From Myxococcota bacterium (GTDB lineage Bacteria > Myxococcota_A > UBA796 > CAJQPC01): a stretch of DNA of 63,661 nt. A program made the position numbers and the translations under genes. The stretch is from the NCBI GenBank assembly GCA_036229005.1, contig JAZAMN010000019.1, positions 1-63,661 of the forward strand, read 5' to 3'. The notes beneath the pieces are model-generated. The model was not told the DNA's origin. It saw only the letters and a list, made by a program, of their open reading frames with translations, and did not search any database. Of this stretch, positions 1 through 63,661 are shown one piece after another. Numbering within the stretch: position 1 is the first letter of the stretch; every line of letters begins with the position of its first letter.

Positions 1-134
1 AGCGGGGCAAGCCACCCAAGGTCGCCTTGGTGGCCTCCATGCGGAAGCTGCTCACCGTCGTCTACGCAGTCGCGAACCAGGGTCATGGTTTCGTCGTGAG
101 ATCAGAAACCGGTTGACTGGACCAGCCGGTATCT
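1..134 (+). mobile_element. Right end of an IS110-family insertion sequence (partial; continues left of the window)
   Basis: Transposase C-terminus ends at 116. It overlaps TTGAC (113-117) and is followed by CCGGTATCT (126-134), resembling the IS621-type right end (ACAGTAT-CT, CT core). No terminal inverted repeat is visible. Confidence 0.75.
3..116 (+). CDS. IS110-family transposase/recombinase, C-terminal fragment (5' truncated by window edge)
   Basis: Hand translation of frame 3 (absent from the ORF track): RGKPPKVALVASMRKLLTVVYAVANQGHGFVVRSETG*. The GKxxKVAxVAxMRKLL motif is typical of IS110 transposase C-termini. Confidence 0.8.
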   Translation, partial: RGKPPKVALVASMRKLLTVVYAVANQGHGFVVRSETG

Positions 135-2626
135 CAGAGCCGCGCGCGCAGGCGGCGGGCCAGATCCACGATGGGGAGCTCCTGGATGGGGGCGACCTGC
201 CGCAGGATGGCCTGGACCTGGCCTCTGGTCCCGTTGGACTCGGGGTCGGCGAGCAGGCAGAAGCCGCGGGCGAGCTCCAGGCCGGCCCGGGAGCTGGCGT
301 CCTGGCCGACCGCGCCGGAGAGGACCTGCTCTGCGGCCTCCGGGCGGCCCATGGACGCGAACACGATGGCGCGCTCTGCGGCCAGCCACCAGTGGGCGAA
401 CGCGGGGAGCTCCGGTTCGGCCTTGTCGAAGGCGGCCAGCGCGGGTGCCCAGCGGCCCTCCAGCGCCTCGATGCGGCCCAGGTTGAAGGTGGCGAAGGCC
501 GCGCCGGGGCGCAGGCCGACCTCGGACAGGGTGTGACGGGCCTCGGTCAGCAGGGCTGCGGCGCGCTCGAGCTGGCGTTGATGGATGGCGAGCTGCGCCA
601 GGTTGGTCTTGGAGAGCGCGGCTCCTTGTCGGCTGCCCAGGTGCTGGGTCAGGGAGAGGGCGGCCCGCCACTGCTGCTCGGCTTGGGCGGCGTCGCCGGT
701 GTAGAAGAAGAGGTTGCCCAGGTTGTGGTGGAGGGCGGCGGCGTTCGCGCGGTCCCCGATGCGCTCGCAGATCTGGAGGGCGGCCCGGTAGGCGCGCTCG
801 GCCTCCTCGTAGCGCTCCTGGGACAGGTGCAGGGAGGCCAGGGTGCCCAGGGCCAGGAAGGCCGGGCCGGGGGCATCCTGCAGGCGTGCGCGGGCCAGGG
901 TCTCCTGCAGCATCGGGGTGGCCTCGCTGGCACGCCCACTGCGGATGAGGCAGTAGGCCAGCTCTGTCTGGGCGTTGAGCCGTCTGGCCCCCTGGAGCCC
1001 AGAGAGCGCTCCCTCCAGAATGGGGACGGCCGCGGCGGGGTCTCCCTGGTGTCGCAGGAGCTTGCCCCTCCGGTAGGCCACCTCGCCCGGGGGGGCTTCG
1101 CCGAGCTGGGAGGCCCGGTCGATGTCCCGCTCGGCGGCGGTCAGGCTGGCCCGCACCAGCCAGAGGTTGGCCCGCTCCAGGAGCAGCTCGGCCTGAACCC
1201 GTCCCTGGGCAAGGCCGATCGCGGCGTCCAGCCACTCCATGGCCCGGGCGGTGCTGCGGCGCCGGATCAGGGGGACGGCCAGCAAGAGTACGAGGTCGGC
1301 GGCGCGGGGATCCTCGGCGCGCAATCCCCCCTGGATGGCGACCCTCAGGTTGGCCCACTCGCGGGAGAGGAACGCGGACTCCCGACCGGCCTGGAAGCCC
1401 TCCTGTCGCTCCCGGGCCAGCCGCAGGAAGAGGGCGCGGTGCTCGGAGGCGGCGCGCGAGAGGTCGGCGCGCTCCTGTACAAAGTGCCGGAGGGGATCGA
1501 GCAGGAGCAGGCGGCCCTGGCGCTCGGTCAGCCACCCGAGCTGCTGGAGGTGCTTGAGGGTGGACAGGCCGCCTGGACCGGCGAGCTGGGCGGCCTCGGA
1601 CAGGCGCAGGCCGGAGGGGCTCAGGGCCAGAGGCTCAAGGGCCTGTCGGTGGGGGAGGGGAGTGCGCTCCCAGCTCCATCGCAGCACGCTCTGCATCGAG
1701 GCGTGGCGGCCCTCCCCGCCGCTGAGCATGGCGCTCAGATCCGCCAGGATGGGGCCCAGGTCCTGCGGGCTGAAGGCGGCCAGGTGGTCCGCGGCGAGCT
1801 CCAGGGCCAAGGGGATGCCGCCCAGGCGCTCGACCAGCTCTCGGACTCCGGGGGCCTCCAGGGTTCCGGGGGCGCGCTGCTCGAAGAGGGCGGCGGCCTG
1901 CGGGGGCGAGAGGGGAGCCAGCAGGTGGGTGGGCTGGTCCTGGGGAGGGAGGCGGGAGGTGATGAGGACGGACACCGGGGCACACCACCGGGCCACCCAG
2001 GCCTCCACCACCGCCTGAAGCTCCTCGGCGCCGTCGAGGACAACGAGTCGCAGACCGCGGGACTGGAGGGCGAGGTCTGCGGACTCCAGGTGGGCGAGCT
2101 GCTCGATGTCCAGGGCGGAGGCGATCGCGGCCAGTAGTTCCTCGCTGGTGCTGCGATCGCTGAGATCGACCCACAGGGCCTGCTCGGCCAGGGGGTGGGC
2201 CAGCTCCCTGGCGAGCGCCGATTTGCCGAATCCCCCCGGAGCCACGAGCCAGCAGGGGCCCTGATCCAGGAGCGCGCGCAGGGTCTGGAGATCCCCCGAG
2301 CGGCCCAGCAGGCCCCGGTGTGCGCCCAGGGGGTCGAAGCGGTACCCCTCGCCGTAGAGGGTGTGCAGGTGGGTGGGGTTCGCCGGGTCCAGCTCCACCT
2401 TGGCCCGCAGGCGCTGCATGGTGGTGACCGCGGTGCGGCTCCGGACGGACTGGGCGTAGCCAAAGACCTCGCGCAGCAGCTCGGACTGGCTGACGGTCTG
2501 ACCGGGGCGCTCGGCCAGGTAGGCGAGCAGGCGGGCCTCGTTCGGGGTCAGTCGGAGCGTGTCCTCCCCCCGGGTGAGGATCCGCTCGCTCAGCTCGGCG
2601 TGGCCGCATTCCAGAGGGATTCGCAC
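134..2626 (-). CDS. OmpR-type winged-helix + STAND/NB-ARC-like ATPase + TPR regulator
   Basis: N-terminal wHTH (LTPNEARLLAYLAERPG...LRAKVELDPANPTHLHTLYGEGYRF), Walker A APGGFGKS, Walker B VVLDGAE, GxPLALELAA motif, C-terminal TPRs. Start placed at GTG 2626 because the longer ORF overlaps the upstream gene. Confidence 0.85.
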   Translation of the reverse strand: MRIPLECGHAELSERILTRGEDTLRLTPNEARLLAYLAERPGQTVSQSELLREVFGYAQSVRSRTAVTTMQRLRAKVELDPANPTHLHTLYGEGYRFDPLGAHRGLLGRSGDLQTLRALLDQGPCWLVAPGGFGKSALARELAHPLAEQALWVDLSDRSTSEELLAAIASALDIEQLAHLESADLALQSRGLRLVVLDGAEELQAVVEAWVARWCAPVSVLITSRLPPQDQPTHLLAPLSPPQAAALFEQRAPGTLEAPGVRELVERLGGIPLALELAADHLAAFSPQDLGPILADLSAMLSGGEGRHASMQSVLRWSWERTPLPHRQALEPLALSPSGLRLSEAAQLAGPGGLSTLKHLQQLGWLTERQGRLLLLDPLRHFVQERADLSRAASEHRALFLRLARERQEGFQAGRESAFLSREWANLRVAIQGGLRAEDPRAADLVLLLAVPLIRRRSTARAMEWLDAAIGLAQGRVQAELLLERANLWLVRASLTAAERDIDRASQLGEAPPGEVAYRRGKLLRHQGDPAAAVPILEGALSGLQGARRLNAQTELAYCLIRSGRASEATPMLQETLARARLQDAPGPAFLALGTLASLHLSQERYEEAERAYRAALQICERIGDRANAAALHHNLGNLFFYTGDAAQAEQQWRAALSLTQHLGSRQGAALSKTNLAQLAIHQRQLERAAALLTEARHTLSEVGLRPGAAFATFNLGRIEALEGRWAPALAAFDKAEPELPAFAHWWLAAERAIVFASMGRPEAAEQVLSGAVGQDASSRAGLELARGFCLLADPESNGTRGQVQAILRQVAPIQELPIVDLARRLRARL

Positions 2627-2670
2627 CGGAGCACTGTATCCCGTCTGGTCCGCAGGCCCCCTTGTCAGGG

Positions 2671-5442
2671 CTACCAGCCGGCGTTCTCTCCGCCGTAGGC
2701 GCCGATGTCGCTGCCGCTGCCGTCGCTGTCCAGCAGGCCCGTATCTCCGGCGTCGATCAGCGCGGAGCCGGTGTCCAGGCTCAGGTCCCAATCTTCGGCG
2801 TCGGTGGCGGTGGTGTCCTTGTATCCGGGGTCCGTGGAGACGTTGCCGTCGGTGCCGGTGGGGTCGGTCGCGCTGCCGTCGAAGTCAGCGGTGCCGTTGT
2901 TGTAGGTGTTGCAGTACGCCAGATCCAGGAGGCCGGAGCTGTGCCAGCCGGCGCCGTTGCCCGTGTCGTTGGTGGTGTTGTTGGAGAGGTCGCTGTTCAG
3001 CGCCTCCAGGAGCCCGGCGCTGTAGACGGTGCCGAAGTTCCCGCTGGTGCCGGTCATGGCGTTGCCGGTGATGCTGGCCTGGCTGAGGACCAGGTCGTCG
3101 CTGCTGTCCGAGCAGATGGCCAGCCCGGCGACCACCTGGGCGTCGCTGCTGTTGCCCGCGAAGATGGCGTTCTCCAGGTAGGTCAGGTTGCGGTCGCTGT
3201 AGAGCATCCCGGCGAACAGGTCGGAGCCGCCGACGTCGCTGTAGGCGTTGTCCCGCACATCCATCCGCTCGATGATCAGGAGGCTGCTGTCCGCGTAGAG
3301 GGCGAGCCCAGCGACGGCGTTGTCACCGCCGGTGGTGTTCACGCTGTTGGCCATGAAGTCGTAGTCGCTGATCTCCAGGGAGGAGTACTCGACGTAGAAG
3401 CCCAGCCCGTAGAGGGTGTCTTCGCCGCTGAGGCTCACGCTGTTGTCGCGGATCACCAGCTCGGAGAAGGTGGACTCGCTGTCGTAGGCGTAGATCATGC
3501 CGGTGCACGAGCCGCTGCAGCTATAGCTGTTGTCGGAGATCACGATGTCCGAGAACACGGGGGAGGTGCCGTCCAGCACGATCGCGCCGCCCACCTTGCT
3601 GTCCACGCCGGTGAACGCGAAGCCGCTGACGCTGGACGCGCTGGTCTGGCCGCCGTCGATGGTCAGGATGGTCCCGGAGCCGGTGGAGCCGTCCAGGGTG
3701 GTGCTCGCGCTGCCGTTCTGGGACTCCAGGGTGAGCTCCTTGGCGCCGAAGTCCAGGGTCTCCGCGTAGGTGCCGTCGGCGACGCAGACCCAGTCCCCGC
3801 TGGAGGCCGCGTCGATGGCGGACTGGATGGTGCTGTAGTCGCCGGGCACGGCCAGCTCGGCGGTGGTGCCGTCGCAGTCGGAGTCGGCGCCGTCGCAGAC
3901 CTCGGTCGCGCCCGGGTAGGCGGTGGCGACCGCGTCATCGCAGTCGGTGCCCGCGACCACGCCGCTTCCCGGGGCGTCACTGCCGTAGCCGTCCCCGTCG
4001 GCGTCGGTCATGCAGTCCGTCGTGGAGTCGCTCGCCGCCGCGCCGGGGAAGGTGCTGGCATCGGCGTCGTCGCAGTCGGTGCCGTCCGCACCGTAGCCGC
4101 TGGGGGCCAGGCAGGCCGCCACGCTGGTGGCCGCGTCGCCGAAGCCGTCGCTGTCGCTGTCGGCGTACCAGGTGCTGCCCGTGCTGGTGTCCACGCTGCT
4201 GTCCGCGTCGTCGATGTCGCCGTCGCAGTCGTTGTCGGCCAGATCGCAGATCTCGGTGGCGGCCGGGTGGATGGCGGCGTCGCCATCGTCGCAGTCGCTG
4301 GCGTCGCTGGTGTAGCCGGAGGGGGCCTCGCAGGCGGCGGTGCTGCTGGCGGGATCGCCGTAGCCGTCGCTGTCCCCGTCCAGGTAGTAGGTGCTGCCCG
4401 TGCTCAGGTCCACGGCGCTGTCGGCGTCGTCGGAGAGCCCGTCGCAGTCGTCGTCCACGCCGCCGTTGCAGACCTCGGTCGCGCCGGGGTTGATGATGGC
4501 CGCGTCGTCGTCGCAGTCGCTGCTGTCGGCCACGTAGCCGCTGGGCGGGCTGCAGCTCGTCTGGCTGTCGTCGATGTCGCCGTAGCCGTCGGAGTCGGTG
4601 TCGGCGTAGTAGTCGCGCAAGGTGCTCAGGTCGACGCTGTCGTCCTGGTCGTCGAAGAGCCCGTCGCAGTCGTTGTCCAGGCCGTCGCAGACCTCGGCCC
4701 CGCCGGGGTAGGCGCTCGCGGCGGCGTCGTCACAGTCGCCAGCGGCGCCGGCGTACCCGGAGGGCTGGGCGCAGGCGGCCAGGGTGTCGGCGTCCCGCCC
4801 GAAGCCGTCGGTGTCGTCGTCCGCGTACCAAGTGCTGGTGGTGGCCATGTCCAGGGAGTCGTCGGCGTCGTCGGCCAGGCCGTCGCAGTCGTCGTCCACC
4901 CCGTCGTTGCAGACCTCGGTGGCGGCGGGGTTCACGGCCGCGGCGCCGTCATCGCAGTCCGTGTTGTCCAGGACGTGGTCGGCGGGCTCGGAGCAGAAGC
5001 GCCGGGAGCTCAGGTTGTCGCCGAAGCCGTCGCCGTCGGTGTCTGCGTAGTAGAGGGTGGAGCTGGCGGCGTCCAGGGAGTCATCGTCTCCGTCGGCCAG
5101 GCCATCACAGTCGTCGTCCACGCCGTCGTTGCAGACCTCGATCGCGGAGGGATGAACGGAAGCGTCGCTGTCATCGCAGTCATCCGCGTTGGCCGCGTAG
5201 CCGGAGGGCAGGCCGCAGGCCTCGGTGGGGTTGGCCTCGTCGCCGAAGCCGTCGCCGTCGCTGTCGGCGTACCAGGTGGGGGGCGCCTCATCGATCTTGC
5301 CGTCGCAGTCGTCGTCGATCCCGTTGCAGGTGTCGACCGCGTCCGGGTTGACGGCCGCGGAGCCGTTGTCGCAGTCGTCCTTGCCCTTGAACCCGTCGCC
5401 GTCGGAGTCACAGGCCAGCAGGAGGGAGAGGAGAACGAGCAT
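2671..5442 (-). CDS. Lipoprotein with MopE-type putative metal-binding repeats and C-terminal right-handed beta-helix
   Basis: Signal MLVLLSLLLAC with GAGG upstream; repeated DCDD..PGATEVCxGxDDDCDG and WYADxDGDGFG units; VPGDYSTIQSAIDAA..GTY beta-helix start; C-terminal LIDAG..DIGAYGG. Confidence 0.85.
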   Translation of the reverse strand: MLVLLSLLLACDSDGDGFKGKDDCDNGSAAVNPDAVDTCNGIDDDCDGKIDEAPPTWYADSDGDGFGDEANPTEACGLPSGYAANADDCDDSDASVHPSAIEVCNDGVDDDCDGLADGDDDSLDAASSTLYYADTDGDGFGDNLSSRRFCSEPADHVLDNTDCDDGAAAVNPAATEVCNDGVDDDCDGLADDADDSLDMATTSTWYADDDTDGFGRDADTLAACAQPSGYAGAAGDCDDAAASAYPGGAEVCDGLDNDCDGLFDDQDDSVDLSTLRDYYADTDSDGYGDIDDSQTSCSPPSGYVADSSDCDDDAAIINPGATEVCNGGVDDDCDGLSDDADSAVDLSTGSTYYLDGDSDGYGDPASSTAACEAPSGYTSDASDCDDGDAAIHPAATEICDLADNDCDGDIDDADSSVDTSTGSTWYADSDSDGFGDAATSVAACLAPSGYGADGTDCDDADASTFPGAAASDSTTDCMTDADGDGYGSDAPGSGVVAGTDCDDAVATAYPGATEVCDGADSDCDGTTAELAVPGDYSTIQSAIDAASSGDWVCVADGTYAETLDFGAKELTLESQNGSASTTLDGSTGSGTILTIDGGQTSASSVSGFAFTGVDSKVGGAIVLDGTSPVFSDIVISDNSYSCSGSCTGMIYAYDSESTFSELVIRDNSVSLSGEDTLYGLGFYVEYSSLEISDYDFMANSVNTTGGDNAVAGLALYADSSLLIIERMDVRDNAYSDVGGSDLFAGMLYSDRNLTYLENAIFAGNSSDAQVVAGLAICSDSSDDLVLSQASITGNAMTGTSGNFGTVYSAGLLEALNSDLSNNTTNDTGNGAGWHSSGLLDLAYCNTYNNGTADFDGSATDPTGTDGNVSTDPGYKDTTATDAEDWDLSLDTGSALIDAGDTGLLDSDGSGSDIGAYGGENAGW

Positions 5443-5523
5443 GGAGACCTCGGCGCGGGGTGGAGAGCGCCGAGAGATTACTCCCTTTTCCCCATTTTTT
5501 CTGCGGGGATCCAAATCCCAAGG

Positions 5524-6888
5524 CTAGGGCTGCGGAAGCTCCACGCTGTCCTGCCCAAAGCTCTGCGGCCAGGGACCGCTGTAGCTGCCGTCGTAGCAGG
5601 CATCCTCCGCGCAGGCGGACGCGCAGATCTCCTCGCTCAACGCCCAGGATCTCTCGCTCCCCCAGTGGAGCGTGAGTGGGCTGAGGGACTTCTGGCAGTA
5701 GTTCTGGTCGGTCGCCACCCAGCTCAGGACCTGCCCCGGGTTGCCCTCAAAGGTGATCGGCGGCAGCGCGCTCTTGGACCCGCTCTCGTCGCTCAGCAAC
5801 ACCTGCGCGTCCAGCTCCACCCGCAGGTCATCGTCCACCACGATGAAGTCGTACACGGTCTCGCCTCCGCTGAGCACCCACTGGGTGGGCTCCCCGGGCG
5901 CGAACACCCCCAGATCGATGGCGTCCTCGGCGCTGTTTCCCTGGCTGTCCAGCACCCGCAGCGTCAGGCGCAGGGGGTTGCCCTCGGGCAGCTCCGTCTC
6001 CAGGCTCACCAGCCCATCCGCGCTCGCCACGCTCGTCCCCAGCAGCGCGCTGTCCGCGTACCAGGCCACCAGCAGGTCCTCCGGCGCGTCCCCCTGGTCC
6101 ACCGCCAGGCCCTCCAGGCTCACGCGCTCATCGCTCCAGTGGTGGCTGCCAAAGGCGGGGGCGGTGATCTGCGCGGTCGGGGGGCCCTCGGTCTCGCCGG
6201 TGTTGGCCAGCAGGCGCAGCGACTCGTGGCTGCCCTCCGCTCCGTTCCCGACGAACACCAGCCGCGCGTCCTTGGGCTCGGAGTCGCTGGGCGCGCAGGT
6301 CACGCTCAGGCTCAGCCCGCTCCCGGCCTCCAGCACCAGCGGAAGCTCGGCGTCACCGGCAAGCGCCCACGTGAAGTCTGGATCCGCCGCCTGCAGATCG
6401 CTGATCCGCAGCGTCCCGCTCCCGCGCGCCAACAGATCCACCTGCAGGGTCGCGCTCTCCCCTACATCCAGGTCCCCGAACCACAGCGTCTGGGGCTGCA
6501 GCTCCAGCAGTGGAGCGGTCGCCTCGGCGGTGATCGACACGGTCGTCAGCGGGGTGTCCTCGTCGTTGGATTCGACCTCCAGGGAGGTGGTCCAGGCCCC
6601 GGTCTCCGTCGGTGAGAAGCGGATCTCGATCTCACCGAGATCCCCCCTCACCACCGGGACATCCGTGAATCCCACCACCTCCATGCCCGCTGGCGCCGTC
6701 GAGGACAGGCTGGCCGCGAGCAGCTCGAGATCCCCCACACCCTGGCTCTCCACCGGCACCCGCGCAGTGGCCTGCGTGCCCACCACGACCTGACCGAAGT
6801 CCAGGGTGGACGGGAGCGAGATCCGGGCCTCCCCGGCGTTGACCTGGGTCTCGGGGCGGCAGGCAGTGATGGCGAGGAGCAGCAGCAT
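5524..6888 (-). CDS. Lipoprotein with tandem Ig-like (choice-of-anchor D/ASH-like) domains
   Basis: Signal MLLLLAITAC; two LxFG..VG-type modules, then a PTAQITAP Ig-like module. Confidence 0.7.
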   Translation of the reverse strand: MLLLLAITACRPETQVNAGEARISLPSTLDFGQVVVGTQATARVPVESQGVGDLELLAASLSSTAPAGMEVVGFTDVPVVRGDLGEIEIRFSPTETGAWTTSLEVESNDEDTPLTTVSITAEATAPLLELQPQTLWFGDLDVGESATLQVDLLARGSGTLRISDLQAADPDFTWALAGDAELPLVLEAGSGLSLSVTCAPSDSEPKDARLVFVGNGAEGSHESLRLLANTGETEGPPTAQITAPAFGSHHWSDERVSLEGLAVDQGDAPEDLLVAWYADSALLGTSVASADGLVSLETELPEGNPLRLTLRVLDSQGNSAEDAIDLGVFAPGEPTQWVLSGGETVYDFIVVDDDLRVELDAQVLLSDESGSKSALPPITFEGNPGQVLSWVATDQNYCQKSLSPLTLHWGSERSWALSEEICASACAEDACYDGSYSGPWPQSFGQDSVELPQP

Positions 6889-6936
6889 CGGGCTAACCCA
6901 CAGAGCCTATCTTCCTGGCCGCAGGGCCGCCCGGAG

Positions 6937-7925
<989 letters not shown>

Positions 7926-7929
<4 letters not shown>

Positions 7930-8765
7930 GCACTCCCCCCTGGTTCGAGCACCCCGCAGCCCAGCTCAAGTCGCTGGAGCAGCGCGCCCGCAAGCGCTTC
8001 GGGCAGAACTTCCTGGTCGACCCCACCGCCGTCCGGCGCATCGCCCAGCTCGGCGGCGTCACCGAGGGCACCCGCGTGCTGGAGATCGGCCCCGGCTTGG
8101 GGGCCCTGACCCGAGCACTGCGAGCGGCCGGCGGCGACGTCCACGCCATCGAGCTGGACCGGGATCTCGCCGACTACATCGAGACCACGCTCCCCACGGT
8201 GAAGCTCACCCGCGGCGACGCGATGAAGGTGGATCTCGAAGAGGCCGCGCCCGGCAGCGGCTGGGTCTGCTGCGCGAACCTGCCCTACAACGTCGGCACG
8301 CGCATCCTGCTGCGCCTGCTCCCCCGCAAGGACAAGTTCGACCGCCTGGTCCTGATGTTCCAGCGCGAGGTCGCCACCCGCCTGGTCGCCCAGCCGCGCA
8401 CCAAGTCCTACGGCTCTCTGACCGTCATGGCGCGGGCCTACGCGCGGATCCGCCACGGCTTCGCGCTGCCCCCTGGCGCCTTCCACCCCGCCCCCAAGGT
8501 GCACTCCGCGGTCGTCGTGTTCGACCTGCGGGACGAGCCCGAGCTGGGCGGCGCCACCCCCGAGGGCTTCGAGAAGGCCGTCCGGGCCGGGTTCTCGCAG
8601 CGGCGCAAGACCCTGGCCAACGCCATGGGCAGCGTCTACGGCAAGGAGCCCATCCGGGAGCTGCTCACCGAGCTCGGGATGGAGCGCCGCCGCGCCGAGG
8701 AGCTCACCCTGGCCGAGTGGGGCGTCGTGGCCAAGGCCGTGGAGCGCCTGGAGCCCCCCGCGTGA
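7926..8765 (+). CDS. rsmA: 16S rRNA m6,2A dimethyltransferase (KsgA)
   Basis: KRFGQNFL, LEIGPGLGALT, ANLPYN, F.QRRKTL; ATGA overlap with the tsaD stop. Confidence 0.96.
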
Positions 8766-10183
8766 AGGTCCGCACCCAGCTCCTCACGGCTCAGCTCGCG
8801 CCGCTGATCCCCTTGGTGCTGGCGGGCGGCATCGCCCTGATCGCCCTGTTCCAGATGACCAGCGGCGTACAGGACGTGGCCACCGTCGGCGTCGAGCGGG
8901 TGCACCTGGCCCAGGAGACCACCCAGTTCTTCCGCGAAGAGCGGGACGCCCTGGAGACCTGGCGCACCACCGGAGACGGAGAGGCCCTCGCCGAGGCCCA
9001 GCGCCGCAGCGGGTCTGTGAAGGGGAGGTTGGAGCTGATCGCCAACGGCGCCGAGGCAGACCGCTTGAACACCCTGATCACCGCCTACGAGTCGACCGCT
9101 GGACTCGCCGGCGAGGTCACCGGGGAGCCGACCCGGATCCAGGCGGACGGAGACGCCATCGTCGCCGAGCTCCAGGGCCGGGAGGGCCGCCTGCGCGAGC
9201 AGCTCCAGACGGACCTGGACCGCGTCGCCAAGACCGGCCGCACCACCGCCACGCTCGTGGTCGTGGTGGTCGGTATCGTGCTCATCGTGGGGGTCGTGAT
9301 GGCCCGCGTGCTGGGCCGGGAGCTCACCCGGGCCGTGCGCGAGCTGCAGAAGGGGACCGAGGGCGTCGCCGCGGGCGACTTCGAGTACCGGATCAGCCCC
9401 CTGGAGGTCGATGAGCTCGACCAGCTCGCCCGCGCCTTCAACAAGATGGCCGGCCGCATCGCCGAGCACGACCGGATGAAGACCGACTTCTTCGCCAACA
9501 TCTCCCACGACCTCAAGACCCCGCTCACCTCGCTGGGGGAGGCGGTGGATCTGGTGGACGAGGAGATCCCCGGGCCGCTGACCGACACCCAGCGCCGCCT
9601 GGTGCGCATCATGAAGGAGGACGTCCGGCGCCTGCGCACCCTGGTCACCAACGTGCTGGACCTCTCGCGCCTTGAGAGCCGGCAGCCGGAGCTGGCCCCC
9701 GCGGATCTGAGCACCTCGGTCCACCGCATCGCGAATGAGCTGGAGATGATGCTCAAGCGTCAGCAGGTGAACCTGGATGTGCAGGTGCCCCAGGGTCTCC
9801 CTCGGGTCTACGCGAACACGGGCATGCTCGAGCAGGTGCTGATGAACCTGATGTCCAACGCGGTCAAGTTCAGCCCCCGGGGCTCGCTCGTGCAGCTCGG
9901 CGCGGTCGACGGCTGGGAGGAGGGCGGTCAGCCCGCGATCTGCGTGTGGGTGGACGACCAGGGGCCCGGCGTCCCGGAGGCGCACCGCGAGCGGATCTTC
10001 GAGCGCTTCTACCAGGTGCCGCGGGCCGAGAAGCGCGGGGGCTCGGGGCTGGGCCTCTACATCTGCCAGGAGATCGTGGCCGCCCAGGGCGGGCGGATCT
10101 GGGTGGAAGAGGCGCCGTCGGGCGGGGCCCGCTTCTGCTTCACGCTGGCCGTCGCCACGGAGAACACCTTCACGGGTGTATGA
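8762..10183 (+). CDS. HAMP-domain sensor histidine kinase
   Basis: Two TM segments, HAMP (DELDQLARAFNKM), H-box SHDLKTPL, NLMSNAVKF, DQGPG, GSGLGL; GTGA overlap with rsmA. Confidence 0.93.
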   Translation: MKVRTQLLTAQLAPLIPLVLAGGIALIALFQMTSGVQDVATVGVERVHLAQETTQFFREERDALETWRTTGDGEALAEAQRRSGSVKGRLELIANGAEADRLNTLITAYESTAGLAGEVTGEPTRIQADGDAIVAELQGREGRLREQLQTDLDRVAKTGRTTATLVVVVVGIVLIVGVVMARVLGRELTRAVRELQKGTEGVAAGDFEYRISPLEVDELDQLARAFNKMAGRIAEHDRMKTDFFANISHDLKTPLTSLGEAVDLVDEEIPGPLTDTQRRLVRIMKEDVRRLRTLVTNVLDLSRLESRQPELAPADLSTSVHRIANELEMMLKRQQVNLDVQVPQGLPRVYANTGMLEQVLMNLMSNAVKFSPRGSLVQLGAVDGWEEGGQPAICVWVDDQGPGVPEAHRERIFERFYQVPRAEKRGGSGLGLYICQEIVAAQGGRIWVEEAPSGGARFCFTLAVATENTFTGV

Positions 10184-10243
10184 TTTTCGGTACACCTCTC
10201 TCCTCTCCACAACGCCCCTCGCGACCCGACCCTGGAGGCACCC

Positions 10244-11605
10244 CTGGGCGGCACCGTCCTGCTCGTCGATGACGACGACAACATCCTCACGGTCCTCTCC
10301 CTGCGTCTGGAGGCCTCGGGCTACCAGGTCTTCGTCGCGCGGGACGGGGAGCAGGCTGTCGCCGTGGCCCGGCGGGAGAGCCTGGATGTCGTGGTGTGCG
10401 ACCTCCGCCTGGAGCAGGAGTCCGGCCTGGACGTGATGGCGGAGCTGCACCGCCTGGATCCCCAGCTCCCGGTGCTGATCCTCACGGCCCACGGCAGCAT
10501 CCCCAACGCCATCGAGGCCATGAACGAGGGGGCCGCCGGCTACCTCACAAAGCCGGTGGATCGCGCCGAGCTCTACGCGCACCTGAACAAGGCCATCGAG
10601 CAGCGCCGCCTCAAGCTCGAGGTCGAGTCCCTGCGCCGAGCGGTCGACGACCGGGGCGAGCTCCACGGCCTGCTGGGGCAGTCCCCCGCCATGAAGGCCG
10701 TCTTCCAGCGCATCCGACGGGTCGCCCCCCTGGACAGCACGGTGGCCATCTTCGGGCCCTCGGGCAGCGGCAAGGAGCTGGCTGCGCGGGCCATCCACGC
10801 CCTGTCCTCCCGGGCCAACCGCCCCTTCGTCGCGGTCAACTGCGGCGCGCTCCCGGACACGCTGCTCCAGTCCGAGCTCTTCGGGTACAAGAAGGGCGCC
10901 TTCACGGACGCCCGCACGGACAAGGTGGGCCTCATCAAGTCCGCGGACGGGGGGACCCTCATGCTGGACGAGATCGGCGACGTCTCTCCGGCCATGCAGC
11001 GCTCGCTCCTCCGGGTGTTGCAGGAGGGGGAGATCACGCCCCTCGGGGCGCAGCGGCCCACCACCGTCGACATCCGGGTCATCGTCGCCACCAACAAGGA
11101 CCTGGCGGCCATGGTCGAGGACGGGAGCTTCCGCGAGGACCTCTACTACCGCCTCGTGGTGGTCCCCCTGCACATGCCCGCGCTCAAGGACCGCCCCGAG
11201 GACATCCCCATCCTGGCTCAGCACTTCGTGGACAAACACGCCGAGCGCCTGGGGCGGGGGGCGGAGCTGAGCTCGGAGGCCGTCCAGCACCTCATGGAGC
11301 GCCGCTGGCCGGGCAACGTGCGCGAGCTGGAGCACGCCGTGGAGCGCGCCCTGGTCCTCAGCTTCGGGGAGCTCCTCACCCCCGAGGACTTCGCCGACAC
11401 CGGGGTTGGACCGGGAGGACACCGCGCCGCCGACATCAAGCCCCTGCGCGAGGCCCGCGACGAGTGGGAGCGTGAGTACCTGGCCGGCCTCCTCCGGGCC
11501 ACCGGGGGCAACGTCTCCAGCGCTGCCCGCAAGGCGGGGAAATACCGGGCAGACCTCTACGGACTGCTCAAGAAGCACGGCCTCGACCCCAAGGACTACA
11601 AATAG
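10244..11605 (+). CDS. Sigma-54-dependent (NtrC-family) response regulator; probable CTG start
   Basis: Receiver (VLLVDDD...VVCDLRL...LTAHG...KP), GPSGSGKE, GAFTDA, WPGNVRELE, C-terminal HTH. The receiver extends upstream of the track start (10364) to a CTG preceded by GGAGG. Confidence 0.9.
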   Translation: MGGTVLLVDDDDNILTVLSLRLEASGYQVFVARDGEQAVAVARRESLDVVVCDLRLEQESGLDVMAELHRLDPQLPVLILTAHGSIPNAIEAMNEGAAGYLTKPVDRAELYAHLNKAIEQRRLKLEVESLRRAVDDRGELHGLLGQSPAMKAVFQRIRRVAPLDSTVAIFGPSGSGKELAARAIHALSSRANRPFVAVNCGALPDTLLQSELFGYKKGAFTDARTDKVGLIKSADGGTLMLDEIGDVSPAMQRSLLRVLQEGEITPLGAQRPTTVDIRVIVATNKDLAAMVEDGSFREDLYYRLVVVPLHMPALKDRPEDIPILAQHFVDKHAERLGRGAELSSEAVQHLMERRWPGNVRELEHAVERALVLSFGELLTPEDFADTGVGPGGHRAADIKPLREARDEWEREYLAGLLRATGGNVSSAARKAGKYRADLYGLLKKHGLDPKDYK

Positions 11606-11769
11606 GCGCGCAGCACACTGGTCTGTGCTCGCCGTCTGCCTCCTCCAGCCAGCCTGGCTGCCCCTGAGCGGTGGGTCTGCTGGGGGTGGTCGCCCCCGGG
11701 GCTGGGGGGCATGCTGGATCCAGAGCGACAAAGGGGTTAGCCAAAGGCGCTTTCAGGCCTGGAGGGCCC

Positions 11770-12528
11770 ATGAGACTCACCTCGTGCGGCGTCACAGACG
11801 TCGGCATGAAGCGCACGAACAACGAGGACAACTACCTCATCAACGATGAGCTGAACCTCTTTGTCTGCTGCGACGGGATGGGGGGTCATGTGGGCGGCGA
11901 GTACGCCTCGGCCATCGCCGTGAACACGGTCGAAGAGGTGCTCTCCTCCATCGAGACCAACCCCGACCTGGAGCTGCCCGATCTCTCCGAGCCGGTGGAC
12001 CGCGCCCGCGAGAAGCTCCGCTATGCGATCCGCCTGGCCGGCAAGCGAATCTTCGAGAAGGCCACCGCCGAGCCCGAGTACAAGGGCATGGGCACCACCG
12101 CGCTGGCCCTGCTGGTCGAGGGCGGGAACTTCCTGATCGCCCACGTCGGCGACTCCCGCGGCTACCTGCTGCGCGACGGCCGCATCGAGCAGCTCACGGA
12201 AGACCACTCCCTGGTCAACGAGAAGGTCAAGGCCGGCGTCCTGACGCCCGAGGAGGCCAAGACCCACAAGCTGCGGAACATCATCACCCGCAGCCTTGGC
12301 TACATGGAGGAGGTCGAGGTCGACATCCAGGTGCGGGCCGTTCGGCGGGGCGACAAGTTCATGCTCTGCAGCGACGGCCTCTCCAACCTGGTCAGCACGG
12401 CCGAGATCGGCGAGGTGCTCCAGCGCAACGCCCCCCAGCAGGCCTCTCGCAAGCTGATCCAGATGGCATGCGACCGCGGGGGAGATGACAACGTCACCGT
12501 CGTCACCGTTCGGGTCGACGAGCTCTGA
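11770..12528 (+). CDS. PP2C-family Ser/Thr protein phosphatase (Stp1/Pph1-like)
   Basis: TDVGMKRTNNED, DGMGGH, HVGDSR, CSDGL, GGDDNVT; GGAGG RBS. Confidence 0.95.
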   Translation: MRLTSCGVTDVGMKRTNNEDNYLINDELNLFVCCDGMGGHVGGEYASAIAVNTVEEVLSSIETNPDLELPDLSEPVDRAREKLRYAIRLAGKRIFEKATAEPEYKGMGTTALALLVEGGNFLIAHVGDSRGYLLRDGRIEQLTEDHSLVNEKVKAGVLTPEEAKTHKLRNIITRSLGYMEEVEVDIQVRAVRRGDKFMLCSDGLSNLVSTAEIGEVLQRNAPQQASRKLIQMACDRGGDDNVTVVTVRVDEL

Positions 12529-13514
12529 TGGAGCGGGGCCCCACCAGCGAGGACACCAGCAGGCGTGTGCGCCACTGGACCCTCCTGTTGGTGCCTGACA
12601 ACGACCGGGTCGCGCTCCACCAGCGGCGCCTGGATGTGCGCGCTGTGCGGGTGGGGGTGGTCGCTGCCGTGGGGCTGCTGGCCTGCGGTGTCGCTGCCCT
12701 GTCCCAGCTCTCCTTCGGGGGCGCCGACCGCGCGGAGCTCGTGAGCGAGAACCTCCTGCTGCGCCAGCGCCTGCAGGAGATCGAGTCCCAGCTCGACCAG
12801 GCGGACGCCACCCTCCAGCGCGTGCAGCTCTACGACGCGCAGCTCCGGGACATGGTCCGGGACAACCCCATCCGTCCGGGCTCCGGTCCGGTCGACGCGG
12901 GGGAGGGGACGGCCTCGGAGTCCTTGGACTACGACGAGGAGCACGCCGGAAACACCCAGGTCGAGGACGAGCTCCCCGCCCTGGCCGAGGACCTGCGCCC
13001 GGCGGAGGCATGGGCCACCGAGGTCCAGGCGCGCACCGACGAATACGTCGCCCGTCTGGAGGCCCTGGAGCCCCGCCTGGGCCTGCTGGCCGAGGACATG
13101 GAGGACCTGATGTCCATCCAGGCGGCCTTCCCGCAGGTCTGGCCGGCCGAGGGGACCTTCACCAGCGGCTTCGGCTATCGGCAGTCGCCGATCAACAACG
13201 TCCGCAAGTTCCACAGCGGTGTGGACATCGCGGCCCCGCGAGGCACCCGGGTGGTGGCCTGTGCATCCGGGGTGGTCATCATGGCCGACTACAACTCGGG
13301 CTACGGGCGCATGGTCGAGATCGACCATGGGTACGGGATCGTCTCGCGCTATGCCCACAACTCCTCCGTGTTCGTGCGGAGGGGGGACTGGGTGGACGCA
13401 GGTCAGCCCATCTCCACCATCGGGACCACCGGCCAGACCACCGGTCCCCACCTTCACTTCGAGCTGATGATCGATGGACAGCAGGTTGACCCCTTGGAGT
13501 ACCTGCCGCATTGA
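12528..13514 (+). CDS. M23-family peptidase with N-terminal TM and coiled coil
   Basis: HSGVD, YAH, TGPHLHFE; located directly upstream of secA. Confidence 0.93.
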   Translation: MERGPTSEDTSRRVRHWTLLLVPDNDRVALHQRRLDVRAVRVGVVAAVGLLACGVAALSQLSFGGADRAELVSENLLLRQRLQEIESQLDQADATLQRVQLYDAQLRDMVRDNPIRPGSGPVDAGEGTASESLDYDEEHAGNTQVEDELPALAEDLRPAEAWATEVQARTDEYVARLEALEPRLGLLAEDMEDLMSIQAAFPQVWPAEGTFTSGFGYRQSPINNVRKFHSGVDIAAPRGTRVVACASGVVIMADYNSGYGRMVEIDHGYGIVSRYAHNSSVFVRRGDWVDAGQPISTIGTTGQTTGPHLHFELMIDGQQVDPLEYLPH

Positions 13515-13595
13515 CAGCACCCCCGAGCGTGAGCAGATAGGCCCTCACCGCGGAAACCCAGGCCAGTTTGGCCCCAGCCAGAATCAGGAGCAGCC

Positions 13596-16421
13596 ATGCT
13601 CGGCCCCTTTGAGGGAGTCTTCAAGAAGATCTTCGGGTCTGCCAACGACCGCACCATCAAGAAGATGCGGCCCATGGTGGCGCGAATCAATGAGCTGGAG
13701 CCCAAGTTCCAGGCGCTCTCTGACGAGCAGCTCTTCGGCATGACCGCCGAGTTCAAGCAGCGCATCGAGAACGGCGCACCGCTGGACGACCTGATGCCGG
13801 AGGCCTTCGCCACGGTCCGGGAGACGGCGGTCCGAACCCTGGGCATGCGGCACTACGACGTGCAGATGATCGGCGGCATCGTGCTCCACCGCGGGCAGGT
13901 CGCCGAGATGAAGACCGGTGAGGGCAAGACCCTGACCGCGACCCTGCCGGTGTACCTCAACGCCCTCTCGGGCAAGGGCGCGCACGTCGTCACGGTCAAC
14001 GACTACCTGGCCGCTCGCGACGCCGAGTGGATGGCCCAGGTCTACAACGCCCTGGGGCTCTCGGTCGGCACCATCCTGTCGGGGGAGCGCAACGACCAGA
14101 TCAAGCGCGCGGCCTACGCCTCGGACATCACCTACGGGACGAACAACGAGTTCGGGTTCGACTACCTGCGCGACAACATGAAGTTCCGCCTGGAGGACTA
14201 CACCCAGCGCGGCCACAACTTCGCGATCGTGGACGAGGTCGACTCCATCCTGATCGACGAGGCCCGGACCCCGCTGATCATCTCCGGGCCCACCAACGTC
14301 AGCGTCGACAAGTACTTCAGCATCGACGCTGTCATCCCCATGCTCCAGAACGAGATCGACTACGTCATCGACGAGAAGGGCAGGGCGGTGCACCTCACCG
14401 ACCAGGGCGTGGACAAGGTCGAGCACAAGCTGGGCATCGAGAACCTCTACGATCCCCAGAACATGGAGATCCTCCACCACGTCAACCAGGCCCTCAAGGC
14501 CCACACCCTGTTCAGCCGGGACAAGGACTACGTGGTGCGTGACGGCGAGGTCGTCATCGTCGACGAGCACACCGGGCGTCTGATGTCCGGTCGGCGCTGG
14601 TCCGATGGCCTGCACCAGGCGGTCGAGGCCAAGGAGAAGCTGCAGATCCAGAAGGAGTCGCAGACCTACGCGACCATCACCTTCCAGAACTACTTCCGCA
14701 TGTACGACAAGCTCGCCGGCATGACCGGTACGGCCGAGACCGAGGCCCCCGAGCTCGCGAACATCTATGACCTGGAAGTGGTGGTCATCCCCACCAACAA
14801 GCCGGTCATCCGTGACGATCAGAACGACATCGTCTACCGGACCCAGGAGGAGAAGTTCGAGGTCGTCCTGGAGGACATCAAGGACTGCCACACCCGCGGG
14901 CAGCCCGTGCTGGTGGGCACCACCTCCGTCGAGAAGTCCGAGCTGGTGGCTCGGATGCTCAAGCGCAACGGCATCCCGCACTACGTGCTCAACGCCAAGC
15001 AGCACGCCCGCGAGGGCCACGTCGTCGCGCAGGCCGGTCGTCTGGGCGCTGTGACCATCTCCACCAACATGGCGGGCCGCGGCACCGACATCAAGCTCGG
15101 CGGCAACGCCGAGGAGATGGCCAAGGACCAGGTCAACCCCGAGGAGAACCCCCAGGGCTACCAGCAGCTCCTCGCCAAGCTCGAGGTCGAGTGCAAGGCC
15201 GAGCGCGAGAAGGTGCTGGAGCTGGGTGGTCTGCGCATCATCGGCACCGAGCGCCACGAGAGCCGCCGCATCGACAACCAGCTCCGCGGCCGCGCTGGCC
15301 GCCAGGGCGACGCCGGCTCCTCCAAGTTCTACCTCTCCCTGGAAGACGACCTGCTGCGCATCTTCGGCACCGACAAGATGATGCAGTTCATGGACAAGAT
15401 GGGCATGGGCGACAACGAGCCCATCGAGCACCCCTGGATCACCAAGTCCATCGAGAACGCCCAGAAGAAGGTCGAGGGCCACAACTTCAACGTCCGCAAG
15501 CAGCTCCTGGAGTACGACGACGTGCTCAACCAGCAGCGCAAGCTGGTGTACGCCCTGCGTCGCCGCATCCTGGAGGGCGAGCAGGTCCGCGAGATCATGC
15601 TCGAGTCCGTCGAGGGTGTGGTCGCGGACATCATGGACGACTGCGTGCCCGAGCGCGTCCACCCCGAGGGCTGGGACGTCGAGCAGCTCCGCCAGCGCTC
15701 CAAGGACATCTTCGGGTACGAGTTCGAAGGCGACGACGACCAGATCCGGGACTTCGCGGTCGAGGAGCTGCGGGACGTCCTCGCTGAGGTCGGCGTCAAG
15801 CGCTACGAAGAGAAGGAGACCGAGCTCGGCGAGGACGCCAGCCGGCAGATCGAGCGCATGCTGCTGCTCCAGTTCACCGACGACCTCTGGAAGCAGCACC
15901 TGCTCGCCATGGACCGCCTCCGCGACGGCATCGGTCTGCGCGGCTACGGCCAGCGCAACCCCCTGCTGGAGTACAAGAAGGAGGGCTTCAACATGTTCAT
16001 GATGATGACCGCCCTCCGCGATGAGTCGGTCATCACCCGCTACCTGCAGGTGGAGCTCCAGGGCGACCAGAACACCGCCGGTGCCTTCGGCAAGTCCGCC
16101 GCCCGGCGCCTGGCCGCTGGTGGGGACCTCATCCAGAGGCCGGCGGGTCCGCGCATCGACGCCTCCTCGGCTGCTGCGGCCGCCCTGGGCGCCACGAGCC
16201 TGCCCGCTGCGCCGCCCCCCGCCCCCAAGCTGCCCAGCGCAGGAGAGGAGGCCCGCCTCTTCGCCTTCGCCAACAGCCTCCGCCGCAACGACCCCTGCCC
16301 CTGCGGCTCGGGGCAGAAGTACAAGAAGTGCTGCTACCAGGCGGACTGGGAGCCCCCCGCCCCCCCCGTCGAGATGGAGGGCGCGCAGCCCGCAGAGGGT
16401 GAGGACCAGCCTGGAGCTTGA
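13596..16421 (+). CDS. secA: Preprotein translocase ATPase SecA
   Basis: [52 protein letters not shown] motif [13 protein letters not shown]. Confidence 0.99.
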
Positions 16422-16498
16422 TCCCGGCCGTCATCCTCCCGTGACAAGACAGGGGCTCTGCGTTAATCGCGCGGGGCCCCGAGTCCTTCAGGGCCAAC

Positions 16499-16575
16499 AA
16501 TCACACCGAATCGCGGAAGTCGTCCATGGGTGCCCTTCGGGGTCGGGCGCGTCCGTCGGTGGTCGATAAACCCGA
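16499..16575 (+). ncRNA. rpsB 5' leader (t44/S2 autoregulatory element-like)
   Basis: CACAC...GGGTGCCC-TTCG-GGGTCGG...TAAACCC upstream of rpsB, matching the conserved pattern of rpsB leaders. Boundaries approximate. Confidence 0.65.
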
Positions 16576-16609
16576 TGGGGTGCGGACAGCCGCACTCAGG
16601 AGAAACATC

Positions 16610-17434
16610 ATGGTCAACGTCTCGCTGCGTCAGCTCCTCGAAGCTGGTGTGCACTTCGGTCATCAGACCCGCCGCTGGAACCCCAAGATGCGCCCGTACA
16701 TCTACGGGCAGAAGAACGGCGTCCACATCATCGACCTGCAGGCCACCGCCCGCGGTCTGATCGAGGCCTGCCGCTTCGCCACCTCCGTGGTCAGCCAGGG
16801 CAAGTACGTCCTCTTCGTCGGCACCAAGCGCTCCGCTCAGGAGATCGTGGCCGAGGAGGCCGCCCGCGCCGGTCAGTTCTACATGAACAACCGCTGGCTC
16901 GGTGGCACCCTGACCAACTTCCAGACCGTCAAGAAGTCCCTGGACCGCCTGACCGCCCTGGAGCGCGCCTACACCGAGGGTCGCTTCGAGATGCTCACCA
17001 AGAAGGAAGCACTCGGCCTGACCCGCGAGATGGCCAAGATGGAGAAGAACCTCGGCGGCATCAAGACCATGCGCGCCACCCCCGGCGCTCTCTTCGTCAT
17101 CGACCCCAAGAAGGAGCACATCGCCGTCAACGAGGCCCGCAAGCTCAAGATCCCGGTCATCGCCCTGTGCGACACCAACTGCGATCCCGGCGACGTGGAC
17201 TTCGTGATCCCCGGCAACGACGACGCCATCAAGAGCATCCGCCTCTTCACCGGCGCGCTCGCTGACGCCTGCATCGAGGGCGGCGCTGCCAGCCGTCGCA
17301 GCGAGGGTGGCCAGGCCGTCCGCCGTGACCAGGACATGAACGTCGAGGTCGTCTCCCGCGTGCACAGCCCCAGCGCTGCCGCTCCCGACGCCTCCTCCGG
17401 TCCCGTGGACCAGGACGCTGTCGAGGAGGTCTGA
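16610..17434 (+). CDS. rpsB: 30S ribosomal protein S2
   Basis: [44 protein letters not shown]. Confidence 0.99.
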
Positions 17435-17444
17435 GACCTCCGCT

Positions 17445-17477
17445 GCTGGGGTCGCCTCTCTCGGGGGTGACCCCAGC
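17445..17477 (+). promoter_or_regulatory. Strong intergenic hairpin between rpsB and tsf (attenuator/stability element)
   Basis: GCTGGGGTCGCC...GGTGACCCCAGC stem, followed by pyrimidines but no long T run. Confidence 0.5.
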
Positions 17478-17597
17478 CTCCTTCCTGTGGGCTGTCACAT
17501 CAACGTGACCTGAGCTTCGGGCCTTGAGCCCTTAGTCCCCCACGACCTCGAACCACCCCTGGGCCCTCTGGGCCAGGGACCGTCATAGGACTGTGCA

Positions 17598-18251
17598 ATG
17601 GCCGTTTCTGCTAAGGATATCAAGGACCTGCGTGGGCGTACCGGCGCCGGCATGTTGGACTGCAAGAAGGCTCTGGCCGAGACCGACGGCGACGTCGACA
17701 AGGCCATCGACTGGCTGCGCCAGAAGGGCATCACCAAGGCCGCCAAGAAGGCTGGCCGCGCTGCCACCGAGGGCCTGGTGCACGCCTACATCCACGGCAC
17801 CGGCAAGATCGGCGTCCTGGTTGAGGTCAACGCCGAGACCGACTTCGTCGCCCGCAACGAGCAGTTCATCGAGCTCTGCAACGACATCGCGATGCACATC
17901 GCTGCCGCGGCTCCCGAGTTCGTCTCCAAGGACGAGGTCCCCCAGGACCGCATCGACCGCGAGAAGGAGGTCCAGCTGGCCCGCATCGTGGAAGAGGGCA
18001 AGCCCGCCCACATCGCCGAGAAGATCGTCGTGGGTCGCATGGGCAAGTTCTACGAGGACATCTGCCTGCTCGAGCAGAAGTTCGTCAAGGACGACAAGAA
18101 GACCGTCGCTGAGATGCTGAACGAGAAGATCGGCACCATCGGCGAGAACATCAAGATCCGCCGCTTCTCCCGCTTCGTGCTGGGTGAGGGGCTGGAGAAG
18201 AAGGTGGACGACTTCGCCGCAGAAGTCGCCGCCCAGGCCGGTCTGGCCTGA
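17598..18251 (+). CDS. tsf: Elongation factor Ts (short, 217-aa form)
   Basis: TGAGMLDCKKAL, EVNAETDFVA, RRFSRFVLGEG. Confidence 0.98.
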   Translation: MAVSAKDIKDLRGRTGAGMLDCKKALAETDGDVDKAIDWLRQKGITKAAKKAGRAATEGLVHAYIHGTGKIGVLVEVNAETDFVARNEQFIELCNDIAMHIAAAAPEFVSKDEVPQDRIDREKEVQLARIVEEGKPAHIAEKIVVGRMGKFYEDICLLEQKFVKDDKKTVAEMLNEKIGTIGENIKIRRFSRFVLGEGLEKKVDDFAAEVAAQAGLA

Positions 18252-19028
<777 letters not shown>

Positions 19029-19092
19029 GAGCCCCGCCCCGCGTTGTTTGCTGGGGCGCTGGCGCGTTACCCTCATCAGACTGGAGGCGAGC

Positions 19093-19653
19093 GTGAACGA
19101 GTACCTGTCCGAGATGAAGGACGACATGAACGGGGCCATCGAGGCCCTCAAGAAGTCCCTGACCACCGTGCGCACCGGCCGGGCCACCCCCGCGCTGCTG
19201 GACGGCGTCAGCGTGATGGTCGCCGCGTACGGCGCCAGCATGCCCATCAAGCAGCTCGCCACCGTCAACGCACCCGACGCCCGCATGCTCGTCGTCACCC
19301 CCTGGGACAAGAGCACCATCAGCGACATCGAGCGCGCGATCGCCTCCGCTGGCCTGGGCCTGAACCCCGCCAACGACGGCCAGGTCGTCCGCGTGCCCGT
19401 CCCCGCGCTCACCGGTGACCGCCGCAACGAGCTCGTCCGCCGCACCCGCGGCCTGGGCGAGGACCACAAGATCCGCATCCGCACCGTCCGCAAGGACTAC
19501 AACGACATCTTCAAGAACGCCGAGGCCGACAAGGAGATCTCCGAGGACGATCTGAACCGCTACCTCAAGCAGGTCCAGTCCGCCACGGACGACGCCGTCG
19601 CCAAGATCGACGCGCTGGTCGCCGCCAAGGAAGCGGAGATCCAGGAGATTTGA
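19093..19653 (+). CDS. frr: Ribosome recycling factor
   Basis: RTGRATP, LGLNPANDG, P.LT..RR, ISEDD; GTG start after GGAGG. Confidence 0.97.
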   Translation: MNEYLSEMKDDMNGAIEALKKSLTTVRTGRATPALLDGVSVMVAAYGASMPIKQLATVNAPDARMLVVTPWDKSTISDIERAIASAGLGLNPANDGQVVRVPVPALTGDRRNELVRRTRGLGEDHKIRIRTVRKDYNDIFKNAEADKEISEDDLNRYLKQVQSATDDAVAKIDALVAAKEAEIQEI

Positions 19654-20414
19654 AGGTCTCTCTGCCCGACGGTGCCCGCGTCCCGGAGCACCTCGCCATC
19701 ATCATGGACGGCAACGGACGCTGGGCCCAGGCCCAGGGTCTGGAGCGCATTCGTGGGCACCACGAGGGCGCGGAGTCCGTCCGTGAGATCACCAAGGCCT
19801 GCCGGGAGTGGGGGGTCAAGGCCCTCACGCTCTACAGCTTCTCCACCGAGAACTGGAAGCGCCCCGAGGACGAGGTCAAGGGCCTCATGCAGCTCCTCAA
19901 GCGCTACCTCAAGGACGAGCGTCGGGAGCTGCTGGACAACGACATCCGCCTCTCCGCGGTCGGCCAGTTGGACCGGCTCCCCATCTACGTGCGCAAGCCT
20001 CTGCAGGCCTTGATGCGCGAGACGGACGTCCCCACCGCCAAGATGACCCTCACCCTGTGCCTGAGCTACGGCTCCCGCGCGGACATCGTCCAGGCCGCCC
20101 GCCGCATCGCGGAGAAGGCCCAGGCTGGTCAGCTTCGGCCAGAGGACCTGGATGAGGCCAGCTTCGGTCGTCACCTCTCCACCGCTGGGCTGCCCGAGCC
20201 TGATCTGATGATCAGGACCTCCGGCGAGGTCAGGCTGAGCAACTTCCTGCTCTGGGAGCTCGCCTACGCCGAGTTCTACATCACGGACGTCGCGTGGCCC
20301 GAGTTCCGCCGGCCCGAGCTCGCCCAGGCCTTCGCCCACTTCGGCAGGCGGGAGCGTCGCTACGGGATGACCTCCGCCCAGATCTCCGCCGCCCCCAGCC
20401 AGCCCGGCACCTGA
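19650..20414 (+). CDS. uppS: Undecaprenyl diphosphate synthase
   Basis: HLAIIMDGNGRWA, FSTENWKRP, IRTSGEVRLSNFLLW. Confidence 0.97.
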   Translation: MKVSLPDGARVPEHLAIIMDGNGRWAQAQGLERIRGHHEGAESVREITKACREWGVKALTLYSFSTENWKRPEDEVKGLMQLLKRYLKDERRELLDNDIRLSAVGQLDRLPIYVRKPLQALMRETDVPTAKMTLTLCLSYGSRADIVQAARRIAEKAQAGQLRPEDLDEASFGRHLSTAGLPEPDLMIRTSGEVRLSNFLLWELAYAEFYITDVAWPEFRRPELAQAFAHFGRRERRYGMTSAQISAAPSQPGT

Positions 20415-21235
20415 TGCTCAAGCGCCTGCTTGCGGCCCTCGTTGGCCTCGCCGTCCTGATCCCCGCCATCGTCTTTGGTGGGGAGATCGCCGTCGAGATC
20501 ATCCTCGGGCTCGCCATGCTCGTCTGTCTGGACGAGTACGCCACGATGGCCTTCCCCACCCAGCGCTTCAAGCACCTCTTCGTGCTGCTGGTGCCCGGGG
20601 TCAGCCTCTTCCTCGCCGCCCTCCACGGCAGCCAGACCTCCACCCTCGCGGTGGTCATCCTGGGCAGCTTCTGGCTCCTCGCCGCGGTCCTCTTCCGCAA
20701 GGAGCCCGTGGACGACGCAGCGAACGCCACCGCGCGCCTCTTCTTGGGCTGGGCCTACGTGCCCATGTTCATGATCTTCCCCGTGCTCATCCGCCGGATG
20801 GAGGACGGGCTCGCCTGGGTCTTCCTCCTCCTGGTCGTGACCTGGCTCGGGGACACCGGCGCCTACTTCGCCGGCCGCTTCTTCGGGAAGCACAAGCTCT
20901 ACGAGAAGATCTCCCCCAAGAAGACCTGGGAGGGCGCCATCGGTGGCGCCGTCGTGGCCACCGGGGGCGTCATGCTGGTCAAGGTCATCGCCATGCGCTT
21001 CGGCGCCCTGGAGGACCTCGCCTGGTGGGAGTGCGTGTTCATCGGCGTGGTGGTCGATGGCATCGGCATCTGTGGCGATCTTGTCGAGTCCATGCTCAAG
21101 CGCTCCTTCGGCGTCAAGGACTCCGGCTGGATCATGCCCGGCCACGGCGGCCTGCTCGACCGGGTGGACGCCCTGCTCCTCACCGGGCCGGCCCTCTGGC
21201 TCTACATGGAGGCCTTCCGGCCCCTCTGGACCTGA
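20414..21235 (+). CDS. cdsA: Phosphatidate cytidylyltransferase
   Basis: DTGAYFAG, ISPKKTWEG, GDLVESMLKR..GVKDSG..PGHGGLLDRVD. Confidence 0.97.
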   Translation: MLKRLLAALVGLAVLIPAIVFGGEIAVEIILGLAMLVCLDEYATMAFPTQRFKHLFVLLVPGVSLFLAALHGSQTSTLAVVILGSFWLLAAVLFRKEPVDDAANATARLFLGWAYVPMFMIFPVLIRRMEDGLAWVFLLLVVTWLGDTGAYFAGRFFGKHKLYEKISPKKTWEGAIGGAVVATGGVMLVKVIAMRFGALEDLAWWECVFIGVVVDGIGICGDLVESMLKRSFGVKDSGWIMPGHGGLLDRVDALLLTGPALWLYMEAFRPLWT

Positions 21236-21322
21236 GCCAGGGCTCGGGGACCTTTCCGCCCAGCCGACCTCGGACTACTCTGAGATTCGAACCCGGAGCC
21301 GACCATCATCATCTTCGCCGCC

Positions 21323-23014
21323 GTGGCCCTCGTGGGCATCCTGGTCTTCATCCATGAGTCCGGCCACTTCTTGATGGCCAAGCTCTTCGGGGTGGGGGTG
21401 CAGGTCTTCTCCCTCGGCTTCGGCCGGCGCCTCTTCGGCGTGGAGATCGGCGGCACCGACTACCGCGTGAGCATGATCCCTGCGGGCGGCTACGTGATGA
21501 TGGAGGGCGCCGACCCCTTCCAGGACGGCGGGGACGGCCTCTCCGATCCCGACTCGCCCACCAGCTTCATGAACAAGCCGGTGTGGCAGCGCCTGATCAT
21601 CGTCGCCGCCGGTCCCGCATTCAACCTCATGCTCCCCGTGGTGGTCTTCACCGCGCTGTTCATGATCGGCGAGCCCGGCTCCGCCCCCATCGTGGGCCAG
21701 GTCGACACCTACTCCGCGGCGGCCGAAGCGGGCCTCCAGCCCGGAGACCGCGTCCTCTACATCAACGAGGAGCCCACAGCCACCTGGGGCGCCGTCGAGG
21801 AGACCCTGGAGCACGCCGGAGACGACCCCGTCCTGCGCGTGCAGCGCGGCGAGGCCACCCTCCAGGTCCCCCTCGACACCCCCCAGGACGCGCGGCTGGA
21901 CGGCAGCGTCTACCCCAGCAGCGTCTACGGCCTGTCCAACCTGCGGCCGGGCCCCTACGTCAGCTTCGTGGATCCCGGCTCGCCGCTCGCGGCAGCGGGC
22001 ATGGAGACCGGAGACTGGGTCACCCACGTCGGGGGGGAGGAGATCCAGACCTTCTCGGAGCTCGTGGCCCACCTCGACGCCGCCCAGGGGGTGGTCGAGC
22101 TCCAGTACAAGCGCCTGAGCGCCGACGAGGTCATCGACGGCACCGCCAGCATCGACACCGCGCTGACCTACCGCGCGCCCGAGCTCGGGGTGGCCCTGCC
22201 GGCGGCCAATGACTGGGGCCTCGCGCCTCCGTGGCTCGCGGTGCACAGCGTCCAGGCCGACAGCCCGGCGGAGATCGGCGGCATGCTGGAGGGCGACATC
22301 GTCGCCGCCGTGGACGGCACCCCGGTGGGCACCTTCCAGGACGTCATCCACCTGGTCAAGCAGGCCCAGATCGGCGAGGGGGAGGTCGCCTCCACCCGCG
22401 CCATCACCCTCACCCTCATCCGCGATGGGCAGCCGCAGGACCGGGTCTTCAAGCCCCGCATCGAAGAGGGCAACGACAACTTCGGCCGCTACACCTTCCG
22501 GCCTGTCATCGGCTTCTCGACCTGGAGCTACGGTGTCTCCTCGGAGGCCGCCACCCGCCGCTACGGCTTCGGCTCCGCGGTGCAGCACGCCGTGACCCGG
22601 ACCGCGGACGCAGCGCGCAAGGTCGTCTCCACCATCGGCATGGTCGTCACCGGCGAGGCAGCGGCCTCCAAGACCGTGGGCGGCCCCATTGCCATCTTCC
22701 GCCACGCCGCAGCCGCCGCCGAGCGGGGGATCTTCGACTGGGCCTACATGATGGCCGGCCTGAGCATCTCCCTGGCCGTCGTGAACTTCCTGCCGGTCCC
22801 GGTGCTGGACGGCGGCCAGTTCCTCTTCTACGCGGTCGAGGGCATCCGCGGCCGCCCGCTCTCCCTCGCCATGCGTGAGCGGGCCCAACAGATCGGCGTC
22901 CTCTTCCTCTTGGGCCTGATGTTCACGGTCCTGGTCATCGACGTCCGCAACTGGATCGAAGAGAAGCGCGATGACGCCCCCGTCTCCACCCAGCAGGAGG
23001 ACGCCGCCGAGTGA
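21323..23014 (+). CDS. rseP: RIP metalloprotease RseP with three PDZ-like repeats (start uncertain, possibly ATC at 21305)
   Basis: HESGH, GGYV, AGPAFN, NFLPVPVLDGG; three S.A..AG...GD PDZ-like segments. Confidence 0.93.
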   Translation: MALVGILVFIHESGHFLMAKLFGVGVQVFSLGFGRRLFGVEIGGTDYRVSMIPAGGYVMMEGADPFQDGGDGLSDPDSPTSFMNKPVWQRLIIVAAGPAFNLMLPVVVFTALFMIGEPGSAPIVGQVDTYSAAAEAGLQPGDRVLYINEEPTATWGAVEETLEHAGDDPVLRVQRGEATLQVPLDTPQDARLDGSVYPSSVYGLSNLRPGPYVSFVDPGSPLAAAGMETGDWVTHVGGEEIQTFSELVAHLDAAQGVVELQYKRLSADEVIDGTASIDTALTYRAPELGVALPAANDWGLAPPWLAVHSVQADSPAEIGGMLEGDIVAAVDGTPVGTFQDVIHLVKQAQIGEGEVASTRAITLTLIRDGQPQDRVFKPRIEEGNDNFGRYTFRPVIGFSTWSYGVSSEAATRRYGFGSAVQHAVTRTADAARKVVSTIGMVVTGEAAASKTVGGPIAIFRHAAAAAERGIFDWAYMMAGLSISLAVVNFLPVPVLDGGQFLFYAVEGIRGRPLSLAMRERAQQIGVLFLLGLMFTVLVIDVRNWIEEKRDDAPVSTQQEDAAE

Positions 23015-23631
23015 GTGTCCTGGCAATCGACACCGCCGGCCCCGTGGTCGGCGCGGCCCGCAGCGACGGGCGCATCTTCACCAAGCGGGTCGTCCGCGGC
23101 GCCGACGTCGCCCTCTCCGAGGCCCTCGCCCAGCTCCTGGATGACAGCCCCCTGGAGCTCGTCTGTGTGAGCGTCGGCCCTGGGGGCTTCACCTCCCTGC
23201 GGGTGGGTGTGGCCGCGGCCCTGGGCGTGGCCATCGCGCGGCGGGTGCCTGTGCTGCCGATGTCCTCGCTGGCGGCCAGAGCCTTGCTGTGTCCGGAGGG
23301 CCGCACGCTCTCGTTGTTGGACGGCCGAAAGTCCAAGGCCTACGCAGCCGTCTTCCTCGACGGTGTCCTGCAGGGGGAGGAGCGGGATCTGCCCCCCTCT
23401 CAGGCTGTCGCCCTCACCGCCGGACACCCCTTCACCGCAGTGGGGGAGGGCGCCGTCGTGTTCAGCGAGGACATCCTGGCGGCGGGTGGGTCGATCCTCG
23501 AGGATCCTGCCCGCAGCCCCGTGCTGCAGATGTGCGCGGCGGCCGACCGCATGCGGGATCAGGCCATCTCCCCCCAGGCCCTCCGGCTTCGATACCTCCG
23601 AGAAGCTGACGCCAAGCTCCCCTCCAGGTAG
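23011..23631 (+). CDS. tsaB: tRNA threonylcarbamoyladenosine biosynthesis protein TsaB
   Basis: VLAIDT, GPGGFTSLRVG, LDGRK, YLR near C-terminus; GTGA overlap with rseP. Confidence 0.9.
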   Translation: MSVLAIDTAGPVVGAARSDGRIFTKRVVRGADVALSEALAQLLDDSPLELVCVSVGPGGFTSLRVGVAAALGVAIARRVPVLPMSSLAARALLCPEGRTLSLLDGRKSKAYAAVFLDGVLQGEERDLPPSQAVALTAGHPFTAVGEGAVVFSEDILAAGGSILEDPARSPVLQMCAAADRMRDQAISPQALRLRYLREADAKLPSR

Positions 23632-23640
23632 AGTCTCTCC

Positions 23641-23865
23641 ATGGACGAACGTTTCCTCGCGCGAATCCGCGCCCTGAACGACCCCGACCTCAACCAGGTG
23701 CTCGCCCACCACCAGAAGCTCCACGTAGAGCTCGACAGCCTCCAGCAGGCGGTGTGGCTCAGCGAGGACGACCAGCGCCGGCTCGCGCAGCTCAAGCGGA
23801 CCAAGCTGCGCCAGAAGGACAAGCTGCTGCGCCTGGTCTCCGAGCTGGAGCTCGGCAAGGCCTGA
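23641..23865 (+). CDS. Small helical protein, DUF465/YdcH-like
   Basis: 74 aa; H..L...L and LKRTKLRQKD pattern. Confidence 0.7.
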   Translation: MDERFLARIRALNDPDLNQVLAHHQKLHVELDSLQQAVWLSEDDQRRLAQLKRTKLRQKDKLLRLVSELELGKA

Positions 23866-23923
23866 CAGGGGGTGGTCTCCGGCGTCGCGGTGGTTAGCTG
23901 TGGCGCCCACCCTGGAGGCACCC

Positions 23924-24928
23924 TTGTCCGAGTCCGGCTTCGGCATCTGCATCACTGGCGCGACCACCCTGCTCGGCAAGGAGCTGCTCGGCAGCCTGGG
24001 GGCGGCGGCCATCGACCTCCGCAAGCTCCACGCGGTCGATGCGCTGAACGTGGAGACCACCCAGGTGGAGTTCCGCGGCAAGACCCAGACCGTCGGCCTG
24101 CTCAACGCCGAGGTCCTGGAGGAGGTCGACCTGGTGTTCGTCGCCGGGGAGCCGGACGATGCGGGACGCGCGCTGTTGGATGACGCCGCCGACGCTGGCT
24201 GCCTGGTCCTGGATCTGGTGGGCTACCGCCGGGACCCCAGCCTGCCCATGCTCTTCGGGCGCAACCCTGGCGCCCTCGAGGCCCTGCGGGAGACCGGCAT
24301 CGCCCTGTGTCCGGACGCGATGACCCTCGCCCTGGTCGCGCTGGGTGCTGCCCTCCGGCCCGTGGGCCTGCAGCAGCTCCGGGGGACCTGCATGATGTCC
24401 GCCTCCGTGGCCGGTGAGGCCGGTGTGCGGGAGCTCTCCGGTCAGGTGGGCGCGCTGTTCAACAGCCAGACCCCGCCGCGCAAGGTCTTTGAGCACGGCC
24501 TCGCCTTCGATCTGCTCCCGGGTCGGGGGGAGGCTCTGGAGAGCGGCTGGATGCCCCAGGAGCTCTTGGCCGCTGCCCAGGCCGCGCATGTGCTCGGACT
24601 CCCCGCTGGCGGTGTAGCCATCGACGAGGTCATCGTTCCGGTGTTCGTGGGCATGGGCTTGAGCCTCCAGGCCTACGGCCCGGGGCTCAACGTCGAGGTG
24701 GTGCGGCAGGCGGTGGACCAGACCGACCTCATCGAGCGCCACCGGGAGATCCACGCCGGCGCCATGCCGCGGGGGATGTCGGGGGAGTCCACCCTGGCGT
24801 TGAGCCGCCTGCGGCCCGACCCCGCCGGCTCGGGGGTCCACTGCTTCCTGTCCGCGGACCCCATGCGGCTGGCAGCCTCCAACGCCGTCCAGGCCCTGCT
24901 CGGTCTGGTGGAGTTGGACCTGCTCTGA
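23924..24928 (+). CDS. Aspartate-semialdehyde dehydrogenase-like protein (Usg-like, degenerate active site)
   Basis: ITGATTLLGKEL, VDLVF, SASVAGEAGVREL, LAFDLLP, VPVFVG, ASNAVQ; TTG start after GGAGG (track start 23900). Confidence 0.8.
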   Translation: MSESGFGICITGATTLLGKELLGSLGAAAIDLRKLHAVDALNVETTQVEFRGKTQTVGLLNAEVLEEVDLVFVAGEPDDAGRALLDDAADAGCLVLDLVGYRRDPSLPMLFGRNPGALEALRETGIALCPDAMTLALVALGAALRPVGLQQLRGTCMMSASVAGEAGVRELSGQVGALFNSQTPPRKVFEHGLAFDLLPGRGEALESGWMPQELLAAAQAAHVLGLPAGGVAIDEVIVPVFVGMGLSLQAYGPGLNVEVVRQAVDQTDLIERHREIHAGAMPRGMSGESTLALSRLRPDPAGSGVHCFLSADPMRLAASNAVQALLGLVELDLL

Positions 24929-25018
24929 CAGCTTTTCCAGCGGCTCTGGGGCCTATCGGTGCGGTTGACAGGCTGTCACGGATGGGGGCCGAAGGGCCTC
25001 CGGGAGGGTGTCCTCGAC

Positions 25019-25035
25019 TTGGCACGGAACTGGCA
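25019..25035 (+). promoter_or_regulatory. Putative sigma-54 (-24/-12) promoter
   Basis: TTGGCACGGAACTGGCA = TGGCAC-N5-TGGCA with exact GG-N10-GC spacing, upstream of the 25047 gene. Confidence 0.5.
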
Positions 25036-25046
25036 GAAGGGCGGGC

Positions 25047-27560
25047 ATGACTCTGCTTCTGATGTTGAGCCCACTGGCCTCGGCCGAGCCTGATCACTTC
25101 GCGACCTCCCTGGCTGCTGGGGTTGGAGATGGCGCTGTCCTCGCTCCGGGGGCGGAGCTGATGGCGTGGCGCTCGGGTGCCCAGATCGTCATCCTGGACA
25201 CCCAGACCTGGGAGACCACAGCCGCGGACGCCTGTGAGGGGGACGCTGCGCTGGCGGCCTTCGATCTGGGCACCGCGTGGGCCTTCTACGCGGGGTGTGA
25301 TGACGGGACGATCTCCGTCGTCCAGATCGAGGACGACCAGAAGACGGTGAGCGTGCAGGACAGCCTGAGCCCCGGGACCCTGGAGATCCTGGCTGTGGGT
25401 ACGTCAGCGGCCTCGGGTGCCCAGCTTCTCTACGTGATCGAGGAGTCCGAAGACGGGAACCCGCTCGTCTACACCCTGGACCCCGACAGCGGAGACGCTG
25501 GTGATGCGACCACGCTGGGTGTCTCCGGGGTCTCCAGCACCCTGATGCTCAGCAACTACTGGCTCATCCTCCATGGCGGCCGGCAGGTCTCCAAGGTCGA
25601 CCTGAACACGGGGAGCCCGAGCGTCTTCCAGGAGGGAGGCGGCTCGCAGGATCTGGACCGGGCGTGCACCTTCACGGGGACGGCCTACGCCTTCGCGGCC
25701 AACTCCGCTGAGTTCAACGGGGGCATCACCTTGCTCCAGCCAGGGCAGATCAACGCCGAGTACAGCGTCGCCCTGGACATGGACACCCCCTTCTCCGCGG
25801 TCGCCTGCAGCACCTCCACCGAAGACAACACGGCCGACGACAATGAGTGGATCGCCAGCTACAGCGAGGATGGGTATCTGGAGCTGTGGGAGCGGACCAA
25901 CCTGACGCTCTACTCCACGGCGGTGCAGGGCTTTGATGTCGACGAGCTGGGGGTGGTGAGCGATCTCTACGCCAGCCCGGGGTACCTGCTCGCGCAGGTG
26001 GGCTCGGACCTGCATGTGTTCACGGAGCACCCCTGGTTGAGCCTCAGCGTAGACAACAGCGAGTACAGTGGGGGCAGCTTTGGCTTCACGGCGAGCTCCG
26101 ACACCGACGGAGACTGGAAGCTGTACCTGGGCGCGGAGACCGGCGATGTCCTCGCCAGCGGGACCTTCACCGCGGGAGAGGATGCGGAGTTCACGCTGGA
26201 CGGTGAAGACCTGCCGCTGGACGAGGGCCTCAACCGCTTCTTCCTGGTCCAGGAGGGCGGGCGCGTGGCGGTGGACGTCAACGTGGACAACCCGCCGCTG
26301 ACGCCGGAGCTGAGCCTGAGCTTCGGGGATCAGAGCGTCGTGGTGCAGATCGGGGCGAACACCGATCCCGACCTCTCCAGCTACACCGTGTACCTGAGCA
26401 CGGAGTCCTTCGACGCCTCCACGGCGCCAGAGTCGGGGGACATCCTGGCGGATACCGAGCTTGACGCCTACCAGACATTCACCCTCTCCGAGCTGGACGC
26501 GTCGTCGGGCGACGCCATCGAGATCGAGATCGAGGGGGTCAACAACTACGTCACCTACTACGTGGGTGTCACCGCAACCGACGAGTCGGGAAACGAGAGC
26601 CCAATGAGCGAGATTCTGGACGTCACCCCTGAGCCCACCTTCTCCGCAGCGCAGCTTGCCGGTGAGCAGGGGGGCTTTGGCTGCAACTCCGGCGCTGGGG
26701 GCGCGTCGCTGATGCTGGGCCTCGGGGCCGGCCTGGTGGCGCTGGCCCGTCGCCGCAAGCGCTGGGGGCTGGGCGCGCTGCTGCTGGCCTCCTCTCCCGC
26801 GCTGGCCCAGGAGACCGCAGAGGACGAGTCCCTGGACGAGGCGGTGATCGCGGACGGTGAGCAGGATGGCCCGCACGCCGGGTGGACCGCCAAGTCCCGG
26901 TACAACGCCCTCCGCATCGGCAGCGCCCAGATGGACGGCGGCAACAGCGACTCGAACGACGCCTGGGAGCAGGTCTACGACTCCCGGCTGCCCTCGGTGC
27001 AGCTTCACGGCGGCTACCAGCTCTACCGCTTCCTTGAGCTGGACGGGCACGTGGGGGTGATGCGCAAGGGCGGCAGCCAGGCCGTCGCGAGCACCGAGAC
27101 CACCGACACGGAAGACGACAGCAGCAGCAGCTCCACGGTCACCACCGGGGACACCAAGATGACGGTGCTGCCCGTGGGGGTGGGCGTGACCTTGCGCCTG
27201 GATCCCTTCCTGCCGCACCGCCAGATCGGTGATGAGTTCTACGGAATGCCGGTCGTGCCCTGGTTCAACGTCAGCCTGGATTACTACCCCTGGCTCGAGC
27301 GCAAGGGCGATCTGGACGTCGCCGACCTGACCGGCTTCGACGCCCTGGCTGGCGGCAAGGCCGGCTGGAGCTACGCCTACGGCGTGGACATCCTGCTGGA
27401 CTGGATGGACCCCAAGCGCGCCTCGCTGGTCTGGGCCCGCTACGGCATCGAGGACACCTACCTGAGCGTGTCCTACCGCAAGTCCACGCTCTTCCAGGAC
27501 GAGGGCCTGTCCTTCGCGGGCGACACCATCAGCGTCGGCCTCAAGATCGACCGTCGCTGA
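25047..27560 (+). CDS. Secreted protein: beta-rich N-domain, FN3-like module, internal MYXO-CTERM-like segment, C-terminal outer-membrane beta-barrel-like domain
   Basis: Signal (SPLASA|E); YYVGVTATDESGNES FN3 motif; GGFGC..hydrophobic..RRRKR; then amphipathic strands ending TISVGLKID. Confidence 0.7.
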   Translation: MTLLLMLSPLASAEPDHFATSLAAGVGDGAVLAPGAELMAWRSGAQIVILDTQTWETTAADACEGDAALAAFDLGTAWAFYAGCDDGTISVVQIEDDQKTVSVQDSLSPGTLEILAVGTSAASGAQLLYVIEESEDGNPLVYTLDPDSGDAGDATTLGVSGVSSTLMLSNYWLILHGGRQVSKVDLNTGSPSVFQEGGGSQDLDRACTFTGTAYAFAANSAEFNGGITLLQPGQINAEYSVALDMDTPFSAVACSTSTEDNTADDNEWIASYSEDGYLELWERTNLTLYSTAVQGFDVDELGVVSDLYASPGYLLAQVGSDLHVFTEHPWLSLSVDNSEYSGGSFGFTASSDTDGDWKLYLGAETGDVLASGTFTAGEDAEFTLDGEDLPLDEGLNRFFLVQEGGRVAVDVNVDNPPLTPELSLSFGDQSVVVQIGANTDPDLSSYTVYLSTESFDASTAPESGDILADTELDAYQTFTLSELDASSGDAIEIEIEGVNNYVTYYVGVTATDESGNESPMSEILDVTPEPTFSAAQLAGEQGGFGCNSGAGGASLMLGLGAGLVALARRRKRWGLGALLLASSPALAQETAEDESLDEAVIADGEQDGPHAGWTAKSRYNALRIGSAQMDGGNSDSNDAWEQVYDSRLPSVQLHGGYQLYRFLELDGHVGVMRKGGSQAVASTETTDTEDDSSSSSTVTTGDTKMTVLPVGVGVTLRLDPFLPHRQIGDEFYGMPVVPWFNVSLDYYPWLERKGDLDVADLTGFDALAGGKAGWSYAYGVDILLDWMDPKRASLVWARYGIEDTYLSVSYRKSTLFQDEGLSFAGDTISVGLKIDRR

Positions 27561-27561
27561 C

Positions 27562-28308
27562 GTGTACACCTGGCGTCTGACCCTGGAGTATGACGGGCGC
27601 GCCTACTGCGGTTGGCAGCTCCAGCCCACTGGGGTGAGCATCCAGCAGCGCCTGGAGGAGGCGCTCGCGACCGTCCTGGCGGGCGAGTCCGTGCGGGTCA
27701 CGGCCAGCGGGCGCACCGACGCGGGCGTGCACGCGCTCGGCCAGGTGGTCAGCCTGCGCTGTGAGGCGCGGCGCCCCGCGAAGGCCTTCGTCGCTGGGCT
27801 CAACAGCCTGCTCCCTCCGGACATCGCGGTGTTGGAGGCGAGCCCGGTCCCCGCGGAGTTCCACGCCCGCTACTCCGCCATCGGCAAGCACTACCGATAC
27901 CGGATCCTCGCTGCCCCGGCTCGCTCGGCCCTTCGGGATGGACGGGTCTGGCACCTCCGGGAGCCCTTGGACGTCGGGGCCATGCAGTGTGCCCTCGATG
28001 CGGTGGTCGGGGAGCACGACTTCAGCAGCTTCCGGGCGCGCAAGTGTGGCGCCAACCATCCTGTGCGGGAGCTCCGCGCCGCCCGGATCCGGTCGGTGGA
28101 CGATGAGCTCTGGCTGGAGTTCCACGGCAGCGGCTTCTTGCGCCACATGGTGCGGAACCTGGTGGGCTCCGCTGTCGAGGTGGGGCGGGGGAGCCGCGCG
28201 CCCGGCTGGATGGCCGAGGTCCTGAAGGCAAGAGACCGCAGCCAGGCAGGGCCAACGGCCCCAGGCTGCGGTCTCTATCTGGTTCGGGTGGATTACCCGG
28301 AGCCCTGA
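27562..28308 (+). CDS. truA: tRNA pseudouridine(38-40) synthase
   Basis: YDG..GWQ, SGRTDAGVHA, FHARYSA, GFLRHMVR, TAPGCGLYL. Confidence 0.97.
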   Translation: MYTWRLTLEYDGRAYCGWQLQPTGVSIQQRLEEALATVLAGESVRVTASGRTDAGVHALGQVVSLRCEARRPAKAFVAGLNSLLPPDIAVLEASPVPAEFHARYSAIGKHYRYRILAAPARSALRDGRVWHLREPLDVGAMQCALDAVVGEHDFSSFRARKCGANHPVRELRAARIRSVDDELWLEFHGSGFLRHMVRNLVGSAVEVGRGSRAPGWMAEVLKARDRSQAGPTAPGCGLYLVRVDYPEP

Positions 28309-28320
28309 GCGGGCGGGCGA

Positions 28321-28614
28321 CTACTCGTCGTCGTCGCCCATGTCGTCGTCATCATCATCCACGTCCAGCCCGTCCTCGGAGTCGTCCAGGTTCGGCGTCT
28401 CGACGCTGGACTCGTCCACGCTGGATGCCTTGGTCTTGGAGCGGCGGCTGCGCTTGCTGGCCTTGAGCATCTCGATGGGATCGGGGTTGGGATCGTTGGC
28501 CTGATCCGCGCCGCAGCTCGGGCAGATGGCTTCAGGCTTGTTCATGTCGTAGAACTTCGCGCCGCACTCGTAGCAGGTGAAGCGGGTGCCAAGAAGGGCC
28601 TTGTCGAGGGGCAT
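28321..28614 (-). CDS. FYDLN-acid family protein (TIGR02300-like)
   Basis: [28 protein letters not shown] plus acidic tail; GGAGG RBS. Confidence 0.88.
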
Positions 28615-28743
28615 GTGCGCCTCCTGGGGGCAGAGAGGGGACACCCCGGCCAGGGTGCGGGCGGGCAACTATCACCCAGCCCGGGGCCGTCAAGGGAACA
28701 CCTTGGTGCCGCGGGCCGGCGGGAGGCGATACTCCCACATCTC

Positions 28744-30486
28744 ATGCAGTCCCGAGCGCACCATCGCCGCCCGCGCCGACCCACCCTGCCCATGTGGGGA
28801 GGCTTCTTTGCGGCTTGCTTCGCGTTCTGCTGTGGCGGCCCCGCGGCCTTGTTGAGTTGGGAGCCCGCGCCGCCCGAGCAGCCGCTGGAGGCCCCCGAGA
28901 TCGACGCCCTCGCGGCCCAGGCCCAGGCCCTCCACCCGGCCCCGGAGCGCGAGCTGGAGCACTACCTGGACTACGCTCGGGCCCGCCTCGAACGGGACCT
29001 GGACCTGGAAGGGGCCGCGACGGCCAGCCTCAAGGCGCTCTCGCTGGACCCAGGGGATCCGCGGGCAGTGTTGCTGCTGCTGCAGGTCTCCGGTGCCAGC
29101 GGAGGACGGGCGGGGCTCTCGCTCGATCAGGCCCAGCAGGTCCTCGCCGTCACCCAGGAGCAGGAGGGTGTGGATCCCGCTGAACTGGCGCTGGCGGTGG
29201 GCTGGCTGGCCTTGGCCACGGGGGACTCCTCCTCCTCCCGGAGCGCGCTGTCAGAGGCGCCCGAGAGCTGGCGGCGACGGCGGCTGGAGCTGGAGCTGGC
29301 TCTGGAGACCCAGGATCTGGACCGGGCGGAGCGTCTGGCCGAGTCCCTGGCGCAGGCCTTCGAGCTGGACGGCGCGCGCTGCAGGGTGAGCTTCCGCACT
29401 GAGCTTGGCGCAGGGCGCCTCCAGCAAGCGGAGGATCTGGCGAACGCGTGTCTGGGGGAGGGGATCCAGGCCCCCGGGCTCCAGCGGGAGCTGGCTGAGC
29501 TGGCGGACCGCACGGGGCGTCCGGCCGTGGCGATCGCGCGCTATGCGGCCGCGGGGCTGACGGAGGACGCGGCGACGCTGCGTTGGCAGGAGGGGCTCGG
29601 GACGCTGCCGCAGGCTCGGGGACAGCTCCGGGGTGCCTCTGCGAGTGCGCAGTCCCAGCGCGCCTGGATCGCCCTCTACGAAGGGGACATCGAGGCCGCC
29701 TGGGTGGAGAGCGACGGGCTGGAGGGGCCGGCGCGGGCGGCGGTCGCCCTGGAGCGGGGAGTGCCCCCTGCGGAGGTCCTGGAGATGCTGCCCGGCCAGG
29801 ACCCGGCGTCGGCCGTCCTCAAGGCTCGGGCGGCTCTTGGGAGCCCTCAGGAGCTGCTGTATTGGCAGGCCGCGGTGGCCACCGAGCCGAGCAACCCGGA
29901 GATCTACCGGGCCTGGCTCGGGATGGGCAGTGGGGAGACTCTACCGGCGGCTCTCGATGCGCTCGCCCAGCGGCCCCTGCTTGAGCTCGCCCAGAGCCCG
30001 GCGGCCCTCGACCGGGACACGCCTTGGCACCTGATCGCCGGTCCCTCCTGGCTGGAGATCCTGCAGCGGGTCGACTCGGACACCGTCCGACTGCTGGCTG
30101 GGGAGACAGAGGACATCCAGGACCCCCTCGTGGCGGCCTACGGGCGGCTGCGGGAGGGGGAGCCTCAGGCGGCAGATCGTCTGCTGGGCCAGGTGCCTCG
30201 GGAGCAGAGGGGCCAGGACTGGACGATCGCGCGGGCGATGGTCTTGTTGGAGGGAGGAGAGGCTACGGCCGCCCAGGCACTGGTCCTCCCACTGCTCCGG
30301 GATCCCGGTGGTCGGCGAGCTGTAGTGGCTTGTTTCCATGCCCGAGGACAGGCTGAGGAGGCCCTCTCCGCCCTGGCCCCCATGCTCCAGGAGCGTCCCT
30401 GGGACACGGCCATCTGGTCTCTGGCGCTGGAGATCTCCTCCACAATGGGGGCCGACCCGCTTGACAGCAAGGGGCCGGCTCAGTAG
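28744..30486 (+). CDS. Hypothetical helical-repeat (TPR-like) protein; start uncertain
   Basis: Long Ala/Leu-rich ORF with ALSLDPGDP-type TPR turns and an N-terminal hydrophobic stretch. Confidence 0.6.
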   Translation: MQSRAHHRRPRRPTLPMWGGFFAACFAFCCGGPAALLSWEPAPPEQPLEAPEIDALAAQAQALHPAPERELEHYLDYARARLERDLDLEGAATASLKALSLDPGDPRAVLLLLQVSGASGGRAGLSLDQAQQVLAVTQEQEGVDPAELALAVGWLALATGDSSSSRSALSEAPESWRRRRLELELALETQDLDRAERLAESLAQAFELDGARCRVSFRTELGAGRLQQAEDLANACLGEGIQAPGLQRELAELADRTGRPAVAIARYAAAGLTEDAATLRWQEGLGTLPQARGQLRGASASAQSQRAWIALYEGDIEAAWVESDGLEGPARAAVALERGVPPAEVLEMLPGQDPASAVLKARAALGSPQELLYWQAAVATEPSNPEIYRAWLGMGSGETLPAALDALAQRPLLELAQSPAALDRDTPWHLIAGPSWLEILQRVDSDTVRLLAGETEDIQDPLVAAYGRLREGEPQAADRLLGQVPREQRGQDWTIARAMVLLEGGEATAAQALVLPLLRDPGGRRAVVACFHARGQAEEALSALAPMLQERPWDTAIWSLALEISSTMGADPLDSKGPAQ

Positions 30487-30489
30487 AAG
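30461..30489 (+). promoter_or_regulatory. Sigma-70-type promoter of rplM-rpsI
   Basis: TTGACA-N17-TAGAAG about 80 nt upstream of rplM. Confidence 0.65.
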
Positions 30490-30567
30490 GCTGGGGTTTC
30501 CGCCCTACGAGATTTTCGACGGGCGCCATCTTCATTTCACCACCCAAGATTCACGGGACAAGCGGTC

Positions 30568-31017
30568 ATGCGAACTGACTCCGCCAAGCCTGCCGAGGTC
30601 GTCCGGGACTGGTACGTGATCGATGCTGCGGGCATGCCCCTCGGCCGCGTCGCGACCCGAATCGCCCTCGTTCTCCGCGGCAAGCACAAGCCCAGCTTCA
30701 CCCCCCACGTTGACACCGGCGACTTCGTCGTTGTCATCAACGCCGCCCAGGTCGAGCTGACCGGCCGCAAGTGGGCCAACAAGGAGTACCACCGCTACTC
30801 CGGCTTCTTCGGAGGCCTCAAGTCCATGGAGGCCCGCGAGGTCGTGAAGAACGACAGCGAGCGGATGTTCATGCAGGCCGTCAAGGGCATGCTGCCCAAG
30901 AACCGCTTGGGTCGCCAGATGATCTCCAAGCTCAAGGTCTACCCCGGTGCGGAGCATCCCCACCAGGCGCAGGCCCCCAAGCCCTTCCCCAAGCTCTACG
31001 CAGGCGAGGAGTCCTGA
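30568..31017 (+). CDS. rplM: 50S ribosomal protein L13
   Basis: [28 protein letters not shown]. Confidence 0.99.
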
Positions 31018-31019
31018 TC

Positions 31020-31412
31020 ATGGCCATCACCCAGTGGTACGGCACCGGCCGCCGCAAGGAAGCCACCGCCCGCGTGTTCGTGCGCCCCGGCAACGGCAAG
31101 ATCGTCGTCAACAAGCGCGACATCGACACCTACTTCGACCGCGAGACCCTCAAGATGGTCCTGCGTCAGCCCCTGCACCTGACCAACAGCATCGCAGACG
31201 TGGACCTCTACGTGACCGTCCGCGGCGGTGGCAAGTCCGGTCAGGCTGGCGCCATCCGTCTGGGCATCTCCCGTGCCCTCGAGAAGCAGAACCCTGATCT
31301 GCGCTCCTCGCTCAAGAAGGCTGGCTTCCTGACCCGCGACGCTCGCCGCGTCGAGCGTAAGAAGTACGGTCAGCCCGGCGCCCGTAAGCGCTTCCAGTTC
31401 TCCAAGCGCTGA
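31020..31412 (+). CDS. rpsI: 30S ribosomal protein S9
   Basis: [32 protein letters not shown]. Confidence 0.99.
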
Positions 31413-31422
31413 GACTGGGACC

Positions 31423-32193
31423 GTGTCCGAAACAAGGGCTCGCCTTCCGGGGCGGGCCCTTGTCTCTTCAGGGGATGTCCTCGTCGTCATCCCCGCTCGC
31501 TTTGGCAGCACGCGCTTGCCTGGCAAGGCCCTCGCACCCATCGCTGGGCGGCCGATGGTCCTCCACGTGGCCGACAGGGTCCTCGAAGGTGGACTGGAGC
31601 CGGTCGTCGCGACCGACGACCCCCGAATCCAGGCGGTGTGCCAACAAGCCGGGGTCGCCGTTGAGCTGACCTCCCCCGAGCATCCCAGCGGCAGTGACCG
31701 GGTCTGGGAGGCTGCGCAGCGCTTCCCCAAGGCGCGCTGGGTGATCAACGTGCAGGGCGATGAGCCGCTCTTTGACGGCAGCGTGTTGCTGGAGATGGTC
31801 GCTTTGTTGCGGGAGGGGAGAGCGCCGGTGGTCACCCTCGGAGCCCCGCTTCCGGACGATGAAGGTGCGCTCCAGGACCCCAGCGTGGTCAAGGTGCAGG
31901 TGGGCCCCGACGGGCTCGCGGTGGACTTCACGCGCTCGTCACCGCCTGCAGGTGTCGCCCACGCGACCCTCCAGCACCTCGGGTGTTACGGCTTTGGGCG
32001 GGCTGCCCTTGGCCACTTTGTGTCTCTCCCGCCCTCGAGTCGGGAGCTGCGCGAGCGCCTGGAGCAGCTTCGGCTCGTCCAGGCTGGCGTGCCAATCGCT
32101 GTCTTGTCCATCGACCAGGCCTCGCCTTCGGTCGATACCCCGTCCGATCTGGAGCGCGTCCGCGCGCTGATGGGCGTCAGGCCCCAGGAGTAG
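31423..32193 (+). CDS. kdsB: 3-deoxy-manno-octulosonate cytidylyltransferase (CMP-Kdo synthetase)
   Basis: IPARFGSTRLPGK, VATDD, SGSDR, NVQGDEP, LEQLR, VDTP.DL. Confidence 0.93.
   Translation: MSETRARLPGRALVSSGDVLVVIPARFGSTRLPGKALAPIAGRPMVLHVADRVLEGGLEPVVATDDPRIQAVCQQAGVAVELTSPEHPSGSDRVWEAAQRFPKARWVINVQGDEPLFDGSVLLEMVALLREGRAPVVTLGAPLPDDEGALQDPSVVKVQVGPDGLAVDFTRSSPPAGVAHATLQHLGCYGFGRAALGHFVSLPPSSRELRERLEQLRLVQAGVPIAVLSIDQASPSVDTPSDLERVRALMGVRPQE
31432..31463 (+). terminator. Hairpin downstream of rpsI (probable weak terminator, overlaps kdsB 5' end)
   Basis: ACAAGGGCTCGCC...GGCGGGCCCTTGT followed by CTCTT. Confidence 0.55.
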
Positions 32194-32199
32194 TTGTCC

Positions 32200-33858
32200 A
32201 TGCGCAAGAAGTTCATCTTCGTGACCGGCGGTGTGCTCTCAGCTCTGGGCAAGGGGCTGTCCGCCTCTGCCATCGGAGCGCTGCTCGGTGCGCGCGGGAT
32301 CCGGGTGACCAACGTCAAGATGGACCCCTACATCAACGTGGATCCGGGGACCATGTCGCCCTACCAGCACGGCGAGGTCTTCGTCACCGATGATGGCGCC
32401 GAGACCGACCTGGACCTGGGGCACTACGAGCGCTTCACGGACCGCACGCTGTCCCGAAAGAACAGCTTCACCACCGGGCGCATCTACTCCAACGTCATCG
32501 GGCGGGAGCGCAAGGGCGAGTACCTGGGCCGCACCGTGCAGGTCATCCCCCACATCACCGACGAGATCAAGAAGATGATCTGGGAGGCCGTGGAGGACGT
32601 GGACATCGGCATCATCGAGGTCGGTGGCACCGTCGGCGACATCGAAGGCCTGCCCTTCCTGGAGGCCATCCGCCAGTTCCGCCACGACGCCGGCCCCCAG
32701 AACGTGCTCTTTGTGCACCTGACCCTGGTGCCGTACATCAAGACCGCCGGCGAGCTCAAGACCAAGCCCACGCAGCACTCCGTCAAGGAGCTCCTGGGCC
32801 TGGGAATCCAGCCCGACCTGCTCATCTGCCGCAGCGACCGGGCCCTGCCCAAGAACCTGCGCCAGAAGATCGCGCACTTCTGCAACGTGTCGGTCGACTC
32901 GGTCATCGCCGCGCCGGATGTCCCCAACATCTACCAGCTCCCCCTGACCTTCCACGAGGAGGAGCTGGACGACCGCATCCTCGAGAAGCTGGGCATCTGG
33001 GCAGCCGCGCCCAACCTGCACCAGTGGGAGGACCTGGTCGCCCGCATGGCCAAGCCGCACAGCGCGGTTCGCATCGGCATTGTCGGCAAGTACGTGCACC
33101 TCACGGACACCTACAAGTCCCTGAACGAGGCGCTGACCCACGGTGGCCTGGCTCAGCGGGCCAAGGTCGAGCTGGTCTACATCGACAGCGAGGCCCTGGA
33201 CCCCGCGCACCCCGAGAAGGATCTGGCCGGCCTCGACGGCGTCCTGGTCCCGGGCGGCTTCGGAGACCGCGGCGTCGAGGGCAAGATCGCGGCCGTCCGC
33301 TACGCCCGCGAGAACAAGCTGCCCTTCTTCGGCATCTGCCTGGGCCTGCAGGTGGCCACCATCGAGTTCGCGCGGAACGTGCTGGGCCTCTCGGACGCCA
33401 ACTCCCGCGAGTTCTCGCCGGACGCCGGCCACATGGTCATCGAGCTCATGGACGAGCAGCATGAGGTCGTGGACAAGGGCGGGACGATGCGCCTGGGGAC
33501 CTGGCCTTGTCAGCTCGCGGCCGACAGCCTGGCCGCTCGGGTGTACGGCGCCTCCGACATCCAGGAGCGCCACCGCCACCGCTACGAGGTCAACCCGGCC
33601 TACCACGCCCGGCTGGTCGAGGGCGGCATGCGCCTCTCCGGCACCAGCCCGGACGGAAAGCTGGTGGAGATGGTGGAGCTGCAGGAGCACCCCTACTTCA
33701 TCGCCTGCCAGTTCCACCCGGAGTTCAAGAGCCGCCCGCTGCGGCCTCACCCCCTGTTCTCTTCGTTCGTGAAGGCGGCGATCGAGCAGCGCAAGCGCAG
33801 CCAGAGCGCGACGGCCGGCGCGGACAAGGAGGGAGCCTCGCCGGTCGCCGAGGCCTGA
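32200..33858 (+). CDS. pyrG: CTP synthase
   Basis: [40 protein letters not shown]. Confidence 0.99.
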
Positions 33859-33981
33859 ATCCCCAGGCCCATTGGGAAGCATTGCGGGTATCGCCTCCGT
33901 CTGCAGAGCCGGCGGGGGCGTGAGTTCGTCTTGTCTTGAAGAGCTTTCGGGACGAAGAGAGGGCTTGTGGCTTGACCTTAC

Positions 33982-33998
33982 AGCAAAGGTCGTGCCAG
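33982..33998 (-). promoter_or_regulatory. Consensus sigma-54 binding site in reverse orientation upstream of rpoN
   Basis: Minus strand reads CTGGCACGACCTTTGCT (consensus YTGGCACG-N4-TTGCW). Confidence 0.75.
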
Positions 33999-34029
33999 AT
34001 TTGTTTCAGGCACGCAGCCCGGACACTCC

Positions 34030-35562
34030 ATGGCTCTCGAACTCCGACAGAACCTCAAGCTCAGTCAGCAGCTTGTCATCACCCCCCAGCTCCAGCAGGC
34101 CATCAAGCTGCTGCAGCTCTCCCACATGGATCTGGTGGAGCAGATCCAGCAGGAGCTCGTCGAGAACCCCGTCCTTGAAGAGGTCCCCGGGGGGATTCAG
34201 GACGACGCCCTGGCGGACTTCCAGGCCAAGCTGAACGAGGACACCCGCAAGTCGGACAAGGAGGAGCGGGAGGTCAACGCCGGCGAGGCCATGGAGACCA
34301 ACTGGGCCGGGCTGGATGAGAGCGCGCCCAAGACCAAGGAGAATGCGGTCCCCGAGGACGCTCCGGAGCGCGACCAGAAGCTCACCGAGGAGCAGTGGCG
34401 CGAGGTGCTGGAGAGCTACTCGTCCTACTCGGGCACGAGCTCCGGCATCCGCGGCGCCGAGGACCTGCCGCCCATCGAGGCCACTCTCAGCACCTCGCAG
34501 ACCCTGGTCGAGCACCTCGCCTGGCAGCTCCAGATGCAGCACTGCACGGACGGTGAGCGTCAGGCGGCCCAGGTGATGCTGCTGAACCTGGACGATCGCG
34601 GATACCTCTCCCTGACGCTGGAGGAGGTCGCCCAGGAGGCCGAGGTGGACCTCGACGACGTCGAGGGGGCTCAGATGATCCTCCAAGGCCTGGAGCCCAT
34701 CGGCTGCGGATCCCGCACGCTGGCCGAGTGCCTGGTGGTGCAGGCCAAAGCGCGCTTTGCGGAGGATCCATTCTTCCCCCAGCTCATCAGCGAGCACCTG
34801 GCCGACTTCGAGCGCCGCAACTACCAAGCCATCGCCCGGGCGATGGACATGGACATGGAGGACGTCCTCGAGTACCACAAGATGCTCCAGGACTTCGAGC
34901 CCTGGCCCGGTCGGGGGTACTCGGACGCCGACCCGCGCTACATCACGCCGGACGTCTACGTCTTCAAGGTGGGGGACGAGTGGCAGATCCTCCAGAACGA
35001 GGACGGCCTGCCCAAGCTCCGCGTCAGCCCCTACTACCAGCGGGTGATGGAGGGTGGCGGCTCGAAGGAGGAGCGCGAGTACATCAAGGGCAAGCTGGAC
35101 TCCGCCGACTTCCTGATCAAGTCCATCTACAAGCGCCAGGCCACCATCCACAAGGTCGTTGAGGCCATCCTCAAGCGGCAGCAGGACTTCTTCGAGCACG
35201 GCGTGTCCCACCTCCGGCCCATGATCCTGCGGGACATCGCCGATGAGATCGGCGTCCACGAGTCCACCGTCTCCCGCGTGACCTCCAACAAGTACCTGCA
35301 GTGCCCTCAGGGCATCTTCGAGCTCAAGTACTTCTTCAACGCCGGGATCCAGCAGGTCCAGGGCGAGGACATCGCCGCCGAGGCCGTCAAGTCCCGCATC
35401 AAGCAGATCATCGCGGGCGAGGACCCCCGCAAGCCAAAGTCGGACTCCCGCATCGCGACGGAGCTGCGCGAGTACAACATCAAGTGCGCGCGCCGGACGG
35501 TCGCCAAGTACCGCGAGGCCATGGGCATCCTCAGCAGCAGCAAGCGCAAGTCGCTGTTCTGA
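34030..35562 (+). CDS. rpoN: RNA polymerase sigma-54 factor
   Basis: PQLQQAIKLLQL, HESTVSR, RpoN box ARRTVAKYRE. Confidence 0.99.
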   Translation: MALELRQNLKLSQQLVITPQLQQAIKLLQLSHMDLVEQIQQELVENPVLEEVPGGIQDDALADFQAKLNEDTRKSDKEEREVNAGEAMETNWAGLDESAPKTKENAVPEDAPERDQKLTEEQWREVLESYSSYSGTSSGIRGAEDLPPIEATLSTSQTLVEHLAWQLQMQHCTDGERQAAQVMLLNLDDRGYLSLTLEEVAQEAEVDLDDVEGAQMILQGLEPIGCGSRTLAECLVVQAKARFAEDPFFPQLISEHLADFERRNYQAIARAMDMDMEDVLEYHKMLQDFEPWPGRGYSDADPRYITPDVYVFKVGDEWQILQNEDGLPKLRVSPYYQRVMEGGGSKEEREYIKGKLDSADFLIKSIYKRQATIHKVVEAILKRQQDFFEHGVSHLRPMILRDIADEIGVHESTVSRVTSNKYLQCPQGIFELKYFFNAGIQQVQGEDIAAEAVKSRIKQIIAGEDPRKPKSDSRIATELREYNIKCARRTVAKYREAMGILSSSKRKSLF

Positions 35563-35580
35563 GCCGCCTGGGGGCTCGGC

Positions 35581-37272
35581 TCAGGGGGCCGGTGGGACCT
35601 TGTAGAGCCAGGCCCAGGTGCCCTCGCCGTCCTCGAGCGTGTCCACCAACTCCAGGGTCACCCCGCTCTGCTCCTGCGCCTTGTGCACCCGGCTCTTGGT
35701 GGGGCTGAGGTTGTAGCGCATGGGCGCGCTCGGCCGGATCAGCAGCAGGTGCTGGCCCTGAGCAAGGCGGAGCAGCTCCACCCAGGCCTGCTCGCGATCT
35801 GAGGCGTGGGAGACCGCCCCCCAGGCGTGGGTGGTCTGCAGCTCGGGCGCCCGGATCTCCAGCATCCCGTACAGGTCGTAGTCGCTGGCGACCAGACGGG
35901 TGACCTCGTTTGCGCGGAGGAGCTCGATCAGGTCGGACTGCCCAGACTCGGAGAAGGTGGGGACGCGACCGCTGTCCACCAAGCCATCGGTCCTCCTCAA
36001 GAGATCCACTCCGGGGAGCAGCAGAGGGAGGGAGAGGACCCCAGCCACCACACCCCGGGCCCAACTCTTGGGATGGACCCGCACGGCGGCCAGGCGGGTG
36101 CCCGCCAGACCGACCCAGATCGCCAGGGGAGGCGTGGCCTGCGCGAGGTGATGGAGGTCCCGGTTGGACAACCACAGCAGCAGGATCTGTAGCGGGACGA
36201 AGAGGCTCAGGATCCGCAGCAAGGCGCCGCAGCGATCCCGCCGAGGACGCAGCCACTCCAGGACGCTCCCGGCCAGCGCGACGCTCCAGCCGACCCAGCG
36301 CAGCCAGGCCAGGGTCGAAGGCCGCTCCCCCCCATAGGCTTGGGTCAGCCAGGCCAGGGGATCCCCGAGGTACCAGATCAGCGTGTTGGGGACCTCGCGG
36401 GCGGGGGCGCGCTCCCCGGAGAACAGCCCGCTCAGCCCGGAGAAGGCGCGCTCGAGCTGGAGGCCCAGGAAGTCGTGTGACTGGATGTGGCCCTGCGCGG
36501 GGACCTGGAGGCCGTGGTGCAGCCAGGTGACCCAGAGCGGCGCGGTGAGGAGCCCAACGATGCCTGCCAGGAGCGCCCAGGAGGGAGCGGGCGGTGGCTT
36601 GAGCTCGGGCCGGTCCCTGCGCGTCAGGAGCATGGCCAGGGCCCAGGCGAGGGCGGTGGGCAGGAAGGTGGCCTTGGCCAGCAGACCCAGCCCCAGAGCG
36701 ACGGCGATGGCGACCGCTCCGTGACGCCCGCCCGCCCAGCGACGGGACCAGCTCGCCCAGATGAGCAGCAGTCCAGCGGCCAACAGGAGCAGCTCGGTGC
36801 CCCCCAGCACCTTCCGGTAGAACACAAAGCCCCAGTCGCTGGCCAGGATCAGCGCGGCCAACCCTCCGGAGCCCGGGAGACCGTGGAAGCGCAGGAAGCG
36901 GTGCACCAGGACGATGAACAGCCCGCCCAGCAGCAGGTGGAGGGTCACCGCCCCGAGCTGCCCGCCACCGAGCGCAACGATGAGCCGCGAGGGCCAGTCG
37001 GGGAGGCCTCCGGTGTAGCTGTTGATCGCCAGGGGGAGCTCCACCGGCCCGAGCACCAGACGCTCGATGGGGCGCACCTGTGCGGCGTGCAGGGGGCCCC
37101 AGGCCCAGGAGTCGGCGAGTGTGCCCTGGAAGTCCACCAGGACTCGGGGAGGGGAGGGGAGGGACCAACCCAGGGCCACCTCGCCGACGATCCCCACCGC
37201 GTTCACCGTCAGGGCCCCCAGCACGGCGTAGAGCACCAGCGCGCAGGCGAGGAGAACAGGGGCCCGCCTCAC
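35581..37272 (-). CDS. Polytopic membrane protein, probable GT-C (ArnT/PMT-like) glycosyltransferase
   Basis: Many TM helices; INSYTGGL loop and LGLGLLAK motif typical of ArnT-like proteins; soluble C-terminal domain. Confidence 0.6.
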   Translation of the reverse strand: MRRAPVLLACALVLYAVLGALTVNAVGIVGEVALGWSLPSPPRVLVDFQGTLADSWAWGPLHAAQVRPIERLVLGPVELPLAINSYTGGLPDWPSRLIVALGGGQLGAVTLHLLLGGLFIVLVHRFLRFHGLPGSGGLAALILASDWGFVFYRKVLGGTELLLLAAGLLLIWASWSRRWAGGRHGAVAIAVALGLGLLAKATFLPTALAWALAMLLTRRDRPELKPPPAPSWALLAGIVGLLTAPLWVTWLHHGLQVPAQGHIQSHDFLGLQLERAFSGLSGLFSGERAPAREVPNTLIWYLGDPLAWLTQAYGGERPSTLAWLRWVGWSVALAGSVLEWLRPRRDRCGALLRILSLFVPLQILLLWLSNRDLHHLAQATPPLAIWVGLAGTRLAAVRVHPKSWARGVVAGVLSLPLLLPGVDLLRRTDGLVDSGRVPTFSESGQSDLIELLRANEVTRLVASDYDLYGMLEIRAPELQTTHAWGAVSHASDREQAWVELLRLAQGQHLLLIRPSAPMRYNLSPTKSRVHKAQEQSGVTLELVDTLEDGEGTWAWLYKVPPAP

Positions 37273-37881
37273 TCAGCGCCTCCGGGCAGTGAGCACCGTG
37301 ACCAGGGGGTGGAGCGGCTCCATCACGACCATGAAGCGCTCGTCGCGCTCCAGCTCCTCCATGACGCCTTGGGCGGACACGGAGCGCATCCAGCTTGGGT
37401 CAAAGAAGTCGGCCTCCACCTGCTCGGGGGGGATGGTCCAGAAGTGGTCGGCCACGACCAGCAGGCCGCCGACCGGCAACATCGCGTACAGCCGGTCCCA
37501 GAGGGCGCGGCGCTCCCGGTCGCTCAGTCCGGTGAGCGCACAGCAGGCCGTCACGTGGGTCAAGCCGAGCACGTGGGGGGGCTCCCGCAGGTCTCCGCAG
37601 CGCAGCTCCAGGTTGGCGGGCGCGTCATCCTGGGCCCGCTCCAACATGGCGGGGGAGATGTCGACGCCGATGACCCGTTTGACGTGAGGAGCCAGGGTGC
37701 GGGCGACGTTCCCGGTTCCGGTCCCCAGGTCCAGGATCACGTCGTCCGGCTCGGCCTCACAGCGGGTGAGCAGGACGTTGGTCGCGGTGTGACGCCACGC
37801 CGTGCCCACGTCGCCGGGGCCCTTGTCGTCATAGGTCGCTGCGCGGGCGTCCCAGAACTCGGCGAGCCGCTCCCGGCTCAC
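37273..37881 (-). CDS. Class I SAM-dependent methyltransferase
   Basis: FWDARAATYD, ILDLGTGTG, GVDISPAML, LPVGGLLVV; GTG start overlaps the cytochrome stop. Confidence 0.9.
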   Translation of the reverse strand: MSRERLAEFWDARAATYDDKGPGDVGTAWRHTATNVLLTRCEAEPDDVILDLGTGTGNVARTLAPHVKRVIGVDISPAMLERAQDDAPANLELRCGDLREPPHVLGLTHVTACCALTGLSDRERRALWDRLYAMLPVGGLLVVADHFWTIPPEQVEADFFDPSWMRSVSAQGVMEELERDERFMVVMEPLHPLVTVLTARRR

Positions 37882-39311
37882 TGCTGGCTCAGGTCCACGG
37901 CGCGCTCCCAGGCGACATAGCGGCTGTCCGTGGCGGCCTGCATGGCCTCCTCCAGCAGCTTGAGGCCCTCGGCGGGGTAGGTCTCGTTCTTGATCCAGAT
38001 CTCGTAGTTCTTGCGGTAGGCCTCGTCGGGCCAGACCTCGACCCGCGCGGAGATCTTGGCGCACTGCTCGTGCCGGGCCGCGGAGTACTCCAGCGACTGG
38101 CTCTCGCCCGGCAGGATGCGGGTGTCGTAGAGCTCGGTCTGGAGGTTCGGGGTCAGCGCCCGCGCCACGAACATCTGCTGGCGGGTGCCCTCGATGGGGG
38201 TGCCGCCGGCGTCCAACTGCTCGATGACCAGCACCACGCGAGGGGTGGTGTAGGTGGGGAAGCGGTGCCCCGCGCCGGTGTTGGTGATGGTGAGCGTGGC
38301 CTCAAGGGGCTTGGCGACCATGCCATCCCCCAGGCTGCTGAGCTCGGCGGTGGCCTCGAACGCGCCCTGGGTGAACTCCCGGTCGTGGATGCCCTTGAAG
38401 CTGTGGTCGCCCTCGGGCATGTGGCAGCTCTGGCAGGTCACACCGTCGCCGGCGAACTCGGTCCGCCGCCACTCCTGGTAGGTCTCCTGGATCTTCTTCT
38501 CCTCGAGCTGCTTGCCGGCGGCGATGCGGCCGTCGTGGCAGCCCTCGCAGAAGAGCGGATCCTGGAACTCGTCCCGGGCGATGAAGCCGCCGTGGGGGAG
38601 CCCCTCGTTCGGGTCGACCAGCGGCTCGGTGGCCTCCGCGGTGGCGGCCTGCTCGGGATCGATCTCGCTGCCCTGGGGGTGGCCCTCGGTGGGGGGGCCG
38701 TAGCGGTCCCAGCCGCGCACATGGCAGCCCGCGCAGGTCAGCCCCTCGGTGCGGAGCTCAGCCATATAAACCGGGTTCTCCTCCCCATCGAGCTTGGGGT
38801 ACTGCTCGGCGTTGGGGGCGTGGCAGCGCTGGCAGGCGTGGACAAAGCTGTCCTCGGCGTCGACCAGTTGGCCCATCATGCCGGGACCCATGCCCAGGTG
38901 GTGCCAGGACTCATTCCACTGGCTGAGCTGCTGGGGATGGCAGGTGCCGCAGGCCTGGGGCGACAGGCTGGACTCGATCTCGGTCCAGCCCTCGGGGGGC
39001 TCACCCTGGGCGGGGATGGGCTGCTTGAACTGGAAGTGTCCAGCGAGCCACTCGGCGGCCTGACCCTCTCCCGGCTTGAGGGGCTCGTCGTCCTCGGTCA
39101 CGACCGGAGGTCCGTCCTTGAAGGCCTTGGCGCCGTCATCGACGTGCTCCTTGACCTTGTAGAGCGGCGCTGCGTGCTCCTCGGGCTGTTCAAAGCCCTT
39201 GGGGACGTAGTTGTCGGTGGCAAAGCGCTTGAGCGCGATCCCGCCAACGATGACGATGAAGATGCCCAGGGCCACGTTCAGGCCCTTCTCTACGCGCTTA
39301 CGGTCCAGCAT
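37878..39311 (-). CDS. Membrane-anchored pentaheme c-type cytochrome (c554/c552-like multiheme)
   Basis: Five CxxCH motifs (CGTCH, CQRCH, CAGCH, CEGCH, CQSCH), N-terminal TM helix, C-terminal AGHRFPT-containing beta domain. Confidence 0.9.
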   Translation of the reverse strand: MLDRKRVEKGLNVALGIFIVIVGGIALKRFATDNYVPKGFEQPEEHAAPLYKVKEHVDDGAKAFKDGPPVVTEDDEPLKPGEGQAAEWLAGHFQFKQPIPAQGEPPEGWTEIESSLSPQACGTCHPQQLSQWNESWHHLGMGPGMMGQLVDAEDSFVHACQRCHAPNAEQYPKLDGEENPVYMAELRTEGLTCAGCHVRGWDRYGPPTEGHPQGSEIDPEQAATAEATEPLVDPNEGLPHGGFIARDEFQDPLFCEGCHDGRIAAGKQLEEKKIQETYQEWRRTEFAGDGVTCQSCHMPEGDHSFKGIHDREFTQGAFEATAELSSLGDGMVAKPLEATLTITNTGAGHRFPTYTTPRVVLVIEQLDAGGTPIEGTRQQMFVARALTPNLQTELYDTRILPGESQSLEYSAARHEQCAKISARVEVWPDEAYRKNYEIWIKNETYPAEGLKLLEEAMQAATDSRYVAWERAVDLSQQ

Positions 39312-39387
39312 GGGCAGCGTCTAACCCAGCAGGCCCCGGCGCGGCGGCCTTTTCCAGCATCCGCTGCGGATGACGGCCCCAGAGCAC

Positions 39388-39418
39388 AAAACCCCCAGGG
39401 CGCGCGGCCCCAGGGGTT
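39388..39418 (-). terminator. Terminator-like hairpin after (NAC)8 peptide gene
   Basis: Minus strand AACCCCTGGGG-CCGCGCG-CCCTGGGGGTTTT. Confidence 0.65.
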
Positions 39419-39448
39419 CGGTGTTCGAGCCCCGGAGGGCTCAGCCGC

Positions 39449-39628
39449 TCAGGCCCCGCAAGCGTTGCAGGCGTTGCAGGCGTTGCAAGCGTTGCAGGCA
39501 TTGCAAGCGTTGCAGGCATTGCACGCGTTGTCGGCGTTCTCAGCGTTCTCCTCGGCGTCCTTGTCACAGGCGACCAGGGCGAGGGCGGCGGTGGCAGCGG
39601 CGGCTGCGGCCATCAGCTTCGTGTTCAT
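39449..39628 (-). CDS. 59-aa Cys-rich lipopeptide with (Asn-Ala-Cys)8 repeat
   Basis: MNTKLMAAAAAATAALALVAC-DKDAEENAENAD-(NAC)8-GA*; GGAG RBS; lipobox LVAC; synonymous variation among 9-bp units. Confidence 0.85.
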   Translation of the reverse strand: MNTKLMAAAAAATAALALVACDKDAEENAENADNACNACNACNACNACNACNACNACGA

Positions 39629-39727
39629 TGGTTTCTCCATCTCGAGAGGGGCATCAGCGCCCACTCTCCGTATACCCGATGGAGTCTGGGTCGGTCGGTT
39701 TCGGGGACGCCAGGCGAAAGGACCCCG

Positions 39728-39769
39728 AAACGACAACACCCCCGAGGCACGAAGCCCCGAGGGTGTTGT
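39728..39769 (-). terminator. Terminator-like hairpin after (NAC)7 peptide gene
   Basis: Minus strand ACAACACCCTCGGGGC-TTCGT-GCCTCGGGGGTGTTGT-CGTTT. Confidence 0.65.
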
Positions 39770-39832
39770 TTGGCTGCGCTGTCGTCGCGCTCAGGCGGTG
39801 TGCCTGGCGCCGACGCTGACGCGTTTACCTTT

Positions 39833-40003
39833 TCAGGCGCCGCAGGCGTTGCAAGCGTTGCAGGCGTTGCAGGCGTTGCAAGCGTTGCAGGCGTTGCAAG
39901 CGTTGTCAGCGTTCTCAGCGTTCTCCTCGGAATCCTTGTCGCAGGCGACCAGGGCGAAGGCGGCGGTGGCGGCGGCAGCAGCAGCAAGCAGCTTGGTGTT
40001 CAT
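39833..40003 (-). CDS. 56-aa Cys-rich lipopeptide with (Asn-Ala-Cys)7 repeat (paralogue)
   Basis: MNTKLLAAAAAATAAFALVAC-DKDSEENAENAD-(NAC)7-GA*; GAGGAG RBS; lipobox LVAC. Confidence 0.85.
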   Translation of the reverse strand: MNTKLLAAAAAATAAFALVACDKDSEENAENADNACNACNACNACNACNACNACGA

Positions 40004-40234
40004 ATCGGGCTCCTCTCTTCTTGCGGTTACGCCTGCGGTCGGAACAGCCCGACTGCAGGGGAAGGGTGAATCCATCTTGTGGAGGGTCTCCACCGGATTG
40101 CGCCGCCAGACTATCGCAGCCCGCGGGGGCTGTCTACGTCTGGAGGCATCCCAGGACTCCGCACCATCATGCTCGGAGCGGTCTTGGCATGTCAAGACCC
40201 CTTGCCTGGACCCGCTTCGCGCTACGCTTGGGCC

Positions 40235-41275
40235 ATGCTCACCCCCCTGGACATCGCCCTGTGGGCCTCCGCGATCCTCCTCCTCCTGGCCAGCCTCTGG
40301 TGGGCGCGTCCGCGGCCCGTCGAGCTCGACTGGGAGCGCTTCTTCAAGCTCAGCCTGGTGACTCTGCTCCGCGGCCCCATCGAGTCCCGGGAGGGCAGCG
40401 CCGAGGAGTGGCTCGCGCTGGGGCGAGCGCGCGTCTGGTTCAACCCCGCCGGCCGGGATCCCTTCACCAAGCTCACGGATCCCCAGCCCGATCGTCTGCC
40501 CGTCCCCGCGCTCCCTGGCGAGCGCTCGCTCACTGAGCGCCTGGCTGCCGTCTCCATCACTGAGCGTGCCGGCGTGCTCTACGGCGAAGGCGCGGACGAG
40601 TCCCTGTACGAGGACCCCCAGAGCCTGGGCCCAGATTGGGATCTGCGGCGCTACCTTGGGGCCGGTCTGGATTGGGATGTCCTCGCCGATGCCACAGAGC
40701 CGCTCAGGGTGGCCTTGGGGAGGAAAGCGGAGTCGGTGGTGTGGGTCAGTCTGTCCCTCACCGATCTCCACCTCTCCCTCTCCGAGCTCCTCCCACGCTG
40801 TGTCCTCCTCGACGAGGACATCCTCAGTCAGGCCGAGCCTGAGGCCCTGGCCACCGAGATCGACGCGGCGGGCCCAGGGGCCGCCGACCGCTTCATCCTG
40901 ATGGCCGCAGGGGAGCACGTGGGCGCTCTGCTGCGCTGCCTGGAGGCCTACGATGGCCTTCGGGATCGGGTGCTCGCGGTCGTGGTGCTGGACCCTCACC
41001 TGGCCCAAGAGCAGGACTGGCTGGCCGAGCACTTCACCCACAAGCGCTTCGACACCGAGCTCTCCCGGCCGACGGGGTGGTTCCAGCTCCGCTTCCTGCG
41101 CGGTGACACCCTGGACCCCGGCCTCCCGGAGCCGCCTGAGCTGGAAACGGGGCGGGAGGGCGTCGAGCGCGTCGACCTGGGCTTGTTGCCGGGCACGCTG
41201 AGCGACCAGGACCCCCAGTGGCTCGCCCGCGCGCTGGCTGTCACGGTGCTCGCGTGGGTGGGGAGCCGGGGATAA
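40235..41275 (+). CDS. Hypothetical protein with N-terminal membrane anchor
   Basis: N-terminal TM helix, protein-like composition, fills the gap before tcdA; C-terminal half loosely alpha/beta-hydrolase-like. Confidence 0.65.
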   Translation: MLTPLDIALWASAILLLLASLWWARPRPVELDWERFFKLSLVTLLRGPIESREGSAEEWLALGRARVWFNPAGRDPFTKLTDPQPDRLPVPALPGERSLTERLAAVSITERAGVLYGEGADESLYEDPQSLGPDWDLRRYLGAGLDWDVLADATEPLRVALGRKAESVVWVSLSLTDLHLSLSELLPRCVLLDEDILSQAEPEALATEIDAAGPGAADRFILMAAGEHVGALLRCLEAYDGLRDRVLAVVVLDPHLAQEQDWLAEHFTHKRFDTELSRPTGWFQLRFLRGDTLDPGLPEPPELETGREGVERVDLGLLPGTLSDQDPQWLARALAVTVLAWVGSRG

Positions 41276-41297
41276 GCGGCCCCTCCTTGGAGGCAGG

Positions 41298-42074
41298 ATG
41301 CACCCCTTTCACCGCACCGAGCTGATCGTCGGCCGTCGCGGCTTCGCGCGTCTGCAGCGCGCTTCCGTCCTGGTGGTCGGGCTCGGGGGCGTCGGCTCCT
41401 ACGCCGCGGAGGCCATCGCGCGCAGTGGCGTCGGACGGGTCGGGCTCGTGGACTTCGACGATGTCTGCGTGACCAACCTCAACCGGCAGCTTCACGCCTT
41501 CCGCCGCACCGTTGGGCTCCCCAAGAGCGAGCTGATGGAGCAGCGGGTCCGGGCCATCAACCCCAAGGCCCAAGTCCAGAGCTGGTACCGCTTCTACAAC
41601 CACGAGAGCTCGGCGGAGATCCTCGAGCCCGGCTGGGACTGGGTGATCGACTGTATCGACAACGTCACCGCCAAGCTGCACCTCTTGGAGACTTGCGCCA
41701 ACAGCGAGATCCCCGTCGTCGCGTCCATGGGCGCGGGCTCCAAACTCGACCCCACCCGCGTGCGCGTGAACCGCTTGGACAAGACCAAGAACGACCCGCT
41801 GGCGCGAATCGTGCGCAAGAAGCTCCGCCAACGCGGCGTCGACATCAAGCGCATCCAGGCGGTCTGGTCCGATGAGCCCCCCGTGGAGCTCGACAACGAC
41901 GTGGCCGACGCCTTCCGCTGCGTGTGCCCGGGCGGCGACAACGACGTGCACTCCTGCGAGTCCCGGAACGTGGTCCAGGGCACCGTCTCCTTCCTGCCCA
42001 GCGTGTTCGGGCTGATGGCCGCCGGGACCGTCGTCAACGCCCTCATCGAGCGGCCGATCGGTGGTGCCGCGTGA
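41298..42074 (+). CDS. tcdA: ThiF/E1-family tRNA threonylcarbamoyladenosine dehydratase
   Basis: GLGGVGS, VDFD.V..TNLNRQ, DCID...AK, SMGAG.K.DPT, DPLAR.VRKKLR. Confidence 0.9.
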   Translation: MHPFHRTELIVGRRGFARLQRASVLVVGLGGVGSYAAEAIARSGVGRVGLVDFDDVCVTNLNRQLHAFRRTVGLPKSELMEQRVRAINPKAQVQSWYRFYNHESSAEILEPGWDWVIDCIDNVTAKLHLLETCANSEIPVVASMGAGSKLDPTRVRVNRLDKTKNDPLARIVRKKLRQRGVDIKRIQAVWSDEPPVELDNDVADAFRCVCPGGDNDVHSCESRNVVQGTVSFLPSVFGLMAAGTVVNALIERPIGGAA

Positions 42075-43231
42075 GCTTCGGTCGGGGAGTTCGGGCGCGC
42101 TTCTCCCTGCGAGAGGACGTCCACTTCCTGAACCACGGCAGCTTCGGGGCCACCCCCCGGTCGGTACAGGCGGCGCAGATCCGCTGGATGCAGGCGCTGG
42201 AGTCCGAGCCGGTGGACTTCATCGTGCGGCGCCTGCCGGAGCTTTTGGTGCAGGCCCGAGCGGTGGTCGGGGAGCTGGTCGGCGCCAGGGGAGGGGACCT
42301 GGCCTTCGTCGACAACGCCAGCAGCGGCGTGAACGCGGTGCTCCGCTCGCAGCGCTTCCAGCCCGGGGATCGGCTCGTCACCCTCAGCCACGTGTACCCC
42401 GCCGTCCGGAACACCCTGAGCTGGGTCGCGGAGCGCTCGGGCGCCCACGTCGTCGAAGTCCCGCTCCCCTGCCCGGTTGTCGATGACGCCTGGCTGGAGG
42501 ACCTGGGGGTGGCCCTTCGAGGGGCGCGCTTCGCCGTCCTGGACCACGTGACCTCGGCTTCGGGGCTGGTGCTCCCCATCCGGCGCATGGTCCAGCTCGC
42601 CCGCGAGAGTGGTGTGCCCGTGTTGGTGGACGGCGCACACGCCCCTGGCCTCCTCCCCCTGAAGGTCCAGGAGATCGGCGCGGACTTCTACACCGGCAAC
42701 CTCCACAAGTGGCTGTGCGCCCCCAAGGGCTGCGCGTTTCTGTGGGCCAGTCCCAGCGCGCGCCAGGGCCTCCAACCCACCACCATCTCCCACTGGTGGA
42801 GGGAGGGCTTCCCCCAGAACTTCGACCAGATCGGCACGCGGGATCCCGCCGCCTGGCTCGCCGTGCACGCCGTCCGGGAGTTCTGGGAGTCGATAGGGGG
42901 GCTGGACGCCGCGCGGGCCCACAACAACGCCCTCTGCCGGGCGCAGGCCGATCTGCTCTGTGAGCGCTTTGGGCTGATCCCCGCTGGGCCGCCCTCCATG
43001 CGCGCCGCCATGTGCTCGATGCAGCTCCCGCCGATGGCCTTCCCGCCCACCGTGGAGGGCGCGATGCAGCTCAACCGGGTCCTCTTTGAGGAGGATCGGG
43101 TGGAGGTCCCCATCGTGGCTCACCAAGGCGCATTGTTCCTGCGGATCAGCGCGCAGATCTACAACACCAGCGAGGACTACCTGGCCCTCGCTGCCGCCCT
43201 GAACCGGCTCGTCCATGCCTCCGCTGAGTGA
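42071..43231 (+). CDS. PLP-dependent class V aminotransferase-fold enzyme (isopenicillin N epimerase/C-S lyase-like)
   Basis: FLNHGSFGA, VDGAHAPG, GNLHKWLCAPKG, GTRD, RISAQIYN; GTGA overlap with tcdA. Confidence 0.9.
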   Translation: MSFGRGVRARFSLREDVHFLNHGSFGATPRSVQAAQIRWMQALESEPVDFIVRRLPELLVQARAVVGELVGARGGDLAFVDNASSGVNAVLRSQRFQPGDRLVTLSHVYPAVRNTLSWVAERSGAHVVEVPLPCPVVDDAWLEDLGVALRGARFAVLDHVTSASGLVLPIRRMVQLARESGVPVLVDGAHAPGLLPLKVQEIGADFYTGNLHKWLCAPKGCAFLWASPSARQGLQPTTISHWWREGFPQNFDQIGTRDPAAWLAVHAVREFWESIGGLDAARAHNNALCRAQADLLCERFGLIPAGPPSMRAAMCSMQLPPMAFPPTVEGAMQLNRVLFEEDRVEVPIVAHQGALFLRISAQIYNTSEDYLALAAALNRLVHASAE

Positions 43232-43499
43232 CTCCAAGCTCCCGCTCCGGGACGTCCTGGCCCTCGACCGCACCCGCCTCGCCAACGATCGCACCCTGCT
43301 GTCCTGGCTGCGTACCGCCATGATGCTCCTGGTCTCCGGGGTGACCATGATCAAGCTCTTCGCCGACTCCCCGGCGCTGATGGTCTTCGGGGGAGCCCTC
43401 ATCCCGGTGGCCTTCGTGGTCGCTGGCATCGGCATCCGGCGCTTCTCGAACACCCGGCGGGAGATCCAGGCCGCCCTCGATGTGGAGCGGGGCCCTTGA
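43215..43499 (+). CDS. DUF202/YidH-family membrane protein
   Basis: LALDRTRLANDRTLLSWLRTA plus two TM helices. Confidence 0.88.
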   Translation: MPPLSDSKLPLRDVLALDRTRLANDRTLLSWLRTAMMLLVSGVTMIKLFADSPALMVFGGALIPVAFVVAGIGIRRFSNTRREIQAALDVERGP

Positions 43500-43568
43500 A
43501 GGATCCGGGCTCGGGGTGAATGAAGACGCGGCGGCTCCGTCTGTGCCTCCAAGCAACCAGGAGAACCC

Positions 43569-44654
43569 ATGTCCCTCATCGCCCTCGCGCTGCTCATTGG
43601 CTGTGACAACCTGGGCAGGAACCGCCCGGGTGACGAGCCCGTCGACGACTCCGGCCTGGAGGTCCTGGCCGTGGATGCTGTCCAGCCGAGCTACCTGACC
43701 ACGCTGGGCGGGCAGGTCGAGATCCTGGGCGGGCCCTTCGATGGAAGCGCACAGGTCACTCTGGACGCAGTCGAGGCCACGGTCCTGTCCGCCGAGGAGG
43801 ACCGCCTGCTGGTCGAGGTCCCCGCGCTCTCCGCCGGTTGGGTCGACGTGCGCGTGCAGACCGACTTCGGCCAAGGCGAGCTCGAGCGGGGCCTGCAGGT
43901 CTTCGAGGACGCCACGGGCCTGGCCGGGAGCTTGGGCGCGATCGAGTGGTACGAGCTGCAGGGGAGCTACTGGACCAACGACAGTCAGGACTTCGGGACC
44001 GCCTGGTTTGGCCTCATCGAGCCAGAGGAGGTGCACTGGTGGGACATCTTCGGGGTCGAGACCGACGACTGCACCGCTGACCCCAGCTTCCCCTCGCTCA
44101 AGCTGTGGGATCTGGGCGCAAGCGAGGTCACGCTGGCTGCGGACGGTGTGGAGCTCGAGCTTCAGGGCGCCTCCGACCGCATCTACGACGCAGCGCTGAG
44201 CAGCCAGCAGTACCTCGACTGGGCCGACTACTCCCTGCAGACTGTGGTGGGGAGCGAACTCCCGGAGTTTGGGATCGAGCGTGTCGGCGCCACCCCTGGC
44301 TCCTTCCAGCTCTTCACCCCTGCCGTCTACAGTGACGCTCCCCCCGTGCTCCGGAAGAACGAGCTGACCTTTGAGTGGGGAGAGGTCGAGGCGGAGCGGG
44401 TCATCGTGATGGCTGAGCGCCGATCTGGCGAGGACGTGGAGGAGATCCTGGAGACCGTGGCCTGCGTGGCGGAGAACGACGGGAGCTTCCAGATCCCCGG
44501 CTCCACCTGGCAGCAGGGCTGGGATTCGGACGACTGGCTCTACCTCTACGTCGGCGCGGTGCGCGAGGACGGGGGGACGATCCCCCTCAACAACGCGGAC
44601 TCCCGGGTGGCCGGTGTCTATTGGCTGCTGGGCGCGGCGACGACGAGCAAGTAG
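43569..44654 (+). CDS. Lipoprotein with IPT/TIG domain
   Basis: Signal MSLIALALLIGC; AVQP....GG.V.I.G..F IPT pattern; AGGAG RBS. Confidence 0.75.
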   Translation: MSLIALALLIGCDNLGRNRPGDEPVDDSGLEVLAVDAVQPSYLTTLGGQVEILGGPFDGSAQVTLDAVEATVLSAEEDRLLVEVPALSAGWVDVRVQTDFGQGELERGLQVFEDATGLAGSLGAIEWYELQGSYWTNDSQDFGTAWFGLIEPEEVHWWDIFGVETDDCTADPSFPSLKLWDLGASEVTLAADGVELELQGASDRIYDAALSSQQYLDWADYSLQTVVGSELPEFGIERVGATPGSFQLFTPAVYSDAPPVLRKNELTFEWGEVEAERVIVMAERRSGEDVEEILETVACVAENDGSFQIPGSTWQQGWDSDDWLYLYVGAVREDGGTIPLNNADSRVAGVYWLLGAATTSK

Positions 44655-44795
44655 CGCCCCTGACACTCTTGCGTCCCGGGATCTCCCTGGGGGGAGCGGG
44701 AGAGTTCCTGCTATGCTTTCGCCGGAGTCTTCCGTGGCTGGGAGGGCTCTGCGCGGAGGCTCTCTGGCCTCTGTGTGGCACCGAGGAGGCCTGGA

Positions 44796-47700
44796 ATGGC
44801 AGATCGCAAGGTTCTCAAGCTTGTTGGCGGCACTCTGGTCGGAGCGGGGGTGCTGGGCGCCGCTGCAGTGGTCTACGCCGCCGCAGGTGCGGCCATCACG
44901 AGTGACGGTAGCGGCGGAGCGGCGTTCGAGGACTCGACTCTGACCTGTACGGTCGAGCCGGCCTCCGGTCAGGCGGTCACGAGCATCAACTGGTACGACA
45001 GCGATCCCGCCTCTGGCTCCCCGACGCCGATCCAGACCACCGCGTTCAGCTCCGCAGCCGACACCGTCGAGACCGACACGCTGGACATCAGCGCGTTCCA
45101 GACCAGCCCGGACCTGGACAGCGGGGACACGGTCTACTGTCGGGGCGTCGATGATGGCCCCAACAACCACGACGCCAGCATCGCGATCAGCAACTCTGCC
45201 CCGGTCGCTGCCACACCCGGGCTGTCCAGCGCCAGCAACTACGTCCAGGACATCTTCACCTGCGCGCCCTCCGCGACGGACATCAACGAAGACGACAGCC
45301 TCACCCACACCTACGCCTGGTACGTCGGGACGACCAGCACCTTCGGCTCGGCGACGCTGGGGACGGGGAGCAGCGCGGCTTTGAGCGCAGCGAGCGTGGG
45401 CGCATCCAAGGGGGACTACATCTTCTGCCAGGCCACGACCTCGGACGGCACGGCGTCGGACTCCGCGGAGTCTGCCGGGATCTTGGTGGTGAACACGCCC
45501 CCAGAGGTGTCCGCTGTCACCGCCACCGACACCGGCGGTGCCGACGGTACGGCCACCTGCAGTTGGACCTATGCGGACGATGACAGCGATGGCCAGACCA
45601 GCGCCTCCGTGGAGTGGTTCTACAAGGCCACCAGTGGCGCCTCCTACAGCGTGACGCCGGACCACACGAGCACGGTCTCCGGCACCGCGACCTCGGACAC
45701 GATCGACCTCTCGTCCACCACGGGTGGCGACATCAATGGCGTCGTCAAGGGTGGCCAGCTCATGTGCGAGGTCACTGTCAACGATGGCACTGACGACTCA
45801 GCGGTAGGGAGCTCGGGCGACACCACGGTAGACAACACCGCTCCGACCGTCAGCGGGGTGGGGGTCACGGGCACCTCTCCGGGAGTGGGGGACACCATCA
45901 CCTGCTCCTGGAGCTACGCGGACGGTGACTCCGACGCCCAGGTCAGCGCTTCCGTGGACTGGTTCTACAACTCCACCTCCGGCACCGTCTTCTCGGGCTC
46001 GTCGACCACTCAGAGCGTCTCCGGGGCATCGACCTCCAAGACCACCACCCCTACGGCCATCGGCGCATCCGAGGGGGACTTCATCGGCTGCGAGGTCACC
46101 GTCAATGACGGCACGGACAACTCTGCGTCCGCCAATGGCGGCGCGCTGGAGGTCCAGAACACGCTGCCCAGTGCCAGCGGCGTCTCGGTGGGGCCTGCCA
46201 GCTCCACGGTCGCTGACACCCTGACCTGCAACTACGTCCTGACGGACCCTGACACCTCGGATCCGGACAACTCCACCTTTGTGTGGAAGGTGGCTGGCAG
46301 CGCCGTCGCCGGTGAGACCTCGTCGACGGCCCTGGCCTCTGCGCTGCAGGCGGCGCCGACCTCAGGTGGCGAAGCCATCACCTGTGAGGTGACCCCCACC
46401 GACGACGACGGTGCTGGAACGACCGTCGCCTCCGGCAGCTTCTACCTGGACAACACCGACCCCATCATCACGGGCCCCAACCTCTCGGCCACGACCGTGA
46501 CCAGTGGCTCCACGCTCACCTGCTCGGCGACCATCCAGGAGACCGACTACGAGAGCTGGAGCTGGGCGATGAGCTGGGTGGATGGCTCGGGCTCCACGAT
46601 CTCGGGAACCTCCGGGACCAGTGGGTCCAAGACCTCCGCAGCCACCGTGCCGGATACGACGGCCAAGATCACCGCCAACGTGAACGCGTCAAACCCCGTC
46701 TACGTCTGCAAGCTGACGGTGACGGATATCGGCGGTTCGACGAACCAGAGCGCTTCGGCGAGCTTCAGCAACACCGCCCCTGTCGCCTCCTCCGTGGCGC
46801 TGAGCAGCACGGCTCCCCAGGTGGACGACACCGTCACCTGTTCCTGGACCTACACGGACGCGGACAGCGACAACGAGGGCGCGAGCGAGGTCGCCTGGAA
46901 GGTGAACGGGACCACCCAGGCCACCGACACTGCGTCGAGCGGCACCGCGACGGGCGGCAGCAACTCGGTCTCCCGCACCATGCGCAGCCTGCTCGCCGCG
47001 AAGGGGAGCAGTGTGACCTGCGAGGTCACGCCCAAGGACAGCAACGCGGCGTCCGGTTCCGCGGTGACCTCGTCTGCGGCGACCGTCCAGAACACGGCGC
47101 CGGTGGCCAGCAGTGTCGGGGTGAGCCCCACAGCCCCCGAGGTCAACGACAGCGTCTCCTGTACCTACACCTGGTCTGACGCGGACGACTTCGGGACTGC
47201 GGACACGGACTCCGGGACGACCTTCAAGTGGTACGTGAACGGTGGCCTGGTCACCAGCGCCACCTCGCAGACCGCGACGGCAGCCGGCCTGGGTACGGAC
47301 TACGGGACCGGCTCCAACACCCTGAGCTGTGAAGTCACGCCCAGCGACGGCTCGCTCTCTGGCACCGCTGTCGGTGCCTCCACCACCGCGACCGTCGCCA
47401 ACACGGATCCGGTCGCGACCGCGGCCATCACCTCGGGAACCTACGCCACCGGCGACACCGTGCCGTGCAGCGTGTCCGGCCAGGATGACAACGCCCAGGT
47501 GGTCAGCGGCGTGGTCGAGTGGTTCGTCGGTGGCTCCTCCACCGCATCGCAGACCTCGACCCTGCTCAACTTCACCGGCGGCCCGACCACCTCGGCGACT
47601 GCGTCGAGCGACAGCTATGTCATCCAGCCCTCCGATGCGGGCCAGTCCATCGTCTGCAAGGTGACCTACACCGACGCCGCCGGGGCGACCGGCACTGCGC

Positions 47701-50700
47701 AGGACAGCGTGTCTGCGGCCAACTCCGCGCCCGTCATCTCCGGTATCGGCATCAGCCCCTCCACGGCTGCCACCGGTGACACCCTGACCTGCACGGCCAG
47801 CGTCACCGAGTCCGACAGCGACTCGGTCAGTGTCAACGTCAACTGGACCTCCGGGAGCACGGGCGGCACGGTCCTCTCCAGCAGCAGCAGCAGCTTCACG
47901 GGGCCGGCCACCGACAGCGTCTCGGACACCTACACGCTGCTCGGGACCGACGTCGAGACCGATGTGTACTGCGTGGTCACGGCCAACGACGGCACGGACT
48001 CCGACACCGCCAACACCTTCGTGCACAGCGACAACACCACGCCTACCCTGAGCGCCGTGGTGTCCTCTGGTGGCACCTCCACCGGCTCGGTCCTCACCTG
48101 CACGGGGACGGTGACCGACCCGGACTCCCAGACCCTGAGCTGGACCAGCGAGTGGCGGCGGGGCAGCGCGACCGGCAACCTTCGGAGCTCCGGTTCGGGG
48201 ACGCTCTCCGCTCCGGCAACCGGCAGCACCTTCTCGGACACCTACACCCTGACGGCCTCGGACGTCGCCAGCGGGCAGGACATCTACTGCGTGCTGGAGA
48301 TCCAGGACGACGAGGGGGCGACGGCATCCGACACCTCCATTGTCTCGCCGACGGCCACGGTGCCGCAGCTCACCTCGGGACCGACCCTCTCCCCCAGCTC
48401 GCCCAAGGTCGATGAGATCCTGACCTGCACGGCCGTCGCAGAGGACGTGGACGAGCAGCAGATCACGCTCACCTACACCTGGAACGTCACCCGGGTGAAC
48501 ACCCTCTCCGCAGCGAACTTCTCCACCTCCTCAACCCTGGTTGGTGGTGCTGGCGCGTCCTCCTTCGGCGGGTCCAAGACCCTGAACCTGTCAACGGGCA
48601 ACGACTTCTCCAAGAATGACATTGTCCAGTGCACGGCTCAGCCTCAGGATGCAGGCGGGGCGGGGTCTGCGGCCAGCGCTTCGGTGACCCTGGCCAACAC
48701 CCTGCCGGTCCTGTCGGCTGCCGCGGAGTCCTCCTCTGACGGCACGAGCACCTACTTCGACAGCATCGTCACGATGTCCTACAACCTCAGCGACTGGGAC
48801 GACGTTGATCTGGACTCCCCGCACCTCGTGGACCAGCGGCTCTTTGGCTACGAAGTGCTCAACGGAGGCACCTCGCTCTCCAGTTCCACGACGACCGCGA
48901 CCTCCGCCACCATCGATCTGAGCAGCTACAGCGTCAGCAGGGGAGACACGCTCACCTTCTGCTACACGCCCAACGACAGCGTGGGGGACGGCACAGGCCC
49001 CTCCTGCAGCAACATCACGGTGGACAACAAGCCGCCCGCTGCTCCCAACATCGAGATCGACTGGTTGGCCAACGCTGCGGGCGGTGGCACCAAGGGAGCC
49101 ACGGCTCCCCGTCCGGCAAAGGACGACCTGATCTGCCAGCCCCTCAGCACCGAGCCGGTCGTGGACGACGACGGCGACAACCTCACTGCAGTGGTCGCCT
49201 GGTACCACGACGCCGACGGCAACGGGGTCTACGCAAACTCCGAGCTGGTCAGCAACCCCAACATCATCACCTACAGCCCAACCTCTGGGTGGACGGGGAG
49301 CATCTCCGACAACGCGGTGGACGGCGTGAGTGAAGTCACCGTCGAGGGTGAGATCTACGCCTGTGAGCTCTACTACACCGACGGGACGGACGTCTCGGGG
49401 ACGGTGAGCACAAGCATCACCATCGGCACCGACTGCGACGTCGACAACGACGGCTTTGCGTCCACCTCGGGCACCTGTGGTGGTACGGACTGCAACGACG
49501 GTGACCCGGCCATCTTCCCGGGGGCAGCGGAGATCGTCGGCGACACCATCGATCAGGACTGTGACAGCGTCGACGAGTGCTACCTGGACAACGACGGCGA
49601 CGGCTACGCCGGCTCCGCGTCGGTGACCAAGCCTGGCGTGGATCTGGCCTGCTCGGGGCCCTACGAGACCAACGACGTAAGCGTGCTGGACTGCGACGAC
49701 GACGCCTTCCTGGCACTGCCGGGTGGCACCGAGATCTGCGACGGGCTGGACAACGACTGCGTGGACGGCGTCCCGGATGACGAGATCGATCAGGACGGCG
49801 ACTTCTACGTCGAGTGCGGCGAGGCCTCCGTCGATTGTGAGGACTGGGCTGCCGTCGACTCGATGAACGGAGCTTGGACCAGCACCTGGAACAAGACCGA
49901 CAGCAGCGGCGGGATGGTGGATGCCAACGGCAACGTCATCCTGGGTGGTTGCGACTGCAACGACAACCCCGCTGATGCTGACGCATCGAAGCAGTCTCCG
50001 GGACTGGTGGAGGAGTGTGAGCTCGGCGGCGTCACCCAGATCGACAGCGACTGTGACGGTGACCCCAACACCGACAGCGGCGTCGCTGTGTCTGACGGTG
50101 ACGAGTACTTCCGTGATGCGGACGGTGATGGCTTCGGTGACGCAACTGACTCTGCAGAGTTCTGCGTTCTGCCGTCCGGCTACGCCACCAACAGCATGGA
50201 CTGCGATGACCGCGACTCGCTGGTCAACCCCAAGGCCGCAGAGTCCTGCAACGGACGCGACGACGACTGCGACGGCTCAGTCGACAACAACGACTACGAC
50301 TCGTTGGACGAAAACTCCGGTTGTCTGGACCTCTACCTGGACAACGACAAGGATGGCTACGCCGACGTCGAGAACACGATCTGCCTCTGCTCCACTGGAG
50401 AGGACTCCGGCGTGGAGGACGTCATCCAGGTCACCCTCGGCTCCGACCGCTACATCTCCCGGATCGGCGACTGCTGGGACTACGACCCCGACATCTACCC
50501 GGATTCGGGCGACAACATCGACCTGATCGACCGCTGGGCCAGCGACCCGGTCGGCTACAACGCTGACTTCGACTCTGAAGGCATCGCCCGCACCGAGGTC
50601 ATGGATGGCCACGACAACAACTGCGATGGCTTGATCCCGCTCATCGAGCTGGACTGTGACGGCGACGGCTCCTTCGCGATGCTGCCCACCGACGACGCCC

Positions 50701-52751
50701 CTTCCGAGGTGAGCCGCTACGACGAGGTTGGCTTGGCGCCTTGCTGGGATGAGCAGGCAGGGCTGGATCCTGAGGACCCTCAGTTGGACTCCTCCGGCGA
50801 GCCGCTCACCCTGCCGGACATCACCTGTGGTGGCGCAGATCTCACCCTGACCTGCGATCCCTACACCCGCCTCTGGGTGGTGGACTACCAGGGGGTCGAG
50901 GCCTTCGACGGTGGCTACAACGCGGATCTCCCCTCCGATGTGGCCGAGGGCGACTGTGACGACCTCTGCGACCAGCGCTTCCCCGGAAACCCCGAGGTCT
51001 GCGATGGGATGGACAACAACTGCACGGACGACGCCCCGAACTCGGACGACGCGACCCCCTACTACGCGGACCCCTACAACCCCCAGCTGGCCGAGCGCCT
51101 CTGGGACGAGATGGACCGCGACGGTGTCCCGGACGCGATGGACTCGCGCATCGAGCGCATCGGAACGGTGACCGAGAACGAGTTCGACCTGGACCAGGAC
51201 GGCTACATCGGATGTGGGACGGACATCGGCTCTCTGCGGGAGCAGACCATCCCCACCTCAGCCTCCTGCATCGAGGACTTCGAGGACGACATCAAGAAGG
51301 AGGACTGCAACAACACCTGCGCGCTGAGCACCCCAGTCGCCACCGAGGCCTGCAACGGCTTCGCGGACACCTGTGTGGGGGACAGCGAGGGCAGCGATGC
51401 GGACATCGACGATGCCATCGCCTGTGGAATCGGCTCCCTGAACTCCGGAGCATCCCTGGAGGAGGAGGTCTTCCTGCTCGCCTACATCCAGGACGCTCAG
51501 GACGACCCCTCTGAGGAGTCTCCCAGCTCCAGTGCGCCTCAGGACGGCCGTCCTCAGGGCGACATGGGGGCGGTGGACACCGGCTGGTTCCTCTCCTCCC
51601 GGCGCAGCAACTTCGACATCGTGGAGTGTGACCCGGCGCTGATGAGCGAGCCCCTGGCCGCCAAGGATGTCTCCCCCCTAGTGCCCATGCTGCTCCCCCG
51701 CGCCGTCGCCCCGGGTGACGTCGAGGATTGGGAGATCGGCCCCGACGACATCGTCGAGACCGACCAGCTTCTCAAGCAGAACCTCAACGCTCTGGTGGGT
51801 GATGAGAGCGTGGACCAGGCTGTCCGGGACCTCGAGGACCGGCTCGCTGGTCGCCTGTCGGACCGGGACCCGCTGCTGGACTTCTGTGCCTGCGTGAACG
51901 GCTTCGAGAGTGGAGAGCGTGACTGTGATGAGTGGCGCGATGTTGGTCGCTGTGCGGTGGTGAAGGTCACCTTGGACCCCTCCGCCGATGAGGACATCGA
52001 CCTTGAGGTCGAGGAAAACGACTGCGTGAGCGACTACCCCGAGCAGGTCATCACCCGCTCGGTGTGGAACCCGACCCGGATCCTGGAGTCCCGTCAGCGG
52101 GTGGTTGAGTGGGAGTGTCTGCAGCTCTACGGAATGACCTGCACCGAGATCGCTCAGGAGGGCCGCCCGGACACCATCAACTTCGGTGGTGCCACCGAGG
52201 ACTGCGAGAACGGCGTGGATGATGATGCTGACGGTCTCACCGACTGTGACGACCCCGAGTGCACCACCGGCTGTCTCAGCGACCCGGATCCCAGCGACTG
52301 GTGGCTTGAGCTGGACCGCCACACCGTCGAGCTGGTCAAGGAAGGCAACCTGATGGGCTGCTGGGGTGACCCCACCGAGGGCGTTGAGCGCATCACCTCG
52401 GCCACCGGTGGAGACTGTGACAACGCAGACTCCCGCGCGACCCGCTACAACCCCGAAGGCCCCGGTGACCTCTACGGCCGCTTCTGGAACATGGAGCTTG
52501 ACTGCAGCACCTGTCTGGACGGTGTGGACAACAACTGTGACGGTCAGACCGACTGCGCCGACCCGGGCTGTGCAGCCTGCTTCGTCGGCCAGGGCTTCGG
52601 CGTGGGTGGTGGCTCCGAGGACCGCTGCGCCCAGGCTGGTTGCTCCAGCACTGGCCTGAACCGCAGCCAGACCCTGGGCGGCATCGCGTTCGCCTTCCTG
52701 GCCTTCGGTCTGGTGGGCGGTCTGCGCCGTCGCCGTCGCCCCGCTGCCTGA
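44796..52751 (+). CDS. Giant (2651 aa) surface protein: ~14 Cys-paired Ig-like repeats, MopE-type repeats, C-terminal MYXO-CTERM-like anchor
   Basis: Signal-like N-terminus after GAGGAGG; repeated N[TS]xP...TxTC..W...CEVTxxD modules; DCND..PG..E.CDG.DNDC repeats; tail GCSST..hydrophobic..RRRRR. Confidence 0.88.
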   Translation: MADRKVLKLVGGTLVGAGVLGAAAVVYAAAGAAITSDGSGGAAFEDSTLTCTVEPASGQAVTSINWYDSDPASGSPTPIQTTAFSSAADTVETDTLDISAFQTSPDLDSGDTVYCRGVDDGPNNHDASIAISNSAPVAATPGLSSASNYVQDIFTCAPSATDINEDDSLTHTYAWYVGTTSTFGSATLGTGSSAALSAASVGASKGDYIFCQATTSDGTASDSAESAGILVVNTPPEVSAVTATDTGGADGTATCSWTYADDDSDGQTSASVEWFYKATSGASYSVTPDHTSTVSGTATSDTIDLSSTTGGDINGVVKGGQLMCEVTVNDGTDDSAVGSSGDTTVDNTAPTVSGVGVTGTSPGVGDTITCSWSYADGDSDAQVSASVDWFYNSTSGTVFSGSSTTQSVSGASTSKTTTPTAIGASEGDFIGCEVTVNDGTDNSASANGGALEVQNTLPSASGVSVGPASSTVADTLTCNYVLTDPDTSDPDNSTFVWKVAGSAVAGETSSTALASALQAAPTSGGEAITCEVTPTDDDGAGTTVASGSFYLDNTDPIITGPNLSATTVTSGSTLTCSATIQETDYESWSWAMSWVDGSGSTISGTSGTSGSKTSAATVPDTTAKITANVNASNPVYVCKLTVTDIGGSTNQSASASFSNTAPVASSVALSSTAPQVDDTVTCSWTYTDADSDNEGASEVAWKVNGTTQATDTASSGTATGGSNSVSRTMRSLLAAKGSSVTCEVTPKDSNAASGSAVTSSAATVQNTAPVASSVGVSPTAPEVNDSVSCTYTWSDADDFGTADTDSGTTFKWYVNGGLVTSATSQTATAAGLGTDYGTGSNTLSCEVTPSDGSLSGTAVGASTTATVANTDPVATAAITSGTYATGDTVPCSVSGQDDNAQVVSGVVEWFVGGSSTASQTSTLLNFTGGPTTSATASSDSYVIQPSDAGQSIVCKVTYTDAAGATGTAQDSVSAANSAPVISGIGISPSTAATGDTLTCTASVTESDSDSVSVNVNWTSGSTGGTVLSSSSSSFTGPATDSVSDTYTLLGTDVETDVYCVVTANDGTDSDTANTFVHSDNTTPTLSAVVSSGGTSTGSVLTCTGTVTDPDSQTLSWTSEWRRGSATGNLRSSGSGTLSAPATGSTFSDTYTLTASDVASGQDIYCVLEIQDDEGATASDTSIVSPTATVPQLTSGPTLSPSSPKVDEILTCTAVAEDVDEQQITLTYTWNVTRVNTLSAANFSTSSTLVGGAGASSFGGSKTLNLSTGNDFSKNDIVQCTAQPQDAGGAGSAASASVTLANTLPVLSAAAESSSDGTSTYFDSIVTMSYNLSDWDDVDLDSPHLVDQRLFGYEVLNGGTSLSSSTTTATSATIDLSSYSVSRGDTLTFCYTPNDSVGDGTGPSCSNITVDNKPPAAPNIEIDWLANAAGGGTKGATAPRPAKDDLICQPLSTEPVVDDDGDNLTAVVAWYHDADGNGVYANSELVSNPNIITYSPTSGWTGSISDNAVDGVSEVTVEGEIYACELYYTDGTDVSGTVSTSITIGTDCDVDNDGFASTSGTCGGTDCNDGDPAIFPGAAEIVGDTIDQDCDSVDECYLDNDGDGYAGSASVTKPGVDLACSGPYETNDVSVLDCDDDAFLALPGGTEICDGLDNDCVDGVPDDEIDQDGDFYVECGEASVDCEDWAAVDSMNGAWTSTWNKTDSSGGMVDANGNVILGGCDCNDNPADADASKQSPGLVEECELGGVTQIDSDCDGDPNTDSGVAVSDGDEYFRDADGDGFGDATDSAEFCVLPSGYATNSMDCDDRDSLVNPKAAESCNGRDDDCDGSVDNNDYDSLDENSGCLDLYLDNDKDGYADVENTICLCSTGEDSGVEDVIQVTLGSDRYISRIGDCWDYDPDIYPDSGDNIDLIDRWASDPVGYNADFDSEGIARTEVMDGHDNNCDGLIPLIELDCDGDGSFAMLPTDDAPSEVSRYDEVGLAPCWDEQAGLDPEDPQLDSSGEPLTLPDITCGGADLTLTCDPYTRLWVVDYQGVEAFDGGYNADLPSDVAEGDCDDLCDQRFPGNPEVCDGMDNNCTDDAPNSDDATPYYADPYNPQLAERLWDEMDRDGVPDAMDSRIERIGTVTENEFDLDQDGYIGCGTDIGSLREQTIPTSASCIEDFEDDIKKEDCNNTCALSTPVATEACNGFADTCVGDSEGSDADIDDAIACGIGSLNSGASLEEEVFLLAYIQDAQDDPSEESPSSSAPQDGRPQGDMGAVDTGWFLSSRRSNFDIVECDPALMSEPLAAKDVSPLVPMLLPRAVAPGDVEDWEIGPDDIVETDQLLKQNLNALVGDESVDQAVRDLEDRLAGRLSDRDPLLDFCACVNGFESGERDCDEWRDVGRCAVVKVTLDPSADEDIDLEVEENDCVSDYPEQVITRSVWNPTRILESRQRVVEWECLQLYGMTCTEIAQEGRPDTINFGGATEDCENGVDDDADGLTDCDDPECTTGCLSDPDPSDWWLELDRHTVELVKEGNLMGCWGDPTEGVERITSATGGDCDNADSRATRYNPEGPGDLYGRFWNMELDCSTCLDGVDNNCDGQTDCADPGCAACFVGQGFGVGGGSEDRCAQAGCSSTGLNRSQTLGGIAFAFLAFGLVGGLRRRRRPAA

Positions 52752-52774
52752 GACTCTCAGAACCCCGGACGCCA

Positions 52775-54433
52775 ATGCGCTTCGTCGATCACCTCGACGC
52801 CCGCCTGCAACACTGCATGCGGGTGTTGAACCTCCCGCCCCTCGCGAAGGGGACGCTTCAACTCCTGGCTCGAATCGACCTGGATGCCGAGTTCGCGGCC
52901 AGCCTGCAGGAGCGGGACCCTCATCGCCGAAGCGGGGTCCTGAGCTGGGCAGCGCTGCTCTCGGATTTTCTGGATGGCGATGGCCAGGTGCAGGAGCTGG
53001 AAGACACGCTCCACCTGCTCTCCTCCTGGGGCCTGGTCCAGGTGGTTGGGCAGGACCCTCGTGACCCCGTGGTCCCGGGACCCGCGGCCATTCGACTGAG
53101 CTATGCCGGACGCGCTTGCCTGGGGCTTGCCCCGGGGGGGCAGTCTCAGACCGAGGCGGCCGAGACGCTCTCCAGTTGGGAGATCCTGCACACTGCGAGT
53201 CAGGAGCGTGCCTTTGTCGCGGCCCGGCAGGTCGACGCGGATGCGGCGCGAGAAGCGCTTGTGCTCGGCGGTGACGAGCGCCCCAAGAAGGTGGCAGGCG
53301 ACGTCGCGGTTCAGCTCTGCCGGCGCGGTGTCTGCGTGATCGACGCCTTCGGCGCTGGAGAGCGGGCAGAGGGACTCCTCAACAGCCTGCTGCGCGACAC
53401 CCCACCGGTGCGGGGACAGCGGCTGTTGTTGCTGCCGGACCCCGGGAGTGTGCGCATGGCTGCGGTGCGCTCTGGGGCCACCCTGCGCTGGGTGGAGCCC
53501 GAGGTCGAGGCCCGGCGCGACAAGTCCATCCTGGACGCCGAGGTGTCCAGGCTCCTGGGCGCGAAGGAGCTCAACGAGGGGCAGTTCATCGGAGTGCCGG
53601 ACAGCACCTTGGCCGTCCCGCGTCGGGTGAACACCCAGTGGGAAGACCTGATCGTCCCCACCAAGGTGTCCTGGGAGCTGCGGCAGGTCCTGATCCATGC
53701 CCGCTACCGTCTCGGAGAAGAGGGCGCACAGCCCGGACGTGGGAAGGGATACCGTCTGCTCCTGTCTGGCCTCCCTGGCACTGGAAAGTCCATGTGTGCC
53801 GAGGCGCTCGCGACCACGCTGGACCGCCCCTTGGTCAAGCTCGACCTCTCTTCGGTCCTGTCCAAGTGGCTGGGTGAGACCGAGAAGCTGCTCGCCCAGG
53901 TGTTCGATGTGGCCGAGGCCGCTCGCGCTGTGCTTGTCCTCGACGAGGCCGAGGCTCTACTCCGGCAGCGAGACTCCAGCGGCCAGGGAGGTGGGCTGGG
54001 GGCTCTGTCCACCGGGGTCGCCTACCTCCTGACCCGACTGGACCGCTACACGGGTGTTCTGGTTGCGACCACCAACCGGAGCCGGGATCTCGACGAGGCC
54101 TTCTTCCGGCGCTTCGACGACTTCATCGTCCTGCCCATTCCTGACGCTCCGACTCGCCGCATCCTCTGGGAGCGTCAGCTCGACGACTTCGCGGACGATG
54201 TGGACCTCGACTTTGTGGCCCGGCAGTTCGCTCTCAGCGGCGGCCTGATCCAGGGGGCCTCCATCCGGGCCCGAGCCTGGTCCAAGGGGCTGGACCGTGA
54301 GCTGGACACGCCGCTGCTGCTGGCCTCGCTCGCGCGGGAGCTCGACAAGAACGACCGCAGCACGCTGGAGGTTCTCGTTGAGCCCTACCGCGGGCAGGTC
54401 AAGGCCCTCCTCGAAGGGCTTGAGGGCGCTTGA
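52775..54433 (+). CDS. AAA+ ATPase, Afp15/Pvc15-like (contractile injection system-associated type)
   Basis: Walker A GLPGTGKS, DLSSVLSKWLGETEK, Walker B VLVLDEAE, TTN, LDEAFFRRF, LSGG.I; long non-catalytic N-terminal half. Confidence 0.8.
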   Translation: MRFVDHLDARLQHCMRVLNLPPLAKGTLQLLARIDLDAEFAASLQERDPHRRSGVLSWAALLSDFLDGDGQVQELEDTLHLLSSWGLVQVVGQDPRDPVVPGPAAIRLSYAGRACLGLAPGGQSQTEAAETLSSWEILHTASQERAFVAARQVDADAAREALVLGGDERPKKVAGDVAVQLCRRGVCVIDAFGAGERAEGLLNSLLRDTPPVRGQRLLLLPDPGSVRMAAVRSGATLRWVEPEVEARRDKSILDAEVSRLLGAKELNEGQFIGVPDSTLAVPRRVNTQWEDLIVPTKVSWELRQVLIHARYRLGEEGAQPGRGKGYRLLLSGLPGTGKSMCAEALATTLDRPLVKLDLSSVLSKWLGETEKLLAQVFDVAEAARAVLVLDEAEALLRQRDSSGQGGGLGALSTGVAYLLTRLDRYTGVLVATTNRSRDLDEAFFRRFDDFIVLPIPDAPTRRILWERQLDDFADDVDLDFVARQFALSGGLIQGASIRARAWSKGLDRELDTPLLLASLARELDKNDRSTLEVLVEPYRGQVKALLEGLEGA

Positions 54434-54455
54434 GCTTGGTTTAGGGCGGACAGAG

Positions 54456-54484
54456 AAAAGGGCACCCATCACGGGGTGCCCTTT
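54456..54484. terminator. Bidirectional intrinsic terminator between convergent operons
   Basis: AAAGGGCACCC-ATCACG-GGGTGCCCTTT. Confidence 0.8.
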
Positions 54485-54518
54485 GCGTTTGGTCCTCCGC
54501 CCCGGAGTGCGAGGTCTC

Positions 54519-56162
54519 TCAGGGAGAGGCCTCGGCGCTCCCGTCCTGGCTGCCGTTGAGCTGGGCCATGTGGGCGACCGCGCGGACCGCAGAGCGGGCG
54601 CTGTCCTCCATGCTGCGCTCGGAGGGCCAGGGACAGCCTGCCGTGGGGGTGGGCTCAACGCGGAGCTCCCCGCTGGCGACCTTGGTGATGTCGGGGAGCA
54701 CGGGCTGGCCGGGCTCCGCAGGGCCGGAGAGGGAGAGCTGCTCCATCACGAAGGTCTGGGCGCACTGCTCGGCGCTGGTGTTCATCACGCCGCCCACGGG
54801 GGAGGACATCTTGTTGTACTGGTCCCAGACGGTCAGCATCCACAGGTGGGCTTGGCCGGGGGCCACCGCAGGGCGCTCACCCGTGGGGGCGGTGAGGATG
54901 CCCTCCTGGATGGCGCGCAAGCCCTGGGTGTAGGCGTTGGCGGACCACCGGTCCCGCATGCGGGGGTCGGACAGGAGGTCGGAGATGCCGTCCGCCGGGG
55001 TCTCCGCAGTGCCGGTCGCCTCCTCCTGGACGCCGAACTCTCGTGCGGCGCGGTCGGAGAGGGCCCAGCGTCCCATCGCAGCGATCCCGTTCTCGACGGT
55101 CGCGTACTCGGTGGGGCAGACCAGCTTGGGGTCGGGGTGCCAGAGCAGCACGTAGCGAGGGAGGTCGTTGCCGAGCTGCTCCTCCTGCACCAGGCAGAAA
55201 GTCGCGGTCTTGGGCTCGCCCCGGAGGGAAGCCATCACCGCCGTCACGCGCTCCTTGAGGTCGTCGACCCGGTCGAATGCGGTGGCCTCCTCGGTGCCGT
55301 AGCGGGAGCCGCCGCGCTCGGCGGCCAGGATCCCGGTGAAGGAGAGCTGCAGCGCGCCCTCGGCCAACAGTTCCCGCTCTTTCTGCACATCGCCCAGGGC
55401 CTTCACGAGCTCCCCGCGCTCCACGAGGCACTGAGACTCCGCCTGCAGCGCCTTGTCGCGGGCATCCGCGGCGGCGGTCGCGTCCTCGATCGCTTGAGCC
55501 GTCTCCTCCTGCGCGTCCTTGGCCTTGATGTAGGACCAGGCGGCGACCGCGACCGATGCGCCCACGGTGAACAGCACCGCCACCATCGAGCCGATCATCC
55601 AGGGGGAGAGCCCCAGCTTCTTGGCGGCCTCGGTCAGCCACTGCAGGATCTTTGTCTGAGGGACCCGCAGCGTCGCCACGATCGACGGGATCATGTAGGA
55701 GGCGCTGCCCCCCACCTGGAGCGCGCTGCTCTTGCGGGTTCCGCCTCCGCCCACCATCGCCTTGGCGCCCTTGGAGCCGGCGACCGCGGCCTCCAGCGTG
55801 AAGGAGATGGTGCGGAGGTCGCCGAAGTTGACCTCGAAGCGGGACGGGGAGGGGATCTCGATGTTCGAGGTCACCCGGCTCCGCGCATCGGGCCGGATCA
55901 TCTCCACCGTGACCTGGCTGTTCACCAGGACCGTCCGGATGGCGGTCTTCTCGCCACTCCCCACCAAGGTGGCCTCGAAGAGCAGCAGTGCCCCGGGAGG
56001 CGGCGTCGCGGTGCCCTTGCGCAGGATGGTCGCGCGGAGAATGCTCGCGGAGGGGTCGGCGTCCTCGATCACGTAGATCGAGAAGTTCTCGCCGCCTTCC
56101 AGGTCCACGGAGGCGACCAGCGGGCGTCCTCCGGGCTCGATGCACTGAATCGTCTGGCTCAC
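54519..56162 (-). CDS. Bitopic membrane protein with coiled coil and degenerate lytic-transglycosylase-like C-terminal domain
   Basis: Beta-rich N-terminus, TM (MIGSMVAVLFTVGASVAVAAW), heptad-like Ala/Glu segment, GRWALSDRAAREFG...DPRM..WSANAY; GTGA overlap with upstream gene. Confidence 0.65.
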   Translation of the reverse strand: MSQTIQCIEPGGRPLVASVDLEGGENFSIYVIEDADPSASILRATILRKGTATPPPGALLLFEATLVGSGEKTAIRTVLVNSQVTVEMIRPDARSRVTSNIEIPSPSRFEVNFGDLRTISFTLEAAVAGSKGAKAMVGGGGTRKSSALQVGGSASYMIPSIVATLRVPQTKILQWLTEAAKKLGLSPWMIGSMVAVLFTVGASVAVAAWSYIKAKDAQEETAQAIEDATAAADARDKALQAESQCLVERGELVKALGDVQKERELLAEGALQLSFTGILAAERGGSRYGTEEATAFDRVDDLKERVTAVMASLRGEPKTATFCLVQEEQLGNDLPRYVLLWHPDPKLVCPTEYATVENGIAAMGRWALSDRAAREFGVQEEATGTAETPADGISDLLSDPRMRDRWSANAYTQGLRAIQEGILTAPTGERPAVAPGQAHLWMLTVWDQYNKMSSPVGGVMNTSAEQCAQTFVMEQLSLSGPAEPGQPVLPDITKVASGELRVEPTPTAGCPWPSERSMEDSARSAVRAVAHMAQLNGSQDGSAEASP

Positions 56163-57154
56163 GGGGCGCCCTCCTCAGGAGAACCGGGTGCGCCGCGATC
56201 CGGGGCCTGAGGCACGAAGCGAGGCGAGACGCTGGGGGAGAGGTCGACGGCCGCGCCCAGGGGAAGACGCAAGGCCAGGTTCAAAGCCGGCTGCAAGGGG
56301 CGCTGGAGCGCCTGCATCAGGTTGGCGAAGTCCATGTTGGTCAGGTCATGCACCGGCACGACGGAGATGTGGACCTCGTTGGGCTTCTGCAGGTAGGCGG
56401 CGTTCTCCCGGATCCGATCGGCCAGCTCTCCGCCGACGCTCTTTGCGTAGGCCTCGCACATGGTCCACATGGGCTCGCCGATGGGCAGCGGGGGCAGGGT
56501 CGCCTTGATGGTGCGCTCCAGATGGATGCCCGCCGCGATCACCGACAACCCCGGCAAGGCGATGGGCGCGTCCATGGAGCTTCGATCCGAGGTCCCGCGG
56601 CCGCCGTCGTTTGCCACGGCCATGTAGTGCGTGGTCATCGTGAACGCGGGACGCCACCACAGCGAGGGCAGGCGGCCATGCAGGACCTTGCCCTTGGTGA
56701 AGGTCCAGGAGTCCACGCCATTCTCGGGCTGGGCCTTGTACCAGGCGACCAGGGGCTTGGGGAGCGCCTTGAGCTCTGGGTTCGGGTTCGGGCGGGGATA
56801 GCCCTTGTTCGCGCCGACGACGGGGAAGGTCAGCTTCATGGCCTCCGCGAGATCTCGGCCCAACTCGGCCCACTCCTTGGGCACGCCAGACCCCTTGTCA
56901 GGGATGGCCCGGCGAGGTGCGAGGAGGGAGATGCCGTTGGAGGTCTCCACGATCTTGGGAGAGGGCCCCAGGCGGTAGGGGAAGAGCACCACGTAGCTGG
57001 AGGTCGTCCCTTCGGGGGGAAACTGCCCGTAGACTTCGACCGTCTCCAGGCCGGCGTCCCGAAGCATGCGACGGCTCCAGCCGACCAGGCGGTCGTGGAC
57101 CTCGCTGACCACTTCGGCCACATGCGAGTAGCGCGCAGAGGAATCTTGGCTCAT
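56159..57154 (-). CDS. Divergent Pvc16/Afp16 (DUF4255)-like protein
   Basis: VVLFPYRL, THYMAVA and C-terminal LTNMDFANLMQALQRPLQPALNL follow the order of DUF4255 motifs (LxLFLY, LxYLxTA, LSxEExxxLWxAL..PYRPSL); ATGA overlap. Confidence 0.55.
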   Translation of the reverse strand: MSQDSSARYSHVAEVVSEVHDRLVGWSRRMLRDAGLETVEVYGQFPPEGTTSSYVVLFPYRLGPSPKIVETSNGISLLAPRRAIPDKGSGVPKEWAELGRDLAEAMKLTFPVVGANKGYPRPNPNPELKALPKPLVAWYKAQPENGVDSWTFTKGKVLHGRLPSLWWRPAFTMTTHYMAVANDGGRGTSDRSSMDAPIALPGLSVIAAGIHLERTIKATLPPLPIGEPMWTMCEAYAKSVGGELADRIRENAAYLQKPNEVHISVVPVHDLTNMDFANLMQALQRPLQPALNLALRLPLGAAVDLSPSVSPRFVPQAPDRGAPGSPEEGAP

Positions 57155-60100
57155 TGGGGCAGCTCCGAGGGCACGTCCGGCTCCTTCTGGTCGCCTCTGA
57201 GGCGGTACTGGCCGCGCACACCGATCAGGACGGTGTTGCTGCTCTCAAGGTCGTAGTAGCGGTCACCATCGGCGCCGGCTGCATCAGTCAGGTTGGAGAG
57301 CATCCCGCCCCGCTGGTAGCGAAGGTAGGGACCGAGCACAAAGTTGGGGTGGTAAGGCGTGAAGCTCGCCTGCGGGCTGGTCTTGCGCCGGACACCCCAG
57401 GACATCCAGTACTCAGCGCTCAGCGTGTACTCCATGCCGTTGTAGCCGGGGCCCACCAAGAACCCGCCGCGCACACCGTGCTGTCCGCGGGAGAGGTCCG
57501 AGCTGCCGTCTGCACGGTCTGCACCCCAGGGGTAGCCCAGTGCGAGGGAGCGCCGCAGCGGTCGAGGGTCTGGGGCGTGACGGATGCCCACGCTCAGACC
57601 GAGCTGGGGGCGCATGGTGAATGCGTAGTTCGGGTTGTCGCCGTCGCAGTCAACAAAGTTGCAGCTCAGGGAGGCCCCCGGGATCACGGCGTCCATGCGG
57701 AGCTCAGGCCCGGTCTCGATGGCGACACGCCAGTCCTTCTGGAACCAGAGGGTCGCGTAGACCCCAAAGTCGATGCTCAGGCCGTCGGAGTACAGGGGAG
57801 GCAGCACCTGGTTGCTCGCGCAGGGCGAGATGACATCCAGATCCTGGACGTTCGGGCTGCAGAAGTAGTTGACCTGCCGGTAGGGGAAGTAGCCGAGCCC
57901 GCCTACGATGTTGATGTCGGTGGTCTTGGGGCGTGCCCAGCGCGGGGCCTTTGCATTCGCCTCTACCGACTCGGTGGCGGAGTAGGCGGGGAACACGGGG
58001 GCTCCGAGGCGGCCCGGCTTGGCGCTACCGCGCACGTACCAGGCCCAGGAGGCTGTGCGGACCGTGCCCACGCGCCAGGCCCGCGACTGGGTGCGCGCGT
58101 AGGAGGTCCGCGGGCGACGGTCCATCAAGGGAGTCCAGCGACCGGGAGCGTGGTTGTCCACCACCACAAGGAGCATGTCCTCGCGCTCGCCACTGGATGC
58201 ATAGTCGCGGACCTGGGCGCGGATGAGCTCAGAGAGGTAGGAATAGGTGTTCGGATCCACCTTCGCCGGCGGCTCATCCGAGAACTTGCGGGGAACCAGT
58301 CGCTTGGCGATCTGCGCCACGATGGGCGGCCAGGCCGTCAGGCGGTCCTCCAGCTCAAGGTCACGCCGACGGACGTGGTCGGTGTGGGCGAACTCGCCGT
58401 CCAGGAGCGCGGCTCGCACCAGGGTGGGGACCAGGTCCTTTGGCGCAAGCACCGTGTCCTCGCAGATCGCTGCGGTGCGGAAGCTCAGGCGCACGCCGGA
58501 GGGGTTGTCGTCGATGGACGGCATGTCCTCGATGGCCCAGAGGATGTGCCAGCCCGTCCAGATCTCCCAGCGGATCCGGTAGAGCGCCTTGTCGCCGGGC
58601 ATCCCCACCAGGCGGGTGAGCGCGGGCTCGGTGACGAAGGGGTTGTCCAGCATGGAGAAGGGGACCTGCTCGCGGCTCTCCCACATGACCCGGTCGCGCT
58701 CCATCTCGAGCTCGTGGGCCGTGAGCTGCTCGAAGGGGACCTCTCCGTCCGGGGCTTCGACCAGGATGTCCAGGTGGACTGCGCCGAAGCTCTCCTCCTT
58801 GAGCGCGTTGGTGCCGTCGGCTGTGGAGCAGACCGCGACGGGGTCGATCGCCCCCAGGCCCTGGGGAATCGGAGTCGCGGCGTAGCGGTGGGTCGCGAGC
58901 GTGGAGGCCCAGGCGCCCGCGGAGGTCTCCACGACGTCGCCGGGAGCAGACTTCACGCCGGGCGAGTCATCGAAGGTCCCCGCCATCTTCTGGGTCGCGT
59001 GGTCCAGCAGCAGCCAGGTCTCGCGCTGGTCACGCTCATCAGGGGCGAGCTGGCGCATCAGCACGGCCAGCACGATGCGCTTGACGCGGTTCTTCACGAC
59101 GTCGTGCTTGGAGCCGTCGAAGTTGGTGTTCGCCCACTGCTCGATCTCCATGAGGTCGACGGAGCGGAGCGGCTTCACGTCGCCGCGCCAGAGCTCAACC
59201 AACGACTCGTAGATCCGGTCGTTGATCTCCAACATCATCTCGTCGGTGACGCGCACCCCGTACAAGGTGGTCAGATCGAGGATGTAGCGCTCGACGAGGG
59301 GGGTGGGGACGTCTTCGTAGGACAGGTCGAAGCCGCCCTCCACCGAGTAGAAGGCGCCGGCGGTGCGGGCGGCGATCTCTTCGGCGGTGTCGGTCTCGCC
59401 CATGGAGCCCGCGTTCAGGCGTCGGCTGCTGCGTCCGGAGATGTCCGCGGCTCCAGGGGGGTAGAGCATCGCGGTCAGCGCCGTCATCGCGCGCATCTGG
59501 TTGACCGTGAACTCCTCCATCGCGAACTGGGCGATCTGGACCTGCAGGAGGCGGGAGAAGGCCACGAACTCCGCGCTCGCGTAGGTCTCGACCTCCATGA
59601 AGGAGGGGGTGCCCAGGATCTCGAGCTTGGTGTTGCGCTCGCGCAGGTCGACCAGCTCGGTGCGGCTGGTGTTGCCGTTGTCGTCGCTGAGCAGAGGCCG
59701 GGTGAGCATCCCCTCGATGCCCGCGGACGCGAAAGTGCCCGGGCTCTCGTAGGGGTACATCTGCTCAAAGAACGGGCCGGAGGACTTGGGGTCGCCGTGG
59801 AAGATGTCGTAGGCGCGGAGCTGCCCCTGGTAGCCCAGACGTTCAGCGAAGCGGCCCTGCATCAAGACCAACTGCGGGGCACCCTCGAAGGCGCCGCTGC
59901 CATCGTCGAAGTACTGGAGATCCCGGTAGATGGGGGTGCCGGACTGGGCCTCGATCCAGAAGTCCGGAGCCAGCCAGACCTCCTCGTCGGGGAGCGCGTA
60001 CTGGCCACCCCGGGTGCGCACGCTGGCGCTCCACTGCTCGTTGGTGGTGGGGAGCGCGGTGAACCCTTCCCGCTGCAGGGACTGTCCGATGTCCCCGTCC

Positions 60101-60588
60101 TTCTCCCAGCGGTATGCGACGTCCTCCCAGACCTGGGCGTAGAGCTCGCCGGTGTTCTGCCAGTGGGTGCGCGTGGCGTAGGCCTGAGCGACCTCGGCTG
60201 GCAGGTCGCCGTTCTCCGCGGGGGCTTCTTCGGCGGCCTTTCGGGCTCCGCGGTGGTTCATCTGGAAGGCCTGGGAGGTCTCCCAAGCGCTGTCGCTGTC
60301 CATGAACTCCACCCGCTCGATGCAGAGGCCGTAGCGGGCCTCCGTCGCGGGACAGTCGTTCTCAGCGTCCATGTCGCGGAACCCAACGACCTTCACCTCT
60401 GGCGTGACGTTGGGGTTCCGGTCGGGATCGTCCAGGCTCGGCCCCTCGGCGCCGGAGGCTGCGTCCTTCCCGGAGCGCAAGCGGTCCAGAGCGCTCTGGG
60501 CGAGGGCGTCGCCAGGCCAGAGCAGCAGCGCGAGGCCACCGAGGGTGAGCAAGGAGAGGGGCCGGGTGGCAGGGAGGGAGCCGGGCAT
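57151..60588 (-). CDS. Large secreted hypothetical protein (1145 aa) with beta-barrel-like C-terminal region
   Basis: Signal peptide (LLLWPGDALA|QS); roughly eight amphipathic strands in the last ~250 aa; start overlaps upstream stop (TGATG). Confidence 0.75.
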   Translation of the reverse strand: MPGSLPATRPLSLLTLGGLALLLWPGDALAQSALDRLRSGKDAASGAEGPSLDDPDRNPNVTPEVKVVGFRDMDAENDCPATEARYGLCIERVEFMDSDSAWETSQAFQMNHRGARKAAEEAPAENGDLPAEVAQAYATRTHWQNTGELYAQVWEDVAYRWEKDGDIGQSLQREGFTALPTTNEQWSASVRTRGGQYALPDEEVWLAPDFWIEAQSGTPIYRDLQYFDDGSGAFEGAPQLVLMQGRFAERLGYQGQLRAYDIFHGDPKSSGPFFEQMYPYESPGTFASAGIEGMLTRPLLSDDNGNTSRTELVDLRERNTKLEILGTPSFMEVETYASAEFVAFSRLLQVQIAQFAMEEFTVNQMRAMTALTAMLYPPGAADISGRSSRRLNAGSMGETDTAEEIAARTAGAFYSVEGGFDLSYEDVPTPLVERYILDLTTLYGVRVTDEMMLEINDRIYESLVELWRGDVKPLRSVDLMEIEQWANTNFDGSKHDVVKNRVKRIVLAVLMRQLAPDERDQRETWLLLDHATQKMAGTFDDSPGVKSAPGDVVETSAGAWASTLATHRYAATPIPQGLGAIDPVAVCSTADGTNALKEESFGAVHLDILVEAPDGEVPFEQLTAHELEMERDRVMWESREQVPFSMLDNPFVTEPALTRLVGMPGDKALYRIRWEIWTGWHILWAIEDMPSIDDNPSGVRLSFRTAAICEDTVLAPKDLVPTLVRAALLDGEFAHTDHVRRRDLELEDRLTAWPPIVAQIAKRLVPRKFSDEPPAKVDPNTYSYLSELIRAQVRDYASSGEREDMLLVVVDNHAPGRWTPLMDRRPRTSYARTQSRAWRVGTVRTASWAWYVRGSAKPGRLGAPVFPAYSATESVEANAKAPRWARPKTTDINIVGGLGYFPYRQVNYFCSPNVQDLDVISPCASNQVLPPLYSDGLSIDFGVYATLWFQKDWRVAIETGPELRMDAVIPGASLSCNFVDCDGDNPNYAFTMRPQLGLSVGIRHAPDPRPLRRSLALGYPWGADRADGSSDLSRGQHGVRGGFLVGPGYNGMEYTLSAEYWMSWGVRRKTSPQASFTPYHPNFVLGPYLRYQRGGMLSNLTDAAGADGDRYYDLESSNTVLIGVRGQYRLRGDQKEPDVPSELPQ

Positions 60589-63500
60589 CAGAACTTCCTC
60601 AGGTGGTCCAGGTCGCGGATCCGCTGAACGGCCTCCATGATCTCCTCAAGGAGCTCACGGGCCTCTGGGCTCTGCGTGGTCAGGGTCTTGAGCACTTCGA
60701 CCATCTGCTCTCGCGCCATCTCCTGGAGGACATCTGGCGGGGGCGAAGGCTCTGGTTTTGGAGCGCTGACCCGCCGGCGCTTCGCCGGCTCAGCCTGCCA
60801 CTCGATGTCAGGGAAGTCCCCTGACGACCACGCCTCTTCGTCCGCCTCGAACGGGGAGGGATGGTACCCCCCATCGCGTCCTCCGTGCAGCCGCTTGCCG
60901 CCGCTTTTTTGCCCAGAGGGGCGCGGAGCCCCTGATGCTGGGGTCGCGGACGGGCTCTGCAATGCGGAACTGGACGAATCGGCCTCTCGCTGAGGCTCGG
61001 GCTCGGGCGGCTTACGGGGCGCGATGAAGGTGGGGCTCCCCTGAAAGGCCTGCATCTGGGCCAAGGGAGCCGGGCTCGGGCTCTTGGCGGCGGCGCTTTG
61101 GGGATCTCGGGTCCTGGGAGCGAGCCCGCTGAGCCCTCTCGGTTGCTCTTCCGCGGCGCGGCGAGCGATGTGCTGAGCGTCGGGAGACTGGATGGGGGCA
61201 CGGCCGGGACCCGTGGTGCCCCGGGGCTCTCGCTGGGCTTGTGCTCTTCGCTGGGGCTGGGATGAGGGAGGGGTGCGGAAGTCCAGACCGCGCCCGCGCG
61301 CGGCCAGGCTGCGGGTTCCACCTCTCCGAACCGCTCGGCTCACCCCAATCTCCGGGCTGCCATCCGCCAGCGAGGTGCGGCGGGGCGCGACCGTTGGCTG
61401 GCCCTCCCAGGCTTGCTGGCGCGCCAAGGCAGGCGTCTGTGCCTGTCCACTCCCCGATGGGGCGAAGCGGGGGCTCGCATCCTGCCCAGCCACACCGGCG
61501 GGGCTCGACATCAGCTCGGGGCTGCGCCAATCCTGCCCCTCGGTGAAGGCATCGCGCAGGTCCCGGGGGACAGAGGGCTTGGCCCTGCGGATCGAGGTCT
61601 GCTCAGCCTGGGCCTGGAGACCGCGGCTCGGCAGGGTGGACGGGGCGCCGGCATGGCGGCCAGCGCTGGTGCTGCTTGGGCGGAGCTGCTCGACCGCGCT
61701 GGGCGACAGGCTCGGACCACGCGCACCGGGGCGTCGCCAATCCACCGCAGCGGTCGCGCTCTGGCGGAGCGAAGTGGGGGTTGGGCCGGAGCCGGGAGTG
61801 GTGGGCGGGCGCGTGGTCCGAACGCCAGCCTGAGGGGCCTGGTCTGCTTCCCTTGCGGCGGCAGGCTCAACGGTCGCTGCTGAGCTGGCCTCTGGCAGGG
61901 CGCGCCGCGAGCGCTTGATGGTCGCGCTCGTGTCTGCGTAGCGCGAGAGCAGCGGCGTCTGGGGCGCACCCGCCCGGCTCCAGTCGATGCTCTGACTGTA
62001 GGTCCCAGACAGCCCCGGGCCGCGCTGACTCCCCAAGGTCGGGGGCCGCAGCATCGCCCGGGGGCCAGCCTGGGCTGCCTCAGTTGGGACGCTTCCAGGA
62101 CGCTGTGGCCGCTGGGGAGGGGAGGTCTCAGGCCTCGCCGGCTGGCGGGAGGGTGTCCGACGGGTGGAGGGCGGGCTCAGTTGAGGCGCGGGCCCGGTCG
62201 AGGGGGACTCCCACGGTGTTTGCGGCTGATCCTTGGGGCGCGTCCGGCGCAGGGGGACCTCGACCGAGCCCTCCCACGCTGCCCGGCGGGCCAGGATCGG
62301 CGTCTCAGGACTGCCCGAGCCCACTGGAGCGCGCAGGCGACGCTCAGGAAGCGCGGTCGGTGAGGCGGTGCCGCGGAGATCGGGGGCCCGACCCAGTTGA
62401 GGACCAGGGGAGCTCCCAGGAGACCTGGGCGCCTCCAAGCCGCTGGGAATGGGCGGTGGCGGAGCGTCTGCAGGGAGGCCGCGGGGGAGGGGAGCCTCCT
62501 CGGCGGGCGGCGTGACCTGAGGCCTCCGGCGGCCGATGGTCTGCGCGTCCGGACTGTGGATCGGTGCGCGCCCGAGGCCGGCTCGGGTCCAGTCGATGCC
62601 TTCGTCGAACGCGCTGCTGAGGCCTCGGAGCTGAACGCGTCGCGTCAGCAGGCCTGGGCGCAGGCTCGCAGGAGCTTGAGGCGCTTGAGGGACCGGGGAC
62701 GCTTGCTCACCCCGTGCCCTCTGGAGCACCGCCGGTGCAGAGACTGGAGCCGAGCCTGTCTCTTGGGCGACAGCCGGAGGCGGTGCGGGCCTGACAGGGG
62801 GCGTGCGCCAGTCCACTCGAGGCGCGGCCGGGCTCTCCTGCCGCTGGCGATGGGGGGCTCGCGGCGACTCCTGAACCAGCGGAGGGGCTGTAGGCCTACG
62901 CCTGGCGGGGGTCGGGGACGCGGGGCTCGTGGCCTGTTCCGGGGACTCTCCTCTCGGAGTTGGCGCCGGGGTGGTCTGCGTGGACCGCTTGCGGGGCGCC
63001 ACGAACTCCGGGGAGTAGAGCGGCGGGCGCGCAGGGAGGCCAACGGAGCCTCCACCTCCCAGGTCGGTCTGGGGCCGAAGCGGCGCACCCCTCAGGACCC
63101 CCGCCGACCAATCCACGGGGCCGCCCAGATCACGCATGCTCTCTTGCGGCAAGGCGATCTCGACCAGGTCACCTTCCTGGCGGACGACGCGCGCACCCGC
63201 CGGGAGTGTCTTGAGGAGCTCCTTGAGGGTGGGCAGCGCCTCAGGGGCGCTCTGAAGCGGCAGACGAGCGGGACGCTGGGGTGCCGCTACCGGAGTCCCC
63301 ACCTCTCCAGTCGGGGGGCCAGCCTCACGCCGAACCCCTCCTGGCGCCGGCGAGGAGCTGCTTGCGGTCCCCGAACGAGGAGCCTCCGGGGCTTGCCCCA
63401 CCGCCGTCCGAGAGGGCGTCGACTGCTCGGGGGCCTGGGGAGCGGTGCGAGTCTGCGAAGGAGGCGGCCCCTGAACAGGCGTCGCCTTCGACGGCTGATC

Positions 63501-63661
63501 TCGGGTCGCTTGGGTCTGTGCCGTGCTGGAGACCGCCCCGGAGCGAGGGGGCGCCTGCTCTGCTGGTGCGGTTGGGGCTGCTGGAGCCCTCCTCTCCGTC
63601 CGGGGCGGCTGAGATTCACTGGGAGTCTGGGGCCTCGGCCGCGCTTGGGGGGGGGCCGCGG
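60588..63661 (-). CDS. Pro/Ala/Arg/Ser-rich low-complexity repeat protein with helical C-terminal cap (5' end outside window)
   Basis: Frame checked by hand: no stop from 63401 to the window edge; recurring DW motifs; helical C-terminus; stop coupled to the next gene's ATG. Confidence 0.7.
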   Translation of the reverse strand, partial: AAPPQARPRPQTPSESQPPRTERRAPAAPTAPAEQAPPRSGAVSSTAQTQATRDQPSKATPVQGPPPSQTRTAPQAPEQSTPSRTAVGQAPEAPRSGTASSSSPAPGGVRREAGPPTGEVGTPVAAPQRPARLPLQSAPEALPTLKELLKTLPAGARVVRQEGDLVEIALPQESMRDLGGPVDWSAGVLRGAPLRPQTDLGGGGSVGLPARPPLYSPEFVAPRKRSTQTTPAPTPRGESPEQATSPASPTPARRRPTAPPLVQESPRAPHRQRQESPAAPRVDWRTPPVRPAPPPAVAQETGSAPVSAPAVLQRARGEQASPVPQAPQAPASLRPGLLTRRVQLRGLSSAFDEGIDWTRAGLGRAPIHSPDAQTIGRRRPQVTPPAEEAPLPRGLPADAPPPPIPSGLEAPRSPGSSPGPQLGRAPDLRGTASPTALPERRLRAPVGSGSPETPILARRAAWEGSVEVPLRRTRPKDQPQTPWESPSTGPAPQLSPPSTRRTPSRQPARPETSPPQRPQRPGSVPTEAAQAGPRAMLRPPTLGSQRGPGLSGTYSQSIDWSRAGAPQTPLLSRYADTSATIKRSRRALPEASSAATVEPAAAREADQAPQAGVRTTRPPTTPGSGPTPTSLRQSATAAVDWRRPGARGPSLSPSAVEQLRPSSTSAGRHAGAPSTLPSRGLQAQAEQTSIRRAKPSVPRDLRDAFTEGQDWRSPELMSSPAGVAGQDASPRFAPSGSGQAQTPALARQQAWEGQPTVAPRRTSLADGSPEIGVSRAVRRGGTRSLAARGRGLDFRTPPSSQPQRRAQAQREPRGTTGPGRAPIQSPDAQHIARRAAEEQPRGLSGLAPRTRDPQSAAAKSPSPAPLAQMQAFQGSPTFIAPRKPPEPEPQREADSSSSALQSPSATPASGAPRPSGQKSGGKRLHGGRDGGYHPSPFEADEEAWSSGDFPDIEWQAEPAKRRRVSAPKPEPSPPPDVLQEMAREQMVEVLKTLTTQSPEARELLEEIMEAVQRIRDLDHLRKF

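Follow-up and report, generated by a model that had tools for sequence, protein, structure and literature searches.

What use might a bacterium have for two adjacent genes whose very short products end in an uninterrupted repeat of asparagine, alanine and cysteine? This question is raised by a 63,661-nucleotide contig of a Myxococcota bacterium (JAZAMN010000019.1), which as a whole is referred to here as the window. Comparison with related bacteria points to a real and apparently undescribed two-part system, made up of the peptide and a neighbouring pentahaem cytochrome. The evidence for the partnership is good and comparative in kind, and the mechanism that we put forward for it is a proposal. 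The features of the locus are collected in Table 1.

Table 1. Positions of the features of the peptide and cytochrome locus, numbered along the window.
Feature	Position	Strand	Remarks
Methyltransferase and PMT-like glycosyltransferase genes	35581..37881	-	Context; membership in the system not shown
Pentahaem c-type cytochrome, 477 aa	37878..39311	-	PHC / MccSep / c552 family
Hairpin and short U run separating gene B from the cytochrome gene	39388..39419	-	z -4.8
Gene B	39449..39628	-	59 aa pre-lipoprotein; (NAC)8, then C-terminal GA
(Asn-Ala-Cys)8 array of gene B	39458..39529	-	
GC-rich hairpin 3' of gene A	39733..39769	-	z -3.9; presumed terminator-like or RNA-stabilising
Gene A	39833..40003	-	56 aa pre-lipoprotein; (NAC)7, then C-terminal GA
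(Asn-Ala-Cys)7 array of gene A	39842..39904	-	
Predicted 5' leader, about 155 nt, structured	40004..40160	-	z -3.9 for 40004-40150; ends in CCGCAAG and the ribosome-binding site
Sigma-70-type promoter, TTGACA-18-CATGAT	40166..40195	-	10/12 consensus matches; 1 found against 0.1 expected

Two genes for repetitive lipopeptides

Genes A and B are tandem duplicates (88% nucleotide identity over 170 nt) whose peptides differ at residues 6, 16 and 25 and by one repeat unit. The two paralogues described in the initial annotation could be re-derived from the sequence, as could each element it had listed: a GGAG-containing site upstream, an Ala-rich signal, the lipobox LVAC (with Cys21), an acidic spacer in the same three-residue register as the repeat, the array itself and the final GA. 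Both genes are also, as had been said, buried in longer frames that start with GTG. The predicted mature form of A has 36 residues with seven cysteines besides the lipidated one, that of B has 39 with eight, and aromatic residues are absent from both.

The signal has the features of a lipoprotein, namely a basic N-region, a hydrophobic H-region and a lipobox with an invariant cysteine. Ala20-Cys21 is found in 20/20 family members and Val-Ala-Cys in 18/18. Position +2 is Asp in the window peptides and Gly or other residues in relatives; by the rule known from E. coli, Asp at +2 suggests retention in the inner membrane. Taken with the signs of expression described below, the genes probably encode abundant small lipoproteins that are predicted to be exported and lipidated.

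The arrays are not chance occurrences. A six-frame search of the organism's own 6.4 Mb genome for at least five cysteines in a three-residue register returned ten arrays, two of which are genes A and B and two their opposite-strand shadows; the other six were judged by eye to be Arg/Pro-rich or short non-gene frames. Selection on the protein, as claimed earlier, is borne out by the codons: the first 33 of A and B differ by eight synonymous and three non-synonymous changes, and across 164 repeat units in 21 genes all four third bases are used for alanine. The first residue of the unit is Asn in 159 of these and Asp in five, while the invariance of Ala and Cys is circular as evidence because both were set by the search pattern. 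Orthologues carry from 1 to 11 NAC units in one to three gene copies. Selenocysteine was considered for the repeat and rejected, the TGA flagged inside some matches being a stop codon.

No family name was obtained for the peptides from Pfam or NCBIfam, in agreement with the initial annotation, and the best score in the Protein Atlas (0.83) fell under the useful mark. Searching 1.84 billion representatives with a profile brought up 17 proteins with an E value of 0.001 or lower, almost all of them similar small lipoproteins. A scan of genome contigs for the pattern ([ND]AC)3, which covered 20 of 64 parts, returned 120 loci, among them six complete or near-complete family lipoproteins and one fragment; the rest are, by eye, shadow frames or other repeats. 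The family occurs in records whose titles name Myxococcota, Deltaproteobacteria, an uncultured bacterium or the like. Searches of open-access text found no publication that pairs NAC or NPC repeats with a cytochrome; the supplements of the MNIO and MccSep papers could list such genes.

Two other genes carry the motif in a different setting. One (L033:417-980 in G019:C113) is a second NAC gene, away from the cytochrome, with a lipobox, (NAC)7 and then a domain of about 135 residues that has no NCBIfam or Pfam match. The other (L499; G001:C32, about 30100) is a lipoprotein with three spaced NAC motifs and a low-complexity Ser/Thr/Gly tail.

Promoter, leader and signs of expression

A near-consensus promoter lies 163 nt ahead of gene A, and TTGAC is found at a similar upstream distance in 54 of 64 orthologous loci, those with cysteine-free peptides included. 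A palindrome over the -35 box is conserved inconsistently and also occurs in some cysteine-free loci, so we claim no metal-regulator site. No riboswitch was recognised in the leader by Rfam for 13 loci at E up to 1. The sequence CCGCAAG, just 5' of the ribosome-binding site (window 39990-40010), recurs in many orthologues with or without cysteines.

Each peptide gene is followed by a strong hairpin. The one after gene A received no terminator call in a consensus scan, and the one after gene B would be expected to lower the transcript level toward the cytochrome gene.

GCT accounts for 13 of the 42 alanine codons in genes A and B, compared with 5.9% genome-wide (2314 long ORFs). In GC-rich bacteria, codon use of this kind typically marks genes with high expression. 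RNA libraries from two studies contain contigs that match gene A or its repeat at 95-100% identity, and one of them spans 39876-40060; gene B is not covered by such contigs. These runs are contigs, with a share of words of 0.09-0.11, and DNA carry-over is possible; the matches are compatible with transcription of gene A, short of proof. Elsewhere in the window, RNA-library contigs cover parts of the gene for a 2658 aa protein with MopE-like repeats (PF11617; 44775-52751) and of the TIG-domain lipoprotein gene that precedes it (43569-44654).

A pentahaem cytochrome next door

The cytochrome gene starts 137 nt after gene B. It encodes a protein with five CxxCH motifs, a membrane anchor at the N-terminus and an Ig-like domain at the C-terminus. 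Among proteins of known structure, the closest to it are the pentahaem cytochrome c552 of T. tepidum (5ze8; profile E 3.7e-17) and MccSep (9wt8; profile E 1.8e-8). A model of the protein superimposes on 5ze8 with Z 20.4 and an rmsd of 4.4 over 308 aligned residues. The match to NF040886 (E 5e-9) reaches 35.2 bits, far under the 250-bit cut-off.

MccSep, or ExtKL, is a polysulfide reductase of Geobacter sulfurreducens (PDB 9wt8) whose active site, haem 2, has Cys239 as a ligand and is served by Sec325 (PMC13510729). The PHC family includes the T. tepidum protein (PDB 5ze8; PMC11976967). The window cytochrome shares the five CxxCH motifs and the Ig-like domain with these proteins, matching both by profile and 5ze8 by fold. 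Unlike MccSep, it has the membrane anchor and carries neither Cys nor Sec at the two catalytic positions, where the profile alignment to 9wt8, a sequence alignment only, places Leu/Gln and Tyr/Thr. Its one extra cysteine lies in the Ig domain and is not conserved, and 77 of 79 metagenomic homologues (one of 80 loci was not extracted) have no cysteine outside the haem motifs. The cytochrome belongs to the PHC fold family without being an MccSep. Another difference is the peptide, since no such partner is mentioned in the sections of the MccSep and PHC papers available to us (PMC13510729, PMC11976967).

Other multihaem proteins are present in the organism: at least three CxxCH motifs occur in each of 13 ORFs of its genome, among them a second, distant pentahaem PHC-family paralogue (G000:C3:83235-84428, L318) with no NAC gene alongside.

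The cysteines follow the cytochrome

The pattern and neighbour search that had been suggested for the peptides turned up conserved lipoprotein orthologues, and the cytochrome as the neighbour that tracks them. The peptide gene has a fixed place ahead of the PMT-like gene, which was present in 99 of the order's 154 genomes, with or without NAC, and served as the marker of the locus. Neither it nor the methyltransferase gene is retained as a part of the system, because neither tracks NAC. The peptide was identified in 70 of the 99 genomes; the other 29 were left out (peptide not found, contig end, or region not fetched), and a close match to the cytochrome is missing from all of them. In 40 of the 70 the tail has no NAC and is typically acidic and free of cysteine. 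Across the order, this locus encodes a small lipoprotein whose tail often has no cysteine.

One genome (G111) was omitted from scoring since a contig break hides haem 2. Among the 69 scored, an intact pentahaem cytochrome accompanies the peptide in all 30 with NAC; of the 39 that are NAC-free, 34 have no cytochrome at the locus and five have a degenerate copy. These five (L226, L262, L263, L264, L276) retain 2-4 haems and have lost haem 2 with its flanking segment. Their open frames are kept behind cysteine-free peptides, and the proteins may have taken on a non-catalytic role. Some of the 34 cytochrome-negative genomes give weak matches (E about 1e-17 to 1e-20), which were taken for the G000:C3-like paralogue without a case-by-case check. 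The haem-1 motif is broken and haem 2 intact in the cytochrome of G125, and G139 has NAC and the cytochrome with no marker gene.

The trait switches at least ten times on the marker-protein tree, gain and loss being inseparable. Six independent pairs on the tree all point in the same direction (sign test p=0.031), six being the minimum number able to reach p<0.05, with a cytochrome coding chosen after the data were seen and two split or truncated genes set by hand. Automatic coding, which misses G019 and G124 for pattern reasons, gives p 0.03-0.06, and the test weakens to p 0.06 if the degenerate cytochromes are counted as present.

Individual genomes are instructive here. In G112, G114, G115 and G121 a rearrangement has separated the peptide and cytochrome genes, and both NACNAC and the intact cytochrome are kept. 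The order in G113 and G117 is a copy free of cysteine, a second copy that has a single NAC, and then the cytochrome. Single-NAC versions are kept with the cytochrome in these two and in G097 and G118, of which G097 sits among cysteine-free relatives on the tree. G094 counts against the pattern: its tail carries a second Cys outside any NAC, and the genome lacks an orthologous cytochrome. Across the order, the cysteines appear and disappear together with an intact cytochrome.

The possibility that the NAC tail and the cytochrome merely travel together as one transferred cassette has the adjacency of the genes in most loci and the position of G097 in its favour, and is nonetheless highly improbable given that the pairing outlasts rearrangement, that haem 2 is lost where Cys is absent though the gene stays, and that different N[PA]C carriers flank the same cytochrome in other classes.

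Repeats beyond the order

A close cytochrome (E 1e-115 or better) was found in 13 of 257 genomes of the phylum outside the order, and 12 of these 13 have ten or more triple N[PA]C matches. That many matches occur in only 2/229 genomes without the cytochrome, both read as other repeats, and in 1/15 with distant 6-8-haem relatives, most of which have no arrays; as the genomes are related, this tally is not an independent count. The array is mostly Asn-Pro-Cys here, and in 10 of the 13 it is carried by an adjacent SoxA/TsdA-like cytochrome, two metagenomic homologues of which match Pfam SoxA/TsdA. This carrier is an unnamed monohaem protein with a conserved MVxFC motif and up to 29 NPC units on both sides (L462-L473, L374, L377, L389, L393), the usual neighbour of the pentahaem cytochrome outside the order. 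A tblastn search gave no convincing match to it in the organism's own genome. In G046, from a family without the peptide locus, the pentahaem cytochrome stands beside a monohaem cytochrome that ends in four NPC units.

Metagenomes give a more mixed picture. An N[AP]C repeat gene is present in 21 of the best 80 of 553 cytochrome loci (from a scan of 38 of 64 parts), against 0/150 for control chunks of the organism's own genome. Seven of the 21 encode NAC-type lipopeptides, with mixed NAC/NPC units in two, and the other 14 are NPC-type, either free or fused to SoxA/TsdA-like or P460 cytochromes. The mixed peptides link the two repeat forms. The remaining 59 loci have no repeat gene in the fetched flank, the only part searched; they include a clade of 33 rows, for many of which about 4 kb upstream is covered. 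Likewise G294 (93% complete) has the cytochrome and no array genome-wide. These 59 loci and G294 count against an obligate link between cytochrome and repeat.

A proposed thiol arm for the cytochrome

Since the cysteines track the intact cytochrome across related bacteria, the peptides likely supply reactive thiols that the enzyme lacks. That cysteines and haem 2 disappear together is most simply explained if the peptide thiols work at haem 2. We therefore propose, and give an even chance, that the (Asn-Ala-Cys)n tail is a lipid-tethered thiol arm which the cytochrome would contact and oxidise or reduce, and which possibly carries sulfane sulfur. The lipidated peptide and the membrane-anchored cytochrome would both face the periplasm. 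A peptide cysteine could then enter the haem-2 pocket in place of the MccSep-type Cys239/Sec325, and the cytochrome would shuttle electrons between its haem chain and the CxxC thiols by dithiol/disulfide or persulfide turnover. More repeats would give such a store of thiols or sulfane sulfur, which could be recharged, a higher capacity.

Against the thiol arm stands an invariant Met close to haem 1-2, which could fill the haem-2 axial site and leave no room for a thiolate; the structural model has no haems. A prediction of the complex of the cytochrome, four haems and the mature peptide scored 0.00, with the fold of the peptide uncertain, and so speaks neither for nor against the arm. The redox buffer offered by the initial annotation comes close to this best reading, although the annotation missed the pentahaem cytochrome directly downstream that tracks the cysteines.

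A wider version can be suggested more tentatively, and we would sooner expect it to fail than to hold. It is that of a split sulfur/thiol oxidoreductase: a widespread cytochrome subfamily would have given up its own catalytic Cys and Sec, and N[AP]C arms would provide them in trans. Here an ordinary abundant lipoprotein would have had the arm grafted onto it, as a lipid-tethered poly-thiol store at the membrane that the enzyme recharges. On this version, the unannotated NPC and NAC repeats of many bacteria would gain a function.

SoxY offers a known parallel: it is a folded domain with a single-Cys C-terminal arm that ends in GGCGG, and it works with SoxZ. Like SoxY with SoxAX or TsdA, the peptide would present a flexible cysteine arm to a periplasmic haem enzyme, and NPC arrays elsewhere are fused to SoxA/TsdA-like cytochromes. 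Unlike SoxY, it has many cysteines, a predicted lipid anchor and neither GGCGG nor the folded domain, and the peptides have no Pfam match to a SoxY domain. SoxY itself (PF13501) was not found in the organism's own genome (94% complete), which counts against the thiol arm. That genome does contain a dihaem SoxA/TsdA-domain lipoprotein beside a dihaem c4-like protein (G000:C55:18084-18341, L450), a pair that we take to resemble TsdAB, the TsdA label coming from motifs. The pair hints at thiosulfate/tetrathionate chemistry in the organism.

Other explanations

The peptides lack the testable membership features of metallothioneins and MNIO RiPPs as well as of SoxY, and explanations built on other known systems fare less well than the thiol arm.

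A metallothionein-like chelator would use the CxxC array to bind a soft metal such as Cu(I) or Zn at the membrane, with the cytochrome setting the oxidation state of metal or thiol. Bacterial metallothioneins are small, Cys-rich and free of aromatic residues. The peptides resemble them in all three respects, with 7-8 Cys in 36-39 residues, and their copy number and repeat number vary as a capacity trait would. Lipidated copper-binding peptides also exist (PMC13056109). Unlike metallothioneins, the peptides are predicted to be exported and lipidated, have a strict three-residue repeat and no His, and are tied to a cytochrome. We consider this explanation unlikely, and the stand-alone chelator of the initial annotation is not favoured, because the single-NAC versions, which alone could form no metal cluster, are kept with the cytochrome, because no metal transporter or metal regulator is seen among the conserved neighbours, and because the promoter is common to cysteine-free orthologues. 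In addition, 20 family members matched no metallothionein family model in Pfam or NCBIfam at E up to 1, a search in which low-complexity peptides can be filtered.

The peptide might alternatively be a structural envelope lipoprotein that, in its cysteine form, is knit into a mesh by disulfide cross-links, the cytochrome being a dedicated oxidase. Lpp is an abundant lipoprotein of this kind and chlamydial OmcA a Cys-rich example; the ancestral-type locus, cysteine-free with a strong conserved promoter, looks much like such genes. CdeC of C. difficile also has a short Asn-X-Cys repeat (6-NPC) and self-assembles partly via disulfides, but it is, unlike the NAC peptides, a spore exosporium protein of 405 aa from a Gram-positive with no haem partner (PMC7677010). 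A mesh seems quite improbable when one or two cysteines are enough in several lineages, and elsewhere the motif is fused to cytochromes of a soluble type (SoxA/TsdA-like, P460, monohaem c), which suggests a part in redox chemistry and not in a scaffold.

A RiPP-type precursor, whose NAC core an unlinked MNIO or the cytochrome would modify for good so that a lipidated product results, is very doubtful. Repeated Cys motifs behind a lipoprotein signal are a likeness to the short peptides of DAG-RiPPs, oxazolins and bufferins (PMC13056109), and a methyltransferase gene follows the cytochrome in several loci. Unlike in those systems, the motif is NAC, CPxCG and EGKCG are absent, and the methyltransferase occurs in cysteine-free loci too and is missing from several NAC loci. 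The organism has three MNIO genes, all on other contigs, and an MNIO is found in 98 of the 154 genomes, many with cysteine-free peptides, and was not found in the NAC-positive G003 and G011 (95% complete). As MNIO genes neither flank nor track the repeat, the RiPP-like precursor of the MNIO type suggested earlier is not favoured. One of the organism's MNIO genes (G000:C48:19792-23609, L001) has a partner-like gene and three more behind it, and none of the ORFs listed there is an obvious precursor peptide; the two more divergent ones are on C71 and C7.

Implications

What we describe is an unnamed repeat, buried by gene callers in false ORFs, that is tied to a specific enzyme subfamily and to one of its haems. 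The bacteria themselves provide a natural series with built-in controls, running from 0, 1 and 2 up to 11 units, with the cytochrome intact, lacking haem 2 or absent. If the thiol arm is correct, many PHC-family cytochromes that have no catalytic thiol would gain a function, and periplasmic S-S chemistry would extend beyond Dsb, Sox and MccSep.
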